In this document: positions 1 through 64,000 of the stretch, piece by piece
How the letters are laid out: every line of letters starts with the position of its first letter
Numbering within the stretch: position 1 is the stretch's first letter
Assembly: GCA_040220235.1 (NCBI GenBank)
Contig: JAVJTO010000004.1
Length of the DNA: 64,000 nt
Reading direction: 5' to 3' (one strand)
Origin: Coleofasciculus sp. B1-GNL1-01
GTDB taxonomy: Bacteria; Cyanobacteriota; Cyanobacteriia; Cyanobacteriales; Coleofasciculaceae
Notes under the pieces: model-generated
The model's input: the letters and a program-made list of their open reading frames with translations, nothing else
Told to the model about the DNA's origin: nothing
Databases searched by the model: none
Made by a program: the position numbers and the translations under genes

Positions 1-218
1 AAAATGGTCACGGTTTTAGTGTCCTGATAGCAAGAGTAGAAAGGTTCCGGCGGTACACCTTCAGTCCTTCAGCTGCCAACGGTATTCGGTGACTCAGGGC
101 TGAGGTTAAGTATTGACTTGCCACGAATCGGTTCTTTAAGCCGACTATTGCATGTTTTATCATGTCGATCCTCTGCTCAAACCAACCCGTTGGTGTGGTA
201 TGAGTCTATCGTTGATAT

Positions 219-283
219 TGACACTTTTCAATAGTGTCAGTCTTTTATAGCACTATTAAAAGGTGCTATAAATGTTTTAGCAC
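219..283 (+). promoter_or_regulatory. Putative operator region of mrp copy 1: TGACACT-N7-AGTGTCA inverted repeat followed by TAGCAC-N9-GTGCTA-N9-TAGCAC
   Basis: Palindromes read directly (219-239; 248-283); the half-sites are conserved in the duplicate at 2062-2126 while spacer bases differ. Confidence 0.6.
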
Positions 284-305
284 CTTTTCACCGGAAAGCA
301 TAGCC

Positions 306-431
306 GTGTTAGCCGCCTGCCTATTTGCCACTATTCTGGGCGAATTTTTCGGCATCATCTTAAAAAAGACGCTAGCACGATATCATCCGACCTTAGAAAG
401 CAGCGAGGTTGAGAAATACAATACTCCATGA
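306..431 (+). pseudogene. mrpC: Internally deleted mrpC copy (41 aa from GTG 306)
   Basis: N-terminus (LAACLFATILGEFFGIILKK) and C-terminus (LARYHPTLESSEVEKYNTP) match both ends of the 120-aa MrpC at 2149-2511; about 79 central codons are missing in frame. Confidence 0.8.
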
Positions 432-1867
432 GTACATTGACAATTGCCTGGATCGCACTACCGCTATTTGTGGGGTTCAGCATTTATCTGTTCCCCAAAC
501 TTGACCGATATCTCGCACTGGGCGTCGCCTTGGTTTCGGCTGGATATGCGTTGCAGTTATTATTTGTGGCTAAATCGCCCTTAACCCTGCAATTATTAAA
601 TAATTTCGGCGTCACTCTAGTCGCTGATCAATTAAGCGGTTTTTTTATATTGACCAATGCCTTGGTCACAACTGCCGTTATCCTCTACTGTTGGCATACC
701 AATAAGACGGCGTTTTTTTATACACAGGCAATTATTTTACATGGCAGTGTCAATGCCACCTTTGTCTGTGCCGATTTCATCAGTTTATATGTGGCGTTAG
801 AGGTCATTAGTATTGCCGCATTTCTGTTAATTGCCTATTCCCGAACCAATCGTTCCATTTGGGTGGCTTTACGCTATCTGTTTGTCGGCAATGTAGCCAT
901 GCTTTTTTATCTAGTGGGTGCGGTTTTAGTTTATCAGGCAAATTATTCCTTTGCTTATGAGGGGTTGAGTAATGCACCCATCGAGGCAATTGCCTTGATT
1001 ATTCTGGGACTGCTGGGTAAGGGGGGCATTTTGATATCGGGATTGTGGTTACCCTTAACCCATTCCGAATCCGAGACCCCCGTATCCGCGTTGCTATCGG
1101 GGGTTGTGGTGAAAACGGGCGTGTTTCCTCTGGTGCGCTTTGCGTTGATGGTGCCAGAGGTTGATCCCATTGTTAGACTTTTCGGTGTGGGAACTGCACT
1201 GCTGGGAGTCGGGTATGCCGTCTTTGAAAAAGATACCAAGCGCACGTTAGCCTGTAGCACGATTTCCCAAGTAGGCTGGATACTCGCGGCACCGGAAGTC
1301 GGCGGTTTTTATGCCCTAGCCCATGGATTGGCGAAATCAACGCTGTTTTTGATCGCGGGTAACTTACCCAGCCGAAACTTTAAGGAACTTAAAGAGCAGC
1401 CAATGAATACCGGACTCTGGATTGCCCTCGTCATGGCTAGCCTATCAATTTCGGGCTTTCCCTTGCTCGTCGGCTTTAGCGCGAAGGTATTAACGTTGAA
1501 AAACGTCCTACCTTGGCAATGGATTGTCATGAACCTGGGGGCGGTGGGAACCGCGATGGTGTATGCCAAATTCATCCTTCTGCCCCATGGAAAAGGGAAG
1601 CCTGTTCGCTCCAGTTTCTGGACTCCAGTGCTACTACTACTCACTGCGCTGATTGCCGCAAGTGGAATGTATTTAGAAGTATACACCCTAGCAAATATCA
1701 CCAAAAACCTGGCAATCATCGCCGTTGGAGGGTTGGTATACGGTTTGATTTTTCGGCGAGTGGTACTCAAAGTACCCCGTATGTTTGAGCAATTGGAGCA
1801 TCTGATTGGGGTGATGGGAGTGATGAGTCTAGCGTTGATTCTTTTATTCAAGATGGTATTGGCATAA
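428..1867 (+). CDS. mrpD: Mrp/Mnh Na+/H+ antiporter subunit D (copy 1)
   Basis: 479-aa multi-TM NuoL/M/N-like protein (LYVALEVISIAAF, WLPLTHSESETPVSALLSGVVVK); ATGA overlap with the mrpC remnant. Confidence 0.88.
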   Translation: MSTLTIAWIALPLFVGFSIYLFPKLDRYLALGVALVSAGYALQLLFVAKSPLTLQLLNNFGVTLVADQLSGFFILTNALVTTAVILYCWHTNKTAFFYTQAIILHGSVNATFVCADFISLYVALEVISIAAFLLIAYSRTNRSIWVALRYLFVGNVAMLFYLVGAVLVYQANYSFAYEGLSNAPIEAIALIILGLLGKGGILISGLWLPLTHSESETPVSALLSGVVVKTGVFPLVRFALMVPEVDPIVRLFGVGTALLGVGYAVFEKDTKRTLACSTISQVGWILAAPEVGGFYALAHGLAKSTLFLIAGNLPSRNFKELKEQPMNTGLWIALVMASLSISGFPLLVGFSAKVLTLKNVLPWQWIVMNLGAVGTAMVYAKFILLPHGKGKPVRSSFWTPVLLLLTALIAASGMYLEVYTLANITKNLAIIAVGGLVYGLIFRRVVLKVPRMFEQLEHLIGVMGVMSLALILLFKMVLA

Positions 1868-1901
1868 GGGAGATAAATTCATGAACCCCGCCCAATTTTT
1901 T

Positions 1902-2021
1902 CTCCCCCAGCTTCCCCAGCTTCCCCAGCTTCCCCAGCTTCCCCAGCTTCCCCTGCTCCCCCAGCTTCCCCAGCTTCCCCTGCTCCCCCTGCTCCCCCTG
2001 CTCCCCCTGCTCCCCCTGCTC
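1902..2021 (+). repeat. Short tandem repeat array of about 13 9-mers (CTTCCCCAG/CTCCCCCTG)
   Basis: Read directly; lies at the junction of the duplicated mrpCD units. Confidence 0.95.
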
Positions 2022-2061
2022 AAACCAATCCGTTGCTGTGGCATGAGTCTATAATTGGCAT

Positions 2062-2126
2062 TGACACTTTCCAATAGTGTCCGTCTTGGTTAGCACTATT
2101 AAAACGTGCTATATATGATTTAGCAC
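2062..2126 (+). promoter_or_regulatory. Putative operator region of mrp copy 2 (GACACT-N7-AGTGTC; TAGCAC-N9-GTGCTA-N9-TAGCAC)
   Basis: Same half-sites and spacing as 219-283; ends about 20 nt before the GTG start of mrpC. Confidence 0.6.
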
Positions 2127-2148
2127 CTTTTTCCAGGACAGCATACCC

Positions 2149-2511
2149 GTGTTAGAAGCCTGCATATTTGCCACCATCCTGTGCGGATTTTTCGGCATCA
2201 TCCTGAAAAAAAACCTGGTGATGAAGATCATCTCCATGGATGTGATGAGTACGGGGGTTATTGCCTACTACGTGCTGATCGCATCACGCAAAGGTGAAGC
2301 CTTGTTCACACCGATTATTTCCGTCGAAAATGGGATTATTTCCCACGTCGAAAATGGCGCTTACTCTGATCCAGTTCCTCAAGCGGTGATCTTGACGGCG
2401 ATTGTGATCGGCTTTTCGATTCAAGCGCTGATGCTGGTTGGCGTGATGAAGCTAGCACGGGATCATCCCACCTTAGAAAGCAGCGAGATTGAGAAGCACA
2501 ACACCCCATGA
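2149..2511 (+). CDS. mrpC: Mrp antiporter subunit C
   Basis: 120 aa, three hydrophobic helices, DPVPQAVILTAIVIG motif. Confidence 0.92.
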   Translation: MLEACIFATILCGFFGIILKKNLVMKIISMDVMSTGVIAYYVLIASRKGEALFTPIISVENGIISHVENGAYSDPVPQAVILTAIVIGFSIQALMLVGVMKLARDHPTLESSEIEKHNTP

Positions 2512-3941
2512 ATACATTGACGATTGTCTGGATAGCACTACCGCTATTTGTGGGGTTCAGCATTTATCTGTTCCCTAAACTTGACCGATATCTCGCACTG
2601 GGCGTCGCCCTAGCTTCGGCTGGATATGCATCTCACTTATTTGTGGCTCAGTCAACCTTAACCCTGCCATTATTGGATAGTTTCGGCGTCACCCTAATCG
2701 CTGACGAAATGAGCGCTTTTTTTATATTCACCAATGCCTTGGTCACAAGCGCCGTTATCCTTTACTGTTGGCACACGAATAAGACGGCGTTCTTTTTTAC
2801 ACAGATGATTATTTTACATGGCTGTGTCAATGCCGCCTTTGTCTGTGCCGATTTCGTCAGCTTATATGTGGCGTTAGAGGTGATTAGTATTGCCGCATTT
2901 CTGTTAATTGCCTATCCCCGAACCAATCGTTCGATTTGGGTGGGGTTGCGCTATCTGTTGATCAGCAACGTAGCAATGCTGTTTTATCTGATGGGTGCGG
3001 TGTTGGTGTATGAGGCGAATTACTCCTTTGCTTATGAGGGTTTGAGCAATGCTCCCATCGAGGCAATTGCCCTGATTTTTATGGGACTGTTGAGTAAGGG
3101 GGGTATTTTTGTATCGGGATTGTGGTTACCCTTGACCCACTCGGAATCCGAGACTCCGGTGTCAGCATTGCTATCGGGGGTTGTGGTAAAAGCTGGGGTG
3201 TTTCCCCTGATGCGCTTTGCTTTGATGGTACCAGAGATTGATCCCATTGTTAGAATCTTCGGCGTAGGCACAGCCGTGCTAGGAGTCGGTTATGCCGTCT
3301 TTGAAAAAGATACCAAGCGAATGTTGGCATTTCACACGATTTCGCAGTTAGGCTTTGTCCTAGCAGCACCCGAAGTCGGTGGTTTTTATGGGCTAACCCA
3401 CGGGTTAGTTAAATCAGCGCTGTTCCTCATCGCGGGAACCTTACCCAGCCGTAACCTCAAAGAACTGCACCATAAACCGATTAATACCCCAATTTGGATT
3501 GCTTTAGTCATCGCTAGTTTCTCTATCTCCGGCTTTCCTCTATTGTCGGGTTTTGGAGCGAAGGTTTTGACGATGGAAAATCTTTTGCGCTGGCAAGTGA
3601 TTGGCATGAACATTGCGGCTTTTGGAACGGCAATATCCTTTGCTAAATTCATCTTTTTGCCTCATAAATCACAAGGAGAAGGAAATGTCAAACCCGGTTT
3701 CTGGTTAGCCATGATCTTATTAATCGGGGGTTTAATTTTAGCAAATGTTGTGTATTACGAGGCGTATACGGTTAAGAATATAGTGAAACCCCTAGTCACT
3801 ATCGCACTTGGATGGTTGGCATATTTTTTGATTTTCAAACGACTTGCCATAAAACTCCCTCGTATGCTTGAGCAATTCGATCATCTGATTGGGCTGATGA
3901 GTTTAATGTTGCTGTTGCTGTTCGGAATGGTATTCGTTTAA
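2508..3941 (+). CDS. mrpD: Mrp antiporter subunit D (copy 2)
   Basis: 477 aa, close paralog of 428-1867; ATGA overlap with mrpC. Confidence 0.9.
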   Translation: MNTLTIVWIALPLFVGFSIYLFPKLDRYLALGVALASAGYASHLFVAQSTLTLPLLDSFGVTLIADEMSAFFIFTNALVTSAVILYCWHTNKTAFFFTQMIILHGCVNAAFVCADFVSLYVALEVISIAAFLLIAYPRTNRSIWVGLRYLLISNVAMLFYLMGAVLVYEANYSFAYEGLSNAPIEAIALIFMGLLSKGGIFVSGLWLPLTHSESETPVSALLSGVVVKAGVFPLMRFALMVPEIDPIVRIFGVGTAVLGVGYAVFEKDTKRMLAFHTISQLGFVLAAPEVGGFYGLTHGLVKSALFLIAGTLPSRNLKELHHKPINTPIWIALVIASFSISGFPLLSGFGAKVLTMENLLRWQVIGMNIAAFGTAISFAKFIFLPHKSQGEGNVKPGFWLAMILLIGGLILANVVYYEAYTVKNIVKPLVTIALGWLAYFLIFKRLAIKLPRMLEQFDHLIGLMSLMLLLLFGMVFV

Positions 3942-3988
3942 TCTCAAACTCTTACAAATGACCAATGACCAATGACCAATGACAAAAT

Positions 3989-4378
3989 ATGATTGGACAC
4001 CTGAATTTGATATTGCGATTAGCCATTTGGTTTTTGCTCACCGCTAGTCTGAGTGTGCCAAATATCATCATTGGTATCGCCGTCGCCTTTCTATTACCAG
4101 GACGCCCCAAAACTCCGGAATCCTTAAAGGATTGGTTACGGGTGCTGGGTGAGGTACTTGTGGCAATTCCCCAGGCATATTTTGAGGCATTTGAAATTAT
4201 GTTCCGCCCTCATAAGTACGAAGATGTAATTATGGAACGGGTCAAACCCCAGCGTACACCTGGACTGGTTTTTCTGGATATATTTTTAATTACGTTTACC
4301 CCCAAGACTATTGTTTTAAAATACCACGAGGAAGGCTCCTATGAAGTCCACCGAATTAGCCGGAGAAAACGAACATGA
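3989..4378 (+). CDS. mrpE: Mrp antiporter subunit E
   Basis: 129 aa; ITFTPKT matches the MrpE ITLTPGT motif; operon position. Confidence 0.85.
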   Translation: MIGHLNLILRLAIWFLLTASLSVPNIIIGIAVAFLLPGRPKTPESLKDWLRVLGEVLVAIPQAYFEAFEIMFRPHKYEDVIMERVKPQRTPGLVFLDIFLITFTPKTIVLKYHEEGSYEVHRISRRKRT

Positions 4379-4656
4379 ATTTAATTTTAATTACTATGAT
4401 GTTGGCGTTGCTAATCCCCATGTATGAGGCATGGCAGGATAATGATATTTGGCAAAAAATGTTGGCGTTTGCCAGTATCGCGACTAAAACCTCAATCATG
4501 ATTCTGGTTGTTTCTGTATTACGGGATGACTGGATGATCGGAGTTGTGGGGGTGATTATTCTAAGTGTGGGAAATGCCGGATTAATGTTGTTGGCACATA
4601 TCCTGAAACGCATGAGTGATTTAGCAGAAGAGTCCTATTATGATCAACGTGCTTAG
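4375..4656 (+). CDS. mrpF: Mrp antiporter subunit F-like membrane protein
   Basis: 93 aa, three TM helices, overlaps mrpE and mrpG. Confidence 0.7.
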   Translation: MNLILITMMLALLIPMYEAWQDNDIWQKMLAFASIATKTSIMILVVSVLRDDWMIGVVGVIILSVGNAGLMLLAHILKRMSDLAEESYYDQRA

Positions 4657-4924
4657 TTATATCTGTATCGGGTTAGGAATTGTCTTCTGGTTTTGGGGAA
4701 CTTTTCCGTTGATTGGTCACCGATCGGTATTATTTAAACTGCATACTCTTTCGGTGGCAGATACTCTTGGCTCAATGAGTATTATCGTCGGATTGTTGCT
4801 AAAAATACCCAGTGAGTGGCCCCTACTGATTCTCGCCATCATCTCCTTGGCGATTTGGAATACAGTGCTGGGGTATGTGTTGGCGTACTGTTCAAGTAGT
4901 GGGAAGGAGGTTGACTATGAATGA
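4640..4924 (+). CDS. mrpG: Mrp antiporter subunit G
   Basis: 94 aa; KLHTLSVADTLG matches the MrpG RLH...DTLG motif. Confidence 0.85.
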   Translation: MINVLSYICIGLGIVFWFWGTFPLIGHRSVLFKLHTLSVADTLGSMSIIVGLLLKIPSEWPLLILAIISLAIWNTVLGYVLAYCSSSGKEVDYE

Positions 4925-5522
4925 AAGTGATATCTATGTGATTATTGCGCTGCTGCCCTTAGCTTCTTGTATGTTGATCTTTCAGGTGAATCCTTACCAT
5001 GCTTTGGTGATTCGGGGCATTTTGGGAGCGGTGGCGGCATTAGTTTATGCAGTGTTGGGCGCGGCGGATGTGGCGTTGACTGAAGCTTTGGTGGGTACGA
5101 TGCTGGCGATTACGCTATATGCCGTGGCGGTGCGTTCATCTTTAACGATGCGTCTGGGTGTACTTGAAGACGGTGGCGATAAAGTGCCGACTACGGAAGA
5201 AGTTGAGCGGCATTTTGGGGAACTGATGGATGATTTACGCCGCATTTTTAGCAAACATTATATGCGTGTCGAGTTAGTCCCGTACACAGATCAGCAGGCA
5301 TTACAACGGGCGCTGATGGAGAAAGAAATTCATGCTACCTGTACGCGATCGCATCAAGCAAAACTTGAGCCTCAAGACCCGACAGTACCTGAGTCTGAGA
5401 CGCCATCTTATCACACCGCGACTCGGGTTCAACGCCTCTATGACATCATGCAAACCGAACTGTCGTCACCTGCGACACATTTAACCTATATCAATACACC
5501 AGATTCAGGGGAGAAACACTAA
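4917..5522 (+). CDS. DUF4040-type (MrpA C-terminal/MrpB-like) subunit with soluble C-terminal extension
   Basis: LGAADVALTEALVG motif; start reassigned to ATG 4917 after an AGGAGG RBS. Confidence 0.8.
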   Translation: MNESDIYVIIALLPLASCMLIFQVNPYHALVIRGILGAVAALVYAVLGAADVALTEALVGTMLAITLYAVAVRSSLTMRLGVLEDGGDKVPTTEEVERHFGELMDDLRRIFSKHYMRVELVPYTDQQALQRALMEKEIHATCTRSHQAKLEPQDPTVPESETPSYHTATRVQRLYDIMQTELSSPATHLTYINTPDSGEKH

Positions 5523-6193
5523 TGAAATGGGTTTACATTGCAGCCGGGATAGCGCTGTACGTTATATTCCTAATCACGCCCAATATGTCAAATTTGGCAC
5601 CGGATTTATCAGATATCTCTATCGTCGAAGCCGTTGTAGAAGACAGTGGCGTGTCCAATGTGGTTTCGGGTATCATTTTCCGGAATCGGTTGTATGACAC
5701 CATCTTTGAAGTGGTGGTATTTACGATCGCAATTATGGGTGTGCGGTTTCTGCTGGCGGATGAAAAGCCGTTCTGCACTGTCTATCAGTTTACCGATCAA
5801 CCCTCGATGATTTTGGCGCGTCTGGGAGCAACCATTTCCGCGTTGGTGGGTATCGAATTAGCGATTCGGGGACATCTTAGCCCTGGTGGTGGGTTTGCCG
5901 CTGGGGTAGCTGGGGGAACCGCGATCGGTTTGGTGGCGATTACTTCATCAACGGAGTGGATGCAGGAAATCTATAAGCGTTGGCACGCCTCTAGATGGGA
6001 GAAGGTTTCGGTGCTGGTTTTCATTGTCCTGGCGGTGATCACGCTAGCTGGATATGAGTTACCCCACGGAGAGTTAGGCAAACTGCTCAGTGGCGGGATT
6101 ATCCCCCTGCTCAATATCCTTGTCGCCGTAAAAGTCGCCTTGGGTTCCTGGGCAGCTATTTTAGTGTTTGTTCATTATCGGGGATTGTTGTGA
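5522..6193 (+). CDS. mrpB: Mrp antiporter subunit B
   Basis: NVVSGIIFRNRLYDTIFEV and GHLSPGGGFAAG motifs. Confidence 0.9.
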   Translation: MKWVYIAAGIALYVIFLITPNMSNLAPDLSDISIVEAVVEDSGVSNVVSGIIFRNRLYDTIFEVVVFTIAIMGVRFLLADEKPFCTVYQFTDQPSMILARLGATISALVGIELAIRGHLSPGGGFAAGVAGGTAIGLVAITSSTEWMQEIYKRWHASRWEKVSVLVFIVLAVITLAGYELPHGELGKLLSGGIIPLLNILVAVKVALGSWAAILVFVHYRGLL

Positions 6194-6214
6194 TATCAAG
6201 CGCGGTGGGATCAT

Positions 6215-6419
6215 ATTGATACACAGCAGGATCACTATCAACTGCTTTATGTTGGTTGGCGTGGGAATAAACGTGATTTTGGCTGTATTCTGCATGTTGA
6301 TTTTTGCCAACCGATTAGTCGCTATGGGAGTACCGAAACAAGATATCGTTTTGGCTTTCCATGAACCTGAAGTGCGCCAGCTTACGGGTTTTGGTACAGG
6401 TGAAGCGATCGCCGATTAA
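6215..6419 (+). pseudogene. xisI: XisI-family remnant
   Basis: One frame reads IDTQQDHYQLLYVGWRGNKRDFGCILHVD and a shifted frame reads ANRLVAMGVPKQDIVLAFHEPEVRQLTGFG; both match XisI, with the N-terminus and the IKDGKIWIQ segment missing. Confidence 0.75.
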
Positions 6420-6476
6420 TCCAAGTTATATCATGTCCGTCTAAACAGTCGGGCAGGATAGTTAAAGAGCAAGGTT

Positions 6477-6893
6477 TCATTCATCCGTTACCTTTCGTCG
6501 CATCGCTTTGATATGCGATCGCCTACTTTTGCTGTCCAGACGTTTCCGTTGAGAACTTCGAGTGGGCTTGCTTGGTTTACGGCGTTTGGGAAGTGCGATC
6601 GCACTCTTAATCAACTCTCGCAATCGCCGCCGCGCTTCTTCCCGATTCTGCTGTTGGCTGCGGTGTTTTTGGGCTTTGATGATAATCACCCCGTCTTTGC
6701 TAATACGCTGATCAGAACGTTTCAACAGCCGCTCCTTGTAGCGATCGGGTAGCGAGGAAGCCTGGATATCAAAGCGCAGGTGAATAGCACTCGCCACTTT
6801 ATTTACATTTTGCCCCCCTGCCCCTTGAGAGCGCATCGCACTCATCTCAATCTCATCCTCTGGAATACTCACAGTATTAGAAATTTGTAGCAT
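6477..6893 (-). CDS. arfB: Alternative ribosome-rescue peptidyl-tRNA hydrolase ArfB (YaeJ)
   Basis: GAGGQNVNK (GGQ) motif and basic C-terminal tail. Confidence 0.93.
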   Translation of the reverse strand: MLQISNTVSIPEDEIEMSAMRSQGAGGQNVNKVASAIHLRFDIQASSLPDRYKERLLKRSDQRISKDGVIIIKAQKHRSQQQNREEARRRLRELIKSAIALPKRRKPSKPTRSSQRKRLDSKSRRSHIKAMRRKVTDE

Positions 6894-7003
6894 AATTTAA
6901 CAATTGCCTAGAGATAAGTCACACCCATAGTTGAGCAGATTGTACCCAAGTTTGCCGTTAGTGATTGTCTTCCAGTAAACCGAGTTGTCACCCAAACAAG
7001 CCG

Positions 7004-8713
7004 ATGGATCGATTGAATTTCAAGGTACTCCAGCAATTCTGGACGATCGCCAAATCCTACTGGTTAGGGGATGAGAAATGGCTTGCCAGAGGGTTACTCC
7101 TGAGTGTGGTGCTGTTTCTGCTAGCCTATACGGGATTGAGTGTCCTACTCAATAACAAGCGAGGGGTATTAATCTCAGCCCTTTCCGCCCAGGATGAAGC
7201 TCGCTTCTGGCAAACGGTGATCATTTTCATCGGCGTGCTGGTGATTTATGCACCTCTATTGGCGGGCTATACCTATTTACGCGATCGCCTCAGCCTACAA
7301 TGGCGCAAATGGCTTACCCATCGATTCGTGGATAACTATTTTCGCGATCGCGCCTATTACAATCTGCACATCGGTAAAACCGAGATTGATAACCCAGATC
7401 AGCGAATTGCCGAAGATGTCAGGAGTTTTACCCAAGAGTCTCTCACCTTTTTGCTAGTGTTGGTGGAGTCGGTGCTGTCGGTGATTGCGTTCAGCAGTGT
7501 ACTCTGGGGCATTTCTAAACCGTTGGTGTTTTTTCTGGTGCTGTATGCGCTAATCGGAACCCTGGTGACGACGTTTGTATTTGGTAAGCCCCTGGTGCGA
7601 CTCAACTTTGAACAACTCAAGCGGGAAGCGAATCTCCGGTTTAGCTTGGTGCGAATTCGGGAAAATGCCGAAGCGATCGCGTTTTATCAGGGGGAGGAGC
7701 AGGAGTCGAATCAGGTTAAACAGCGGTTTTTTGATGTGTTTGAGAATGTCAAACGGCTGCTGGTTTGGGAGTTGAATTTGAATATTCTCACCAATGCCTA
7801 TGAATTCATCCCCTTTATCCTACCTGCCCTAGTTGTCGCCCCGGCGATTTTTGCTGGAGAAATGGAGGTGGGTAAAGTGTCTGAGGCGCAGGGAGCCTTT
7901 ATCCGCGTCTTCTTTTCCCTTAATGTTGTAGTTGCCCGTTTCCAGCAATTAACCACCTTTGGTGCTGGAATTAACCGTCTCTATACCTTTGCCGAATTTT
8001 TAGAACAGACAGAAGCAACCCAGGTATCGGATGAGCAGAAGCCACAGATTCAGAGGGTTGAGGCAGAGCGGCTGGCAGTTGAACACTTGAGCCTGCAAAC
8101 GCCTAATTATCAACGGACGTTGGTAGAAGATTTGTCAATAGAGTTACCGACTGGAGAAGGACTTTTAGTCATGGGACCCAGTGGTTGTGGCAAAAGTTCA
8201 CTGCTAAGAGCGATCGCGGGGTTATGGGATTCTGGTAAAGGTAAAATTATTCGACCCAAATTCGACCAGATTCTATTTTTACCCCAGCGTCCTTACATGG
8301 TGCTGGGAACTCTCCGCGATCAATTGCTCTATCCTAACACCGACATTGAAGTTGAGGAGCAACACTTGCAGCAAGTTTTAGAGCAGGTGAACTTAGCGGG
8401 TTTAGATGAACGGTTTGGCGGGTTTGATGCCGAACAGGATTGGGCAGATGTTCTCTCCTTGGGTGAACAACAACGGTTAACCTTTGCCCGGTTGCTGCTG
8501 AACCAACCCCAGTACGCTATTCTGGACGAAGCAACCAGTGCCTTGGATCTGGGGAATGAGGAACGGTTATATCACCATTTGCAGGCGAAAGGGACGACGT
8601 TTTTAAGTGTGGGGCATCGCTCGACGTTGACAAATTACCATCAGTCTTTGCTGGAACTTTCTCAGGACAAAACCTGGCAGATCAAAGAACTTATGGCTGG
8701 GGTTAAAGAATAA
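7004..8713 (+). CDS. ABC transporter permease/ATPase fusion (ABCD/YddA-like)
   Basis: DNPDQRIAED, Walker A GPSGCGKS, LSLGEQQR, ILDEATSALD; ATG 7004 preferred as start. Confidence 0.9.
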   Translation: MDRLNFKVLQQFWTIAKSYWLGDEKWLARGLLLSVVLFLLAYTGLSVLLNNKRGVLISALSAQDEARFWQTVIIFIGVLVIYAPLLAGYTYLRDRLSLQWRKWLTHRFVDNYFRDRAYYNLHIGKTEIDNPDQRIAEDVRSFTQESLTFLLVLVESVLSVIAFSSVLWGISKPLVFFLVLYALIGTLVTTFVFGKPLVRLNFEQLKREANLRFSLVRIRENAEAIAFYQGEEQESNQVKQRFFDVFENVKRLLVWELNLNILTNAYEFIPFILPALVVAPAIFAGEMEVGKVSEAQGAFIRVFFSLNVVVARFQQLTTFGAGINRLYTFAEFLEQTEATQVSDEQKPQIQRVEAERLAVEHLSLQTPNYQRTLVEDLSIELPTGEGLLVMGPSGCGKSSLLRAIAGLWDSGKGKIIRPKFDQILFLPQRPYMVLGTLRDQLLYPNTDIEVEEQHLQQVLEQVNLAGLDERFGGFDAEQDWADVLSLGEQQRLTFARLLLNQPQYAILDEATSALDLGNEERLYHHLQAKGTTFLSVGHRSTLTNYHQSLLELSQDKTWQIKELMAGVKE

Positions 8714-8724
8714 TCGGAGTACCC

Positions 8725-8842
8725 GCAAGGGACTCAAGTCCCTTGCTAATAGCTTAAGTCCTTTAAAGAGGACTGCAATCCTCTCCGCCAATCCGTTGAA
8801 ACGGACTTTGGCTATGAGACAGGGGTTTGAACCCCTGGCGGG
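8725..8842. repeat. Composite multi-hairpin intergenic repeat (REP/REPIN-like)
   Basis: Four short hairpins (AAGGGACT/AGTCCCTT, AGTCCT/AGGACT, TCCGTT/AACGGA, CAGGGGTT/AACCCCTG) arranged as two inverted halves; related unit at 13300-13345. Confidence 0.7.
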
Positions 8843-8886
8843 ATAACAACGGGTTAGGATTTAGGGTAGTGGGTTCTTATCGAAGT

Positions 8887-9153
8887 ATGGCAAAGCAGAA
8901 AAATCCCCTCACCGGAGAAGCACTGATAAAAGAAGTCTGTCGGCGGATTCGGGTTGCCCGTAGCTACTGGGATGCTCATAATAACGCGGCTTGTCGGGGA
9001 GAGCGAGAACGGGCTTTAGCCCTTTACAACACGCTGACTAAAGAACAAAAAGAGCAGATTCCCCAAGTATTGCGGGTGTGGCTGCGCTACCGCAGTGAAA
9101 AGTATTTTGGCGCACATCGAACGCCACCCAAATCAAAACGCAAGTCGAAATAG
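8887..9153 (+). CDS. Small basic conserved hypothetical protein (88 aa)
   Basis: MAKQKNPLTGEALIKEVCRRIRVARSYWDAHNN...; the 5' extension in the ORF track runs through a repeat. Confidence 0.65.
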   Translation: MAKQKNPLTGEALIKEVCRRIRVARSYWDAHNNAACRGERERALALYNTLTKEQKEQIPQVLRVWLRYRSEKYFGAHRTPPKSKRKSK

Positions 9154-9322
9154 AATGAAGCAGACATTTGTGTCAAGAAGATATTTCATTCCAGGGGTTC
9201 GCGTTCAGGTTTTGCCTAAACTTAATATGCCAGAGATCAACTCATTCAAGGACGGGGGGAACTTCAGGTTAACTTTACTTTTGTCCGACTACTTATGATA
9301 ATAGGGTAAATTTATCTATTGA

Positions 9323-10180
9323 TTGATTAGACGCTTGAAACAACGACTAGATACCTTATTAGTAGACCTTAACTTATGCGAATCCCGACAACAGGCACAA
9401 CGGCTGATTCGGGCGGGAGAAGTGCGGGTGAATCAGCAGCTTGTTGATAAACCGGGAACTGAAATAGACACAACCGCCGAGATTAAAATTAATCAAAAAT
9501 CCCCTTATGTTTCTAGAGGTGGGGAAAAGTTAGTCAAAGCCTTAGACGAGTTTGGTATAGCGGTAGCCGGACGTATTTGCTTAGATGGCGGTATTTCCAC
9601 GGGAGGCTTTACCGACTGCTTACTACAAAAGGGGGCAAAACGGGTTTACGGTGTTGATGTAGGATATGGACAAGTGGCTTGGACATTGCGAAATGATGAC
9701 CGGGTGATTTTGAAGGAACGCACAAATTTACGCTATTTGCAACCTGCTGATTTATATGGAGAACCCCTCGGAATAGACGAGGAGGATAAGGAGGAGATTT
9801 ATCCAGATTTAGGGGTTGTCGATGTGTCGTTTATTTCCCTGACAAAAATCCTAGAAGCCTTGTGGAACCTGCTACAAGCACCGCGTGAGGTGGTGTTACT
9901 GGTGAAGCCACAGTTTGAAGTGGGACGAGAACGGGTTGGCAAAAAGGGCGTAGTGCGCGATCCTAAGGATCAGGCTGGCGCGATCGCCCAAATTTTACCA
10001 GCCGCCCAGAATTTAGGTTGGGTCTATCAAGGCTTAACTTGGTCACCTATTACGGGTCCTGCGGGTAATATTGAATATCTGCTCTGGCTAGGAATGGATA
10101 GTCAAATTCAGAGTCCTGATTTAAGTGAAATTCAAGACATCACTCAATCAGCTACCGCTTATTTTCGAGAGAAACCTTGA
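9323..10180 (+). CDS. tlyA: TlyA-family rRNA methyltransferase
   Basis: S4 domain (KQRLDTLLV), YVSRGGEKL, DGGISTGGFTD, DVSFISL, LVKPQFE, GPAGNIEY. Confidence 0.93.
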   Translation: MIRRLKQRLDTLLVDLNLCESRQQAQRLIRAGEVRVNQQLVDKPGTEIDTTAEIKINQKSPYVSRGGEKLVKALDEFGIAVAGRICLDGGISTGGFTDCLLQKGAKRVYGVDVGYGQVAWTLRNDDRVILKERTNLRYLQPADLYGEPLGIDEEDKEEIYPDLGVVDVSFISLTKILEALWNLLQAPREVVLLVKPQFEVGRERVGKKGVVRDPKDQAGAIAQILPAAQNLGWVYQGLTWSPITGPAGNIEYLLWLGMDSQIQSPDLSEIQDITQSATAYFREKP

Positions 10181-10194
10181 ATCCAATTTATCTG

Positions 10195-10263
10195 GGGATC
10201 AGAGCGGGTTTTGTCGTTCAGTTACAGGAAATAAGGAAGGTTAATCCCTAAACTCGCCCCTAC
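10195..10263. repeat. REP-like element (GGGATCAG.GCGGGTTT ... ATCCCTAAAC.CGCCCCTAC)
   Basis: Same ends as the tandem units at 22242-22385; lies between convergent genes. Confidence 0.65.
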
Positions 10264-10288
10264 CAATCCACAGGTTGTGTATGTTACC

Positions 10289-10591
10289 TTAAGATTCCCT
10301 GGGTTGGTAGTCGCAACAGTTATCACAAGGACCTGACGGATTAACCGCACAGCGGATATAAGCCGAACGAGCATTAAATCGACAGGTAATATCACCAATT
10401 AAATAACCAACCCCTTCCAGATAATACTGATCAGGCGGTAATGGATTTCTTGGCAGTACCCTAGCCGTTGTTGATGCTTGAATCGAGTTTCTTAACCGGA
10501 TTTGCGCTTGCTCCTTGGCTCTACGCATCACCCATATCGAAAGCACTGGGGGAGTCAAACCTAAGACAAACACAATAATTGTCTCGAACAT
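10289..10591 (-). CDS. Conserved cyanobacterial Cys-rich membrane-anchored protein (DUF6464-like)
   Basis: N-terminal TM helix; IGDITCRFNARSAYIRCAVNPSGPCDNC motif. Confidence 0.75.
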   Translation of the reverse strand: MFETIIVFVLGLTPPVLSIWVMRRAKEQAQIRLRNSIQASTTARVLPRNPLPPDQYYLEGVGYLIGDITCRFNARSAYIRCAVNPSGPCDNCCDYQPRES

Positions 10592-10798
10592 GGTTTTTTC
10601 TCCCAGGTGACTTTACTTAACCTCGTAATCCCCTACTATACCTAATTAGGGCTTGCTGCACAAACTCAAAACCGCAAAGCCCATCAATACTTTGAGCTTT
10701 ATTTACAGAGGGTTTTCTTCTAGGAAATGGCGTAGCATCCTTCATAAGTATGGCATCACCTTGCTCAGGAAAAATGTACCCTTGCTTCCCCAGCTCCC

Positions 10799-10818
10799 AG
10801 ACGTAGCATGCTACGTCT
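10799..10818. repeat. Palindrome AGACGTAGCATGCTACGTCT flanked by 9-mer repeats
   Basis: Perfect palindrome; relatives at about 22433 and 29493. Confidence 0.75.
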
Positions 10819-10894
10819 CTACATTGCTCCCCCAGCTCCCCCTTACCACAACACTGATTCAGCAGCCCCTAATTAGGGCTAGTGGGGGAGGATA

Positions 10895-11293
10895 TCAACT
10901 CACCATCTGATAGACTGACTCTTCAATTCGCTCCTGAATTTCCGGCATATTCTCAAAACCGCGTACAATTTCTCTCATTCGCACCCGCTTAGCTTGGAGC
11001 GCTGTTTGTAGCAGTTTCATCGCTTCCTTTGGCTTACCGCAGCCGCAAAAAAATAAATCAGCGGCAAAATAACCATGTTCGGGCCAAGTATGGATGGCAA
11101 TATGAGACTCCGCCAATGTCGCTGTCGCCGTGACTCCGTGGGGACTAAACTGGTGTACACATAAATCAATTAGAGTTCCTTCTCCAACAGAAATCGCATC
11201 AATTAAGGCGCGGCGAATTCCCTCAGGATCATTGAGAAGGTCTTCAGGCGCTTCCCATGCGTCAACGACCAGATGAGTTCCCACTTGTTTCAT
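10895..11293 (-). CDS. speD: S-adenosylmethionine decarboxylase proenzyme
   Basis: HQFSPHGVT, LAESHIAIHTWPEHG (E-S self-cleavage site), DLFFCG. Confidence 0.9.
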   Translation of the reverse strand: MKQVGTHLVVDAWEAPEDLLNDPEGIRRALIDAISVGEGTLIDLCVHQFSPHGVTATATLAESHIAIHTWPEHGYFAADLFFCGCGKPKEAMKLLQTALQAKRVRMREIVRGFENMPEIQERIEESVYQMVS

Positions 11294-11929
11294 TCTACTC
11301 GATCTACTCCACCCAATAAGATTTCAAAGACTCTATTTATAGCATAGACTTAATTCAGTCCTCAACTCATTAGAGATTTAACCCGATTCAGTATCAATGG
11401 CACTCTTTTGTTCCTTAGCACAGCATGGCGTAAATTTACCAACCCTTAAAATCCGTTGTACCTCGGCATGACAACAGAAATTTGACAGATGCCAGATATT
11501 GCGTCTAGATATGACTCCTGACTTCCGCCTAGGGGTACTAGGCGCTACAGCTAAGGCGCTCTATCCAACTTCATCTATTGATTAGGGTAACAAATAAATT
11601 ATACCTTGGAGCAAATAACCCCGATTTCCGAGATCATTGAACTTGGTTCTATGCCGCCAAACAATTTTGCTTGAAAACTTCCATCACAATCTACTCCTAA
11701 AATCATCCCTCTTAAGCATGACCCGCTTAAGTTATAAATGGAGCAAATCTTTCCCACATTTCGCCACTTAATTATCTCTCAACCTAGAGTCGTTGACAAT
11801 CTCATGAGGTGAGAAAATCTCTCATAAAGCACCCGGAAAGTTATGAACTCCAGTTAGACCTGAAAGTTGATCGCTAACCTGCTACCCTAAGTTTGGGGTC
11901 TTATTTGACTCAATGGCGACGTGATGATA

Positions 11930-12125
11930 GTCAACTATCCCACACTCACCTTAGGGAGAGAACGCGGCTGGCGGGAAACTGAAAGTCTTGTTGACCCGCC
12001 TAAGTTCCTAACCACTGGAACTAAGGTATCGGGGTCATGACACCCACAAATGCGTACCCGTTTGCAATTCTATCGTCTGAAGTTAAACCCTTTAAAGTGG
12101 ACGCCAGGTTTTGCTAACCAGAAAA
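11930..12125 (+). ncRNA. Degenerate HEARO/omega-RNA-like element (IscB/IsrB leader) with no nuclease ORF
   Basis: Ordered blocks GTCAACTA.CC ... GTTGACC.GCCTAAGT ... GTCATGACACC.ACAAATGCG..C..GTTTG...TCT.TCG ... GTTAAAC match the cyanobacterial HEARO pattern as recalled. Confidence 0.65.
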
Positions 12126-12130
12126 CTGCG

Positions 12131-13300
12131 ATGAATTCTATATTTTCACCCATTCAAAAAGTTCTAATCACATGGTTGCTGGTGTTAGTAACAGGTTGGG
12201 CGACGCTGAGTGCGCTGAGTTATGTAGGCGAAATCATTAGTATTTTGCTCACGGCATCTCTGATTGCATTTTTGCTCAACTATGCCGTTCGGGTACTGCG
12301 ACCCTTCTTACCTCGAACAGTGGCGGCGATTTTGGTTTATTTAGTCGCGGCGGTTTTTGTTGTCTTCATTGCCCTCACGCTAGCACCACCCGTATTTAAT
12401 CAAGGACGGCAATTAGTAACTCGGTTTCCCGAATTACTCGAACAAGGTCAACAGCAATTGGTGGACTTTCAAGCGTGGAGTTTGGAACATAATTTGCCCT
12501 TTGATGTGCGAATTTTAGGGTCTCAAATGTTGGCACGTATTCAAGCTCAAGCCGAAGCGATCGCGTCCACAGGTTTGGGCTTAGTTGTGGGGACATTTAG
12601 CTGGTTTATCGACTTAATTTTAGTCCTCGTTCTGTCGTTTTACATGCTCATTGATGGTGAACGACTATGGCGCGGTATTACCAGTATTGTCTCTGCCAAA
12701 ATTCGTTATGGATTAACTCAAGCACTGCGACGCAATCTTCAGCGGTTTGTATCTGGTCAACTCTTACTGGGGTTATTTATGGCAACAACATTAACCTTGG
12801 GCTTCCGTTTATTACAAGTGCCGTTTTTTCTGCTGTTTGCTGTTTTTATCGGCTTTATGGAGATTATTCCCTTTGTTGGTGCCACTCTGGGAATTGCTAC
12901 TGTAGTCATTGTTGTCGCCTTTATTGATTGGTGGCTAGCTTTGGAAGTCTTGGGAGTATCTGTCGCCTTGCAGCAGATCAAAGATAATTTAATTGCTCCC
13001 CGAATTATGGGCAACTTAACGGGTTTATCGCCCGTGATTATTCTAACGTCTTTGTTATTGGGGGCTAAAATTGGCGGAATCTTGGGCGTCATTCTGGCGA
13101 TTCCGGTGACGGGTGTGGTGAAAAGTTTGGCGGAAATTGTACTTGACCCCACGTTACCACCTCAGACGGGAGATTTTTTCTCCAATCCTTTGAACGAAAA
13201 AAAATCCCAGAATACTTTGGCGATCGCGGCTAATACCGATGCTGATTCTGATAGTTCTAGTCAAGAGGCTCAGGGAATGGAACAATCAGAGACAATTTAA
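12131..13300 (+). CDS. AI-2E (PerM) family transporter
   Basis: Multi-TM protein with IIPFVGA, QQIKDNLIAPRIMG and GGILGVILAIP motifs; ATG 12131 preferred. Confidence 0.9.
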   Translation: MNSIFSPIQKVLITWLLVLVTGWATLSALSYVGEIISILLTASLIAFLLNYAVRVLRPFLPRTVAAILVYLVAAVFVVFIALTLAPPVFNQGRQLVTRFPELLEQGQQQLVDFQAWSLEHNLPFDVRILGSQMLARIQAQAEAIASTGLGLVVGTFSWFIDLILVLVLSFYMLIDGERLWRGITSIVSAKIRYGLTQALRRNLQRFVSGQLLLGLFMATTLTLGFRLLQVPFFLLFAVFIGFMEIIPFVGATLGIATVVIVVAFIDWWLALEVLGVSVALQQIKDNLIAPRIMGNLTGLSPVIILTSLLLGAKIGGILGVILAIPVTGVVKSLAEIVLDPTLPPQTGDFFSNPLNEKKSQNTLAIAANTDADSDSSSQEAQGMEQSETI

Positions 13301-13345
13301 GCCCTCAACTAAAGCCCTCAACTAAAGTTGGGGCTAAAAGCTTAA
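13299..13345. repeat. Hairpin repeat/possible terminator downstream of the AI-2E gene
   Basis: GCCCTCAACTAAAGTTGGGGC and AACCCGTTAAAACGGGTT hairpins, with a 13-nt direct duplication at the start. Confidence 0.55.
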
Positions 13346-13459
13346 ACCCGTTAAAACGGGTTCAAAGGCTTACTTAGTAAGCTCGATTCTTGCTTTAGCT
13401 CCAAGATAAGAAAGTTATTGGCAGGCTTCTTAAGGTGAATAGCACTGAAATAATATGAG

Positions 13460-13511
13460 TTCGTAGTCGGCACGAAGCGTGCCTCAAGCGCTAAAGCGCT
13501 CACTACAAACG
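13460..13511. repeat. REP-like repeat ending GCGCTAAAGCGC..ACTAC.AAC
   Basis: Related motifs at about 53332-53366 and 57600-57622. Confidence 0.6.
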
Positions 13512-13617
13512 CTTAAGTCAGTGACATTCTTCTTAAGGTCAGCGACATTCTCCTTAACCTATTGAGAGCGAACAACCTCTATACTAACGGGGTCAAGATA
13601 GGATCTCAGCATAAACC

Positions 13618-14628
13618 ATGTCCTACCAACGAGAAAAACAAGTTGCTATCCAAGCTGTAACGGCTGCGGCTCAATTGTGTGAACAAGTGCGTCAGGAAGA
13701 AGGTTCCTTAACCCTAACCAAACCCGATCGCTCTCCGGTGACGGTGGCTGATTTTGGTACACAAGCGGTTATTTGTCGGGTATTAGCCGAGGCGTTTCCC
13801 GGTGATTCCATCGTGGGTGAGGAAAACTCTAGCTTGTTGCGACAACCGGCGATGACGCAGCAGTTGACAGGGGTGACGCATTATGTTAAGTCTCAGATTG
13901 CTGAAGCGACACCGGAAACAATTATCACCTGGATTGATCGGGGTACGGGTCAAGTGGCAGATCGCTATTGGACACTTGATCCGATTGATGGGACAAAAGG
14001 TTATGTGCGGGGTGACAATTACGCGATCGCCTTAGCGTTAATTGAAGACGGTGAGGTCAAACTGGGGGTGTTAGGATGTCCGGCGATTCCGATTCATCCC
14101 CAGCAACCGGATGGCGATCGCGGCGTTCTGTTTGTCGGTGTCAAAGGACAAGGGACAACCCTCATCCCCCTCGCCGGAGGTCAACCTCAGACGATCCGTG
14201 TCAATGAATGCGATCGCATTGAGTCGCTGCGATTAGTCAAAAGCGTAGAATCGTCTCATGGGAACCCCGAATTGGAAGCCGCTATCACTCAATCCCTAGG
14301 TTTTACAACCCCCTCCCTCCAGATTGATTCCATGGTCAAATACGGCATTATTGCACGAGGGGAAGCCGATCTCTACATCCGTTTACCGTTTCCCCTGGAG
14401 TCCTCAAAACGGCAAAATATTTGGGATCATGCGGCGGGTGTTGTGGTCTTGGAAGAAGCCGGGGGACGAGTCACCGATATGTATGGTAAACCCTTAGACT
14501 TTGCCTGTGGGACGAAGCTGTTCAACAATCAGGGGATTATTGCCAGTAACGGGGCGATTCATGATGCGGTGTTAGCCGCCGTAGCACAGGAGATTCAAGC
14601 CGCTAAGACATCCCAATCCACACCCTAG
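13618..14628 (+). CDS. 3'(2'),5'-bisphosphate nucleotidase, HAL2/inositol monophosphatase family
   Basis: SPVTVADF, GEE, WTLDPIDGTKG, IWDHAAG motifs. Confidence 0.9.
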   Translation: MSYQREKQVAIQAVTAAAQLCEQVRQEEGSLTLTKPDRSPVTVADFGTQAVICRVLAEAFPGDSIVGEENSSLLRQPAMTQQLTGVTHYVKSQIAEATPETIITWIDRGTGQVADRYWTLDPIDGTKGYVRGDNYAIALALIEDGEVKLGVLGCPAIPIHPQQPDGDRGVLFVGVKGQGTTLIPLAGGQPQTIRVNECDRIESLRLVKSVESSHGNPELEAAITQSLGFTTPSLQIDSMVKYGIIARGEADLYIRLPFPLESSKRQNIWDHAAGVVVLEEAGGRVTDMYGKPLDFACGTKLFNNQGIIASNGAIHDAVLAAVAQEIQAAKTSQSTP

Positions 14629-14722
14629 TCCAACCAAAGAAGGCTCCCCTTATTTTGCCATTCACGATTTAATGTGTAATGATTACGGCGATCGGGTAGC
14701 TTGGCGAACACAAACACTGAAA

Positions 14723-14817
14723 TATAGTAGTACTAAGACAGGGCGTGGACATTCTGTACTGTTCCCTGTTTCCTCTTGGACTAACTGATGTCCTTTCCGT
14801 ATCCCGTAGTGCTATAT
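14723..14817. mobile_element. MITE-like element with TATAG-terminal imperfect inverted repeats
   Basis: TATAGTAGTACTAAGACAGGGCGTGGACA versus the reverse complement of the right end TATAGCACTACGGGATACGGAAAGGACA. Confidence 0.5.
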
Positions 14818-15004
14818 AGGTAAAACGTTCACCGAGCTACCCAGAATTTGGATACGACTTGGCATACTACAATTTAACGTGCGGAGTCTGGGGTTCAAGG
14901 TTAGCCTAACAGCAAGCCCTGTATTTCAGAGTAATATTGTTGTATTACTATTAGTTTTTTAAATTATCGTTATAATCAGAGTAAAATAATGTTGAAATGT
15001 TATA

Positions 15005-15167
15005 TACAGCGCTTTGCGCTGTAATAAAGTACAGTAGATCAAAGTCCCCCTTCAGATCCCCCTTCCGTCCCCCTTCAAAAGGGGGAAGCCAGAGGATGCT
15101 TCGCTTTTATTGCACGGGGATTTAGGGGGATCGACAATGTACCGCATAGCAGAGCAAACTGCTGTAA
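15005..15167. mobile_element. MITE-like element with about 29-bp imperfect TIRs enclosing CCCCCTT..AAGGGGG hairpins
   Basis: TACAGCGCTTTGCGCTGTAATAAAGTACA versus the reverse complement TACAGCAGTTTGCTCTGCTATGCGGTACA. Confidence 0.6.
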
Positions 15168-15405
15168 TACCCAATAAAACATCAGGGACATATCGGCAGC
15201 AACGTGAATTTTGACAGGGTGTCGATGAACATCACGATTGCGCCAGTAACAGTAATCTGAGTCACAAGATTTTGCTAACTCTCTTTATAGCTGCAACTCC
15301 GCTTATCTAAAGCATCACAGGTTTTATAGGTGCAAATCAGTGATCTTTATGTCACTATCAGGATAATAAATTCAGCCCCACACATCCTTAGATTTAGCCA
15401 GCGTC

Positions 15406-16920
15406 ATGAAAGCATCCCCCGCCATTTCCGGCAAAACTATGCTAGATAAATTACTCAGCAACTTGATGAAAGTTCTCATTGAAAATGGTGGGGCGCAAAC
15501 CGGATTTATTCTTTTAAATAAAACAGGAGAATGGGTAATTGAAGCGTCTGGCAAGGTTGATTCTGGCAACGTTACAGTTTTACAGTCCATTCCTATTGAG
15601 AAACATTTACCCACATCTATTATTCACTATGTCACCCGTACTAAAGAAACTATTGTTGAGAAGGAAGCTGCACAACATGGAAACTTTACTCATGACCCCT
15701 ATATCAAACTGAATTCAACTAAATCTATTTTATGTGCGCCACTGATCAATCAAGGTCAACTCAGTGGTATTGTCTATCTGGAAAATAATCTCACCACAGG
15801 CGCTTTTACTCCTGATAGATTAGAAATTATACAACTCTTATCCGGGCAAGCTGCGATCGCCATGGATAATGCTCAACTCTACAACAACCTTGAACAAAAA
15901 GTCACCCAACGCACCCAGGAACTCGCCCAAGCCCTCGAAGAACTCAAAACAACCCAAGATGAACTGATTCAAAAAGAAAAAATGGCGGCATTGGGACAAC
16001 TCATTGCAGGCATTGCCCATGAAATTAATACTCCTCTAGGAGCCATTCGATCCTCGGCTAGAACGATTGCTAAATTCCTCGACCAAACCCTAGAACAGTT
16101 ACCCGCACTGCTTAAATCTCTCTCAACAGAAGACTCTGCTGTTTTCCTAGCGTTACTGCAACGCTCACTGCAACAGCAATCAACAGTTTCCACGAAAGAA
16201 GAGCGTAAGTTGAAGAGAACCCTAAGACGGGAACTGGAAAACTCAGACATTGCTGATGCCGATATCATTGCTGAGAAGCTAGTCATTATGGGAATTACAG
16301 ATGAAATTGCCAGCTTGATGCCCTTGGTACAAAGACCGGATAGTTGTCAAATCTTAGACGTTGCCTATAAACTGTCTGAACTCAAACGAGGTACTGCTAC
16401 AATTAACACTTCCACCGACAGAGCCTCGAAAGTAGTATTTGCTCTGAAGACTTATTCTCGCTATGACCAGTCGGGAGAAAAGATAAGAGTGAAGCTGACT
16501 GAGGGGATTGAAACGGTTTTAGTTCTCTATCACAATCAACTCAAACAGGGAGTTGAGGTTATCCGAAACTACGCCGAAATTCCACCTGTATCTTGTTATC
16601 CTGATGAATTAAATCAAGTGTGGACAAATCTGATCCATAATGCCTTACAAGCGATGGATAACCGGGGAACTTTAACCATTGATGTCACTCAAGAGAATCA
16701 ACAGGCTAAGATTAGCATTACCGATAGTGGTTGTGGCATACCCGAAGAAATCAAAGGGAAAATATTTAATCCATTTTTTACCACGAAACCGACCGGAGAA
16801 GGAAGTGGCTTAGGACTTGATATTGTCAAGAAAATCATTGATAAGCATGCGGGCAACCTGACTGTAGAAAGCCAGCCAGGTCAGACAACCTTCAATGTTT
16901 TTCTCCCCATGCAGTCTTAG
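15406..16920 (+). CDS. GAF + histidine kinase, apparently the 3' part of an HstK-type Ser/Thr-kinase/AAA/His-kinase gene
   Basis: LDLASVMKAS...LDKLLSNLMKVLIENGGAQ start, YLENNLTTGAF GAF, AHEINTPL H-box, FFTTKP.GEGSGLGL; in-frame stop 13 codons upstream. Confidence 0.8.
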   Translation: MKASPAISGKTMLDKLLSNLMKVLIENGGAQTGFILLNKTGEWVIEASGKVDSGNVTVLQSIPIEKHLPTSIIHYVTRTKETIVEKEAAQHGNFTHDPYIKLNSTKSILCAPLINQGQLSGIVYLENNLTTGAFTPDRLEIIQLLSGQAAIAMDNAQLYNNLEQKVTQRTQELAQALEELKTTQDELIQKEKMAALGQLIAGIAHEINTPLGAIRSSARTIAKFLDQTLEQLPALLKSLSTEDSAVFLALLQRSLQQQSTVSTKEERKLKRTLRRELENSDIADADIIAEKLVIMGITDEIASLMPLVQRPDSCQILDVAYKLSELKRGTATINTSTDRASKVVFALKTYSRYDQSGEKIRVKLTEGIETVLVLYHNQLKQGVEVIRNYAEIPPVSCYPDELNQVWTNLIHNALQAMDNRGTLTIDVTQENQQAKISITDSGCGIPEEIKGKIFNPFFTTKPTGEGSGLGLDIVKKIIDKHAGNLTVESQPGQTTFNVFLPMQS

Positions 16921-16977
16921 CCGTAACCCAGGACTGACAATCAAGACGAATAACCAATGACTAAGGACGAATGACCA

Positions 16978-17379
16978 ATGAGTAAACCCATTATTTTATG
17001 TGTTGACGACGAAAAAGACATTTTACAGAGTCTGAGAACGCAAATCATGGAGGCATTTGGCAATGCCTACGGCTACGAAGTGGCGGAAGATGCGGATGAG
17101 GCTTTAGAAGTCATCGATGAACTCATCGAGGATGAAATGCAAATTATTATTATTGTCTCGGATTGGTTAATGCCTGGGATGAAAGGAGATGAGTTTCTAA
17201 TTAAAGTGCATCAGCAATTTCCTAACGTAGTTAAAATTATGCTCACGGGTCAAGCCGATGAAGTTGCCATTCAACGAGCCAAAGAGCAAGCCAACCTCCA
17301 TTGCTGCTTATTTAAGCCTTGGTCTGAACCTGAATTAATAGAAATCCTAAAATCCGGTTTAGCCCAACTTGACTCATAA
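16978..17379 (+). CDS. Single-domain response regulator
   Basis: ILCVDDE, IVSDWLMPGMKGDEFL, MLTGQA, KPW. Confidence 0.92.
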   Translation: MSKPIILCVDDEKDILQSLRTQIMEAFGNAYGYEVAEDADEALEVIDELIEDEMQIIIIVSDWLMPGMKGDEFLIKVHQQFPNVVKIMLTGQADEVAIQRAKEQANLHCCLFKPWSEPELIEILKSGLAQLDS

Positions 17380-17415
17380 GACGGTCAGGATGAAATTAAC
17401 CCACGAAAAATGATC

Positions 17416-17562
17416 TAAGTAGGTTAGTGGAAATAAACTCAACCTTATGAAGTTATGTTAACAAGCCTCAAACCCTTACAAATGACACATGACGAATGAC
17501 GTAGCTTGCTTCTCGCGAAAGCGAATTCCCCACCGTTAACTTTAATTGTCCCCGCCTACTTA
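17416..17562. mobile_element. MITE with TAAGTAGG terminal inverted repeats and internal AATGAC heptamer remnants
   Basis: TAAGTAGGTTAGTGGAAATAAA ... TTTAATTGTCCCCGCCTACTTA; related left ends at about 20399, 30552 and 48415. Confidence 0.65.
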
Positions 17563-20270
17563 TGAGCTATGGTTCTATTATTAATAAACTTCCCTTACGG
17601 ATAGTTCTTATTGTACCCTTTGTACTGCAAATTCTTGGTGCAGTAGGATTGGTGGGTTATTTGTCTTTTAAAAATGGACAAAAATCAGTGAACAATTTAG
17701 CGAATCAATTAATGGAAAAAAGCAATGATCATATTAAAGACAATATTTCCGATCACTTAAGCTTACCTCATAAAATTAATGAAGCCAATAAAACATTGCT
17801 AAACTTAAAAACTTTCGATTTAGAAAATACTCAAAAAATAGAGCAATATTTTTTACGACAATTACAAATTTTTGACAATGTTACCAGTATAGTATTTGGC
17901 AGCCAAGCCAAAGATTTTATTGGAGTAGAATTACGAAATAATGAACAATTAGTAGTGATGAAGTCAAATCCTGCTACTAATTATAACTTACATACCTATG
18001 AGGTGAATAAAAGAGGAGAATACATCCAAAAAATCAGTATTAGTAAAGATTATAACCCAACAATTAGACCTTGGTATACAAAACCAGTAGAAGCAAAAGC
18101 CGAAGTTTGGAGTGATATTTTTCCTCAATTAGATACAAAAGGGTTAACCTTAGCAGCCGTACAACCCGTTTATGATACTCAGGGCAATATTCAAGGCGTT
18201 ATTAATAGTAGTTTTTATTTGACGGCTATTAGTAATTTTTTACAACAATTAAAAATTGGCAAGACGGGTCAGAGTTTTATTATTGATGAATCAGGCTATT
18301 TGGTTGCCACCTCTACTTTAGAACAGTTAGCAAAAGCTCAAAATGATCAACTAGAAAGAGTATTGGCTATTAATAGTCAAGATACAATCACTCAAGAAAC
18401 TGCTTTATATATCTCAAATAGGTTATTAAATGACAATCCCACGATCAATGGTTTAATTGTTAAAACTATAGTTATTAACAACCAAAAATATTTCCTACAA
18501 GTCAGTCCTTATCGAGATGAATTTGGATTGAACTGGTTTGTCGTAGTCGTGGTCGCTGAGTCGGATTTCTTAAAAGAAATCAATGCGAGTAAACGTCAAA
18601 CAATTTTTCTTTGTATCTTAGCCTTAATCTTGGCAACCGTGATTGGATTTATTTCTACACTTTGGGTAACCAAACCGATCATTCAACTCAACCAAAGCTC
18701 CCAAAAAATTGCTCAAGGAGAATTTAATCAAACGGTCACGATTAACCGAGAAGATGAACTCGGTCAATTGGCACATTCGTTTAATAAAATGGCGTCTCAA
18801 TTACAAGATTATTTTCAAACCTTGGAAGAAAACGAAAATCGGTTAAGACAATTCCTGGAAGCTATACCTGTAGGAGTTGCCGTTCATGAAACTAATGGTC
18901 AGATATGTTATTTGAACCAGACGGGACAAAAATTATTAGGAATTTCCTCTCATTTAGAAGCCAAAAAAGAGGAACTCAGTCAAGCGTATAAAATTTATCA
19001 AGCCAATACCAATCAACTGTACCCGATAGACGCTCTACCTATTGTTAATGCATTACAAGGAAAAACGGTTTATCTTGATGATTTAGAACTCCATCAACCC
19101 GATAGAATCCTCCCCTTAGAAATTTACACAACACCTATTTTCGATGAACAGGGTAAAATTATTTATGCGATTGCTGCCTTTCAAGACATTACCAAGCGTA
19201 AACAAGCCGAGAAGCTTCTAGCCGACTATAATCGCACCTTAGAAACTCAGGTTACTGAACGAACCCAGGAACTCGCCCAAGCCCTCGAAGAACTCAAAAC
19301 CACTCAATATGAACTAATCCAAAAAGAAAAAATGGCAGCTTTAGGACAACTTATTGCAGGCGTTGCCCATGAAATTAATACTCCTCTCGGAGCCATTCGT
19401 TCCTCTGCCGGAAATATTGCCAAATTCCTAGACCAAACCCTAAATCACTTACCCACACTGTTTCAATCCCTCTCTACAGAAGACGCCGCTATTTTCCTGG
19501 CTTTACTACAACGCTCACTACAACACCAATCAATTTTCTCTACGAAAGAAGAGCGGAAATTTAAGAGAGCCTTAAGACGGGAACTGGAAAACTTGGATAT
19601 TGCTGATGCCGATATTATTGCCGAGAGGCTGGTGATTATGGGGATTGCTGACGAGATTGTACCCTTCATCCCTCTGCTAAAAAGACCGGACAGTTTGCAA
19701 ATCTTAGAACTCGCCTATAAACTTTCCGAACTCAAACGAGGTACCGCTACCATTAATACCTCCACAGAACGAGCCGCGAAAGTGGTATTTGCGCTGAAAA
19801 CCTATTCTCGTTATGACCAGTCGGGAGAAAAGATAATAGTCAACCTGACTGAGGGGATTGAAACCGTTTTAACTCTCTATCACAATCAACTCAAACAAGG
19901 GGTTAAAGTGATCCGAAACTATGCCGAAATTCCACCTGTACCCTGTTATCCCGATGAACTGAATCAGGTGTGGATAAATTTGATCCATAATGCTTTACAA
20001 GCGATGAATAACCGGGGAACCTTAACCATTGATGTCACGCCAGAGAACCAGCAAGTGAAGATTAGCATTATCGATAGTGGTTGTGGCATACCCGAAGAAA
20101 TCCAAGGAAAAATATTTGAGCCATTTTTCACAACTAAACCGGCTGGAGAAGGGAGTGGCTTAGGACTGGATATTGTCAAAAAAATCATTGAAAAACATTT
20201 GGGTAACATAACTGTAGAAAGTCAACCTGGTCGAACGAAATTTAGTGTTTGTATTCCTCTTGAATTCTAG
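17562..20270 (+). CDS. Membrane sensor histidine kinase (TM-Cache-TM-HAMP-PAS-HisKA-HATPase)
   Basis: Two TM helices, RPWY Cache motif, DELGQLAHSFNKM HAMP, PAS/PAC, AHEINTPL. Confidence 0.92.
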   Translation: MSYGSIINKLPLRIVLIVPFVLQILGAVGLVGYLSFKNGQKSVNNLANQLMEKSNDHIKDNISDHLSLPHKINEANKTLLNLKTFDLENTQKIEQYFLRQLQIFDNVTSIVFGSQAKDFIGVELRNNEQLVVMKSNPATNYNLHTYEVNKRGEYIQKISISKDYNPTIRPWYTKPVEAKAEVWSDIFPQLDTKGLTLAAVQPVYDTQGNIQGVINSSFYLTAISNFLQQLKIGKTGQSFIIDESGYLVATSTLEQLAKAQNDQLERVLAINSQDTITQETALYISNRLLNDNPTINGLIVKTIVINNQKYFLQVSPYRDEFGLNWFVVVVVAESDFLKEINASKRQTIFLCILALILATVIGFISTLWVTKPIIQLNQSSQKIAQGEFNQTVTINREDELGQLAHSFNKMASQLQDYFQTLEENENRLRQFLEAIPVGVAVHETNGQICYLNQTGQKLLGISSHLEAKKEELSQAYKIYQANTNQLYPIDALPIVNALQGKTVYLDDLELHQPDRILPLEIYTTPIFDEQGKIIYAIAAFQDITKRKQAEKLLADYNRTLETQVTERTQELAQALEELKTTQYELIQKEKMAALGQLIAGVAHEINTPLGAIRSSAGNIAKFLDQTLNHLPTLFQSLSTEDAAIFLALLQRSLQHQSIFSTKEERKFKRALRRELENLDIADADIIAERLVIMGIADEIVPFIPLLKRPDSLQILELAYKLSELKRGTATINTSTERAAKVVFALKTYSRYDQSGEKIIVNLTEGIETVLTLYHNQLKQGVKVIRNYAEIPPVPCYPDELNQVWINLIHNALQAMNNRGTLTIDVTPENQQVKISIIDSGCGIPEEIQGKIFEPFFTTKPAGEGSGLGLDIVKKIIEKHLGNITVESQPGRTKFSVCIPLEF

Positions 20271-20531
20271 CGGTAAGACTGAATTCTCTATAGAAATAAG
20301 GTTAGACATGAAACCCCATTAGTTTATGTGTTTATAACGATAAATATATTTTATACCAAGCACGCTTATACTAGAATATTAACCCTATAATAGTCAACTA
20401 AGTAGTCGGACAAAAGCAAATAATATTGTATTAGTTTTTGTAAATAGTCCTCAACCCCTTACCAAGGAAAAAGGACATAGCTTGCTTCTCGATGAAAGCG
20501 AGTATGACCAATAACAAACGATTAATGACAA

Positions 20532-22244
20532 ATGATAAACAAAAAACCAGTCATTATCTGTGTTGATGATGAAGCCAATATACTCAAAAGCCTCAGGACA
20601 GAACTTCAAGAGGCGATAAGTAACGAGTATCTGATTGAAATTGCTGAAGGTGGAGAAGAAGCATTAGAGTTAATTGAAGAATTGTTAGAGGATGGTTATG
20701 AAGTTCCTTTAATTATTTCCGACCATATTATGCCAGATATGAAGGGAGATGAGTTATTAAAGCACGTTCATGTCCTTTCTCCCAAAACCCTCAAAATTAT
20801 GCTGACTGGACAAGCTGATTTAGAAGCCGTGGGACGGGCAATTAAGTATGCAAAATTATATCGTTATATTGCCAAACCTTGGGAAACGGAAGACCTAAAA
20901 TTAACAGTTGTAGAAGCCGTAAATAGTTATCTTCAAGATAAACAACTCGCTCAAAAAAATATCGAACTCCAGCGTTTGAATCAGGAGTTAGCTGAATCGG
21001 TTAAGTTACTCAGTGCTAGTGAACGCAAATTTCGGGCAATTTTTAATCATACCTTTCAGTTTACTGGAATGCTCTCGGTTGAGGGCATTCTCTTAGAAAC
21101 TAATCAAACCGCCTTAGATTTTAGCGGATTGCAGTTAGAAGACGTGGTGGGAAAACCATTCTGGGACTGTTACTGGTGGACAGTTTCCCCCGAAACCCAA
21201 GCTCAGGTCAAAGGGTCATTTGAAAAAGCGGTTGGCGGTGAATTTATCCGCTATGAAATCGATATCTTGGGCGCTGACAAACGTACTGCGACGATTGATT
21301 TCTCAATGAAGCCAATTTTTAATGACAGCGGTATCGTTGAATATCTAATTGTTGAAGGTCGAGATATTAGCGATGTCTATCGGGAACTGCACTTACGCCA
21401 AAAAGTTGAAGCGGAACTGATTCAACTCAACGAAGCTTTATCCCGCTTTGTCCCCCGTCAATTTCTCCAGCTTTTAGAGAAAGACAGTATTATTGATATC
21501 CAATTAGGCGATGAAGTGGAGCAGGAGATGTCGGTTTTATTTTCCGATATCCGCGACTTTACCACCCTGTCGGAAACGATGACGCCTGAGGAGAATTTTA
21601 AGTTTATTAACGCTTATCTCTCCCAGATGGAACCCGCGATTATTGAGCATCAGGGATTTATTGATAAATACATGGGGGATGGGATTATGGCGTTATTTAG
21701 TGGCAGTGCTGATCATGCCCTCCACGCTGGAATTTCTATGTTACAACGGTTAGCTAAGTATAATCAAAATCGGGTGAAGTCGGGATATCTACCCTTGGAA
21801 ATTGGCATCGGCATAAACACGGGTTCTTTAATGCTAGGGACGGTTGGTGGACGACACCGGATGGATAGTACGGTCATTAGTGATCATGTCAATTTAGCCT
21901 CCCGGCTGGAAAATCTAACCAAAAAGTATGGCGTATGCCTGTTAATGACCCATTACACATTTGCACGTTTACAAAACCCCACCGAGTATCATATTCGTTT
22001 TATTGAGCAGGTAAAAGTCAAGGGAAAATCAAAAGCTGTGGCAGTTTTTGAAGTCTTTGACAGCGATGAGCCTCAGATCAAACAGAGTAAGTTAGTGACG
22101 AAGACAATGTTTGAACAGGGAGTGTTTTTGTACTATCAGCAACAAATACAACAAGCGGCTCAACACTTTGCTGAAGTGGTGAAGATTAATCCAACCGATA
22201 CCGTTGCTCAACTCTATCTGATGCGCTGTCAGTCTGATCAGTAG
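20532..22244 (+). CDS. Receiver-PAS-class III adenylate/guanylate cyclase
   Basis: REC N-terminus, PAS, VLFSDIRDFT, DKYMGDGIM, TVISDHVNLASRLE; K and T specificity residues suggest an adenylate cyclase. Confidence 0.92.
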   Translation: MINKKPVIICVDDEANILKSLRTELQEAISNEYLIEIAEGGEEALELIEELLEDGYEVPLIISDHIMPDMKGDELLKHVHVLSPKTLKIMLTGQADLEAVGRAIKYAKLYRYIAKPWETEDLKLTVVEAVNSYLQDKQLAQKNIELQRLNQELAESVKLLSASERKFRAIFNHTFQFTGMLSVEGILLETNQTALDFSGLQLEDVVGKPFWDCYWWTVSPETQAQVKGSFEKAVGGEFIRYEIDILGADKRTATIDFSMKPIFNDSGIVEYLIVEGRDISDVYRELHLRQKVEAELIQLNEALSRFVPRQFLQLLEKDSIIDIQLGDEVEQEMSVLFSDIRDFTTLSETMTPEENFKFINAYLSQMEPAIIEHQGFIDKYMGDGIMALFSGSADHALHAGISMLQRLAKYNQNRVKSGYLPLEIGIGINTGSLMLGTVGGRHRMDSTVISDHVNLASRLENLTKKYGVCLLMTHYTFARLQNPTEYHIRFIEQVKVKGKSKAVAVFEVFDSDEPQIKQSKLVTKTMFEQGVFLYYQQQIQQAAQHFAEVVKINPTDTVAQLYLMRCQSDQ

Positions 22245-22388
22245 GGGCTTTTGTTGTCCCCTTTGAGATGGGTCTATTCATGTTATCCCTAAATCTGCCC
22301 CTACATCTAGGTTGGGATCAGGGCGGGTTTTGTTGTGCAGTTTGAGGTTGGTCAATTCATTTTATCCCTAAACCCGCCCCTACATCTG
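22242..22388. repeat. Two tandem REP-like units of about 79 bp ending TATCCCTAAA.C.GCCCCTACATCT
   Basis: Direct repeat read in sequence, between convergent genes. Confidence 0.7.
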
Positions 22389-22480
22389 ATGTCTTTTTTG
22401 ATCAAGGGATTTCTACTTTAATGTCTTCTCCCAGACGTGCCATGGCACATCTCTACATGGTTCCCCCATCCCTTACTACC

Positions 22481-24460
22481 CTAACGCCCCAATCTTTCCC
22501 TGGCTTTCTCACGCAAGTCGGCAGCTTTTTCATGATCCGGTTCCAGTTGCAGGGCTTTATCCAGAGACGGAATCGCTTCCGTGGTGCGCCCTAATGCCAT
22601 CAGCGCTTCACCGCGAGTTGCCCAAGCATCGGCGGAGTTCCGTTCCAGTTCAATCGCCTGATCTAACGCTTGAACCGCCTCAGCGGAACGTCCCACCCCT
22701 TGCAGTGCTATGCCATAGCGAATCCAGCCTCGGGCAAAATCGGGATAGTATTTCGTTACCCGTCCATACAGTTGCAGGGCGTCGATGATCTGGTTTTGTT
22801 GCCGTAGGGCATCGGCTTTGCTGACTAAGGCGTCGGCATAATCGGATTGGTACGCGAGGGCGTCATTACAGGCGACTAGGGCTTGTTCGGGTTGTCCCAG
22901 TTGATTGAGGCTGTAGCACCGTCCCCAATAAGCAGGGGCGAAGTCGGATTGCAGTTCGATCGCCTGATCATAAACTAGGATCGCTTTCTCGTATTCTCCG
23001 GCTTGTCTTAAGTCTTCGGCTTCAGCGAGTAAGGATTCAGCCGTGGGTTCGGGGGTTGGGGAGGGAGAAGGAGAAGGAGAAGGAGTTGGGCTAGGGCTTT
23101 CAGCGGGGACATCCTCAATTTGAGACTGATGATTCAATTGAGAGGGGAGTAGAATCAGGGTGACGGTAACCGTCGAACTAACCACGATCGCGATCGTGGC
23201 AATTGTCCAGGGCTGCATCAACCATTGCCGAAATCCGTGGCTTCTACTGGCTGTTGACACCGTTGCGGTGGGTTCAAAGTCCTGAGGTTGACTTAGGGAT
23301 ACGGTAGCATCAGTCCGCCCCGGGGTGGGCTGAGAGGTTTGGGTGCGTCCGGTGTCTTGGGTTTGACTCGAGGATGATTCGCTATTCGACTCCTCGACTT
23401 CAATCAGCGTCGATTCCGTTGGTGTCGCCTCCCACGCCTGAGTCTCGGCGGAATCAGCGGCTAAATTTTGACTCTCCTGATCCGTCGGCGCTTGGGGATC
23501 AACCAGGGGCGGCAATTCACACTCAGGGACTAACGGTTGGGGCGGTGACGCCGACTCCAATAATGGCGCGGGTAAATTCTGGAAGGCTAACAGGGTTTCT
23601 TCTGCGGTTGCATAGCGATCGCGAAAGTCATAGCGCACCATCTTATCCAAAATTTCCCCAAATTCTGGACTAATCTGCTTAGCATATTTGCGCCAGTTGA
23701 GTTCACCCGTATCGGAGTCTTCTTTAATATGTTTGGGATGAATTCCCGTTAATAATTGAATCCCAATAATCCCCACCGCATAAACATCACTACTATAGCG
23801 AGGTTTTCCTGCCAGTTGTTCATTGGGCATATATCCCTTAGTGCCGATAGAAATCGTCACATTGGTCAGCCCTGTTTCCGGATTCAGCGACTCACATCTA
23901 ACCTGTTTCACCGCCCCAAAATCAATCAGCACAATTCTGCCATCAGCGGCGCGGCGAATCAAATTGGCTGGCTTGATATCCCGGTGGATCACATTTTGTT
24001 GATGGACAAATGTTAGTACCTGCAATATATCTTGCAGGAGGGATAGAACTTTTTCCTGTGACCACGTCAGATGAGAGTCTATCTCTTTACTTAAAGGTTG
24101 TCCTTGAATATATTCCTGAGCCAGATAAAATTCCTGATTTTCCTCAAAATGAGCCAAAAGCCGGGGAATCTGCTCATGATTACCCAGTCGATAGAGGACT
24201 TGAGCTTCCGTTTGGAAGAGGCGTCTCGCTGTTTGCAGCCCCTCCTCATCATCATCGCTCACTTGAGGTTTTAATTTTTTAACCACGCATTGGGGATGAC
24301 CGGGCAAATGCATATCCCGCGCTAAGAAGGTTTGACCAAACCCTCCGACCCCTAGCTTTTCGATAACGTGATAGCGCCCGCCTAGAGGTTTATTGTCCCA
24401 AGCGTCTTGAGAACCCGACACCATCGTTTTTGTCAGCGCCCCTGTTGAATTTTTCTTCAT
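22481..24460 (-). CDS. Membrane Ser/Thr protein kinase with C-terminal TPRs
   Basis: LGVGGFG, VVKKL, HRDIKPAN, DFGAVK, one TM, PS-rich linker, TPRs; start uncertain (24460 or 24424). Confidence 0.92.
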   Translation of the reverse strand: MKKNSTGALTKTMVSGSQDAWDNKPLGGRYHVIEKLGVGGFGQTFLARDMHLPGHPQCVVKKLKPQVSDDDEEGLQTARRLFQTEAQVLYRLGNHEQIPRLLAHFEENQEFYLAQEYIQGQPLSKEIDSHLTWSQEKVLSLLQDILQVLTFVHQQNVIHRDIKPANLIRRAADGRIVLIDFGAVKQVRCESLNPETGLTNVTISIGTKGYMPNEQLAGKPRYSSDVYAVGIIGIQLLTGIHPKHIKEDSDTGELNWRKYAKQISPEFGEILDKMVRYDFRDRYATAEETLLAFQNLPAPLLESASPPQPLVPECELPPLVDPQAPTDQESQNLAADSAETQAWEATPTESTLIEVEESNSESSSSQTQDTGRTQTSQPTPGRTDATVSLSQPQDFEPTATVSTASRSHGFRQWLMQPWTIATIAIVVSSTVTVTLILLPSQLNHQSQIEDVPAESPSPTPSPSPSPSPTPEPTAESLLAEAEDLRQAGEYEKAILVYDQAIELQSDFAPAYWGRCYSLNQLGQPEQALVACNDALAYQSDYADALVSKADALRQQNQIIDALQLYGRVTKYYPDFARGWIRYGIALQGVGRSAEAVQALDQAIELERNSADAWATRGEALMALGRTTEAIPSLDKALQLEPDHEKAADLREKARERLGR

Positions 24461-25015
24461 CACTAGACACGTCCAGAAATTACACGTCAACCCACGATTC
24501 AAAGGGTCTTTGACTAATTTTTAGACAAGTCTAATTAACCATCGCATTGAAAACAGCACCCCACTAACTTGTCTTATTCTTTCTCTGGCAATCCACCCTG
24601 AGTTCATTGTTTATTTTTTCCAAGATAGTCGCTAATTCACCGACAGGAAGTTTACCGACGAATCAGTTATTCTTGTTTCTTTTCAAAAATAACCTTGACC
24701 GATAACTGTCGTTCGATCAGTTTGAGGTCTTTTAACTCTGGCTTACCCGACACGTTTCTGGAAACACTGCACCTTAGAGTCGGCTCACCTGACTCCAGGG
24801 AACCAGATGCCTACCATGTTAATTATAGAGGCGATACTCACTCTCTAACAAAAAAGCGCTTAAAATGAGGACATTCAAGTGTAAATTGACCAACGGCGCA
24901 AAGAAGCTGAACCTCTGATGACCAAAGACTTTTGTCTGTTTTGTCTAGTCATCAACGCTGAGGTGTAATTGAATTATTTGCTCTACTGTTCGCATTTGGG
25001 GCATCATTTTTATCT

Positions 25016-26611
25016 ATGGCACGGAAAAATCAGCGAATCAACCGTCGCCGCTTTCTGGTTACCTCAGCCTTAACCAGTAGCGGATTGATCACCGCTAACC
25101 TATTATCGAAATCAGGATTAGCCCAGAGTACAGCACCGGGAATTGTCACTTCAGAGAAAATGCGTCCGCAAATCCCTTATGGGGTGGCTAGTGGCGACGT
25201 GAGTCGTGATCAGGCGATTATTTGGAGCAAGAGCGATCGCGTCAGCCGGATGATTGTAGACTATGATACCAGCGAATCCTTCCGCAATCCACAACGGGCG
25301 ATCGGACCGGCGGCATTAGAAAGTAGTGATTACACTGCCCGACTCTATCTGACCAATCTACCACCCGGTCAACAGATTTTCTATCGCGTCACCTTTCAGG
25401 ATTTAGCCGACTTAAATCGCTACAGCGCCCCCGTCACTGGTACATTCCGCACCGCGCCTATCGACAAACGCGATATCTTTTTTATTTGGTCAGGTGACAC
25501 GGCGGGTCAAGGTTGGGGAATTAATCCTGACTGGGGCGGAATGAAAATCTATGAAACCATGCGACAGTTAAATCCCGACTTTTTCATCCATTCGGGGGAT
25601 TACGTTTATGCCGATAACCCTATTGTTGCTCAGGTGCAACTGGATGACGGTAGCATCTGGAAGAATATCACTACCCCAGAAAAGTCTAAAGTCGCCGAAA
25701 CGCTCCAAGAATTTCGCGCCAATTATGTTTATAATCTCCTAGATGAAAATATCCGCCGCTTCAATGCTCAAGTTCCCCAGTTCGTGCAATGGGATGACCA
25801 TGAAACCACGAATAATTGGTATCCGGGGGAACAACTTTTAGAGGATGACCGCTATACGGTTAAAAGTGTCTCATTGTTAGCAGCCAGGGCAAAGCGGGCG
25901 TTTTTGGATTATACTCCGATTGATGTTAACCATACCCATCCCGAACGGATTTATCGGTCGTTTCAGTATAGTCCATCCCTGGATATTTTTATCCTGGACA
26001 TGCGAAGCTACCGAGGACCGAATACCGCCAATCGTCAGACTGAACCTAGTGAAGAAACAGCGTTTTTAGGGACAGAACAGATTAGTTGGTTAAAACAACA
26101 GTTACGCAATTCCTCAGCCACCTGGAAAGTCATTGCCAGTGATATGCCGATTGGACTGATGGTTCCCGATGGAGAAACCAAGTTTGAGAATGCGGCGAAT
26201 GGGGATGGTCCTCCCTTAGGACGGGAGTTTGAACTGGCAGATTTACTCCGATTTATCCAGCAAAATGAGATTAAAAATGTCGTGTGGTTAACCGCCGATG
26301 TTCATTATGCGGCGGCACATTATTATGATCCGAATCAGGCTCAGTTTACGGAGTTTAATCCCTTCTGGGAATTTGTCGCTGGACCCCTGAACGCGGGAAC
26401 CTTTGAACGGAAGCTACTGGATAATACATTTGGTCCCCAAGTTAAGTTTCAAAGTGTCTCATTCGACTTAGAACCCAATCGTCCGCCCAGTGAGGGATTA
26501 CAGTTTTTTGGCACAGTAAACATTGAGGGGAAGAGTGAGGTGATGACGGTGGCGCTGCATAATCTTGAGGGCAAAACCCTCTACAGCGTTGATTTGATAC
26601 CAGAAATTTAA
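25016..26611 (+). CDS. phoD: Alkaline phosphatase D with Tat signal peptide
   Basis: RRRFL Tat motif, GVASGD, HSGDYVYAD, WDDHE, LTADVH. Confidence 0.92.
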   Translation: MARKNQRINRRRFLVTSALTSSGLITANLLSKSGLAQSTAPGIVTSEKMRPQIPYGVASGDVSRDQAIIWSKSDRVSRMIVDYDTSESFRNPQRAIGPAALESSDYTARLYLTNLPPGQQIFYRVTFQDLADLNRYSAPVTGTFRTAPIDKRDIFFIWSGDTAGQGWGINPDWGGMKIYETMRQLNPDFFIHSGDYVYADNPIVAQVQLDDGSIWKNITTPEKSKVAETLQEFRANYVYNLLDENIRRFNAQVPQFVQWDDHETTNNWYPGEQLLEDDRYTVKSVSLLAARAKRAFLDYTPIDVNHTHPERIYRSFQYSPSLDIFILDMRSYRGPNTANRQTEPSEETAFLGTEQISWLKQQLRNSSATWKVIASDMPIGLMVPDGETKFENAANGDGPPLGREFELADLLRFIQQNEIKNVVWLTADVHYAAAHYYDPNQAQFTEFNPFWEFVAGPLNAGTFERKLLDNTFGPQVKFQSVSFDLEPNRPPSEGLQFFGTVNIEGKSEVMTVALHNLEGKTLYSVDLIPEI

Positions 26612-26616
26612 CAGAC

Positions 26617-26649
26617 AGATCCCCGACTTCTTGGAGAAGTCGGGGATCT
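26617..26649. repeat. Perfect 15-bp inverted repeat AGATCCCCGACTTCT-TGG-AGAAGTCGGGGATCT (REP-like; possible bidirectional terminator)
   Basis: Read directly between convergent phoD and hemA. Confidence 0.8.
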
Positions 26650-26729
26650 TGCTTAAGGCTATACTTCAAAAAAAAGAGAGGGAGGATACTCACTCAGCAT
26701 CACCCTCCTACTCTCTTCATCTCCCACGC

Positions 26730-28016
26730 TTAACCAAACTGTTCTTCAATCTCTAAATTAAACAGCGTTTGCAGCGTCTGCATGGCTTGACGTCTGGCTT
26801 CAATATCCTGCTGCGCCCTTAACTGCACCATCGGATCATGGAGGATTTTATTGACAATTCCCCGTGTCAACGCTTCGATGATTTCTTGATGTTTATCGGC
26901 AAACTCTGAACCTAAACGAGATAAGGCTTTTTCTAATTCCTGTTCCCGGATACCTTCGACTTTCTCCCGCAGACTACTAATAGTACTCACGGTTTCTAGC
27001 GATCGCCACCAAATCTCAAACGCTTCTACCTCTTGTTCCAGTAAGTTTTCCGCTTCCATTGCCATCTGACGGCGGCTTTCGGTATTTTGCGCCACTACTG
27101 CTTTTAAGTCGTCCACATTAAAGGCTTGAACCTGTTCAAGTTCATTGACATCAGCATCCACATTACGCGGTACGGAAATATCAAATAGCATTAAGGAGCG
27201 ATTGGGATCAAGATGGTCTTCCAGTTTAGCCCGATCCAGAATCGGTTCTGTCGCACTGGTACTGGTAAACACCATATCCGACTCCGGAATCACCTCCATC
27301 ATCTCAGACAAGGGATGTACCGTTATCTGAGCATTCTCAAACTGCTTTGCCAACTCCTCAGCCCGACGAGTTGAGCGATTGATAATGGCGATTGACTCAG
27401 CCCCTTTGGAAAGCAGGTGTTGCACCAGCAAACGCGACATCTTCCCCGCCCCGATAATCGCCACTCGGTAAGCCGCCAAGTTTTGCACTTCCATCTGGGC
27501 AAGTTCCACCGCCGCTGAACTAATCGAAACCGCCCCGGTACCAATGCTGGTTTCCGTGCGGACTCGCTTTCCGGCGGTAATCCCTTGTTTAAACAGTCGA
27601 TTCAACAGGCGTCCAATTCCCTTGTATTGCTGACCGATTTTGTGGGTATGCTTGACTTGCGATAAGATTTGTCCTTCACCTAGGACTAGACTGTCCAGTC
27701 CCGCTGCGACGCGCATCAGATGCATCACCGCATCTTGATGTAACAAAATAAACAAATGGGGGCGTAATTGATGCAAGGGGACAAGAGAGTTATCAGAAAG
27801 GAATTGACTGACTTCACGCACACCCTTTTCCGTTTCTGCTGCCACAATATAAATTTCTAGGCGATTGCAGGTACTAAGGATCGCCACTTCTTCAACATGG
27901 GGGTAGCTACAGAGTTGTTGCACCGCCCCTTCTATTTGGGCTTCGGGAATGCTTAGTTTTTCCCGGACTTCAACGGGCGCTGTTTTGTGGCTTAAACCTA
28001 CGACGGCAATATTCAT
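26730..28016 (-). CDS. hemA: Glutamyl-tRNA reductase
   Basis: [41 protein letters not shown]. Confidence 0.96.
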
Positions 28017-28311
28017 TGTGTTCTCCAAATCTCTGTCGTTGGGTTGGGTCAACTATCAGGCTTGTTTTTTTTAAAGATAAAGAAAATTGAGAAATTTTTC
28101 TGAATGGGATGAACAATTGGGCATGAGTTCACAGATTCAGAGATGAAATTTTTTACCGGGGGAAAATCGATTTGCCCGTTAATCAACACTAAGCCAGAGT
28201 AAGTAGCATTATCATTGCTTATACTCTGGCTTTAACGCTTTTTTCTCCTCTCGATGACTATAATTCGAGACGGAGAAATCCTGCAACAAACAATGGATAA
28301 ATTTACAGTAC

Positions 28312-29352
28312 TTATCGTAGTTGCAGGGTCTTGGGCTGATCAAACAGATGGACAGTATCCACAAATCGAGCCGTCTTGGACTGGGTAGAAATAACCAGAC
28401 TTTGAGTCCGCGCTCCCCCATGGAAGAGTCGTACCCCTTCCATCAAGGTACCCGGCGTAATCCCACAAGCGGCAAATAGCACGGTGTCACCTGAGGCTAG
28501 CTCATGAGTATTGTAGACCTTATCAGGGTCGTTAATGCCCATTTCTTGGAGCCGCTCTAGGTTCCCCTCTTTGCTTTCACCAATCAAACCCGTTTGTACG
28601 GTTGCTGGGTCATAAATTAGCTGACCTTGGAAATGTCCTCCTAAACAGCGCATCGCCGCAGCAGAGATAACGCCTTCGGGTGCAGCACCAATACCCATCA
28701 GAGCATGGATATTTGTCCCTGAAAAGGCACAAGAGAGAGCCGCAGAGACATCTCCGTCACTAATTAGCCGAACTCTCGCGCCAGCCGAGCGGATTTCCTC
28801 AATCAGTCCCTTGTGGCGATCGCGCTTCATGACCACGACCACAAGTTCCTCAATTGCCCGATCCAGACATTCCGAGAGAATTTGCAGGTTCTCTGTTGCC
28901 GATTTATTGATATCGACATGATTTTTAGCCGCAGGAGGCGCCGCTAGCTTTTTCATGTAAAAGTCAGGTGCCGCAAACAGCCCTCCCTTCTCAGAAATGG
29001 CTAGCACCGCCATTGAACCGGGTTGCCCATAAGCCACCAAGTTCGTCCCTTCACAAGGGTCAACGGCAATATCGACTTCAATCAGTTCATCGGGATTACA
29101 AAAGTTCTTCGCATCCGGCTGGTTACAGATGCCCACTTGTTCACCGATATACAGCATCGGGGCTTCATCTCGCTCCCCTTCTCCAATCACGATGCGACCT
29201 CGCATGTGAATGTTGTTCATCCGCTCCCGCATGGCTTCGACTGCCACATGGTCTGCCTCGTTTTTATCACCTTTGCCCATCCATTTGGCAGAGGCAAGTG
29301 CTGCCTGTTCGACAACTTCAATAATTTCTAGTCCTAGCGTAGTTTCTAGCAC
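28312..29352 (-). CDS. glpX: Bifunctional fructose-1,6-/sedoheptulose-1,7-bisphosphatase (class II)
   Basis: [31 protein letters not shown]; the usual cyanobacterial glpX-hemA order. Confidence 0.96.
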
Positions 29353-29504
29353 GAAGCTTTTCCTCTCAACTGCTTAGTTTTTCCCTGGTGTTATTTACTG
29401 TCCCCAGTCTAAAAGTCTATCAGAGACGGGGATCTCCTCGAAAGAATGTCGAGTATTGGTTTATGTTAAGTTTTGCTACGATTAGGTGTTTCAGACGTAG
29501 CACG

Positions 29505-30425
29505 CTACGTCTCGACTTGGGTAATGATTGTCCGATGGCGGGGACTATTCGGCATGATCATCGGTGGCTGGAATCCTGCTTGGGCGATCGCTTGTTCGAT
29601 ATCCAAGGTAATATACTCGTCAAAGTAAGGCTCAGTGCTTTTGAATAAAGTAAAAACGTAAGCTGGCATCGTCGCATACACCTGAGACTGAGGATTCATA
29701 TCCATCAGGGTAAGATAGCCACCCGGACGTAATAACCGCCGTGCCTCCCGTAGGATTGCCTTTGCCGCCGTTTGGGGTAATTCGTGGAATACCAAAAAGA
29801 CAGACACCAAATCATAGGAAGCATCCGGTAAACCTGTCGCTTCAGCCGCCGCGTGTTTCCAGTTAATGTCTGTATGATGCTGTTTGGACTTATATTCGGC
29901 AACAGCTAGAAAGTAAGGCGATAAGTCTACACCCGTCATATTTGCCTGGGGATAAATCTGTTGTAGGGCAAAGGTACTCATTCCCACACCACACCCCAGA
30001 TCCACAATATCTTGCGGCTCAGTTTTAACTTGCTTTTGCACCAACTCATGGTAACTCTGCCGCAGTTTAGCGTCTCCTTGGAGTTTATCCTCAGGATAGA
30101 GATTGGCATGAACCGCATAAGCCGCAACTTCGTGTTCAAACGCCGCATCCCACTGAAGATTTCCCTGGTCATAAGCATGGAAGGGGCGCAAATAATAATC
30201 CGGGTAGGTTACCTGGGGGTTTTGGACTTGATTCAGATAACTATCCCAGTCCAGAGAACGTAACTCATTGACCTGTTTTGTCCAAGGTACGCCAATTTTT
30301 TCCGCTCGCTTGACAATCATCTTACGAGCTTGCTGCTTGGCTAAATTAGCCAAAGGTTTAATGGCAAGGAAACCATTCACCAAACGTGAGGCTAATTGGG
30401 GTGTTGTGTTTACCGTAGTCGTCAT
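29505..30425 (-). CDS. Class I SAM-dependent methyltransferase
   Basis: VDLGCGVG, GVDLSPYFL, VFHELP, LRPGG. Confidence 0.88.
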   Translation of the reverse strand: MTTTVNTTPQLASRLVNGFLAIKPLANLAKQQARKMIVKRAEKIGVPWTKQVNELRSLDWDSYLNQVQNPQVTYPDYYLRPFHAYDQGNLQWDAAFEHEVAAYAVHANLYPEDKLQGDAKLRQSYHELVQKQVKTEPQDIVDLGCGVGMSTFALQQIYPQANMTGVDLSPYFLAVAEYKSKQHHTDINWKHAAAEATGLPDASYDLVSVFLVFHELPQTAAKAILREARRLLRPGGYLTLMDMNPQSQVYATMPAYVFTLFKSTEPYFDEYITLDIEQAIAQAGFQPPMIMPNSPRHRTIITQVET

Positions 30426-30619
30426 AAGAGTTCTTAGCGATTATCTGTTTTGGGGATTAGCATGTACACAATATTGGCAATCCTACGATATTTAAGCAAC
30501 AGCATACCACCCCCCTACACTCAAGTTTCCTGTTGACAACGTGCTACGCTATGGAAGTTGGTGGAAATAAACTCAATTCTATTAAATTGATAAATAGCCC
30601 TCAAACTCTTACCTTAAGG

Positions 30620-30656
30620 AAGAATCACCCGCGTTTTAACGGGGTGAGTATCCAAT
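30620..30656 (+). mobile_element. Degenerate IS200/IS605-family right-end hairpin
   Basis: AAGAATCACCCGCGTTTTAACGGGGTGAGTATCCAA resembles the GAATCCC...hairpin...GTCAA end. Confidence 0.45.
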
Positions 30657-30667
30657 AAAACAAATAA

Positions 30668-30737
30668 CCAATGACCAATGACCAATGACCAATGACCAAT
30701 GACCAATGACCAATGACCAATGACCAATGACCAATGA
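30668..30737 (+). repeat. (CCAATGA)10 short tandem repeat
   Basis: Ten perfect heptamers counted. Confidence 0.95.
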
Positions 30738-30741
30738 CGAT

Positions 30742-31740
30742 TCAAACTTTTGCCACATATCGATTACGCCCAGAGGCTTTCGCTTGATACAAAGCCATAT
30801 CCGCTTCAGTAACTAGCTTAGCTGGTGGAGTATCCGGCTCAGGATAAAGACTGGCAACACCTAAACTGAGTGTGACGTATTCACTAATAGCTGAAGCTGC
30901 ATGGGTAATCTTTAAACTATAAACCAAGCTGCGTAATTCTTCAGCCACTAGAGACGCACCAATCGTGGTGGTATTGGGTAACACAATCGCAAATTCTTCA
31001 CCACCATAGCGAGCGACTAAATCAACAGAACGTTTGGCACAAAAACGTAAAGCATCAGCTACCCTTCGCAAACAGGCGTCACCGGCTTGATGACCGTAGG
31101 TATCATTATATTTCTTGAAAAAGTCGATATCACATAGAATCAGAGACAAAGGCGACTCTTCTCGAATCATGCGCCACCACTCATCATCAAGGTATTGATC
31201 AAACCGACGGCGATTGGCTACACCCGTTAGTCCATCTAACGTGGCTAAACGTTGTAACTCTCGATTGGCTTGTTCAAGTTGTTGATAAAGCTGAAACTGT
31301 TGAATTAAACGCCGTACTCGTTGACGCAAGACAGCTAAGTGAATTGGTTTGGTGATATAGTCAGTAGCACCAACGGCAAAGGCGCGGTCAACGGATTCTG
31401 GATCATCCAGATTGGTAATCATTAACACCGGCGTTTGGGAAACTCCCTGTAACCCTTGAGCCTCCAAATGTTCGCTATCGGGTGATGTCTCGTCTTCGTC
31501 TGAGAGTTTTTGTAAGTGTTTGCAACAGGTAAAACCATCCATGACCGGCATCAGGGCGTCTAGCATGACCAGATGCGGTTTGAGACGCTGATAAACGTCC
31601 AAACCCTGTTCGCCGTTGGTTGCTTCAACAACTTTATAGCCTTCTTTTTCCATGACTCGGCGTAAAAGTTCTCGTATAAACTGGTCATCATCAACCACCA
31701 AAATGGTTGGCGGTTCTTCGGGCAAAGAAACTAATTTCAT
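30742..31740 (-). CDS. Response-regulator diguanylate cyclase (REC-GGDEF)
   Basis: ILVVDDD, LDALMP, DGLTGVANRR, DIDFFKKYND, RSVD I-site, RYGGEEF. Confidence 0.93.
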   Translation of the reverse strand: MKLVSLPEEPPTILVVDDDQFIRELLRRVMEKEGYKVVEATNGEQGLDVYQRLKPHLVMLDALMPVMDGFTCCKHLQKLSDEDETSPDSEHLEAQGLQGVSQTPVLMITNLDDPESVDRAFAVGATDYITKPIHLAVLRQRVRRLIQQFQLYQQLEQANRELQRLATLDGLTGVANRRRFDQYLDDEWWRMIREESPLSLILCDIDFFKKYNDTYGHQAGDACLRRVADALRFCAKRSVDLVARYGGEEFAIVLPNTTTIGASLVAEELRSLVYSLKITHAASAISEYVTLSLGVASLYPEPDTPPAKLVTEADMALYQAKASGRNRYVAKV

Positions 31741-31742
31741 CC

Positions 31743-31930
31743 TTAAGAATGCTGATATTGCCGTCTTTGGGTCTGTAAGATTAATGTGACCCGTTGATAC
31801 TCAGCCTCTAGCTGGCAAAACTGCGCCAGTGCTGCCATGGGATCACCACCCTTGCTTATCTGTTCTAGCATCTGACGAAACGGGTAGATTGTCCTAGTTC
31901 CTAAAATCCCATGACTTCAACGTGTCAATT
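31743..31930 (-). pseudogene. Degenerate Hpt (histidine phosphotransfer) domain remnant
   Basis: Minus strand reads DTLKS, a frameshift, then GILGTRTIYPFRQMLEQISKGG...QLEAEYQRVTLILQ...stop, resembling the HTLKS...LGA...LE...LEAEYQRV consensus. Confidence 0.55.
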
Positions 31931-32439
31931 TCATCAATCGAGTCTCTATACGTCTGTTGAGGATAGCTGTAGCATGGATGCCATTAACCTGAGGCATGTT
32001 CCAGGGAATGATTGATCACCTCCAAATCGAGAGAAAGAGTATCTTTCCCTACCATAGCCTGAAGCAATTGCCATGTCTCTGGGTGTAATGGCTGAATTGT
32101 TGGAGTTGTTGACTAGCTATCGCGAATTTTGCCGGCAGATGCTGTTCAACGAGTCAGATTCCGCACTGTCAGATCAAATGTCTGTAATTAATCGGATACA
32201 AAAAAATAATCGTTTCTATACCGATCGCGCGGTGATGACACAAACCAAGCATCAATCCCGGTTCAGGAGTTTAATGCCTAGCTGCGGCGAGTTGACCAAA
32301 ATCTGGCAGATGCAATATCTCTATTATTATTGCTTGATGTTTAGAGATGATTCAAGTAAGTCAATTCTAGCTCTTTTTCCCAGCTTGGTACTCCCAGCCA
32401 TTTTTCACGTTGTCTATTGTAGTTTTCCGGGACTGACCA

Positions 32440-33456
32440 TTGAGCCAACCCTTTTCCGGTAATCGCCGTGCCTTGCTTAAACTCTTGGGACTGACGCTGT
32501 TGGCAACCCAAGTCCCTGTAACGGCAAACCCCCTACCCCTTCTCAAACCACGACGCCTGAATCCTGGCGATACCGTAGGGTTGATTAGTCCAGCCGGTCT
32601 AGTTGACCAAAAGACCCTTGATGAAATCGCTCCCATTTTATCACAACTCGGTTTGAAAACCAAACTGGGAACCCATCTTTTCGACCAATACGGCTATCTG
32701 GCGGGTCAAGATGTTGACCGCGCTGCTGATGTGAATGCGATGTTCGCTGATTCCTCTGTCCAGGCTGTGCTGGCAATGGCAGGCGGATGGGGATGTAATC
32801 GAATTTTACCTCTGTTAGACTACCAGCTAATCCGCCAAAATCCCAAAATCATTATCGGCTATAGCGATGTTACCTCACTGCTGTTAGCGATTTATACTCA
32901 CAGCAACCTGATCACCTTTCATGGACCACTCGGAACATCAACCTGGAATTGGTTCTCAATCCAACATCTGCAACGCATCTTGTTTGATGGACAAGCTATG
33001 ACACTGCAAAATCTATTGAGTACTCCTGTGGAAACCATTACCAAGGGTAAGGCAAGGGGGCGTCTGGTGGGGGGAAATTTATCGCTGGTGGCGGCGCTGG
33101 TGGGGTCAGATTATTTACCCGATTGGCAGAACTCTATTTTGTTTGTGGAAGATATACGAGAAGAGGTTTACCGGATTGACCGCTTGTTAACCCAGCTCAA
33201 ACTCGCTGGAATTCTCGATCAAGTGGCTGGATTTATTTTTGCACAATGTACAAATTGTCCTGCAGGTGAGGCGAATGAACCATCGCTGACGTTGCGGCAA
33301 GTCTTAGCTGACCATATCAAACCGTTGGGGATTCCTGCCTGGTATGGTTCGATGATCGGTCATATTCAGGATAAGTTCACTGTCCCTATCGGCGGAATGG
33401 TAGAAATTGATGCGGAGCGAGGCACAATTCGTTTATTAGAATCGGTGGTGATATGA
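32440..33456 (+). CDS. LD-carboxypeptidase (peptidase S66) with Tat-like signal
   Basis: RRALLKL signal, GYSDVT, GGNL, FVEDI.E, IGH. Confidence 0.9.
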   Translation: MSQPFSGNRRALLKLLGLTLLATQVPVTANPLPLLKPRRLNPGDTVGLISPAGLVDQKTLDEIAPILSQLGLKTKLGTHLFDQYGYLAGQDVDRAADVNAMFADSSVQAVLAMAGGWGCNRILPLLDYQLIRQNPKIIIGYSDVTSLLLAIYTHSNLITFHGPLGTSTWNWFSIQHLQRILFDGQAMTLQNLLSTPVETITKGKARGRLVGGNLSLVAALVGSDYLPDWQNSILFVEDIREEVYRIDRLLTQLKLAGILDQVAGFIFAQCTNCPAGEANEPSLTLRQVLADHIKPLGIPAWYGSMIGHIQDKFTVPIGGMVEIDAERGTIRLLESVVI

Positions 33457-33487
33457 TATCTCATCCACTCATCAGCCCTTGCTCTAA

Positions 33488-34357
33488 CTAAGCCGCCCGT
33501 AACGGCAGATGCTTGGACTTATCGGCTAAGAAACCCATTAGATTGTGCAAAAATGAGTGGCTGACTGGCTGATCGGTCGCTTCTGGATGGAGTGGTGTCG
33601 CGATCGCGTCCACAGATTGAGGACAGGGGGTATGAATCACTAAGGGAATTTCTTCGACCAATCCGACTGACATTAATCGAAAAGCAATCTGCTGTACCGT
33701 TTTTACCGAAAGTCTGAGTTGTTTAGCAATTTCCCTCAAGGACACAGTGCCACTGGTATACTCCCAGACTTGAGATTCTAAGGGGTTGAGGGGATAACGA
33801 GGGTGTCCTGTCACACTAAGCAACCCAGCATGAACATCCGGTAGTTTATCGCTTAGGACATCCCAGTTACGCAAAGAACGTAATCCTAGTAAATTGGCAC
33901 CTAGGGTATTTAAGCTCAAACCCGTCATTCCTAACATGGGGAGTTTAACTTCATGGCTGAACTTAAAATGACCTGTTTTGAGTTGAAACAAGGTACAGGT
34001 GGGTTGTAACACTTGGACTTGGAACAACCATTTGATTTGTTGAAGGGTTAACAACCCATGTTTTTGCAGATATGTACCCAAGGGTTGCTCCTGAGGCAAT
34101 GACTCACTCAACTGAGTTAACTGACTTCTATCCATCCATTGGCGTTGAGCAATTAACTTGATTAATCCTAGATGCTTTAACTGAGAATCAACTGCCACAA
34201 TTCGACCGCGATAGACCCAAACATAGCAAACGCCATTGGGGGTGACAGGAGTAGAAACATCAGTATTCACAGTGAGTAAACCCGTATGATGCCCTTTACC
34301 AAGGAGCCGAAAAATTTCGGGTAATGAAAAGTCAGTGAGTGAGCCTGTAATGCACAT
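33488..34357 (-). CDS. DUF4388/PATAN-domain protein with C-terminal winged HTH
   Basis: GSLTDFSLPEIF...TGLL, WVYRGRIVA, VSLREIAKQL...IAFRLMSVGLVEE. Confidence 0.8.
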   Translation of the reverse strand: MCITGSLTDFSLPEIFRLLGKGHHTGLLTVNTDVSTPVTPNGVCYVWVYRGRIVAVDSQLKHLGLIKLIAQRQWMDRSQLTQLSESLPQEQPLGTYLQKHGLLTLQQIKWLFQVQVLQPTCTLFQLKTGHFKFSHEVKLPMLGMTGLSLNTLGANLLGLRSLRNWDVLSDKLPDVHAGLLSVTGHPRYPLNPLESQVWEYTSGTVSLREIAKQLRLSVKTVQQIAFRLMSVGLVEEIPLVIHTPCPQSVDAIATPLHPEATDQPVSHSFLHNLMGFLADKSKHLPLRAA

Positions 34358-34777
34358 TGTTCTTACGTTGATATCAGTTTTGTTATTGAGGATGCAAATA
34401 GCAGGGTAACGCCTTCAAAGTTAGCCTGTTTAGCTTGATCCCGAAAAAAATCTGTAATTTTTACTACTCTTAGTTTAATCCCTGATGAAAGTTTCATACA
34501 ATTGCTTTTTACTAAGTTGTGTTAAGAAAGGAGAATCTTTATTAAATTACAACTCGAAAAGTTGCGCCTTATCACCATTGTCATGTTTTTCCGTCATCCA
34601 TTTGTACCTAAGACGATTCTTTCTCGGTTAAAGTTTATTTAACATCCTACTGAAGGTAGACAATATTAAAGATGGGGAAGGTGAGGAAGGTGAGGAAGGT
34701 GGGGAAGATAATATTTTAAAGTTTTTTTACCCTTCACTTGGTTCGAGGCGAGGGCAGGGCGCGTGAATTAACTCACC

Positions 34778-34815
34778 ATCTCCCCTATCTCCCCCATCTC
34801 CCCTATCTCCCCTAC
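34778..34815 (+). repeat. 9-mer tandem repeats (ATCTCCCC[CT]), roughly inverted to GG.GAAG.TG repeats at 34671-34709
   Basis: Read directly; a similar tract occurs at 41614-41658. Confidence 0.75.
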
Positions 34816-34887
34816 CCACTCAGATTCAAGACGTTCCGTGAAAAGTTAGCACCTCCCCCACTGCCCTTACCTGGCGCTCGTCACCAA

Positions 34888-36768
34888 TTAGCTCAGAGCA
34901 ACCGTTGATTGTAGATCCAACAGTTTCGTGCCGCATTCACAACAACATTTATGAGTCGCTGGATTTTCGGTTCCACAGTTAGAACACGTCAGGATAGTGG
35001 GTGAAATCGGCTCTGGGTTATGAGGGTGCAATCCCATCATGTCACTATTGGTATGACCAGGAGCAACCATGGGATAACAGTCTTCATTGCGGGTAACACG
35101 CACATCTAATAGCACTGGACCGTCATGGTTAAGCATTTGAGCGATCGCCTCAGGTAATGCATGACGTTCAGTTACCTTAATGGCATTAATCCCGTACACC
35201 TGAGCCAGATTTACAAACTCTGGGGTACCGACTTCCAGATTCGTCGCTTCATAGCGATCGCCATAGAACAAATGTTGCCATTGGCGCACCATTCCCAGCC
35301 AACCATTGTTGAGAATGACAATCTTGACGCCAATGCCATACTGGGCGATCGTACCCAGTTCCTGCATATTCATCTGGAAACTCCCATCACCACTGATACA
35401 AATCACGGGTTCTGAGGGGAGAGCCATTTTGACTCCCACAGCCGCAGGCAAACCAAATCCCATTGTCCCTAAACCGCCACTCGATATCCAACGACGGGGC
35501 TTATTTTTCAGGAATTGAGCCGCCCACATCTGGTGTTGACCGACATCAGTGGTGTAATAAGCGTGGGGGGATTGACGAGCCACTTCCACAATCACTTCTT
35601 GGGGCGAGAGATTCTCCTGGGGATGGGGCAAATCTAAAGGATACTCATCCCGCCACTGTTGCAGGCGATCGCACCACGCTTTCGTTTGTTCTGGATCGAT
35701 ACCATTCCCGACTTGATCAGAACGCCGCAATAGGTCAATTAACACCTGCCGCACGTCGCCAACAATGGGTACATCAGTGTTCCGATTTTTCCCCACTTCC
35801 GCCGGATCAATATCGATGTGAATCACCTTCGCCTCAGCCGCAAACTGTTTCGGCAAACTTGCCACCCGGTCATCAAAACGGGCACCCAAGGCGATTAACA
35901 GGTCACATTCACTCACGGCAAAGTTAGCATACGCCGTGCCGTGCATCCCTAACATCCCCAAAGCCAGGGGATGGGACTCATCAAATGCGCCCTTACCCAT
36001 CAGCGTCGTGGTTACCGGAATCTGGAAATGCTCTGCTAGTTCCAGAAGTTCTCCCTGGGCACTTGCCGCGATCGCACCGCCACCTACATAAAGTAAGGGT
36101 TTCTTCGCCGCCCGAATCAACTCTAGTGCTTTGTTAATCTGGTTTAAATTCCCTTTCACCGTAGGACGGTATCCCGGTAGCTTAATCGTACCCGGTTCCA
36201 CGGGAAAGTAATCAAATTGCTCAATTCCGACATCTTTGGGAATATCAATCAACACGGGTCCCGGTCTACCCGTACTGGCGATGTGAAACGCTTCCGCCAC
36301 AATCCGGGGAATATCGCGAGCCTCATTCACTAAATAGGAATGCTTGACAATTGGCAGCGTAATGCCGAAAATATCTATTTCTTGGAATCCATCCGTACCA
36401 ATTGCCCCACGGGGAACCTGTCCCGTAATTGCAATCATTGGCACAGAGTCCAAACTCGCCGTGGCTAAACCCGTGACCAAATTCGTGGCTCCCGGTCCGG
36501 AGGTTGCCAAACAGATGCCCACTTTACCTGTAGCCCGGGCATACCCGTCAGCAGCATGGGCAGCCCCTTGTTCGTGTCGCACCAGAATATGTTGGAGTTC
36601 GCCTGCGACTTCCGCTTGGTAGATTTCATCGTAAATCGGTAGATTCGCACCGCCCGGATAACCGAAAATATGCTTCACACCATGGCGCTTTAAACTATCA
36701 ATCAGGGCAAAAGCGCCGGATACACGCCTGACTCTCACTGTTTCAGATTGCACAGCTAGTGCCTCCAC
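34888..36768 (-). CDS. ilvB: Acetolactate synthase large subunit with C-terminal zinc ribbon
   Basis: [41 protein letters not shown]-terminal CSNC...CCEC. Confidence 0.95.
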
Positions 36769-37282
36769 TTAGTCTAACAATTACATGAGGAACGTTACTA
36801 ATGAGTGCTAACCCAAATCTGGGTAAGCGGTTTGCTAATTTCGATACAGCTTAGAGTTTTACTCAATGATTTGACTTTCTGTGAAAGACGATTTTAATTG
36901 TTCATGAAATAACCCAATTAGAACGAAAATTTTATATTTTTTTAATTTTGCTACGTTTAGCTTGGGTTATAAAACTTAAATTATCCCTAAAGGATTGGTG
37001 ATAAAAATTGCGAATTACCCTGGCGTTATTTCCCTGTAAGTGGAGCAATTCATTAGGTTTTAACTGGATGTGGTTGGTGTGAATAGATTGAACAATATGT
37101 TCTTGATCGGCTAGAGTGCTTTTATAGCAATAATAATGGAACGCGGTGGGGCTTGTGAACTAACCATTACTTTTTTCTTTTTCTTTGATGTAACAAGTAA
37201 TAGACTTGAAGCCCAAATATAGCAATGATATCGGTTTTATAAATTTCCACAAATTTAAAATAACAGGTACGGAATAGATGAC

Positions 37283-37951
37283 TTAAGGAACCACATCTTG
37301 AGGATCATCTACCCATCTCTGTCTTTTGAGCATTTGTTTTATATCTGATTCTAATACTTGAAAGGTAGGTAAAGTCCGCAGTGGCGAAAAGTCATCGATA
37401 AGTTCAGCGATTCGTTGAATCTTCTCTCGCTCTCTGGCGCGAAATTTCTTTAGCCGCCGACCTGTCAACCCACTCGCTTGGCACAGAAGTTGACAAAGAT
37501 ATTGTTTTGGATCAGGTAACTCCTCAAGTTTCTCTAAACTTGGTAAATTTAAAGGTTGCTTTCCTCTAGGATTTTCTGACGCCCTACGTATAGCTACCTC
37601 GTCAAATAATAACCAAGCTTCTGTCATCCGAACAGGCACAACACAGATAAACGGCACAGAAACTGATTGCCTAATACCCTCAACGGCTTTTTGAATTTCA
37701 GAAACTCGTTTCTCACGAGGTTCTTTTTCGGCATCCCTATGTATAAATAAAAGGTCGCAAGGGTAAAGGTTCAAACTCAATTCAATTCTCTTTGAGTTAT
37801 TCTGTGGTTGTTGTGGCAAGCGTCGAAAATCAGCCCACTGGGACTGGATAGCACATTCAACTCCGTGTAATCGCAATAACCAAGTCAGAATAGGTAGTAG
37901 CGCCTTGTCAGAACTCCCATCAGATAGTAATGTGTATCGTATTTCCTTCAT
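37283..37951 (-). CDS. TOPRIM-like DUF4276/RloB-type protein (putative nuclease effector)
   Basis: LLSDGSSD, IHRDAE, MTEAWLL, DPK motifs; 4-nt overlap with the upstream ATPase. Confidence 0.65.
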   Translation of the reverse strand: MKEIRYTLLSDGSSDKALLPILTWLLRLHGVECAIQSQWADFRRLPQQPQNNSKRIELSLNLYPCDLLFIHRDAEKEPREKRVSEIQKAVEGIRQSVSVPFICVVPVRMTEAWLLFDEVAIRRASENPRGKQPLNLPSLEKLEELPDPKQYLCQLLCQASGLTGRRLKKFRAREREKIQRIAELIDDFSPLRTLPTFQVLESDIKQMLKRQRWVDDPQDVVP

Positions 37952-39492
37952 ACAAATTCTTTGGGAAAGCCTAAAATTAGAGGTTGAATGTCTTCTCTAT
38001 CCAAAACTCTACGTTTTTTAGACGGGGTAGGTTTTAAAGATAAGTTGGTTTCCAGTTGCCCATTGCCATTTAGCTCTGGCTGTTCTGGAGGAACTGGATT
38101 TAAGTAGGCGAGAAGTTTACCTAAAGGAACGGTACTTGTATTTTCAGTTTCCGCAACTTTAACGTGTCGCCAAGTATTCGGTAAATAACTAAAGCGTACC
38201 CCTTTAAACAATTGTCCTGACGGTGCTTTTTCTTCCTTCAACTCAGCAACCAAAAGACTATCTTCTGGTACTTGCTGTACAACGGCTGGCGAGTGGGTAT
38301 TGATGATCACTTGGCGTAGGGGATTGTCTTGATCAACGGGTTCTTCAACATCCGTAGCGATGTCTTGTAGGAGTCTGAGAATCTTCGGGATACGCTCTGG
38401 ATGAATACCATTTTCCGGTTCCTCTAGGCACAACAAACCTTGAGCTTCTGGGTCTAATTCCAGTACCGCTAACGCTAAAAAACGCATCGTTCCATCTGAG
38501 AGCGATCGCGCCGGATGGGTTGTACCATCTCTAGTGGTGATCATTAATGTGAGCAGTTCGCGACGATCATCCCGCTCTATTCCTACCTCCTCAACATCAT
38601 CGAGCAATTCTGCCAAACGACCTGCAACTTGAGCATAAACCTGCGCTTCGGCTTCCTGATCAGATTTGCGGAGATTTTTTCTCAGCCGTGCTAGATGATA
38701 GAGAGTTGAAGCTAGATGAGAGCCATCTGTTCCTAATTTTGTCGGCGCCGTAAATTCGTCGGGTTGTCGCAACGAAGAAGGTTCTAGCTGTAATAACTGC
38801 CACGATTGCATTTCCCGACGTGCTAGTAATGCTGTTGGGCTTTCGGCTGCATTGGTTACAGACAGTACAGTTCGAGGCAGATCAGCTGCTGATCGAGCTA
38901 AGGATCTACCACTGCTTCCGCCATCTTGATGAAGCTTAATCACTCGATTTGTCCCCTCACCTTCTGTAGAAATAAAATAAGGGACTCGGCGCTGTCCTTT
39001 CACCGCCGACTTGCGCCAAGTTTTCGCCTTGTGATTAAATAGCAAATGCTTAGGGGCATCACCAAGATTAATATGAACTAACTCTTCTTTAAGTAGTTCC
39101 AGTGACCCTAATGAACGGAGACTATCATCTTGTCGATAGGCTAGCTTGATAGAGTAGCGAAGAAACGTAATACTAGCTCTGGCAGTTTGTCCTAAATCAT
39201 CAACACCTTCACCTGGCACAATCATCTCAGCTTCAAATGACATCTGTGAAGCGTATTCATTACCAATTCGATGAAATAGACTGCGGACATCTCCTGTCCT
39301 ACCTCCCTCATCTCGAACAGATAAAGCGGCTTCAATCAGCGGAAGATCGGCTAAGGCTGACAAAAACCTAATCGCATCAAACAAGTTAGATTTGCCTACG
39401 CCATTTACACCCGCTACACAGGTAAATGGACTAAAGCGGACATCCACATTAACAAGGTTTTTAAAACCAGAAACTTTTAGCCTGGTTAGCAT
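37948..39492 (-). CDS. Soluble ABC-type ATPase (AAA_21/AAA_15-like)
   Basis: Walker A GVNGVGKS, signature LSDGT, Walker B LCLEEPENGIHP, H-loop NTHSP; no TM partner. Confidence 0.88.
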   Translation of the reverse strand: MLTRLKVSGFKNLVNVDVRFSPFTCVAGVNGVGKSNLFDAIRFLSALADLPLIEAALSVRDEGGRTGDVRSLFHRIGNEYASQMSFEAEMIVPGEGVDDLGQTARASITFLRYSIKLAYRQDDSLRSLGSLELLKEELVHINLGDAPKHLLFNHKAKTWRKSAVKGQRRVPYFISTEGEGTNRVIKLHQDGGSSGRSLARSAADLPRTVLSVTNAAESPTALLARREMQSWQLLQLEPSSLRQPDEFTAPTKLGTDGSHLASTLYHLARLRKNLRKSDQEAEAQVYAQVAGRLAELLDDVEEVGIERDDRRELLTLMITTRDGTTHPARSLSDGTMRFLALAVLELDPEAQGLLCLEEPENGIHPERIPKILRLLQDIATDVEEPVDQDNPLRQVIINTHSPAVVQQVPEDSLLVAELKEEKAPSGQLFKGVRFSYLPNTWRHVKVAETENTSTVPLGKLLAYLNPVPPEQPELNGNGQLETNLSLKPTPSKKRRVLDREDIQPLILGFPKEFV

Positions 39493-39803
39493 AATCTTAA
39501 TCCTATACAGTCTTTTAAAAGCTGTTCTATACTAATCATCAATTTACATACATCTGATTGATTTTAACTCATATCCTTCATCCATTTCAATAAACATAAG
39601 TTGGTTGATAATCCGTAACGCTTCCGGATTGCCTTGCTATCGTTTTGAGTCGGGGTGAATTGAGTGACATCAGGGTAAAAAATAAAGTAGAGTGAAACCC
39701 ACCCCGATACGTTGACCAGTTTTTTATCCCCTGCCCTAACCTCAACCAAAAAGGATTGCTATAGTACAGGAAGGATAAATACTGGCATCAGGGGGCAAAC
39801 CAG

Positions 39804-41609
39804 GTGAAACCATTAGCAGACCTCAAAGCCTTAATTCAACAAACTGAAGCAAAAGGGGGAAGCCAAGACCCCAGTCTGGCGAACTTATATGCTCAACTCG
39901 GACAACTCTACCAAAGCCGACTGGAAAACGGGGAATTTGAGGATTACCAGCACGAACTTGCCCTCGCCGTTGAATATTTCCATAAAGCGGTTGACCTGCA
40001 ACGACGATTGGGGTTAGACATTGACTTAGCGACAACGCTGAATCATCTGGCGGAACTCTACAGAACCCAAGGACGCTATGACCAAGCCGAACCGCTTTAT
40101 CTGCAAGCCTTAGATTTAAGGAAACGTAACTTAGGAGAGAACCATCCTGATGTCGCCACCAGCCTCAACAACCTAGCGCGACTCTACCACTCTCAGGGAC
40201 AATATCCCCAAGCCGAACCTCTCTATCTCCAAGCCTTAGACCTAAGGCAACGTAACTTAGGAGAGAACCATCCTGATATCGCCATTAGCCTCAACGATAT
40301 CGCCGCCCTCTACTTCTTCCAAGGGCGCTACAACGAAGCTGAATCTTTTTACCTGCAAGCGTTGGACTTAAGGAAACGCAATTTAGGAGAGAACCATGCC
40401 GATGTTGCTACCAGTCTTAACAACCTCGCCTTACTTTACTTCTTACTGGGACGCTATGACCAAGCCAAACCGCTTTATCTGCAAGCCTTGGAACTGAGGA
40501 AACGCTTACTGGGACGGAACCATCCCGATGTTGCCACTAGCCTGAATAATTTGGCAGAACTCTACAGAACCCAAGGACACTACACCCAAGCCGAACCCCT
40601 CTATCTGCAAGCCTTGGAGGTAATGAGGCGTCTGCTAGGAGATGAGCATCCCGATGTGGCGACTAATATGAACAATCTAGCTGCACTCTATTTCTTCCAA
40701 GAACGCTACGACGAAGCCGAACCCCTCTATCTGCAAGCCTGGGAAATCAGGAAACGCTTATTCGGTGATAATCATCCCGATGTGGCACAAAGCCTCAACA
40801 ACTTAGCCGGACTCTACTTCTCTCAAGGACGTCAGGGTGAAGCCGAACCTCTCTATCGCCAAGCCTTGGAAATCTGGCAACGTTTATTGGGTGATACTCA
40901 TCCGGATATCGCCACCAACCTGAATAATTTAGCATTACTCCACCACTCCCAAGGACACTACGAGGAAGCTGAACCCCTCTATCGCCAAGCGTTGGACTTA
41001 AGGAAACGGTTATTCGGCGCGAACCATCCTGATGTAGTGACCAGCTTGAACAACTTAGCCTTGCTCTACCATTATCAAGGACGCTACGAGCAAGCCGAAC
41101 CTCTTTATGTGGAGGTGTTGGATGTGGGTAGACAGTTATTAGGAGAGGAGCATCCCGATGTTTTAACCAGCCTGAATAACTTAGCCGCACTCTATAAAAA
41201 TCTCGCCGAACTTTATTCCACGCAGGGACGCTACGATGAAGCCGAACCTCTCTATCTGCAAGCCTTAGAGTTGCGGAAACGCTTACTGGGAGATGAACAT
41301 CCCGATGTAGCACAAAATCTGAATAATTTAGCCATACTCTACTTCTTTCAAGGACGTCACGACAAAGCCAAAGAGTTCTATTCCCAAGCTTGGGAGTTAG
41401 GAAAACGCTGGCTAGGGGATGAGCATCCAGATGTGGCACAAAATTTGAATAATTTGGCAGGACTTTATTCGTCTCAAGGAGAATATGAATTAGCCGAACC
41501 CCTTTATGTCCAAGCGTTGACGATTTGTGAAGAACGACTCGGCGCTAATCATCCGACTACAGCAACAATCCGGAAAAATCTTGATGATCTGCGTGCAGCG
41601 ATGGGATAA
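39804..41609 (+). CDS. TPR protein with about 12 kinesin-light-chain-type 42-aa repeats
   Basis: HPDVATSLNNLA.LY..QGRY..AEPLY.QAL repeats; N-terminus matches an internal segment of 42088-44121. Confidence 0.88.
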   Translation: MKPLADLKALIQQTEAKGGSQDPSLANLYAQLGQLYQSRLENGEFEDYQHELALAVEYFHKAVDLQRRLGLDIDLATTLNHLAELYRTQGRYDQAEPLYLQALDLRKRNLGENHPDVATSLNNLARLYHSQGQYPQAEPLYLQALDLRQRNLGENHPDIAISLNDIAALYFFQGRYNEAESFYLQALDLRKRNLGENHADVATSLNNLALLYFLLGRYDQAKPLYLQALELRKRLLGRNHPDVATSLNNLAELYRTQGHYTQAEPLYLQALEVMRRLLGDEHPDVATNMNNLAALYFFQERYDEAEPLYLQAWEIRKRLFGDNHPDVAQSLNNLAGLYFSQGRQGEAEPLYRQALEIWQRLLGDTHPDIATNLNNLALLHHSQGHYEEAEPLYRQALDLRKRLFGANHPDVVTSLNNLALLYHYQGRYEQAEPLYVEVLDVGRQLLGEEHPDVLTSLNNLAALYKNLAELYSTQGRYDEAEPLYLQALELRKRLLGDEHPDVAQNLNNLAILYFFQGRHDKAKEFYSQAWELGKRWLGDEHPDVAQNLNNLAGLYSSQGEYELAEPLYVQALTICEERLGANHPTTATIRKNLDDLRAAMG

Positions 41610-41842
41610 TTTTTAGGGGAGATGGGGAAGATAGGGGAGATGGGGAAGATAGGGGAGAAAAACGAAATCGACAGACAGCTAAAGAGAATGTACCCTATAG
41701 GAGTGGGTGTTGCTGCCAAACGCTCCGAATCAGGGATAACTCTTGTCGAATGTGCTTAGGATTGATTCGGATTAACGCGATTCACAATAACTTTGTCATT
41801 TTTTGAGGTGAACTCGACTATAAACTCTTAAACACAACTAGC

Positions 41843-41947
41843 TATAGCAGTTCCAAATGAAACGTGAAAATATTACCCCTCCCAAACCCTCCCCTTAGCA
41901 AGGGGAGGGCAGGGGTGGGGTTCACAACTCAAATGAAAACGCTATAT
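41843..41947. mobile_element. MITE-like element with TATAGC TIRs enclosing a CCCTCCCCTT..AAGGGGAGGG hairpin
   Basis: TATAGCAGTTCCAAATGAAACGTGAA versus the reverse complement TATAGCGTTTTCATTTGAGTTGTGAA. Confidence 0.6.
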
Positions 41948-42087
41948 GACTGTAAGCGAATGAACCCAAAGCACTGGAATTTGGGCATAAGCTGCATAGT
42001 CTTAATGTTCTAGAGTATGGCAATCGTCAAAACCGATGAGGTTCACCGAATCGTTCAAGAGCGATTACAAGATTGGAGGTTAATTTC

Positions 42088-44121
42088 ATGATGACGGAGT
42101 TGTCTGACCCGACAGTTCATAATGAACAAACGTATGGCGATTTACTGACAGCGATTCAAGCCAGTCAAGGTAAGTTGAGTGTAATCCTAGCGGTTTGTGA
42201 TGATATCCATTTTCGCAACCAACTGATTGAACGCTATGAAAGCGAACTCGTCGCCTCTGTGCGATCGCATCGCGTTACCTTGGTTAAGGATGACCCGAAC
42301 CTGAGCCACGCCATTACTGAACTCGTCCAAACCGATGACGATTTACCTCAGGGGGGAAACGCCGTTGTCACCGTGACGGGTGCGGAGCAACTTCTCTGGC
42401 TCAAATTCGACGCCCAGCATTCAGAACAGGAAAATTTTTTCGCCTCCTTACCAGAAACCCAAGACGCATTATCCGTCTTGGCTTGTCCACTTGTCCTGTG
42501 GCTAACTCACCAACTAGAGAGTCAGCTAAGTCAAAACGCCCCAGAGTTCCAAAATTGGTGTCAAGCTGTCTTTCGCTTCCACTCCAAAAAAACAACTGCT
42601 ATTCCCATTCAAAACATTGAGTCATTCCGCCATCTTATCGAAGAAAGCGACGCTTGGGATCAAAGCCTATCAGTCTTTCCCGTCGCCGATGTCAACGCCT
42701 TGATTGAGTACACCAAAGCCAAACGCGGCGTCAACGATTCAAATTTGGCAACCTTATATGCTCAAGTCGGACACCTTTATCAACGACGCTTAGAACAGGG
42801 TGAATCTTTAGATTATCCCCAAGAACAAGCCTTAGCCGTTGAGTATTTGAGTCAAGCCATTCAGCTAAAAAAAGAACTCGGCTTAGAAACAACCTTAGCT
42901 GAAACGGTGAATAATTTAGCCGAACTCTACCGACTGCAAGGACGCTATAGGGAAGCTGAACCTCTTTATTTAGAAGCCTTAGAACTCAGAAAAAGTTTGT
43001 TGGGCGATGCTCATCCTGATGTCGCCACCAGCCTCAACAACTTGGCAAAACTTTACCAGGCTCAAGGACAGTACGCTCAAGCCGAACCTCTTTATCTGCA
43101 AGCCTTGGACTTGAGAAAACGCTTACTGGGTGATGATCATCCAGATCTCGCTCATAGTCTCAACGATTTAGCCACCCTCTATTTTTGTCAAGGACGCTAT
43201 GAGGACGCCGAACCCCTTTATTTGCAAGCTTTGGACTTGAGGAAACGTAACTTAGGCGATGATCATCTAGAGGTGACAATCAGCCTTAGCAATGTCGGAT
43301 TACTCTATCATTATCAAAGACGCTACGAAGACGCCGAACCTCTTTATCTGCAAGCCTTAGACATCGAAAAACGCTTACTGGGCGAGGATCATCCGGATGT
43401 AGCCACCACCTTGAACAATCTCGCCGCCCTTTATAAGTCTCAAGGACGCTATGAGGATGCTGAACCCCTTTATCTGCAAGCCTTGGACTTGCAAAAACGG
43501 TTATTGGGAGAGAACCATCCCGATGTCGCCACGAACCTTAACAATCTTGCTGCTCTGTACTTCTCTCAAGGACGCTATGAGAAAGCCGAACCTCTCTATT
43601 TGCAAGCCTTAGACATCAGAAAAGGTTTATTGGGAGAAAATCATCCTGATGTGGCACAAAGCTTAAATAATTTGGCAGGACTTTATTTCTCTAAAGGACC
43701 CAATAACAAAACCGAATCGTTTTATTTAGAAGCGTTAAATATTCGGAAACGCTTATTGGGAGAGAACCATCCTGATGTGGCAACTAGCCTGAATAATTTA
43801 GCTTTACTCTATCATTATCAAGGACACTACGACAAAGCCGAACCCTTCTATCTGCAAGCCTTACATCTGAGAAAACGTTTATTTGGAGATATCCATCCTG
43901 ATGTAGTAACCAGTATGAATAATTTGGCATTACTCTATCATTATCAAGGACGCTACGAGCAAGCCGAACCCCTCTATCTCCAAGTCTTGGAACTCGGTAA
44001 ACGTTTATGGGGAGAAGACCATCCCGATGTCGCGCTCAGTTTAAATAATTTGGCAGCCCTTTACAAGTCTCAAGGACGGTATGAACAAGCGAATTACTTA
44101 ACTTCCAAGCTATGGAATTGA
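42088..44121 (+). CDS. TPR protein with N-terminal degenerate P-loop-like domain; last repeat frameshifted
   Basis: N-domain (ASQGKLSVILAVCD...VTVTGAEQL...PLVLWL...APEFQNW), 42-aa TPRs; the repeat consensus continues out of frame after EQA. Confidence 0.82.
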   Translation: MMTELSDPTVHNEQTYGDLLTAIQASQGKLSVILAVCDDIHFRNQLIERYESELVASVRSHRVTLVKDDPNLSHAITELVQTDDDLPQGGNAVVTVTGAEQLLWLKFDAQHSEQENFFASLPETQDALSVLACPLVLWLTHQLESQLSQNAPEFQNWCQAVFRFHSKKTTAIPIQNIESFRHLIEESDAWDQSLSVFPVADVNALIEYTKAKRGVNDSNLATLYAQVGHLYQRRLEQGESLDYPQEQALAVEYLSQAIQLKKELGLETTLAETVNNLAELYRLQGRYREAEPLYLEALELRKSLLGDAHPDVATSLNNLAKLYQAQGQYAQAEPLYLQALDLRKRLLGDDHPDLAHSLNDLATLYFCQGRYEDAEPLYLQALDLRKRNLGDDHLEVTISLSNVGLLYHYQRRYEDAEPLYLQALDIEKRLLGEDHPDVATTLNNLAALYKSQGRYEDAEPLYLQALDLQKRLLGENHPDVATNLNNLAALYFSQGRYEKAEPLYLQALDIRKGLLGENHPDVAQSLNNLAGLYFSKGPNNKTESFYLEALNIRKRLLGENHPDVATSLNNLALLYHYQGHYDKAEPFYLQALHLRKRLFGDIHPDVVTSMNNLALLYHYQGRYEQAEPLYLQVLELGKRLWGEDHPDVALSLNNLAALYKSQGRYEQANYLTSKLWN

Positions 44122-44262
44122 GGAACGGTTGATGAGAAGATAAGGCGGACAAGGAAGACAAGGCAGATCAATTACTATTACTATATCCTTGAGGGAAGCG
44201 AAGGGTCAAAACTTACGTCTTTTCGTTGAGCAACATACGGTGAAAAGTAAGAAATATGGACT

Positions 44263-45120
44263 TCAACTTCCAGTATTATTTCTTGAGGAGAGGTGATCTA
44301 AATCAAGCGGATCGCTCTCAACATAATCTTTTGCGGTCATGTCTTCCAAAGACACAACTAAACCATGTACAGATTTAAATCGCCCCGATTCAGGAAGTAA
44401 TTTCAACCATTTTTCCAGATATTGATGCCATTCTTTTTCCTGAAACTGAACCTGTTCTTCATTACGGATAAACCAAAACATCAGTTCAATTTCATCAGCA
44501 TTCCAAGATGGTGCTGCACGTACTCTAATTTCTCGTAAGGCACGAAGGGCATCCCCTTCAACGCTTAATTTATCGTGCTTATCTTGCATCCGCTTTTGAA
44601 GTTTTTGTGCAAATGCAATGAATTCATCAGGAAAAGCAAATCGAACTCGCTTCCGTGCTAATGCTTGTCCTAATGCCCTAACCTCGTCATCGTTTTGGCA
44701 TCCTGGGATACGCTTCCATTCTGCAACAACAGCCTTTTCTACTGTCATCACACGATCAAGATCAGCAACCAGACTATATTCAGAAATTCCTGGAATATAG
44801 GCATACTGAGGTCGTCTACTTCGTTGGATCTCGTTCAAACGTTGTTTATTAACCTCTACAAGAGGCACCACCTCTATAAATGGACGATCCCAACAAGAAC
44901 GCACAATATCACATGTTTGTGTAATTACAGCAAAACCCTTGACCTCGGATTCTGCAAGGTCAATTTCTTCTTGTGCAACATTAACAGAGTCCTCTGTTAA
45001 AGGACGTTTAGGATTAAAGCGGTAGAGGAACCAATGTTCTCCAAGGGTACAATCACCTTGACGCCACTCTCCAACAGCCGCGTCTACTTGCTGAATCCAA
45101 ACATCACGCTCATTGCTCAC
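44263..45120 (-). CDS. Hypothetical protein with MazF/PemK-like N-terminal domain and an unknown C-terminal domain
   Basis: WRQGD...AVITQTCDI...EVVPL...LVADLDRVMTVEK pattern; GTG 45120 overlaps the upstream stop. Confidence 0.55.
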   Translation of the reverse strand: MSNERDVWIQQVDAAVGEWRQGDCTLGEHWFLYRFNPKRPLTEDSVNVAQEEIDLAESEVKGFAVITQTCDIVRSCWDRPFIEVVPLVEVNKQRLNEIQRSRRPQYAYIPGISEYSLVADLDRVMTVEKAVVAEWKRIPGCQNDDEVRALGQALARKRVRFAFPDEFIAFAQKLQKRMQDKHDKLSVEGDALRALREIRVRAAPSWNADEIELMFWFIRNEEQVQFQEKEWHQYLEKWLKLLPESGRFKSVHGLVVSLEDMTAKDYVESDPLDLDHLSSRNNTGS

Positions 45121-45793
45121 TACTGTTTCTTCTACTCCTTGCAACTCTGGCTGGTCTGGAGCGTCCAACCTCACGATGGATAGTATCTTGGAGAGCATCG
45201 ACTAAATCTGCTGGATTTGGTGGCATACGTGACCTATCGGCATATTTGGATAATGGCTTTAGCTGCGGTTTATCAGGAGCATTACCAAAACCAAGAATCT
45301 GTTTTACCTTTTCGTGTTCACCTGCTACCAGTAAATCAAAAGGAGATCTACCATCACTATCCGGTTTCAACAAGAGACTGCGATTGAGACTTGCGCTCCC
45401 TCGGTTAATGTACTGAATAGTGTTTAAAAGTTGATCCAGTTTCTGCTTATTAGATTGAGATAGCTGTTGTCCACTTGCCCAAGCATGAAGACTTCTACGA
45501 GAAACATCGAAGAGTTTAGCGATTTGCTCCCAGGTCAATCCACTCAACTTCCTCAGTTTGTTAACAGCTTTCTGCGTCGTTTCTCTAGATTCAGTGGACG
45601 GTCGAGTCACACCACTTGTTGTCATGTCCCAAGCAACTAACGCACTGGAAAAAACAGTGGCTCTGGAAGCCGTTGTGCTAGAACGGTCTATAAACATTCT
45701 AAAACCCCTAAATGGATGAGTATCTAATTTCCCCATAGCTCCAAGGGCAGAAGTACTCGATAACTGAGCGTGTTTTCTTCCTAAAATAGTCAT
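45110..45793 (-). CDS. XRE-type HTH protein with S/T-rich N-terminal region (putative antitoxin/regulator)
   Basis: LRKLSGLTWEQIAKLFDVSRRSLHAWASG helix-turn-helix; GGAGG RBS and TGATG coupling to the upstream gene. Confidence 0.75.
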   Translation of the reverse strand: MTILGRKHAQLSSTSALGAMGKLDTHPFRGFRMFIDRSSTTASRATVFSSALVAWDMTTSGVTRPSTESRETTQKAVNKLRKLSGLTWEQIAKLFDVSRRSLHAWASGQQLSQSNKQKLDQLLNTIQYINRGSASLNRSLLLKPDSDGRSPFDLLVAGEHEKVKQILGFGNAPDKPQLKPLSKYADRSRMPPNPADLVDALQDTIHREVGRSRPARVARSRRNSSEQ

Positions 45794-46593
45794 CACACTT
45801 CTCCTCCAAATCGTCGCAAAAATTCATCCTGTACTGCCCATCTGAAGAATGTATAAATTCTCTCAGCAAAATTCTGTGCTTCACTCATCAATGTCTCAAC
45901 ACTGAAGTCTCGGATATTTGATTCTGAAAACATATCTATATCCAATATCCAGCTTGGTTTATTAATAGGTTCAATTGCATCGGGATCAAACGTGGCATCA
46001 GAAGACATAAGTCCCCATCTAGCGATAATTTGCTCACCTCTATCTGGAATAACAAACCAAGATTCATTAATTGTTTGAGAAATATATTCTCTAAACTCAG
46101 TAGCGACGATACCAGCTATCTCAGGTTTCACAAGTAATGATATATCCTCAAGTTCTTGACCATCAATTCGATCGATATAGCGTAACCCAAATCGTTCAAT
46201 AACCTTGGGATTAAAATTTTTGTCAAGTGCTATTAGCACGTTTTTAAAACGTTCTATAAAATCGCTACGACTTGAGTAAGCCGTTGTTTCTATTGCCACA
46301 AAGTTGGGTGCTAATGAAACTCGCCAACTATTTGTTGTGTCTAAAAATCGCCAAGTTAATTGAGGTGCAGTTTGCACAATATCTGGGGAACCCAAAACTA
46401 AACCCTGAGTCTGTTCCAGATGTAGGATAGGATATGTTTCTCGAATTGCCTCTTGAAATGAACCCACAAACTCTTTTTTCTCAATCGAAAGAATAGGTGG
46501 AAAGCGCACTTGTGCAATCACTCGCACCAAAGGTGCATCTTTCAACGGTACTTCTTGAGGTGGTTGTGCAATGAGTGGATTGGTATTGACCAC
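45793..46593 (-). CDS. TIGR04255-family protein
   Basis: L..APLVRVIAQVRF, ETTAYSS..DF, ERFGLRYIDRI, WILDID, FFRWAV.DEF motifs. Confidence 0.75.
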   Translation of the reverse strand: MVNTNPLIAQPPQEVPLKDAPLVRVIAQVRFPPILSIEKKEFVGSFQEAIRETYPILHLEQTQGLVLGSPDIVQTAPQLTWRFLDTTNSWRVSLAPNFVAIETTAYSSRSDFIERFKNVLIALDKNFNPKVIERFGLRYIDRIDGQELEDISLLVKPEIAGIVATEFREYISQTINESWFVIPDRGEQIIARWGLMSSDATFDPDAIEPINKPSWILDIDMFSESNIRDFSVETLMSEAQNFAERIYTFFRWAVQDEFLRRFGGEV

Positions 46594-46825
46594 TTTCTAC
46601 ATCCTTTTTGGGACTTGAGCGAGAAATTGGGCATAGATTCAGATATGAGAGATACTACGCCTATCGCTATCGTAAAGCAAAAGTGTGAAGTAGAGTGTGA
46701 AGTTTAAGAAATGTAAACTTAATTGGTGTCATGGGGCACTATTGAATGATCGCCTGCACCCGTTAAAAATAGACGGCTGCGATCGCACGTCCTATAATTG
46801 CCAATGAAACTCAGGATCAACCGAT

Positions 46826-48355
46826 ATGCTTGCCAGGGTTTGGAGTGCTTCGCTAGTCGGCATTGATGCGGTGAAAGTCGGTGTGGAAGTCGATGTGTCA
46901 GGCGGATTACCGGGAATTGTTGTTGTGGGATTACCGGATACCGCCGTCCAAGAATCACGAGAACGGGTGAAGGCGGCGTTAAAAAATGCTGGCTTTGTTT
47001 TTCCCATGCGGAAAATCGTGATTAATCTCACCCCCGCCGACTTACGCAAAGAAGGACCCAGCTTTGATTTACCCATTAGTGTGGGAATTCTCGCCGCCTC
47101 GCAGCAAGTCAATCCTGAATTATTAGGGGATTATCTATTTTTAGGGGAAGTCTCCCTGGATGGGAATTTACGCCCCGTTGCGGGTATTTTACCCATCGCC
47201 GCCGCCGCCCAAAGTTTGGGGATTTCTGGATTAGTCGTACCCGCCGATAATGCCCAAGAAGCCGCCGTAGTGCGGGGACTAGACGTGTATGGATTCCAGC
47301 ATCTGGCTGATGTGGCAGATTTTTTGAATCAACCAGAACGTTATTCCCCGGTAACCATGGATGAATTACCCCAATCATCCTCCTATCAGTTTACAGGCGG
47401 AAACTTAAACGAAGTCAAAGGTCAATCCCATGCGCGTCGGGCGTTAGAAATCGCGGCGGCTGGGGGTCATAATTTAATTTTTGTGGGTCCACCGGGAAGC
47501 GGAAAAACCATGCTGGCGCGACGATTACCGGGAATTTTACCGCCCTTAAGTTTTGAAGAAGCCCTGGAAGTTACTCAAATTTATTCTGTCGCGGGATTAC
47601 TTAAAGATAAAGGCAGATTAATTAGACATCGCCCCTTTCGCAGTCCCCACCATTCTGCCTCAGGTCCATCATTAGTTGGGGGTGGTAGTTTTCCGCGTCC
47701 CGGAGAAATTTCCTTGGCGCATCGAGGGGTATTATTTCTGGATGAGTTAACTGAATTTAAGCGCAATGTATTGGAATTTTTGCGTCAACCTTTAGAAGAT
47801 GGTTATGTGACCATTTCTCGCACCCGACAATCCGTCCTATTTCCGGCACAATTTACCTTAGTTGCTAGTACCAATCCCTGTCCCTGTGGTTACTTTGGTG
47901 ACACCCTGCAACCCTGCACCTGTTCAGCGCGACAACGGGAGAACTATTGGGCAAAACTTTCGGGTCCGTTGATGGATCGAATTGACTTACAAGTTGCCGT
48001 GAATCGTCTCAAACCCGAAGAGATTACTCGACAACCCCAAAGTGAAGCATCAGAAGCCGTAAGGGAGAGAGTAAAAGTAGCCCGCGATCGCGCCCGTCAT
48101 CGCTTCAATTCAGAACCCTCCCTGCGCTGCAATGCCCAGATGCAAAGTGGTCATTTGAGACAATGGTGTCATTTAGATGATAGTAGTCGCAATCTTTTAG
48201 AAGGGGCAATTCGCAAACTCGGACTCTCTGCCCGGGCAAGCGATCGCATCCTGAAAGTTGCCCGCACGATCGCCGATTTATCGGGGGCGGAGACGCTGCA
48301 AACGTCACACATTGCCGAAGCTATCCAGTATCGTACTATTGATCGAATGCAGTAA
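46826..48355 (+). CDS. comM: YifB/ComM Mg-chelatase-like AAA+ ATPase
   Basis: VGLPDTAVQESRERV, GPPGSGKT, RSPHHSAS, GEISLAHRGVLFLDE, NPCPCG. Confidence 0.93.
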   Translation: MLARVWSASLVGIDAVKVGVEVDVSGGLPGIVVVGLPDTAVQESRERVKAALKNAGFVFPMRKIVINLTPADLRKEGPSFDLPISVGILAASQQVNPELLGDYLFLGEVSLDGNLRPVAGILPIAAAAQSLGISGLVVPADNAQEAAVVRGLDVYGFQHLADVADFLNQPERYSPVTMDELPQSSSYQFTGGNLNEVKGQSHARRALEIAAAGGHNLIFVGPPGSGKTMLARRLPGILPPLSFEEALEVTQIYSVAGLLKDKGRLIRHRPFRSPHHSASGPSLVGGGSFPRPGEISLAHRGVLFLDELTEFKRNVLEFLRQPLEDGYVTISRTRQSVLFPAQFTLVASTNPCPCGYFGDTLQPCTCSARQRENYWAKLSGPLMDRIDLQVAVNRLKPEEITRQPQSEASEAVRERVKVARDRARHRFNSEPSLRCNAQMQSGHLRQWCHLDDSSRNLLEGAIRKLGLSARASDRILKVARTIADLSGAETLQTSHIAEAIQYRTIDRMQ

Positions 48356-48477
48356 CACAGATTACACAGATTATAATCATACAGGCAGAAGACTCAATGG
48401 AGAATGACACAGATTAAGTAGGTTGATAGAAATTCACTCAACTATATTAAGTTATGTCAATAAGTCTAAAACCCTTA

Positions 48478-48561
48478 CAAATGACAAATGACAAATGACA
48501 AATGACAAATGACAAATGACAAATGACAAATGACAAATGACAAATGACAAATGACAAATGA
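48478..48561 (+). repeat. (CAAATGA)12 short tandem repeat overlapping the methyltransferase start
   Basis: Twelve perfect heptamers counted; preceded by a TAAGTAGG...AAACCCTTAC element end (48415-48478). Confidence 0.95.
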
Positions 48562-49726
48562 CATCTGTACAACCGTTGAGTTATTTTGCGGGATTGGAGG
48601 ATTCCGGATAGCGGCGGATCAGAGAAATATAGCCACAATCTGGGCAAATGATCGGTGTCCAAAAGCCTGTCAAGTATACCGCGATCGCTTTGGAAAGGCA
48701 CAATTACATCAGGGTGATATTTATCAACTCGTTGATGAAATTCCACCTCATGATCTGTTAACGGCTGGTTTTCCCTGTCAACCGTTCAGTAGTGCGGGCA
48801 AAAAAAAAGGAGTACGAGATCCACGCGGTCATATTTTTCAAGTGATTGTTGATGTCCTGAAAAAACACAAGCCCCAGTTTTTCATCTTAGAGAATGTTAA
48901 ACGCTTGTTATCGATGGAGGAAGGGACTCATTTTGCCACGATACTCAGTGAGTTAGCGCATTTGGACTATACGATTGAGTGGCGTTTGGTCAACGCTATG
49001 CATTTCGGTTTACCTCAAAATCGTCAACGAGTTGTCATCCTGGGAACCTTAGACAAGGATACAAAGGATAATTTTCCCAATATCAGACTTGCCTCAACTG
49101 AAAATATCGCTGAGTTATCCGACTCAACGTTTCAAACCCTGACTAATATTGGACAATGGACAAAAATAAAAGACCACGGTAATAGATTTCCGACGTGGGG
49201 ACTCGCCCAAACAGGTCGTTTTTTTGGCTACAACTTTGCCCAATTTTATCTAGCTACGCCGATTGTTCCATTACGGGCAATTCTTGAGTCAGATGTTGAT
49301 TGCCAATTTGATTTTACTGAGTCTACGTTAAACCGTTTACAAACCAGTACCCCAGTTAATAATTTCGTTCAAGGTGTACAAATCCTCTACAATCAAAGTG
49401 GAGGAGCGCGAATGGGTTACACTGTATTTGGTATTGATGGTGTTGCACCAACACTTACCTCAACAACGAGTCGCCACTATGAGCGTTATAAAATCGGTAA
49501 TCAGTTCCGCCGTCTGACTAATGTAGAATATGCTCGCATTCAAGGGTTTCCAGATGAACATTGTGCTGGGATATCTATCTATGATCAATATGCTCTTTTC
49601 GGAAATGCCATTCCCCCGGTTATGGCTGGGTGGGTTATGGATTGTATCTTAGAAAATAAGAGCGTCCAACTTAAAACACCTAAATTTGAACAACTATCAC
49701 TTTTCTCTATGACCGATGCTTTCTAA
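48551..49726 (+). CDS. DNA (cytosine-5) methyltransferase
   Basis: Motifs I (ELFCGIGG), IV (GFPCQPFS), VI (ENV), VIII (QNRQR), IX (RRLT..E.ARIQGFP) and X (GNA). Confidence 0.95.
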   Translation: MTNDICTTVELFCGIGGFRIAADQRNIATIWANDRCPKACQVYRDRFGKAQLHQGDIYQLVDEIPPHDLLTAGFPCQPFSSAGKKKGVRDPRGHIFQVIVDVLKKHKPQFFILENVKRLLSMEEGTHFATILSELAHLDYTIEWRLVNAMHFGLPQNRQRVVILGTLDKDTKDNFPNIRLASTENIAELSDSTFQTLTNIGQWTKIKDHGNRFPTWGLAQTGRFFGYNFAQFYLATPIVPLRAILESDVDCQFDFTESTLNRLQTSTPVNNFVQGVQILYNQSGGARMGYTVFGIDGVAPTLTSTTSRHYERYKIGNQFRRLTNVEYARIQGFPDEHCAGISIYDQYALFGNAIPPVMAGWVMDCILENKSVQLKTPKFEQLSLFSMTDAF

Positions 49727-50705
49727 AGAAGAATTACGCGCCATATTAAAGGAATCACTGGATACAATAATTCAGGACGTTAATCGCGCTCTAAATGGAG
49801 AAAACACGGAACAATTAGTAGATGTATTAACTCGTGTGGGACAAGGCGGAAAACTACCGAAATGGTATGAGCAGTTACGAACTCAGCATACATTGCCTAA
49901 CTTAGATGGTAAGACAATTGGTAGTGTTATTGAAATGTTGTTAATTGCGGTACTCGAAAAGATTATATTTCAAGGTCTTGAGATACCGCCATTACGGGTT
50001 AATCCAGCGCGAGGAGTGGACTTTCCCGATTTAGATCTGGGTATTAAATCCCCTTCAGAAAACTACTGCACCAGTGAACCCTTTTTCTCTGCCTATGAAA
50101 GATTACTGGGTTCTGAGTATGATGTGCTGGTTCTACTCACTGACTACCAAACTGCTAAGAAAAATCCACCATTGAGACTGCAAATTATTAAGTTTAAGTA
50201 CCTCTACAAAACTCAGCTAGCAGATTATCGGCTTTGCCAAATTGCTAAAAAGCATCGAGAGTGGTTGGTAACCGAAAACGAATCTTGGGCAAAGAAGGTA
50301 TTTCGATTTCTAGCTTATGTGAATCAAAGTGACTGGCGTGCCAAACAACTGCTGCGTTTGTTGGACTGTCTTCAGGATGCGACATCAGTACACCGTTATA
50401 TTCAGCAGGCTGATGAAGATTTTCAAAAAATTAATAAAAAACGCATTGCCAAAGATGCTGAACCCATTCCCCGATCAGATATTGAATCGTTACACAAAAT
50501 AAATTCTATTCAGCCGTTTTATCTAGGTGTTATTGATGCCGCCGATAATTGGGTGATCGAGATGCAGAAGGACTTAGCGAGATTCCCTAATAGTAATGAG
50601 TGGTCACGTCTTTTGACCAGTCCATTGGATGGTCAAATTGGCATGAGTCCGGCGTTGCAGTGGCGATATAATTTCAGTCGCGTTTTTGGGGTGAATCAGT
50701 CTTAA
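49716..50705 (+). CDS. Putative type II restriction endonuclease
   Basis: Overlaps the MTase by 11 nt; E...VDFPDLDLGIKS PD-(D/E)XK-like segment; no other family recognised. Confidence 0.6.
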   Translation: MLSKEELRAILKESLDTIIQDVNRALNGENTEQLVDVLTRVGQGGKLPKWYEQLRTQHTLPNLDGKTIGSVIEMLLIAVLEKIIFQGLEIPPLRVNPARGVDFPDLDLGIKSPSENYCTSEPFFSAYERLLGSEYDVLVLLTDYQTAKKNPPLRLQIIKFKYLYKTQLADYRLCQIAKKHREWLVTENESWAKKVFRFLAYVNQSDWRAKQLLRLLDCLQDATSVHRYIQQADEDFQKINKKRIAKDAEPIPRSDIESLHKINSIQPFYLGVIDAADNWVIEMQKDLARFPNSNEWSRLLTSPLDGQIGMSPALQWRYNFSRVFGVNQS

Positions 50706-50778
50706 TAACGAGTAGAATAAAGTATCCCTAACTCAATTCTGGGGCTAGGGACAAGGTTACAGCTAAATCTAAGATGGT

Positions 50779-52152
50779 ATGAGTATAGATTTACTGGCAT
50801 TTTTTAAGGCAACAAATCCGGGTCAGACGATTAATATCGCTGATCCAGACGATCGCAAATACTATATTGACTTCTCTCCGGTTCGGGGTGGGACGGTTAT
50901 TGAGGAGTTGAAGGAGAATATTACCATATTCTATGCGAATCAGCCGAGTTGTGATTTGTTTACGGGACATATCGGCTGTGGCAAATCTACGGAGTTACTG
51001 CGGCTGAAGGCGGAATTGGAGGCGGAGGGGTTCCATGTTGTTTATTTTGAGTCGAGTGATGACTTGGAAATGGCAGATGTGGATATTGCAGATGTGTTAC
51101 TGGCGATCGCACGGCGGATTAGTCAGAGTTTAGCAGATGTGGCGATCGCGGAACCCCAGGGATTGAAGCGGTTGCTGAAACGGACGGCGGAACTGTTGCA
51201 GACGGAGTATGATTTATCGGAGGTGGAGTTAGGCTTGCCGAAAATGCCAGGGATTCCCGATGTGAAAGTGAAGGCGAATGACAAAGGGGCGTTGTCTTTA
51301 GCGTTCGGGATTGGTAAGATTACGGCTAAGGCACGAGCGGATTCGGGATTGCGAGAACGGCTGAATCAGTTTTTGGGACCGAAGAAAGCTGAGTTATTAG
51401 CGGCGATTAATCAGGAATTGATTGAACCTGCGATCGCGCAGTTGCAACAGCAGGGGAAACAAGGATTAGTCGTGATTGTGGATAACCTGGATCGGATTGA
51501 GGGTCAAACCAAAGGTTGGGGGCGATCACAACAGGAATATATTTTTATTGATCAGGCAGAATATTTGCAAAAGTTTAACTGCCATGTTGTTTATACCATG
51601 CCCTTGGCGTTAAAGTTTGCGGATGAATATGCGCGGTTAACTCAGCGATATAAGGAAGAACCCAAGGTTTTGCCGATGGTACAGGTACAGCAGGTGGATG
51701 GGAGTGACTGCGAGGAGGGGATGGCGTTACTGCGACAGATGGTTCTGGCGCGGGCGTTGCCGGATTTGGACGCACAAGGGCGGTTAAATCGGGTGAATGA
51801 CATTTTTGATCATCCAGAGAGTTTAGACCGCTTGTGTCGCGTCAGTGGCGGTCATGTGCGGGATTTATTACAACTGTTGATCCAATGGTTGAAAAAGGAT
51901 CTCAAACAAGGGCGATTGACTCGTGAAACGTTGGAGGGTTTGATTCGCAGCCGTCGTAATGAAATGACGCTTACCATTGATGATCACGAATGGGGGTTAT
52001 TGCGAAAAGTTCGGGAACGGAAGAAAGTGAGTGGGGATGATGGGTATCAGAAATTAATTTACAGTCGGCTGGTGTTTGAATATCGCGATCGCGGCGAGTC
52101 TTGGTTTGATATTAATCCGGTTTTGGCAGAGGCTAAGGAGTTAAGGGAATAA
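50779..52152 (+). CDS. P-loop ATPase of the cyanobacterial ATPase + TPR/WD40 pair type
   Basis: Walker A FTGHIGCGKS, Walker B VIVDNLDR, SGGHVRDL, WFDINP. Confidence 0.85.
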   Translation: MSIDLLAFFKATNPGQTINIADPDDRKYYIDFSPVRGGTVIEELKENITIFYANQPSCDLFTGHIGCGKSTELLRLKAELEAEGFHVVYFESSDDLEMADVDIADVLLAIARRISQSLADVAIAEPQGLKRLLKRTAELLQTEYDLSEVELGLPKMPGIPDVKVKANDKGALSLAFGIGKITAKARADSGLRERLNQFLGPKKAELLAAINQELIEPAIAQLQQQGKQGLVVIVDNLDRIEGQTKGWGRSQQEYIFIDQAEYLQKFNCHVVYTMPLALKFADEYARLTQRYKEEPKVLPMVQVQQVDGSDCEEGMALLRQMVLARALPDLDAQGRLNRVNDIFDHPESLDRLCRVSGGHVRDLLQLLIQWLKKDLKQGRLTRETLEGLIRSRRNEMTLTIDDHEWGLLRKVRERKKVSGDDGYQKLIYSRLVFEYRDRGESWFDINPVLAEAKELRE

Positions 52153-53277
52153 TCATTGGTCATTTGGCTTTAAGGTAAACCGTTCTAACAATTGTTCACG
52201 CGAAAGGGTAATGAGTAGGGGGGTTAACTCTTGAGGGGGCAATTGTAACATGGGCGCGATCGCACTGGCTAATTCGGGGTCAAGTTCCCCAAATCGCACT
52301 CTCAGAAATCGTTCTACAGTGTCTTGTCGTAAGGTATCGTCTCGAATGGGCAGATTACCAAACCATAGTAAGAGTTCCTCACGTTCAAGGTTAAATAACA
52401 GCCGAGTTAACTCTTGAGGGGGTAATTGCAACATGGGCGCGATCGTACTGGTTAAGTCTGGGTCAAGTTCCCCAAATCGGACTCGCAGGAAGTTTTCCGC
52501 CATTTGGCGTTGTCCTTCAAGTCTACCTTCCAGTCTGCCTTCTTGTATCCCTTCTCGCTTACCTTGTTGTAAGGTTTCTTCTTGCCATTTTAAATACGCT
52601 GGTGATAAGTTCATGAGCAATTCCCTGTCCTGTTCACTTAAATTGTCGCTTTCGTTGATCGTGATACGCCAGTTTGCCAGAATCTGTAAAATTGTCTGCC
52701 GATAGGGGTTCTGTTGGGGTAAAGCCACCAATTCATTAATCGCTTGTTTCTGAGTTCCGCGTTTTCCCAGAACCCTTAACCATAGTGTATCTTCAGTGAC
52801 TGGCAGTTGGTTGATGGCGATTAATGCTGTTTTCAGAAATTTTGCCATGAAATATACCCCTTCTCCCCAGTTTTCTGAGGGATGGAGTTTGGCACCAAAT
52901 CCGTCTAACAACCTTGGGGAACAAGAGGGTGAGAGAATCCACAAATGGGGCCAATCGGTGTCGGGGAATGAAGTTCGTTCTCGTCTGGCTTTTCGCCGCA
53001 TTTCACTGCGTACTGAGTTTAACTTGCTTTGGCAGTCGAGTACCTCGGCGGGGTTGGGTGGATTGCGGAAGGGTTCTAGTAGACAGGCGGTTGTTGCCAT
53101 TCGCCCTAGTAATCCCAGGTTTTCGGCGGCGGTTGCTGGTGATGGGGTTGGTACAAACCAAACATCAACTTGGCGGATTTCGGGGGATATTTCGCGGCTG
53201 GTTTCGACGTTTCCTAGAGGGGCTAATAATTCCTCTAGGTATTGCTTGGCAAATTGATCGTGAGGCTTTCGTGTCAT
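52153..53277 (-). CDS. Rpn/YhgA-like PD-(D/E)XK-fold protein with duplicated C-terminal DUF4351-like module
   Basis: HDQFAKQYL, QVDVWF, LLEPFR, TLWLRVLG, QEGRLEGRLEG repeats, two RFGELDP...LQLPPQEL units. Confidence 0.75.
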   Translation of the reverse strand: MTRKPHDQFAKQYLEELLAPLGNVETSREISPEIRQVDVWFVPTPSPATAAENLGLLGRMATTACLLEPFRNPPNPAEVLDCQSKLNSVRSEMRRKARRERTSFPDTDWPHLWILSPSCSPRLLDGFGAKLHPSENWGEGVYFMAKFLKTALIAINQLPVTEDTLWLRVLGKRGTQKQAINELVALPQQNPYRQTILQILANWRITINESDNLSEQDRELLMNLSPAYLKWQEETLQQGKREGIQEGRLEGRLEGQRQMAENFLRVRFGELDPDLTSTIAPMLQLPPQELTRLLFNLEREELLLWFGNLPIRDDTLRQDTVERFLRVRFGELDPELASAIAPMLQLPPQELTPLLITLSREQLLERFTLKPNDQ

Positions 53278-53372
53278 TCAAGTTTAAGATAATGTTGCTT
53301 AGAATTTTAGGATAAGTGTTTACGCGATGATGGCGCTAAAGCGCAACTACAAGCGCAACTACGAACGAAACG

Positions 53373-56300
53373 ATGTCGCAGCTACCTGATATTACACCGG
53401 AGAATCAAACCGAACTTGAGGAACTGGCGTTGACGCTGGACGCTTTTCAGGGTCAGTTTTTGCTGGTTTTTGCCCGATGTAATTATGACAGAGTGCGATC
53501 GCGTCTGATTCAAGTCCTCCAGGATTCGTCTCCTTTGAACATTCGCACGATTACGCTGAACCCTGATGATACGGCGCTATATCAGCGGATTCAGGGGGAA
53601 TTGCAGGGGGAAATTTCAAAGCCTCTCTCCTCGCAGGAGAGAGGTTTGGAGAGAGGTTTTCCAAATCCCGTGAATAGTCAGGATAAACCGGGGGCGCTGA
53701 TGGTTTTGGGGTTGGAGTCGGTGCTATCTCTGGAGAGGATGCTGGCGGGGGCGGATTTGGTGCGGGAAGAGTTTCGTCACCATTGTCCGTTTCCGGTTGT
53801 GGTTTGGGTGACGGATTCGGTGAAGGCGCAATGGATGCAGTTTGCCCGTAATCTGGAAAGTTGGGGCGTGAGTAGTCGGTTTACGATTAGCCGTGGGGAG
53901 TTGGCGGCGTTTATTAAAGGGAAGGCGGATCAATGGTTGGCGGATGGGTTGAATTTAACCGAGACGGAGTGTATTGAATTTAGGGGAGAATTAGAGGCGG
54001 CTGAAGGGGAGTTACAGGTAGAGGATAATGGGTTAGAACCGGAATTAGCGGCGGCGTTATTCACATTATTGGGAATTTGTCAAGAACAACAGGGAGAGAT
54101 TCAAACGGCGATTGATTATTTTGAGCAAGCCTTGGGATGTTGGCAGGAATTGCAACGTTTTGAGTATGAAGGGATTGTTTTAAGGGAGATGGTTTATGGT
54201 TATTTCTGCCAAATTAATCGGATTCAACCTGCGACAATTTCTAGGGATGACTATAATCAGATTCAAGCTAAAATTAAGGACTCTATTCAGCAAGCATTAA
54301 CTGCCTTTCATCGGGCGCAACGTCCGGATTTAATTGCTGATTCGATTGGGGTATTTGGTGCGGTTTTGCGGGAGTTGCAGGATTGGCAACAGTTGCAAGA
54401 GTTGGCGGAACAGGCGTTGGTGTTTGACCAAGGGGAAAATCGCCGGGATAAATTGGCGTTGGATTATACGTTTTTGGCTGATGTTGCTTTGGCTGAAGAA
54501 CGTTGGCAAGCAGCGAAGGAGTTGGCGGAAGCGGCGTTAAATCAGGTTGAAGCAATTGCGCCGGGGGAAGAGATAGAGGTAAAAAGTAGATGCTATTGGA
54601 TTAAAGCGCGATCGCACGTTAATTTAGGTCAATGTTCGGCGGCGATTGAACAGTTAGAATTTGCCCATGGTATCAGTCAACCGTTATCCTCTCCTCGGCT
54701 TTATCTGGATATTTTAGGCGATTTACATGATCTCTACTGGCAGACAAAAGATTATCTCAACGCCTTTAAAATTAAGCAGGAACGGCAAACCGTTGAAACC
54801 CAATTAGGATTAAGGGCGTTTATCGGTGCCAGTCGCATTCCATCAACTGTCGGGGCGGGGGCGGTAGGGGCGCACCGACGTGCGCCCTCATCTCCTCCTC
54901 AATCTCCCGCATCTTCCCCTCTTCCCATCGCCTCAGAAATTATCGCCTGGGGGCGGGAAAAAGATGTGCGAGAATTAGTTGAACGGGTGCAACGTTCTGA
55001 TCATAAAGTTATTGTCATCTATGGTTATTCTGGCGTAGGTAAAAGTTCTTTAGTCAATGCTGGACTCATCCCAACTCTACACCATACTACCGTCAGTGGA
55101 CAACGCATCATCCCAATTTTGAGCCAAGTTTATACCGATTGGGAACGAGAATTAGGACAGCAATTAACCGCCGCGCTAGAAACACAAAATATTTCTATCA
55201 CTCAACCCCTTGATTCTAAAACTGCAATTTTAGCCGCCTTGCGTCAGAGTGAAACGCAGCAGGTGCGAATTGTGTTAATTTTTGACCAGTTTGAGGAGTT
55301 CTTTTTTGTTTCCGATGACAAGGGTAACAAGAATAAAATCTTTGAGACTGATTTTTTTGACTTTTTAGGTCAGTGTCTAGACATTTTGTCCCTGACGGTG
55401 ATTTTTTCTATTCGCCGAGATTACCTCTATTATTTAGTAGACCAACCCGGAATGGGAAGTTATGACCTGTTGAGTAAGAATAGTCTCTATAAAATTTCTA
55501 ACTTAACACCAGAGGAGGCACAAAACTTACTCGAACAACTGACCACACGGTCTAGTTTTAAATTGGAATCGGCGTTAATTGAACAACTGGTGCAGGATTT
55601 AGCGGGAGATTATCAGAAAGTACGCCCGATTGAGTTACAGGTTGTCGGGGCGCAACTGCAAGCTGAGGGAATTAGAACCTTAGCGGAGTATCAACAGTTT
55701 GGCACTAAAGAAGAATTGGTGCTGCGCTATCTGGCGGAAGTGGTGGAGGATTGCGGCGCAGAAAATCAGCCCGTGGCGGAGGTGCTGTTGTATTTGTTGA
55801 CCGATGAGAAAGAGCGGCGACTGCTGAAAACTCGTGGGGAGTTGGAGGAGGAGTTAAAGGATTTTGTCACAGTAGCGGCGAGTCAGTTGGATTTAATTTT
55901 AGAGATTTTAGTGTTATCGGGGTTAGTTTTTATTGTCCCGGATACGCCGGATGACCGCTATCAGTTGGTGCATGATTATTTAGTGTCCTTTATTCGCCAG
56001 CAGCAAGAGCCAAAGATACAAGAAATTATTGCCCAACTGAATCGGGAACGGGAACAGCGTCAGCAGTTAGAGCGAAGTATTGAACAGGTTCGGGGAGAGT
56101 TACGCTTGGTTTTAGAGGAACGAGAACGGGTGATGGTGGAGGTTAGGGAAGCAAAGAAGTCTTTGGCGCAAGTGGAAGCAGAACGAGAAGAAGCCTTGAA
56201 AGGAACAGAATTGGAACGGTTGGGTACATTGGCTCTCAGACAATTTAACTATACTCAAATTCCGGCATTACTCACCGCGATGCGAGCGGGTAAGGAGTTA

Positions 56301-57482
56301 AAAGCGATTGTTAAAGACCGACCACTTGATCAGTATCCTGCCTATAGTCCCCTCTTAGCACTACAACAGATTTTGGATCAAATTCGCGAGCGAAATCAAC
56401 TGCGCGGTCATGAAGATTCGGTTTGGAGTGTCACTTTTAGCCCCGATGGAGAGCAAATTGCTAGCGCTTCATCTGACGGAACGGTGCGGTTGTGGGATAA
56501 AAAGGGCAAAAAATTAGCCGTCCTTCGCGGTCATGAAAATTGGGTTTGGAGTGTCACTTTTAGCCCCGATGGAGCGCAAATTGCTAGCGCTTCGTGGGAC
56601 AAAACCGTGCGGTTGTGGGATAAAAAGGGCAAAAAATTAGCCGTCCTGCGCGGTCATGAAGATTCGGTTAGGAGTGTCACTTTTAGCCCCGATGGAGAGC
56701 AAATTGCTAGCGCTTCCGATGACGGAACGGTGCGGTTGTGGGATAAAAATGGAGACGAATTAGCCGTCCTTCGCGGTCATGAAGATTCGGTTTGGAGTGT
56801 CACTTTTAGCCCCGATGGAGAGCAAATTGCTAGCGCTTCGTGGGACAAAACCGTGCGGTTGTGGGATAAAAAGGGCAAAAAATTAGCCGTCCTTCGCGGT
56901 CATGAATCTTCGGTTAGTAGTATCACTTTTAGCCCCGATGGAGCGCAAATTGCTAGCGCTTCATCTGACGGAACGGTGCGGTTGTGGGATAAAAAGGGAT
57001 CCGAATTAGCCGTCCTGCGCGGTCATGAAAATTGGGTTAGGAGTGTCACTTTTAGCCCCGATGGAGCGCATATTGCTAGCGCTTCTTGTGACAAAACCGT
57101 GCGGTTGTGGGATAAAAAGGGCAAAGAATTAGCTGTCCTTCGCGGTCATGAATCTTTGGTTAGGAGTGTCACTTTTAGCCCTGATGGAGAGCAAATTGCT
57201 AGCGCTTCGTGGGACAAAACCGTGCGGTTGTGGGATAAAAAGGGAGCCGAATTAGCCGTCCTGCGCGGTCATGAAGATTGGGTTTTGAGTGTCAGCTTTA
57301 GCCCCGATGGAAAGCAAATTGCTAGCGCTTCAGGAGATGGAACCGTGCGCTTATGGCGGGTGGAGACGTTAGATGACTTGCTGGTTCGCGGTTGCCACTT
57401 GTTGCAGGACTATCTCCGCACCCATCCCGATGTCAGTGATCTCAATAAGTTTTGTGCAGGGGAATTAGGGGTGGCTGAATAA
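53373..57482 (+). CDS. NLR-like protein: degenerate P-loop domain, TPRs, nSTAND1-type NTPase, coiled coil and 8 WD40 repeats
   Basis: GYSGVGKSSLVNAGL, IFDQFEEFF, RPIELQVVGAQL, YQLVHDYL; GH...WD repeats with a 123-bp period. Confidence 0.88.
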   Translation: MSQLPDITPENQTELEELALTLDAFQGQFLLVFARCNYDRVRSRLIQVLQDSSPLNIRTITLNPDDTALYQRIQGELQGEISKPLSSQERGLERGFPNPVNSQDKPGALMVLGLESVLSLERMLAGADLVREEFRHHCPFPVVVWVTDSVKAQWMQFARNLESWGVSSRFTISRGELAAFIKGKADQWLADGLNLTETECIEFRGELEAAEGELQVEDNGLEPELAAALFTLLGICQEQQGEIQTAIDYFEQALGCWQELQRFEYEGIVLREMVYGYFCQINRIQPATISRDDYNQIQAKIKDSIQQALTAFHRAQRPDLIADSIGVFGAVLRELQDWQQLQELAEQALVFDQGENRRDKLALDYTFLADVALAEERWQAAKELAEAALNQVEAIAPGEEIEVKSRCYWIKARSHVNLGQCSAAIEQLEFAHGISQPLSSPRLYLDILGDLHDLYWQTKDYLNAFKIKQERQTVETQLGLRAFIGASRIPSTVGAGAVGAHRRAPSSPPQSPASSPLPIASEIIAWGREKDVRELVERVQRSDHKVIVIYGYSGVGKSSLVNAGLIPTLHHTTVSGQRIIPILSQVYTDWERELGQQLTAALETQNISITQPLDSKTAILAALRQSETQQVRIVLIFDQFEEFFFVSDDKGNKNKIFETDFFDFLGQCLDILSLTVIFSIRRDYLYYLVDQPGMGSYDLLSKNSLYKISNLTPEEAQNLLEQLTTRSSFKLESALIEQLVQDLAGDYQKVRPIELQVVGAQLQAEGIRTLAEYQQFGTKEELVLRYLAEVVEDCGAENQPVAEVLLYLLTDEKERRLLKTRGELEEELKDFVTVAASQLDLILEILVLSGLVFIVPDTPDDRYQLVHDYLVSFIRQQQEPKIQEIIAQLNREREQRQQLERSIEQVRGELRLVLEERERVMVEVREAKKSLAQVEAEREEALKGTELERLGTLALRQFNYTQIPALLTAMRAGKELKAIVKDRPLDQYPAYSPLLALQQILDQIRERNQLRGHEDSVWSVTFSPDGEQIASASSDGTVRLWDKKGKKLAVLRGHENWVWSVTFSPDGAQIASASWDKTVRLWDKKGKKLAVLRGHEDSVRSVTFSPDGEQIASASDDGTVRLWDKNGDELAVLRGHEDSVWSVTFSPDGEQIASASWDKTVRLWDKKGKKLAVLRGHESSVSSITFSPDGAQIASASSDGTVRLWDKKGSELAVLRGHENWVRSVTFSPDGAHIASASCDKTVRLWDKKGKELAVLRGHESLVRSVTFSPDGEQIASASWDKTVRLWDKKGAELAVLRGHEDWVLSVSFSPDGKQIASASGDGTVRLWRVETLDDLLVRGCHLLQDYLRTHPDVSDLNKFCAGELGVAE
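56403..57360 (+). repeat. Eight near-identical 123-bp WD40-coding repeats
   Basis: Units start at 56403, 56526, 56649, 56772, 56895, 57018, 57141 and 57264. Confidence 0.93.
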
Positions 57483-57984
57483 GGGTTGTGGTGAAGGGAA
57501 GCAGGGGGAGACGTGTAATGGCGCATTCGTCTATGAGTCTCCACTACTCATCGTTGCCATTTGTATATGGGGTTTTGAGTCTGTGATGCGAGCGTTGATG
57601 GCGCTAAAGCGCAACTACGAACTAAAAATCTGCGAAATCAGTGTTTTGGTTCAACGTCCAAAATTCATAAAATGGGGCAGAACTCTGGTCTGACTGTTGA
57701 TAATTTTGCTGACGGGTAGAACTTCCCTGGGATGGCGACATTAAAATAGTTTCCAACACTTGTTCCACGCGATCGCACGATCAAAAAAAACCGTGTGACC
57801 TTTGCTGGGTAATGACTTTGGCTTAAAAACAGGACGATTGAACTAAGAGCTTGTAACATCTCGTTACAATTAACTTGGCGCGATCGCACTCGACCTGCTG
57901 AAAATAAGAAGGATAGGGTTAGGGGAACCCTTCACCCTATACCATCTAAAATGATGAACGTCAGATTCAAGGAGTATCCGCCTA

Positions 57985-59424
57985 ATGTTGCCATACGTCC
58001 TCGCGTTGGTTATCGGTCTTGGTAGCTTTGCCTATTACATGGCAGCATTCTTTTTTCCCGAAGTCCACCGCAAAAGCGACTTCCTCTGGAGTGGTGTCGG
58101 ATTTTTCTACGCCCTCGTCTTGTGGGTGTGCGCCGGACGGATTACGGGGGCGGTACTCCTGAGTCAACTCGCTAGTGTATCTCTACTGGGGTGGTTAGGC
58201 TGGCAAACTCTGATGCTGCGGCGACAGTTGGCGTTACCTGAAGCCCAAACCGAAATTTCGCCCCAAGTTCAGGAAAAAATAGCTAGTTCTGGGATGTTCC
58301 AACTGGCAAAAAGTCTAGTTGTTCAACCCGTCGCCCGGGTGTTCCGTAGAAAACCCGTTGCGCCAACCCCCGTCGTGACTGAACCGGAACCTGTGACAGA
58401 ACCCGCCGCGCCAGAGACGGAAATCGCCCCAGCCAAAACGGAAATTGGCGAACCCTCCTCTGGGACAGTTACAGAGATAACAGAGGAAGTGCAACCGCCA
58501 TCGGAAGAACCCGATGTTCCCGTCGCCTCTTTTACAGAGGTAAGCGAGGAAATCCCAGAGGAAATCCCAGAGGAAACCCCAGAGGAACCCGTAATCGCGG
58601 ATATCACCGAACCGACTCAAGTCAGGGAAACGGTGGAAACAACGTCAACTGAAAAGGTTGAGGAACCCACTGAGGAAACAACCCCGCCCGAACAGATAGG
58701 GGAATTTGCCCCAGACGAGTCTCCAACCCGGACACCCCTAGAAGAATGGACGTTAACCGAGACATCTGTAGCCGAGACACCCCTAGAGGAACAGACATTA
58801 ACTGAGACACCTGTAGCCGAAACACCCACCAAACCCGTCCAGAAACAAACCAAACAACGTCAAGGAATTAGGGGATTTTTCAATAAGTTCTTAGGCAAAG
58901 GGAAGGCAAAACCCGCTAAAACAAAGGAACCGCAGACAGTATCAGAGGATATTTCCACCTCACCCACACCAGAAATCCCTGAATCTAGTCCGCCAGACAC
59001 CCCACTCGACACTTCCCCAACTCCGACTCAGGATATAGAAGAAACAGCCGCAGCCGAGGAAACCCTAGCCGACGAAACCCCAGCGGAAACCCAAATTGTT
59101 GACGTTACCCCAGCAGCAGAAACACCCACAACGGAACCGGAACTCACTCAGAACCCAGACATCCAACCCTCAGAAACCCCCGAAGAATCCGCAACTGAGA
59201 CGACTCAACCCGCTGATTCAGAACCCCTGATGCGCCCGAATCCGCCTGAACCCGAACAGGTAGACGCCGCGAACCCATCCCCGGAACCGGAAACCTCAGA
59301 GTCTCCAGACATCCCAGTCGCAGATATTACCCCAGAATCGCAACTATCGCCTCCCGCTGAACCGATAGGAGAGGGTGACGTCAACACCCGACAATCTCAA
59401 GATTCAGAAAATCCTCCCCAGTAA
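57985..59424 (+). CDS. Ycf66-family membrane protein with long acidic E/T/P-rich tail
   Basis: AFFFPEVHRKSDFLWSGVGFFYALVLW...RITGAVLL N-terminal domain. Confidence 0.8.
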   Translation: MLPYVLALVIGLGSFAYYMAAFFFPEVHRKSDFLWSGVGFFYALVLWVCAGRITGAVLLSQLASVSLLGWLGWQTLMLRRQLALPEAQTEISPQVQEKIASSGMFQLAKSLVVQPVARVFRRKPVAPTPVVTEPEPVTEPAAPETEIAPAKTEIGEPSSGTVTEITEEVQPPSEEPDVPVASFTEVSEEIPEEIPEETPEEPVIADITEPTQVRETVETTSTEKVEEPTEETTPPEQIGEFAPDESPTRTPLEEWTLTETSVAETPLEEQTLTETPVAETPTKPVQKQTKQRQGIRGFFNKFLGKGKAKPAKTKEPQTVSEDISTSPTPEIPESSPPDTPLDTSPTPTQDIEETAAAEETLADETPAETQIVDVTPAAETPTTEPELTQNPDIQPSETPEESATETTQPADSEPLMRPNPPEPEQVDAANPSPEPETSESPDIPVADITPESQLSPPAEPIGEGDVNTRQSQDSENPPQ

Positions 59425-59549
59425 AGTTGAAAGGATGGCAAATTCTCACCCATAATGTAGGGATAGATAAAGCTGCTTATGTAAAAAGGAGTAATCGGGA
59501 ACCATCCCGACTCCCCCAAACGTACAACCATTAACCCATAGGTCGAACT

Positions 59550-62500
59550 GTGACAGAAGCTAAATCCTACAAAGACACCGTAAATCTGCCCCAAACTGAA
59601 TTTAGTATGCGGGCAAACGCGGTCAAACGGGAACCGGAACTCCAACAATTTTGGCAAGACCAACAAATTTATCAGCGACTGTCACAGACGAATCCCGGTG
59701 ATAGTTTCATCCTGCATGATGGTCCCCCCTACGCGAATGGGGCGCTGCATATGGGACACGCCCTAAATAAAATTCTTAAAGATATCATCAATAAATACAA
59801 GCTGCTGCAAGGGTATAAAGTTCGCTACATTCCTGGCTGGGATTGCCATGGCTTACCCATTGAACTGAAAGTCCTGCAAGCCATGGACGCCGAAGAACGC
59901 CAAGCCCTAACCCCGATAAAGCTGCGGCGCAAAGCCCGAAAATTTGCCCTGAAAACGGTTGATCAGCAGCGCCAAGGGTTTCAACGGTATGGTGTATGGG
60001 GAGACTGGGATCATCCTTACCTAACCTTAACCCCCGAATACGAAGCCGCCCAAATTGGCGTATTCGGTCAGATGGTACTAAAAGGCTATATCTATCGGGG
60101 AATGAAGCCCGTTCATTGGAGTCCCAGTTCCCAAACCGCTTTGGCAGAAGCCGAGTTAGAATATCCGGAAGGACATACGTCTCGCAGTCTTTATGCCGCG
60201 TTTCCCCTGACCAAAGCCACGGATTCTGTGGAAGCGAAGCTAAAACCCTATTTAGTAGATTTGGGCGTAGCAATTTGGACAACTACCCCTTGGACAATTC
60301 CCGGTAACTTAGCCGTAGCGGTGAATCCCGAACTCACCTACGCAGTTGTAGAAGTGTCGGAGAAATCAGCCAGTCAGGAGGCGGAGAAATCCTCGAAACC
60401 CAGTAAGACAAAGGCAAAAGGATTTGCGCCAACGCCAGACGAGGACTCCCCAGAATCAGACTCCACCGACTCAGACACGGAAGCCGAAGGGTTTAAATAC
60501 TTAATCGTGGCGGCGGAATTAGTGGAACGCCTTTCTCAAACCTTGGATAAAGACCTAACCGTCAAAACTACCCTGAAAGGAGAAGAATTAGACCAGTGTA
60601 CCTATCGCCATCCCCTGTTTGACCGGGAAAGTCCAATTGTAATTGGTGGCGATTACATTACCACAGAATCGGGAACCGGATTAGTTCATACTGCACCCGG
60701 TCATGGTCAAGAAGATTATATCGTCGGTCAGCGCTACAATTTACCGATTATCTCTCCCGTAGATGGAAATGGAGATTTTACCACCGAAGCTGGACCCTTT
60801 GCGGGGTTAAATGTGCTGCGGAATGCCAATCCAGCGGTGATTGACGCCCTGAAAGAGGCGGGTTCGTTCCTGAAAGAAGAAAACTACGTCCATAAATATC
60901 CCTACGATTGGCGAACGAAAGAACCAACTATCTTCCGGGCGACGGAACAGTGGTTTGCGTCGGTGGATGGCTTCCGGGAAGAAGTGATGAAGGCGATTAA
61001 GTCAGTTAATTGGATTCCTTCCCAAGGAGAAAACCGGATTACCGCCATGGTGTCGGAACGTTCGGATTGGTGTATCTCCCGCCAACGGAGTTGGGGGGTG
61101 CCGATTCCGGTGTTTTATGATGAGGAGACGAATGAACCTCTGTTGACAGAAGAAACCATCGCCCACGTCCAAAAGATTATTGCCGAAAAAGGGTCAGATG
61201 CGTGGTGGGAATTGCCCGTAACTGAATTATTACCCGAATCCTACCGCAATAATGGTCGCACGTATCGCAAAGGCACCGATACGATGGATGTCTGGTTTGA
61301 CTCCGGTTCCTCTTGGGCGGGAGTTGTGCAAGAACGTGAGGAATTATCCTACCCTGTCGATATGTACCTGGAAGGGTCAGACCAACATCGGGGGTGGTTC
61401 CAATCCAGTATCCTCACCAGTGTGGCGACAAATGGTTGTGCGCCCTATAAATCAGTATTAACCCACGGCTTTGTTCTGGATGAACAAGGACGTAAAATGA
61501 GTAAATCTGTGGGGAATGTGGTAGACCCCGCGACAATTATTGAAGGCGGGAAGAATCATAAACAGGAACCGCCGTATGGTGCAGATATGCTGCGGCTGTG
61601 GGTGTCGTCGGTGGACTATTCGGTGGATGTTCCCATTGGTCAAGGAATACTGAAACAGCTTTCCGATATTTATCGCAAGATTCGCAATACAGCGCGATTT
61701 TTATTGGGAAATCTGCATGATTTTGACCCCGCCAAAAATGCCGTGGCGTATGAACAGTTACCGGAATTAGACCGCTATATGCTGCACCGGATAACGGAGG
61801 TGTTTGGTGAGGTAACGGAGGCGTTTGACAGTTATCAGTTTTTCCGTTTCTTCCAAACGGTGCAGAATTTCTGTGTGGTGGATTTGTCCAACTTTTATTT
61901 GGATGTGGCGAAAGATCGTCTGTATATCAGTCATCCCGATTCAGTACGACGCCGCAGTTGTCAGACGGTATTAGCGATCGCACTGGAAAATTTAGCCCGA
62001 TCCATTGCGCCTGTATTATGCCATACCGCAGAAGATATTTGGCAATATCTGCCTTATCCCACACCCTATAAGTCGGTGTTTGAGTCGGGATGGGTGCAGT
62101 TAGACGAAACCTGGAAAAAGCCGGAATTGGTGGAGAAATGGACAAGGTTACGGGCGATTCGCACCGAGGTGAATAAGGTGTTAGAACAAGCCAGGGCAGA
62201 GAAAATGATAGGTTCTTCTCTAGAAGCGAAAGTCTTGCTTCATGTCCCCGATACGCAATTACGCCAACAGTTGCGGAAATTAAACCCCAGTGGGATTCCC
62301 CGCCTGTGGTTGCAAACCCCGAAACCGGAACTGATGGTGAGGGAACCGGAACCGGAAGCAGTATTAGCTTCAGAAACGTTGTCCTCAGACACAGGGGAAC
62401 AAGAGTGGAATGTTAATCAAATTCTGTCTACTGTCTTGACGACACTACGCCAGGTGTTCAGCGAAAATCAGCGCGTATGGTTAACAGTGGGAGTGATTGT

Positions 62501-63041
62501 CGCCGTACCGATTACCTTAAAAGTAACCGCAACCGTATTAGCTTCGATCGCACATCTCCCCTTATTGGCTGATATGCTGCAATTAGTGGGGGTTGGCTAC
62601 AGTGCATGGTTTGTCAATCGCTATTTACTCCGCGCCCCCAATCGCCAAGAATTAGCAGAAAAAGCGCGATCGCTAAAAACTGAGGTATTGGGTGAAAGTT
62701 CTCCCCAACCGGAACCCGCGACGACTGAACCTGAAGCCGCACCCCCACCGCCAGTACAACCCCAACCCAGAATTCTAGGGGAACGGTTTACGGTTCTTAG
62801 TAACGGGGTGGATGAGTTGCGCTATCTATTTTTAGCCTCCCAAGTTGAGGTATTAGACTCCCCGGATGCGATTGAAAATGCGGACTATCGCAGTCAGTCG
62901 GAACAGGTTTGGGTGGGGATTGTCAAAGCTGAAGGGGAAAAGTGCGATCGTTGCTGGAATTATTCCCCGTTTGTGGGTAAAATCATCGATCATTCCACGA
63001 TTTGCGAACGGTGTCGGGCGGCGTTGGCGGGTCAATGGTAA
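59550..63041 (+). CDS. ileS: Isoleucine--tRNA ligase with an inserted CAAD membrane-anchoring domain
   Basis: HDGPPYANG.LHMGH, GWDCHGLPIE, WTTTPWT, EGSDQHRGWF, KMSKS, C-terminal CDRC...CERC. Confidence 0.96.
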   Translation: MTEAKSYKDTVNLPQTEFSMRANAVKREPELQQFWQDQQIYQRLSQTNPGDSFILHDGPPYANGALHMGHALNKILKDIINKYKLLQGYKVRYIPGWDCHGLPIELKVLQAMDAEERQALTPIKLRRKARKFALKTVDQQRQGFQRYGVWGDWDHPYLTLTPEYEAAQIGVFGQMVLKGYIYRGMKPVHWSPSSQTALAEAELEYPEGHTSRSLYAAFPLTKATDSVEAKLKPYLVDLGVAIWTTTPWTIPGNLAVAVNPELTYAVVEVSEKSASQEAEKSSKPSKTKAKGFAPTPDEDSPESDSTDSDTEAEGFKYLIVAAELVERLSQTLDKDLTVKTTLKGEELDQCTYRHPLFDRESPIVIGGDYITTESGTGLVHTAPGHGQEDYIVGQRYNLPIISPVDGNGDFTTEAGPFAGLNVLRNANPAVIDALKEAGSFLKEENYVHKYPYDWRTKEPTIFRATEQWFASVDGFREEVMKAIKSVNWIPSQGENRITAMVSERSDWCISRQRSWGVPIPVFYDEETNEPLLTEETIAHVQKIIAEKGSDAWWELPVTELLPESYRNNGRTYRKGTDTMDVWFDSGSSWAGVVQEREELSYPVDMYLEGSDQHRGWFQSSILTSVATNGCAPYKSVLTHGFVLDEQGRKMSKSVGNVVDPATIIEGGKNHKQEPPYGADMLRLWVSSVDYSVDVPIGQGILKQLSDIYRKIRNTARFLLGNLHDFDPAKNAVAYEQLPELDRYMLHRITEVFGEVTEAFDSYQFFRFFQTVQNFCVVDLSNFYLDVAKDRLYISHPDSVRRRSCQTVLAIALENLARSIAPVLCHTAEDIWQYLPYPTPYKSVFESGWVQLDETWKKPELVEKWTRLRAIRTEVNKVLEQARAEKMIGSSLEAKVLLHVPDTQLRQQLRKLNPSGIPRLWLQTPKPELMVREPEPEAVLASETLSSDTGEQEWNVNQILSTVLTTLRQVFSENQRVWLTVGVIVAVPITLKVTATVLASIAHLPLLADMLQLVGVGYSAWFVNRYLLRAPNRQELAEKARSLKTEVLGESSPQPEPATTEPEAAPPPPVQPQPRILGERFTVLSNGVDELRYLFLASQVEVLDSPDAIENADYRSQSEQVWVGIVKAEGEKCDRCWNYSPFVGKIIDHSTICERCRAALAGQW

Positions 63042-63539
63042 ATTGTCATTCGTCATTTGTCATTTGTCCTTTGTCATTCGTTCAATCAAGGAATTCTCGC
63101 CTTAAAAACCGGCTCTCCCGTACTTGGAGTGATAAGCAGAGCTTATTATCGCTGGAAAAATCACGCTGGCTTTATTGTCAAGAGCTTTTTTTTAAAGATT
63201 GTGTGAAGATTAACTGCTAGGTCAGTAGGATGCTTTATCATAACTTTATCTTATAATTAAAATGTGTTTGCGTTGTTTCAGAAATTCTATTTGTTTAAGA
63301 AAAGTAAATTTTAGTTTTAAGTTTTTTTTGACTAATTTTGCGAATTTCCTTGAAGTAAAGCAACTCCAGCACTCTGGCTGTATAAAACAGATTAGGGTGT
63401 TGGTTAATAATTGTCTGTAAATATATATTTTTTTTATACATAAAGTAATTAAAGAGTTGATGAAGATGGCTTTTATGGAATCGACCTCATCTAAAGAGAA
63501 AAGTATTATTAAGATAGCAAATTTAAAATGAGTTAAAAA

Positions 63540-64000
63540 ATGATTAGCATCTATCGCAAAACAGTAGTTACCTTAGCTGGAATGCTTTTTGTCAGTTTTG
63601 GGATCACTAAAACAGCAAGTGCTTTTTCCCTTACACCTCAATATTCTTCGCTGGATTTTAGGGTAAAATCTAGTGCTGGACTTGGTGCTGGTGAAGTGTT
63701 TGTCGAGGACGTAGATTTAGATAATCAGTTTGGCACAATTAATTTATTAAATGGGTCAGTCAGTGCCTTAGCTACTTCTAACGGTCATAGCATACTAACT
63801 ACAGCCGAGGGAACATCTGAGTGGACTAATAGCTCTGAAGGTTTGGTAAATCTTTTTAATATAGGCTGGAATATTGATGGGCGTGTTCCTGGCACAACTT
63901 CGGCAAGCGCAAACTGGCTTTACAGTTTTACTGCTCATGAGGATGGAATATTTGTTCTTGACTTTGAAATTACGGGTTTCGGTACATCTTTAATAGGAAC
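63540..64000 (+). CDS. Secreted protein, 5' part only (possibly PEP-CTERM type); absent from the ORF track
   Basis: ATG 63540 is open to the window end: MISIYRKTVVTLAGMLFVSFGITKTASA|FSLTP..., a signal peptide followed by S/T/G-rich sequence. Confidence 0.7.
   Translation, partial: MISIYRKTVVTLAGMLFVSFGITKTASAFSLTPQYSSLDFRVKSSAGLGAGEVFVEDVDLDNQFGTINLLNGSVSALATSNGHSILTTAEGTSEWTNSSEGLVNLFNIGWNIDGRVPGTTSASANWLYSFTAHEDGIFVLDFEITGFGTSLIG

Follow-up and report, generated by a model that had tools for sequence, protein, structure and literature searches.

STAND ATPases with near-identical repeat sensors have been proposed to alter their recognition specificity quickly, a mechanism worked out only in fungi. 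In the HET-E-type repeats of Podospora, codons 7, 9, 25 and 27 are reported to be under positive selection and to flank the invariant codons 8 and 26 (Paoletti 2007, PMC1805685). The cyanobacterial WRAP propellers have been suggested to act in innate immunity; among them is Npun_R6612, whose 14 blades differ by just 10 point mutations, none of them synonymous, and were read as the product of a one-shot recent amplification (PMC9218822). Highly repetitive (HR) WD40 repeats, which are enriched in Cyanobacteria, have been noted to be diverse at predicted hotspots (Hu 2017), the fungal regime has been proposed for bacterial NLR repeats (Dyrka 2020), and a 2026 survey links such repeats to ATPase domains, nSTAND included, across life. 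The bacterial pattern of near-identical diversified repeat sensors is already in print (2017, 2020, 2022, 2026), and the gene presented here is a further example that reveals no new kind of system. Together with its orthologues it makes a compact bacterial case, where the same four codons vary, where sister species reveal both unit exchange and changes in copy number, and where concerted evolution can be told apart from repeated fresh amplification.

The gene lies on the + strand at 53373..57482 of the window, the whole 64,000-nucleotide stretch that was analysed, and its translation in the ORF list is a 1369-residue protein (plus stop) ending in eight WD40 units. A Pfam scan of the protein returned PF20703 (nSTAND1, E 1.2e-35) and WD40 (E 1e-111). 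From the N to the C terminus, the order is an alpha/beta domain, a TPR-like solenoid, the nSTAND1 NTPase, a helical linker and an 8-bladed propeller. The original prediction of an NLR-like STAND protein holds for the STAND NTPase with C-terminal repeats; the NTPase itself, however, is nSTAND1 and not NACHT.

The alpha/beta domain (53397..53882, + strand, residues 9-170) has five strands alternating with helices in an AlphaFold2 model of the N-terminal part (15-sequence alignment, 505 residues, mean pLDDT 82.9). Searches of eight sequences, namely seven homologous N-termini (residues 1-215 in this protein) and a related upstream TPR protein, matched no Pfam family at E<=5 and gave scattered noise only, and NCBIfam and PADLOC held no match for this domain. 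ESM Atlas matches to it are unnamed cyanobacterial clusters only, and Foldseek and VIA-align on the 505-residue model, which joins the alpha/beta and TPR-like regions, gave match lists filled by TPR proteins. A degenerate copy of the protein's own NTPase was ruled out as its origin (hhalign probability 2.6%). The domain contains an in-frame insertion of a small dispersed repeat (53610..53681, + strand, residues 80-103), which is a disordered loop in the model (pLDDT <50 at residues 81-102) and is present in three orthologues and absent from six. A blastn search of the genome with this insert gave 42 match rows, one of them the insert itself; the best 25 of the 42 are 88-98% identical over 29-68 bases.

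The TPR-like alpha-solenoid that follows (54039..54803, + strand, residues 223-477) is defined by helices in the model and by Pfam TPR_12 (E 4e-10), and it matches the LGN/Pins TPR with Z 22.8 and rmsd 4.2 over 289 aligned residues. A low-complexity Pro/Ser/Ala linker (54852..54926, + strand), apparent in the sequence and in a pLDDT <50 from residue 484, leads to the NTPase; some orthologues have other short-repeat-like inserts in its place. The nSTAND1 module (54948..56087, + strand, residues 526-905) scores 124-126 bits against PF20703, above the curated cut-off of 27.1, and covers profile positions 17-370 of 379. The motifs GYSGVGKS (55023-55046, + strand, residues 551-558) and VLIFDQFEE (55272-55298, + strand, residues 634-642), which we take to be Walker A (P-loop) and Walker B-like respectively, are both intact.

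Between the NTPase and the array lies a charged helical linker with a pre-array helix (56088..56399, + strand), which looks coiled-coil-like in its sequence and gives a weak prefoldin match at residues 897-954 (E 0.076). This region is longer in some orthologues, by about 220 residues that include a hydrophobic TM-like segment, and contigs of three sequencing runs have 634-676 extra letters here. Hydropathy does not discriminate a TM segment in this protein family: over 19 residues the orthologue segment reaches 2.16, hardly more than the 2.05 of a segment buried in the NTPase. At the other end of the array, a conserved C-terminal helical tail (VRGC..., 57384..57479, + strand), common to orthologues and paralogues, anchors the last unit and forms two helices in the model at low confidence.

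The array itself occupies 56400..57383 on the + strand, a few bases away at both ends from the interval 56394-57360 first proposed for it. Tandem Repeats Finder reports a period of 123 with 7.6 copies, 87% matches and 0 indels at 56403-57331, and in the frame of the ORF there are, as predicted, eight 123-bp units, each of exactly 41 codons, which start at 56400, 56523, 56646, 56769, 56892, 57015, 57138 and 57261. In DNA, units 1-7 share 86-98% identity with one another. The description of the repeats as nearly identical thus stands for these units, while its extension to synonymous sites was slightly overstated: synonymous differences occur at codons 1, 15, 24, 28, 36 and 40 (pS 0.13). Unit 8 is only 67-72% identical to the others in DNA and diverges in its 3' half, because its last nine codons run into the C-terminal tail. 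The variable residues had been read correctly against the unit alignment. From unit 1 to unit 8, they are DS, NW, DS, DS, SS, NW, SL and DW after GHE; W, W, R, W, S, R, R and L at V-x-S; and S/G, W/K, D/G, W/K, S/G, C/K, W/K and G/G at SAS-x-D-x. Across the genome, this is the most homogeneous WD40 array found by Tandem Repeats Finder, and the next arrays have units of their own. The best blastn match of the unit outside the gene is 77% identical over 77 bases, which rules out that paralogues in this genome share units as HNWD genes do. No near-identical unit lies elsewhere in the genome, and the pool of units is thus limited to a single gene.

The hypervariable codons of each unit are 6, 7, 9, 25 and 27, and the changes at them are radical (W, R, G, S, D). 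Nei-Gojobori dN/dS across window units 1-7, a calculation suggested with the original prediction, is 8.3 at these five codons versus 0.08 at 33 others, and across the 13 internal units of the orthologue in the closest relative (G003) it is 4.3 versus 0 elsewhere; among repeat units that exchange sequence such ratios differ from a standard phylogenetic estimate, and here they draw on only about 2.5-3.6 synonymous sites and on a set to which codon 6 was added post hoc. Counting minimum non-synonymous events over 20 internal units (7 from the window and 13 from G003) gave 24, of which 13 fall on codons 7, 9, 25 and 27, the 4 of 41 codons named a priori by the fungal repeats (binomial p = 6e-8). 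The post hoc set of five codons holds 16 of the 24 (p = 7e-10), and the bottom-face loops are not enriched (5/24, p 0.63). This concentration of changes at few codons, which had been predicted, is far beyond chance. Ser codon 24, adjoining hypervariable codon 25, occurs in four synonymous forms, which suggests that selection does not act alone here and that older linked variation or a local effect on mutation contributes.

Structure prediction places these codons together. The model of the array (pLDDT 85.9, pTM 0.81) is one closed 8-bladed propeller, and its best whole-domain fold matches are 8-bladed propellers (Tako8, TM 0.94, rmsd 1.4-1.5). The closest solved sequence is 2YMU, with a phmmer E of 3e-205, a Foldseek E of 2e-38 and 52% identity in the fold alignment. 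Strands a, b, c and d span codons 8-13, 19-24, 29-33 and 38-1', respectively; codons 6 and 7 therefore lie in the d-a loop, codon 9 at the start of strand a, and codons 25 and 27 in the b-c turn. In this 8-blade model, all five hypervariable positions are predicted to cluster on one face of the propeller, that of the d-a loop and b-c turn, and not to scatter, and the likeness to fungal HNWD that had been drawn from the sequence extends to the loops on which codons 7, 9, 25 and 27 vary. Taken together, these data suggest that the array is probably the sensor propeller of an NLR-like, nSTAND1-clade STAND switch in a filamentous cyanobacterium, with a diversified face and units that exchange sequence.

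What such a switch would respond to is a separate matter. Residue variation of the same kind could belong to a switch that signals in response to a cue from the cell or its environment, its variable face tracking a fast-evolving endogenous partner. In precomputed Pfam labels, the same N-terminus and nSTAND1 core occur elsewhere with histidine-kinase, CHASE2, dCache or GTPase modules replacing the WD40 array, and these alternative C-terminal modules fit general signalling as well as defence. The N-terminal module recurs on the TPR protein encoded 9 kb upstream (97% by hhalign, E 5e-11), the genome has dozens of paralogues (126 matches), and no effector, toxin or adaptor domain was recognised, all of which favours a signalling role. 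Against it stand the diversifying top-face residues, the change in copy number and the patchy presence of the gene (an orthologue at >=83% identity in four of eight same-genus genomes), which are typical of conflict genes, as is the restriction-modification neighbourhood. Immediately upstream are the two genes of a type II restriction-modification system and a P-loop NTPase gene, and the flanking genes are a Rpn/DUF4351-like gene on the other strand and ycf66, with no evident partner gene. In addition, nSTAND1 proteins have been placed among predicted conflict systems (PMC8195603, PMC10907252). A purely signalling switch is on balance unlikely, although it is the alternative that survives best.

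A comparison between orthologues bears on how the array arose. Its units, in numbers and an order that for the window and its relatives alike are those of the assemblies, number 8, 8, 8, 13, 14, 14 and 14 in seven full-length orthologues; sister-species orthologues have 8, 8, 13, 14, 14 and 14 units with other residue combinations, and 32 internal units from four orthologues present 30 different five-residue combinations. Two relatives that are further removed and belong to other genera, G050 (16 units with a mean DNA identity of 85%) and G013 (14 units, 83%), each have their own homogenised unit, variable at the same positions. Of the informative site pairs, 42 of 66 in the window and 10 of 55 in G003 show all four gametes, which indicates sequence exchange between units of the array. 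The proposal that repeat recombination reshuffles the array agrees with these counts and with the differences in unit number and residue combinations between sister species. As a comparison of number and order it reaches from species to species, the genomes being species representatives and not strains.

These data also bear on the published reading of WRAP propellers (Pereira and Lupas 2022), by which each lineage would have amplified its array afresh from a single blade, with young mutations under relaxed constraint and neither diversifying selection nor ongoing exchange. The closest solved structure is indeed the Nostoc WRAP propeller 2YMU, the distant relatives do have their own unit types, and a one-unit form, found in three sources (G002, P0002 and one X3 contig), would, if real, be the starting state, although it may be an assembly collapse. 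One fixed synonymous difference, ACT versus ACG at codon 12 (nt 36), separates all window units (7/7) from all G003 units (13/13), and such a difference is taken in PMC9218822 as a criterion for independent amplification. The same two arrays, however, have 18 polymorphic nucleotide sites in common, including synonymous nt 72, 84, 108 and 120, and they share a W-D-K...G-K haplotype of linked sites. The split of the two lineages is therefore younger than at least two of the unit types, and the fixed difference at nt 36 therefore needs homogenisation across unit types. Common four-gamete incompatibilities, a dN/dS well above 1 at five codons with radical changes, and bottom-face loops that are not enriched likewise speak against relaxed young mutation. 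The pattern fits concerted evolution together with diversification of a putative ligand face, and not a one-shot amplification. For this lineage the sequence data argue against independent amplification from one blade, which we regard as improbable.

Only slightly less probable than fresh amplification is that unit number and order were mis-assembled in the window and its relatives, so that the differences would not be biological. Near-identical 123-bp units are hard for short-read assemblers, and the one-unit forms occur in two assemblies. Contigs of four related sequencing runs (Logan, relatives only) fragment inside the array, one of them joining unit 1 to unit 8. Among public sequencing runs, none contained at least half of the words sampled from the sequence (the highest share was 0.26), and no run with the exact window sequence was found. 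On the other hand, the array is exactly in frame, its eight units are distinct, and the genome has no leftover unit-bearing contig. The 14-unit array of G003 sits inside a 519-kb contig, the unit counts are compatible with the fold (8, 13-16), and the hypervariable-site pattern is independent of unit order. Targeted mutagenesis of the variable codons, for instance by a diversity-generating retroelement (DGR) as in the nSTAND1 sensors of other multicellular bacteria, whose variable domains are reported as C-type lectin (CLec/FGE) and not WD40 (PMC10907252), can be dismissed, since the codon states form a small recurring set common to several species, all four bases change rather than adenine specifically, and blastn found no near-identical template copy of the unit elsewhere in the genome.

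A diversified, exchanging sensor propeller presents a model of how the protein could work. Five positions per blade, all predicted on the face of the d-a loop and b-c turn, appear to be kept different and to change fast, and unit number appears to differ from lineage to lineage, with clusters at 8 (a single propeller) and at 13-16 (probably two propellers), so that each lineage would present a different binding surface drawn from a common pool of unit types. If the protein works as Apaf-1, Avs/bNACHT and fungal HNWD proteins do, a ligand on the variable face, whether a phage or other non-self protein or a cellular signal, would release the NTPase, the released protein would oligomerise, and the N-terminal alpha/beta and TPR module would hand the signal on. 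This module is also found on the neighbouring TPR protein and may therefore act through like-with-like contacts. The proposal of a bacterial immune or allorecognition receptor retains its evolutionary half. Its functional half is weaker, with no Pfam effector in the N-terminal 215 residues and no Avs or bNACHT match in PADLOC; an immune role is one that we only infer, because the searches brought up neither an effector domain nor a match to any defence-family model. PADLOC gave four weak or repeat-only matches and no other system-defining match, and its match to a repeat model is of WD40 type.

More tentatively, the gene could be a receptor locus in which exchange of units within the gene rearranges the binding face, with unit types older than the species, an array homogenised per lineage, a copy number that jumps between fold-compatible states (one 8-blade propeller versus two of about 7 blades) and, in some alleles, a hydrophobic TM-like segment between NTPase and propeller that would place the sensor on the other side of the membrane. 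Given a sufficiently high rate of exchange, specificity could vary among the cells or filaments within a population, and the locus would then parallel, by means of repeats, the DGR-diversified nSTAND1 sensors. The locus is well suited to population studies with long reads and to the search for the ligands of such cyanobacterial propellers.

The likeness to the fungal HNWD/NWD proteins (Podospora anserina HET-E, HET-D and HET-R) is close. As described in PMC1805685, these too have a STAND NTPase followed by WD40 units, each about 41-42 codons long and strongly conserved within the array, that diversify at codons 7, 9, 25 and 27 on the d-a loop and b-c turn, exchange sequence and vary in number. 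In contrast to them, the present gene has an nSTAND1 and not a NACHT NTPase, and neither HET nor NACHT appears when the protein is scanned with Pfam, whole or in halves, which rules out a HET-E/NACHT homologue. HNWD paralogues exchange units, whereas the present unit is not common to any paralogue in the genome; RIP is absent from the present case, and the allorecognition phenotype is a feature of HNWD, the present gene being known from sequence. By the strict definition of an NLR, the C-terminal superstructure-forming repeat sensor is present as eight WD40 units with an 8-blade model, and the N-terminal position is taken by the alpha/beta domain and TPR-like region, whose joint model gave match lists filled by TPR folds. 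For the NTPase, NB-ARC scores 20.3 bits over 37 residues (cut-off 23.5) and NACHT is unlisted; by these profile scores, the NTPase is a member of a STAND clade other than NACHT/NB-ARC.

The Avs/bNACHT proteins have the same tripartite plan of N-terminal module, STAND NTPase and C-terminal repeat sensor (PMC10907252), but the present protein matches no PADLOC system model, has no nuclease or other known effector, and senses with a WD40 propeller and not TPRs; near-identical repeats are not mentioned for them in the available part of PMC10907252. WRAP (Npun_R6612, PDB 2YMU) resembles the gene in its highly repetitive WD40 blades, to which the present ones are closest, C-terminal to a cyanobacterial STAND ATPase. 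It differs in its operon-like coupling to a TIR-STAND gene, for which no counterpart lies beside the window gene (no TIR in Pfam scans of seven neighbouring ORFs), and the window array, unlike that of Npun_R6612, has synonymous variation, mosaic units and unit types common to several species. Finally, the published work on HR/HIC WD40 and TPR repeats, as far as its accessible parts describe it, consists of surveys or a proposal, whereas here an orthologue series of one gene brings codon, recombination and copy-number evidence together.

The WD40 array occupies 56400–57383 on the plus strand and consists of eight units of exactly 41 codons, counted in frame from the LRGHE leucine, within a 1369-residue ORF (53373–57482, plus strand) that is the sole long ORF of the region. 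Tandem Repeats Finder describes it as a 123 bp period over 56403–57331, with 7.6 copies, 87% matches and 0 indels. Units 1–7 are 86–98% identical in DNA, while unit 8 keeps the first 32 codons, continues into a conserved C-terminal tail and is 67–72% identical to the others. The in-frame unit alignment reproduces every residue that the original prediction listed for the variable positions; its claim of near-identity at synonymous sites holds in that such differences are few, but they are not absent (pS 0.13 among units 1–7). Within the 8.66 Mb genome (172 contigs) no near-identical unit copy is found outside the gene, the best outside match being 77% over 77 bases, and dozens of nSTAND1/WD40 paralogues exist at ~40% identity (126 matches). 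This array is the most homogeneous WD40 array of the genome. Other highly internally conserved coding repeat arrays are numerous there (e.g., C149:17753–20633, C39:29832–31284 and C17:63114–64809) and include several TPR arrays, one of them of 22.9 copies with 85% matches, as well as HEAT-like arrays and others.

Amino acid differences among the units concentrate at a few codons. Nei-Gojobori dN/dS among units 1–7 is 8.3 at codons 6, 7, 9, 25 and 27 versus 0.08 at 33 other codons, and it is 4.3 versus 0 elsewhere in the closest orthologue, from genome G003 (13 internal units); these ratios are to be read with the few synonymous sites of the hypervariable codons, the lack of a clean phylogeny among exchanging units and the post hoc entry of codon 6 into the set, after data inspection. 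Counting minimum events in the 20 units of both arrays gives 24 non-synonymous and 10 synonymous changes, and codons 7, 9, 25 and 27 take 13 of the 24 (p = 6e-8). This test set was fixed in advance from Paoletti et al. 2007 (PMC1805685), who describe, for 69 WD40 units from Podospora, positive selection at these codons, which flank invariant codons 8 and 26. Entropy in the 32 internal units of the four orthologues sharing the window's unit type peaks at positions 9 (2.63 bits), 25 (2.60), 6 (1.83), 37 (1.67) and 7 (1.33), and these units hold 30 different five-residue combinations. At Ser codon 24 (56469–56474 together with codon 25, and the equivalents in each unit) each of the four TCN codons occurs, and the choice among them co-varies with hypervariable codon 25, as a result either of synonymous changes hitch-hiking with a neighboring target of selection or of a local mutational effect.

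A single-sequence AlphaFold2 model of the WD40 domain (pLDDT 85.9, pTM 0.81) has 8-bladed propellers as its best full-length fold matches (Tako8, TM 0.94, rmsd 1.4–1.5), and its closest sequence is the Nostoc WRAP propeller 2YMU, one of the highly repetitive cyanobacterial WD40 propellers. Model strands a to d correspond to codons 8–13, 19–24, 29–33 and 38–1'. Codons 6 and 7 are thus predicted in the d–a loop, codon 9 where strand a begins, and codons 25 and 27 in the b–c turn, so that all five would share one propeller face, as anticipated for the variable sites. Second-tier variable codons 18 and 35–38 map to the a–b and c–d loops on the opposite face, and this set of loops shows no enrichment (5 of the 24 events, p = 0.63).

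A comparison with the G003 array bears on how this diversity arose. The non-repeat part of the gene has a synonymous divergence of 0.31 between the two species and is mosaic (pS 0.07–0.65 per 100 codons). Outside the hypervariable codons, the units of the window differ from one another with pS 0.13 and those of G003 with pS 0.05, and pS between the two sets is 0.15. The terminal units are orthologous and nearly identical, differing at 2 of 123 bases. A history in which each lineage separately amplified its array from one blade does not fit. Pereira and Lupas (2022) concluded in favor of such amplification for four WRAP domains, from positions that separate all blades of one propeller from all others (PMC9218822), and one such position exists here: synonymous codon 12, ACT in 7 of 7 internal units of the window and ACG in 13 of 13 in G003. 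This sole fixed difference coexists, however, with 18 shared polymorphic nucleotide sites, including synonymous nucleotides 72, 84, 108 and 120, and the linked block TGG-GAC-AAA-ACC ... GGC-AAA occurs in units of both species. Among informative site pairs, all four gametes are present for 42 of 66 in the window's array and for 10 of 55 in G003, where units 8 and 9 versus 11 and 12 form a recent duplication with one difference each. Sequence comparison thus fits unit types that predate the species split, with exchange and homogenization ongoing in each array and differences retained at the five codons. The HNWD-like concerted evolution with diversified residues originally proposed is consistent with the shared polymorphisms, the four-gamete pairs and dN/dS at the five codons. 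Arrays in G004, P0004 and P0009 are more differentiated (in G004, pS is 0.45 among units and dN/dS is 0.63 at the five codons versus 0.15 elsewhere), and homogenization is therefore uneven across the genus.

Orthologues at 83–95% identity occur in four of eight same-genus genomes; in G005 a fragment of 74% identity carries a stop, and the remaining three have only paralogue-level matches (~38–56% identity to this query). Protein search adds five orthologues, named nSTAND1 domain-containing NTPase of Coleofasciculus sp. by NCBI. As expected, repeat number differs among full-length orthologues, which are species representatives rather than strains: 8 units in the window, P0003 and P0006, 13 in P0004, and 14 in P0009, G003 and G004. 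The partial P0005 has at least 6. Two distant relatives from other genera, G013 (14 units, mean DNA identity 83%) and G050 (at least 16, because the locus starts inside the frame; 85%), each have their own homogenized unit with variation at matching positions. Copy numbers cluster at 8 and 13–16. One-unit forms, in which the first part of a unit joins the terminal unit's tail, occur in G002, in P0002, which shares a 90% cluster with the window's protein, and in a metagenome contig of run X3 over 56470–57341. They are either assembly collapses or real deletions to a single blade. Contigs of four related runs fragment inside the array and one fuses unit 1 to unit 8, and similar collapse may account for the forms in G002 and P0002; no public run carrying the window's sequence was found (best share 0.26).

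The propeller follows an nSTAND1 domain (residues 526–905; PF20703, E 1e-35) with Walker A (GYSGVGKS) and Walker B-like (VLIFDQFEE) motifs, and Pfam likewise finds eight WD40 repeats. An AlphaFold2 model of residues 1–505, from an alignment of 15 orthologues and paralogues (mean pLDDT 82.9), predicts a five-stranded alpha/beta domain (residues 9–170), followed by helices, and a TPR-like solenoid (residues 223–477) resembling LGN/Pins TPR domains (Z 22.8, rmsd 4.2, 289 aligned). The alpha/beta domain gives only noise in Pfam at E ≤ 5 (8 sequences) and only unnamed cyanobacterial clusters in the Atlas; a degenerate copy of the protein's own NTPase is ruled out (hhalign 2.6%). Two upstream proteins (39804–41609 and 42073–44121) are of the TPR_10/TPR_12 type and contain internally repetitive 42-residue units. 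The second, 9 kb upstream, carries the same alpha/beta and helical N-terminal module, homologous over its whole length (hhalign 97%, E 5e-11), and this module may serve as a common adaptor.

The gene accommodates several small insertions of mobile or repeat sequence. A small dispersed repeat with a hairpin-like core (53610–53681) lies in frame in the N-terminal domain, where residues 80–103 are modeled as a disordered loop; blastn returns 42 rows in the genome including its own copy, with 88–98% identity over 29–68 bases among the 25 matches listed. P0003, P0004 and P0005 carry this insert and G002, G003, G004, P0002, P0006 and P0009 lack it, making it an insertion polymorphism that leaves the reading frame open. 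Between NTPase and propeller (56143–56229 region), G002, G003 and G007 (loci L024, L025 and L015) and P0006 have ~220 additional residues: basic residues, a hydrophobic TM-like segment of ~20 residues, and a long charged helix. Contigs of runs X1, X2 and X10 have 634–676 additional letters at this junction. P0003 and P0005 have the TM-like segment with a short linker, and the segment is absent from the gene of the window as well as from P0002, P0004, G004 and P0009. If it were a true membrane span, which hydropathy alone does not decide, the sensor would lie outside the cytoplasm in alleles carrying it. The TPR-like region of L023, L025, L015, P0006 and P0009 holds an in-frame repeat-like insert of ~40–60 residues in a TPR loop, and L024, L025 and P0003–P0005 replace the window's Pro/Ser linker with a proline/serine/leucine-rich stretch containing a short internal repeat.

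Directly upstream of the gene, the neighborhood is defense-like (48551–52152): a C5 methyltransferase and, next, a 329-residue endonuclease, with an 11-base overlap, form a type II restriction-modification pair, which precedes a 457-residue P-loop NTPase with a weak mads_8 match. Downstream, a short intergenic element (~57583–57624) shows contig depth raised several-fold in each of the four runs compared, and its loose ends run into different sequences on either side, marking it as a dispersed repeat; HIP1 sites (GCGATCGC) lie nearby at ~57768 and ~57880. An immune role for the protein is suggested by analogy, by the restriction-modification and P-loop context, and by published work that counts nSTAND1 proteins among predicted conflict systems (PMC8195603, PMC10907252). 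Against it, no effector is recognizable in the protein, and relatives sharing the N-terminal module and the nSTAND1 core (P0011, P0025, P0039 and P0078) end in HisKA/HATPase, GTPase, CHASE2 or dCache domains rather than WD40, according to precomputed Pfam labels. PADLOC gives the protein no system-defining match.

Highly repetitive WD40 proteins were defined by Hu et al. 2017, who report enrichment in Cyanobacteria and diversity at predicted hotspot sites (PMC5587647). For bacterial NLRs, Dyrka et al. 2020 describe WD and TPR units that are 80–90% identical and propose that they follow the fungal regime (bioRxiv 10.1101/2020.01.06.895854). A 2026 survey (PMC13449251, section 12) finds that, across all domains of life, such repeats are linked to ATPase domains, among them nSTAND types. 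The array is therefore a well-documented further case of a known pattern. The literature listings searched yielded no codon-level demonstration in bacteria, and the present case adds evidence for concerted evolution over fresh amplification, along with the clustered copy numbers. Its apparent history of old unit types, homogenization and retained diversity matches the regime described for the HNWD genes, the fungal NLR-like WD40 proteins of the Podospora HET-E type.
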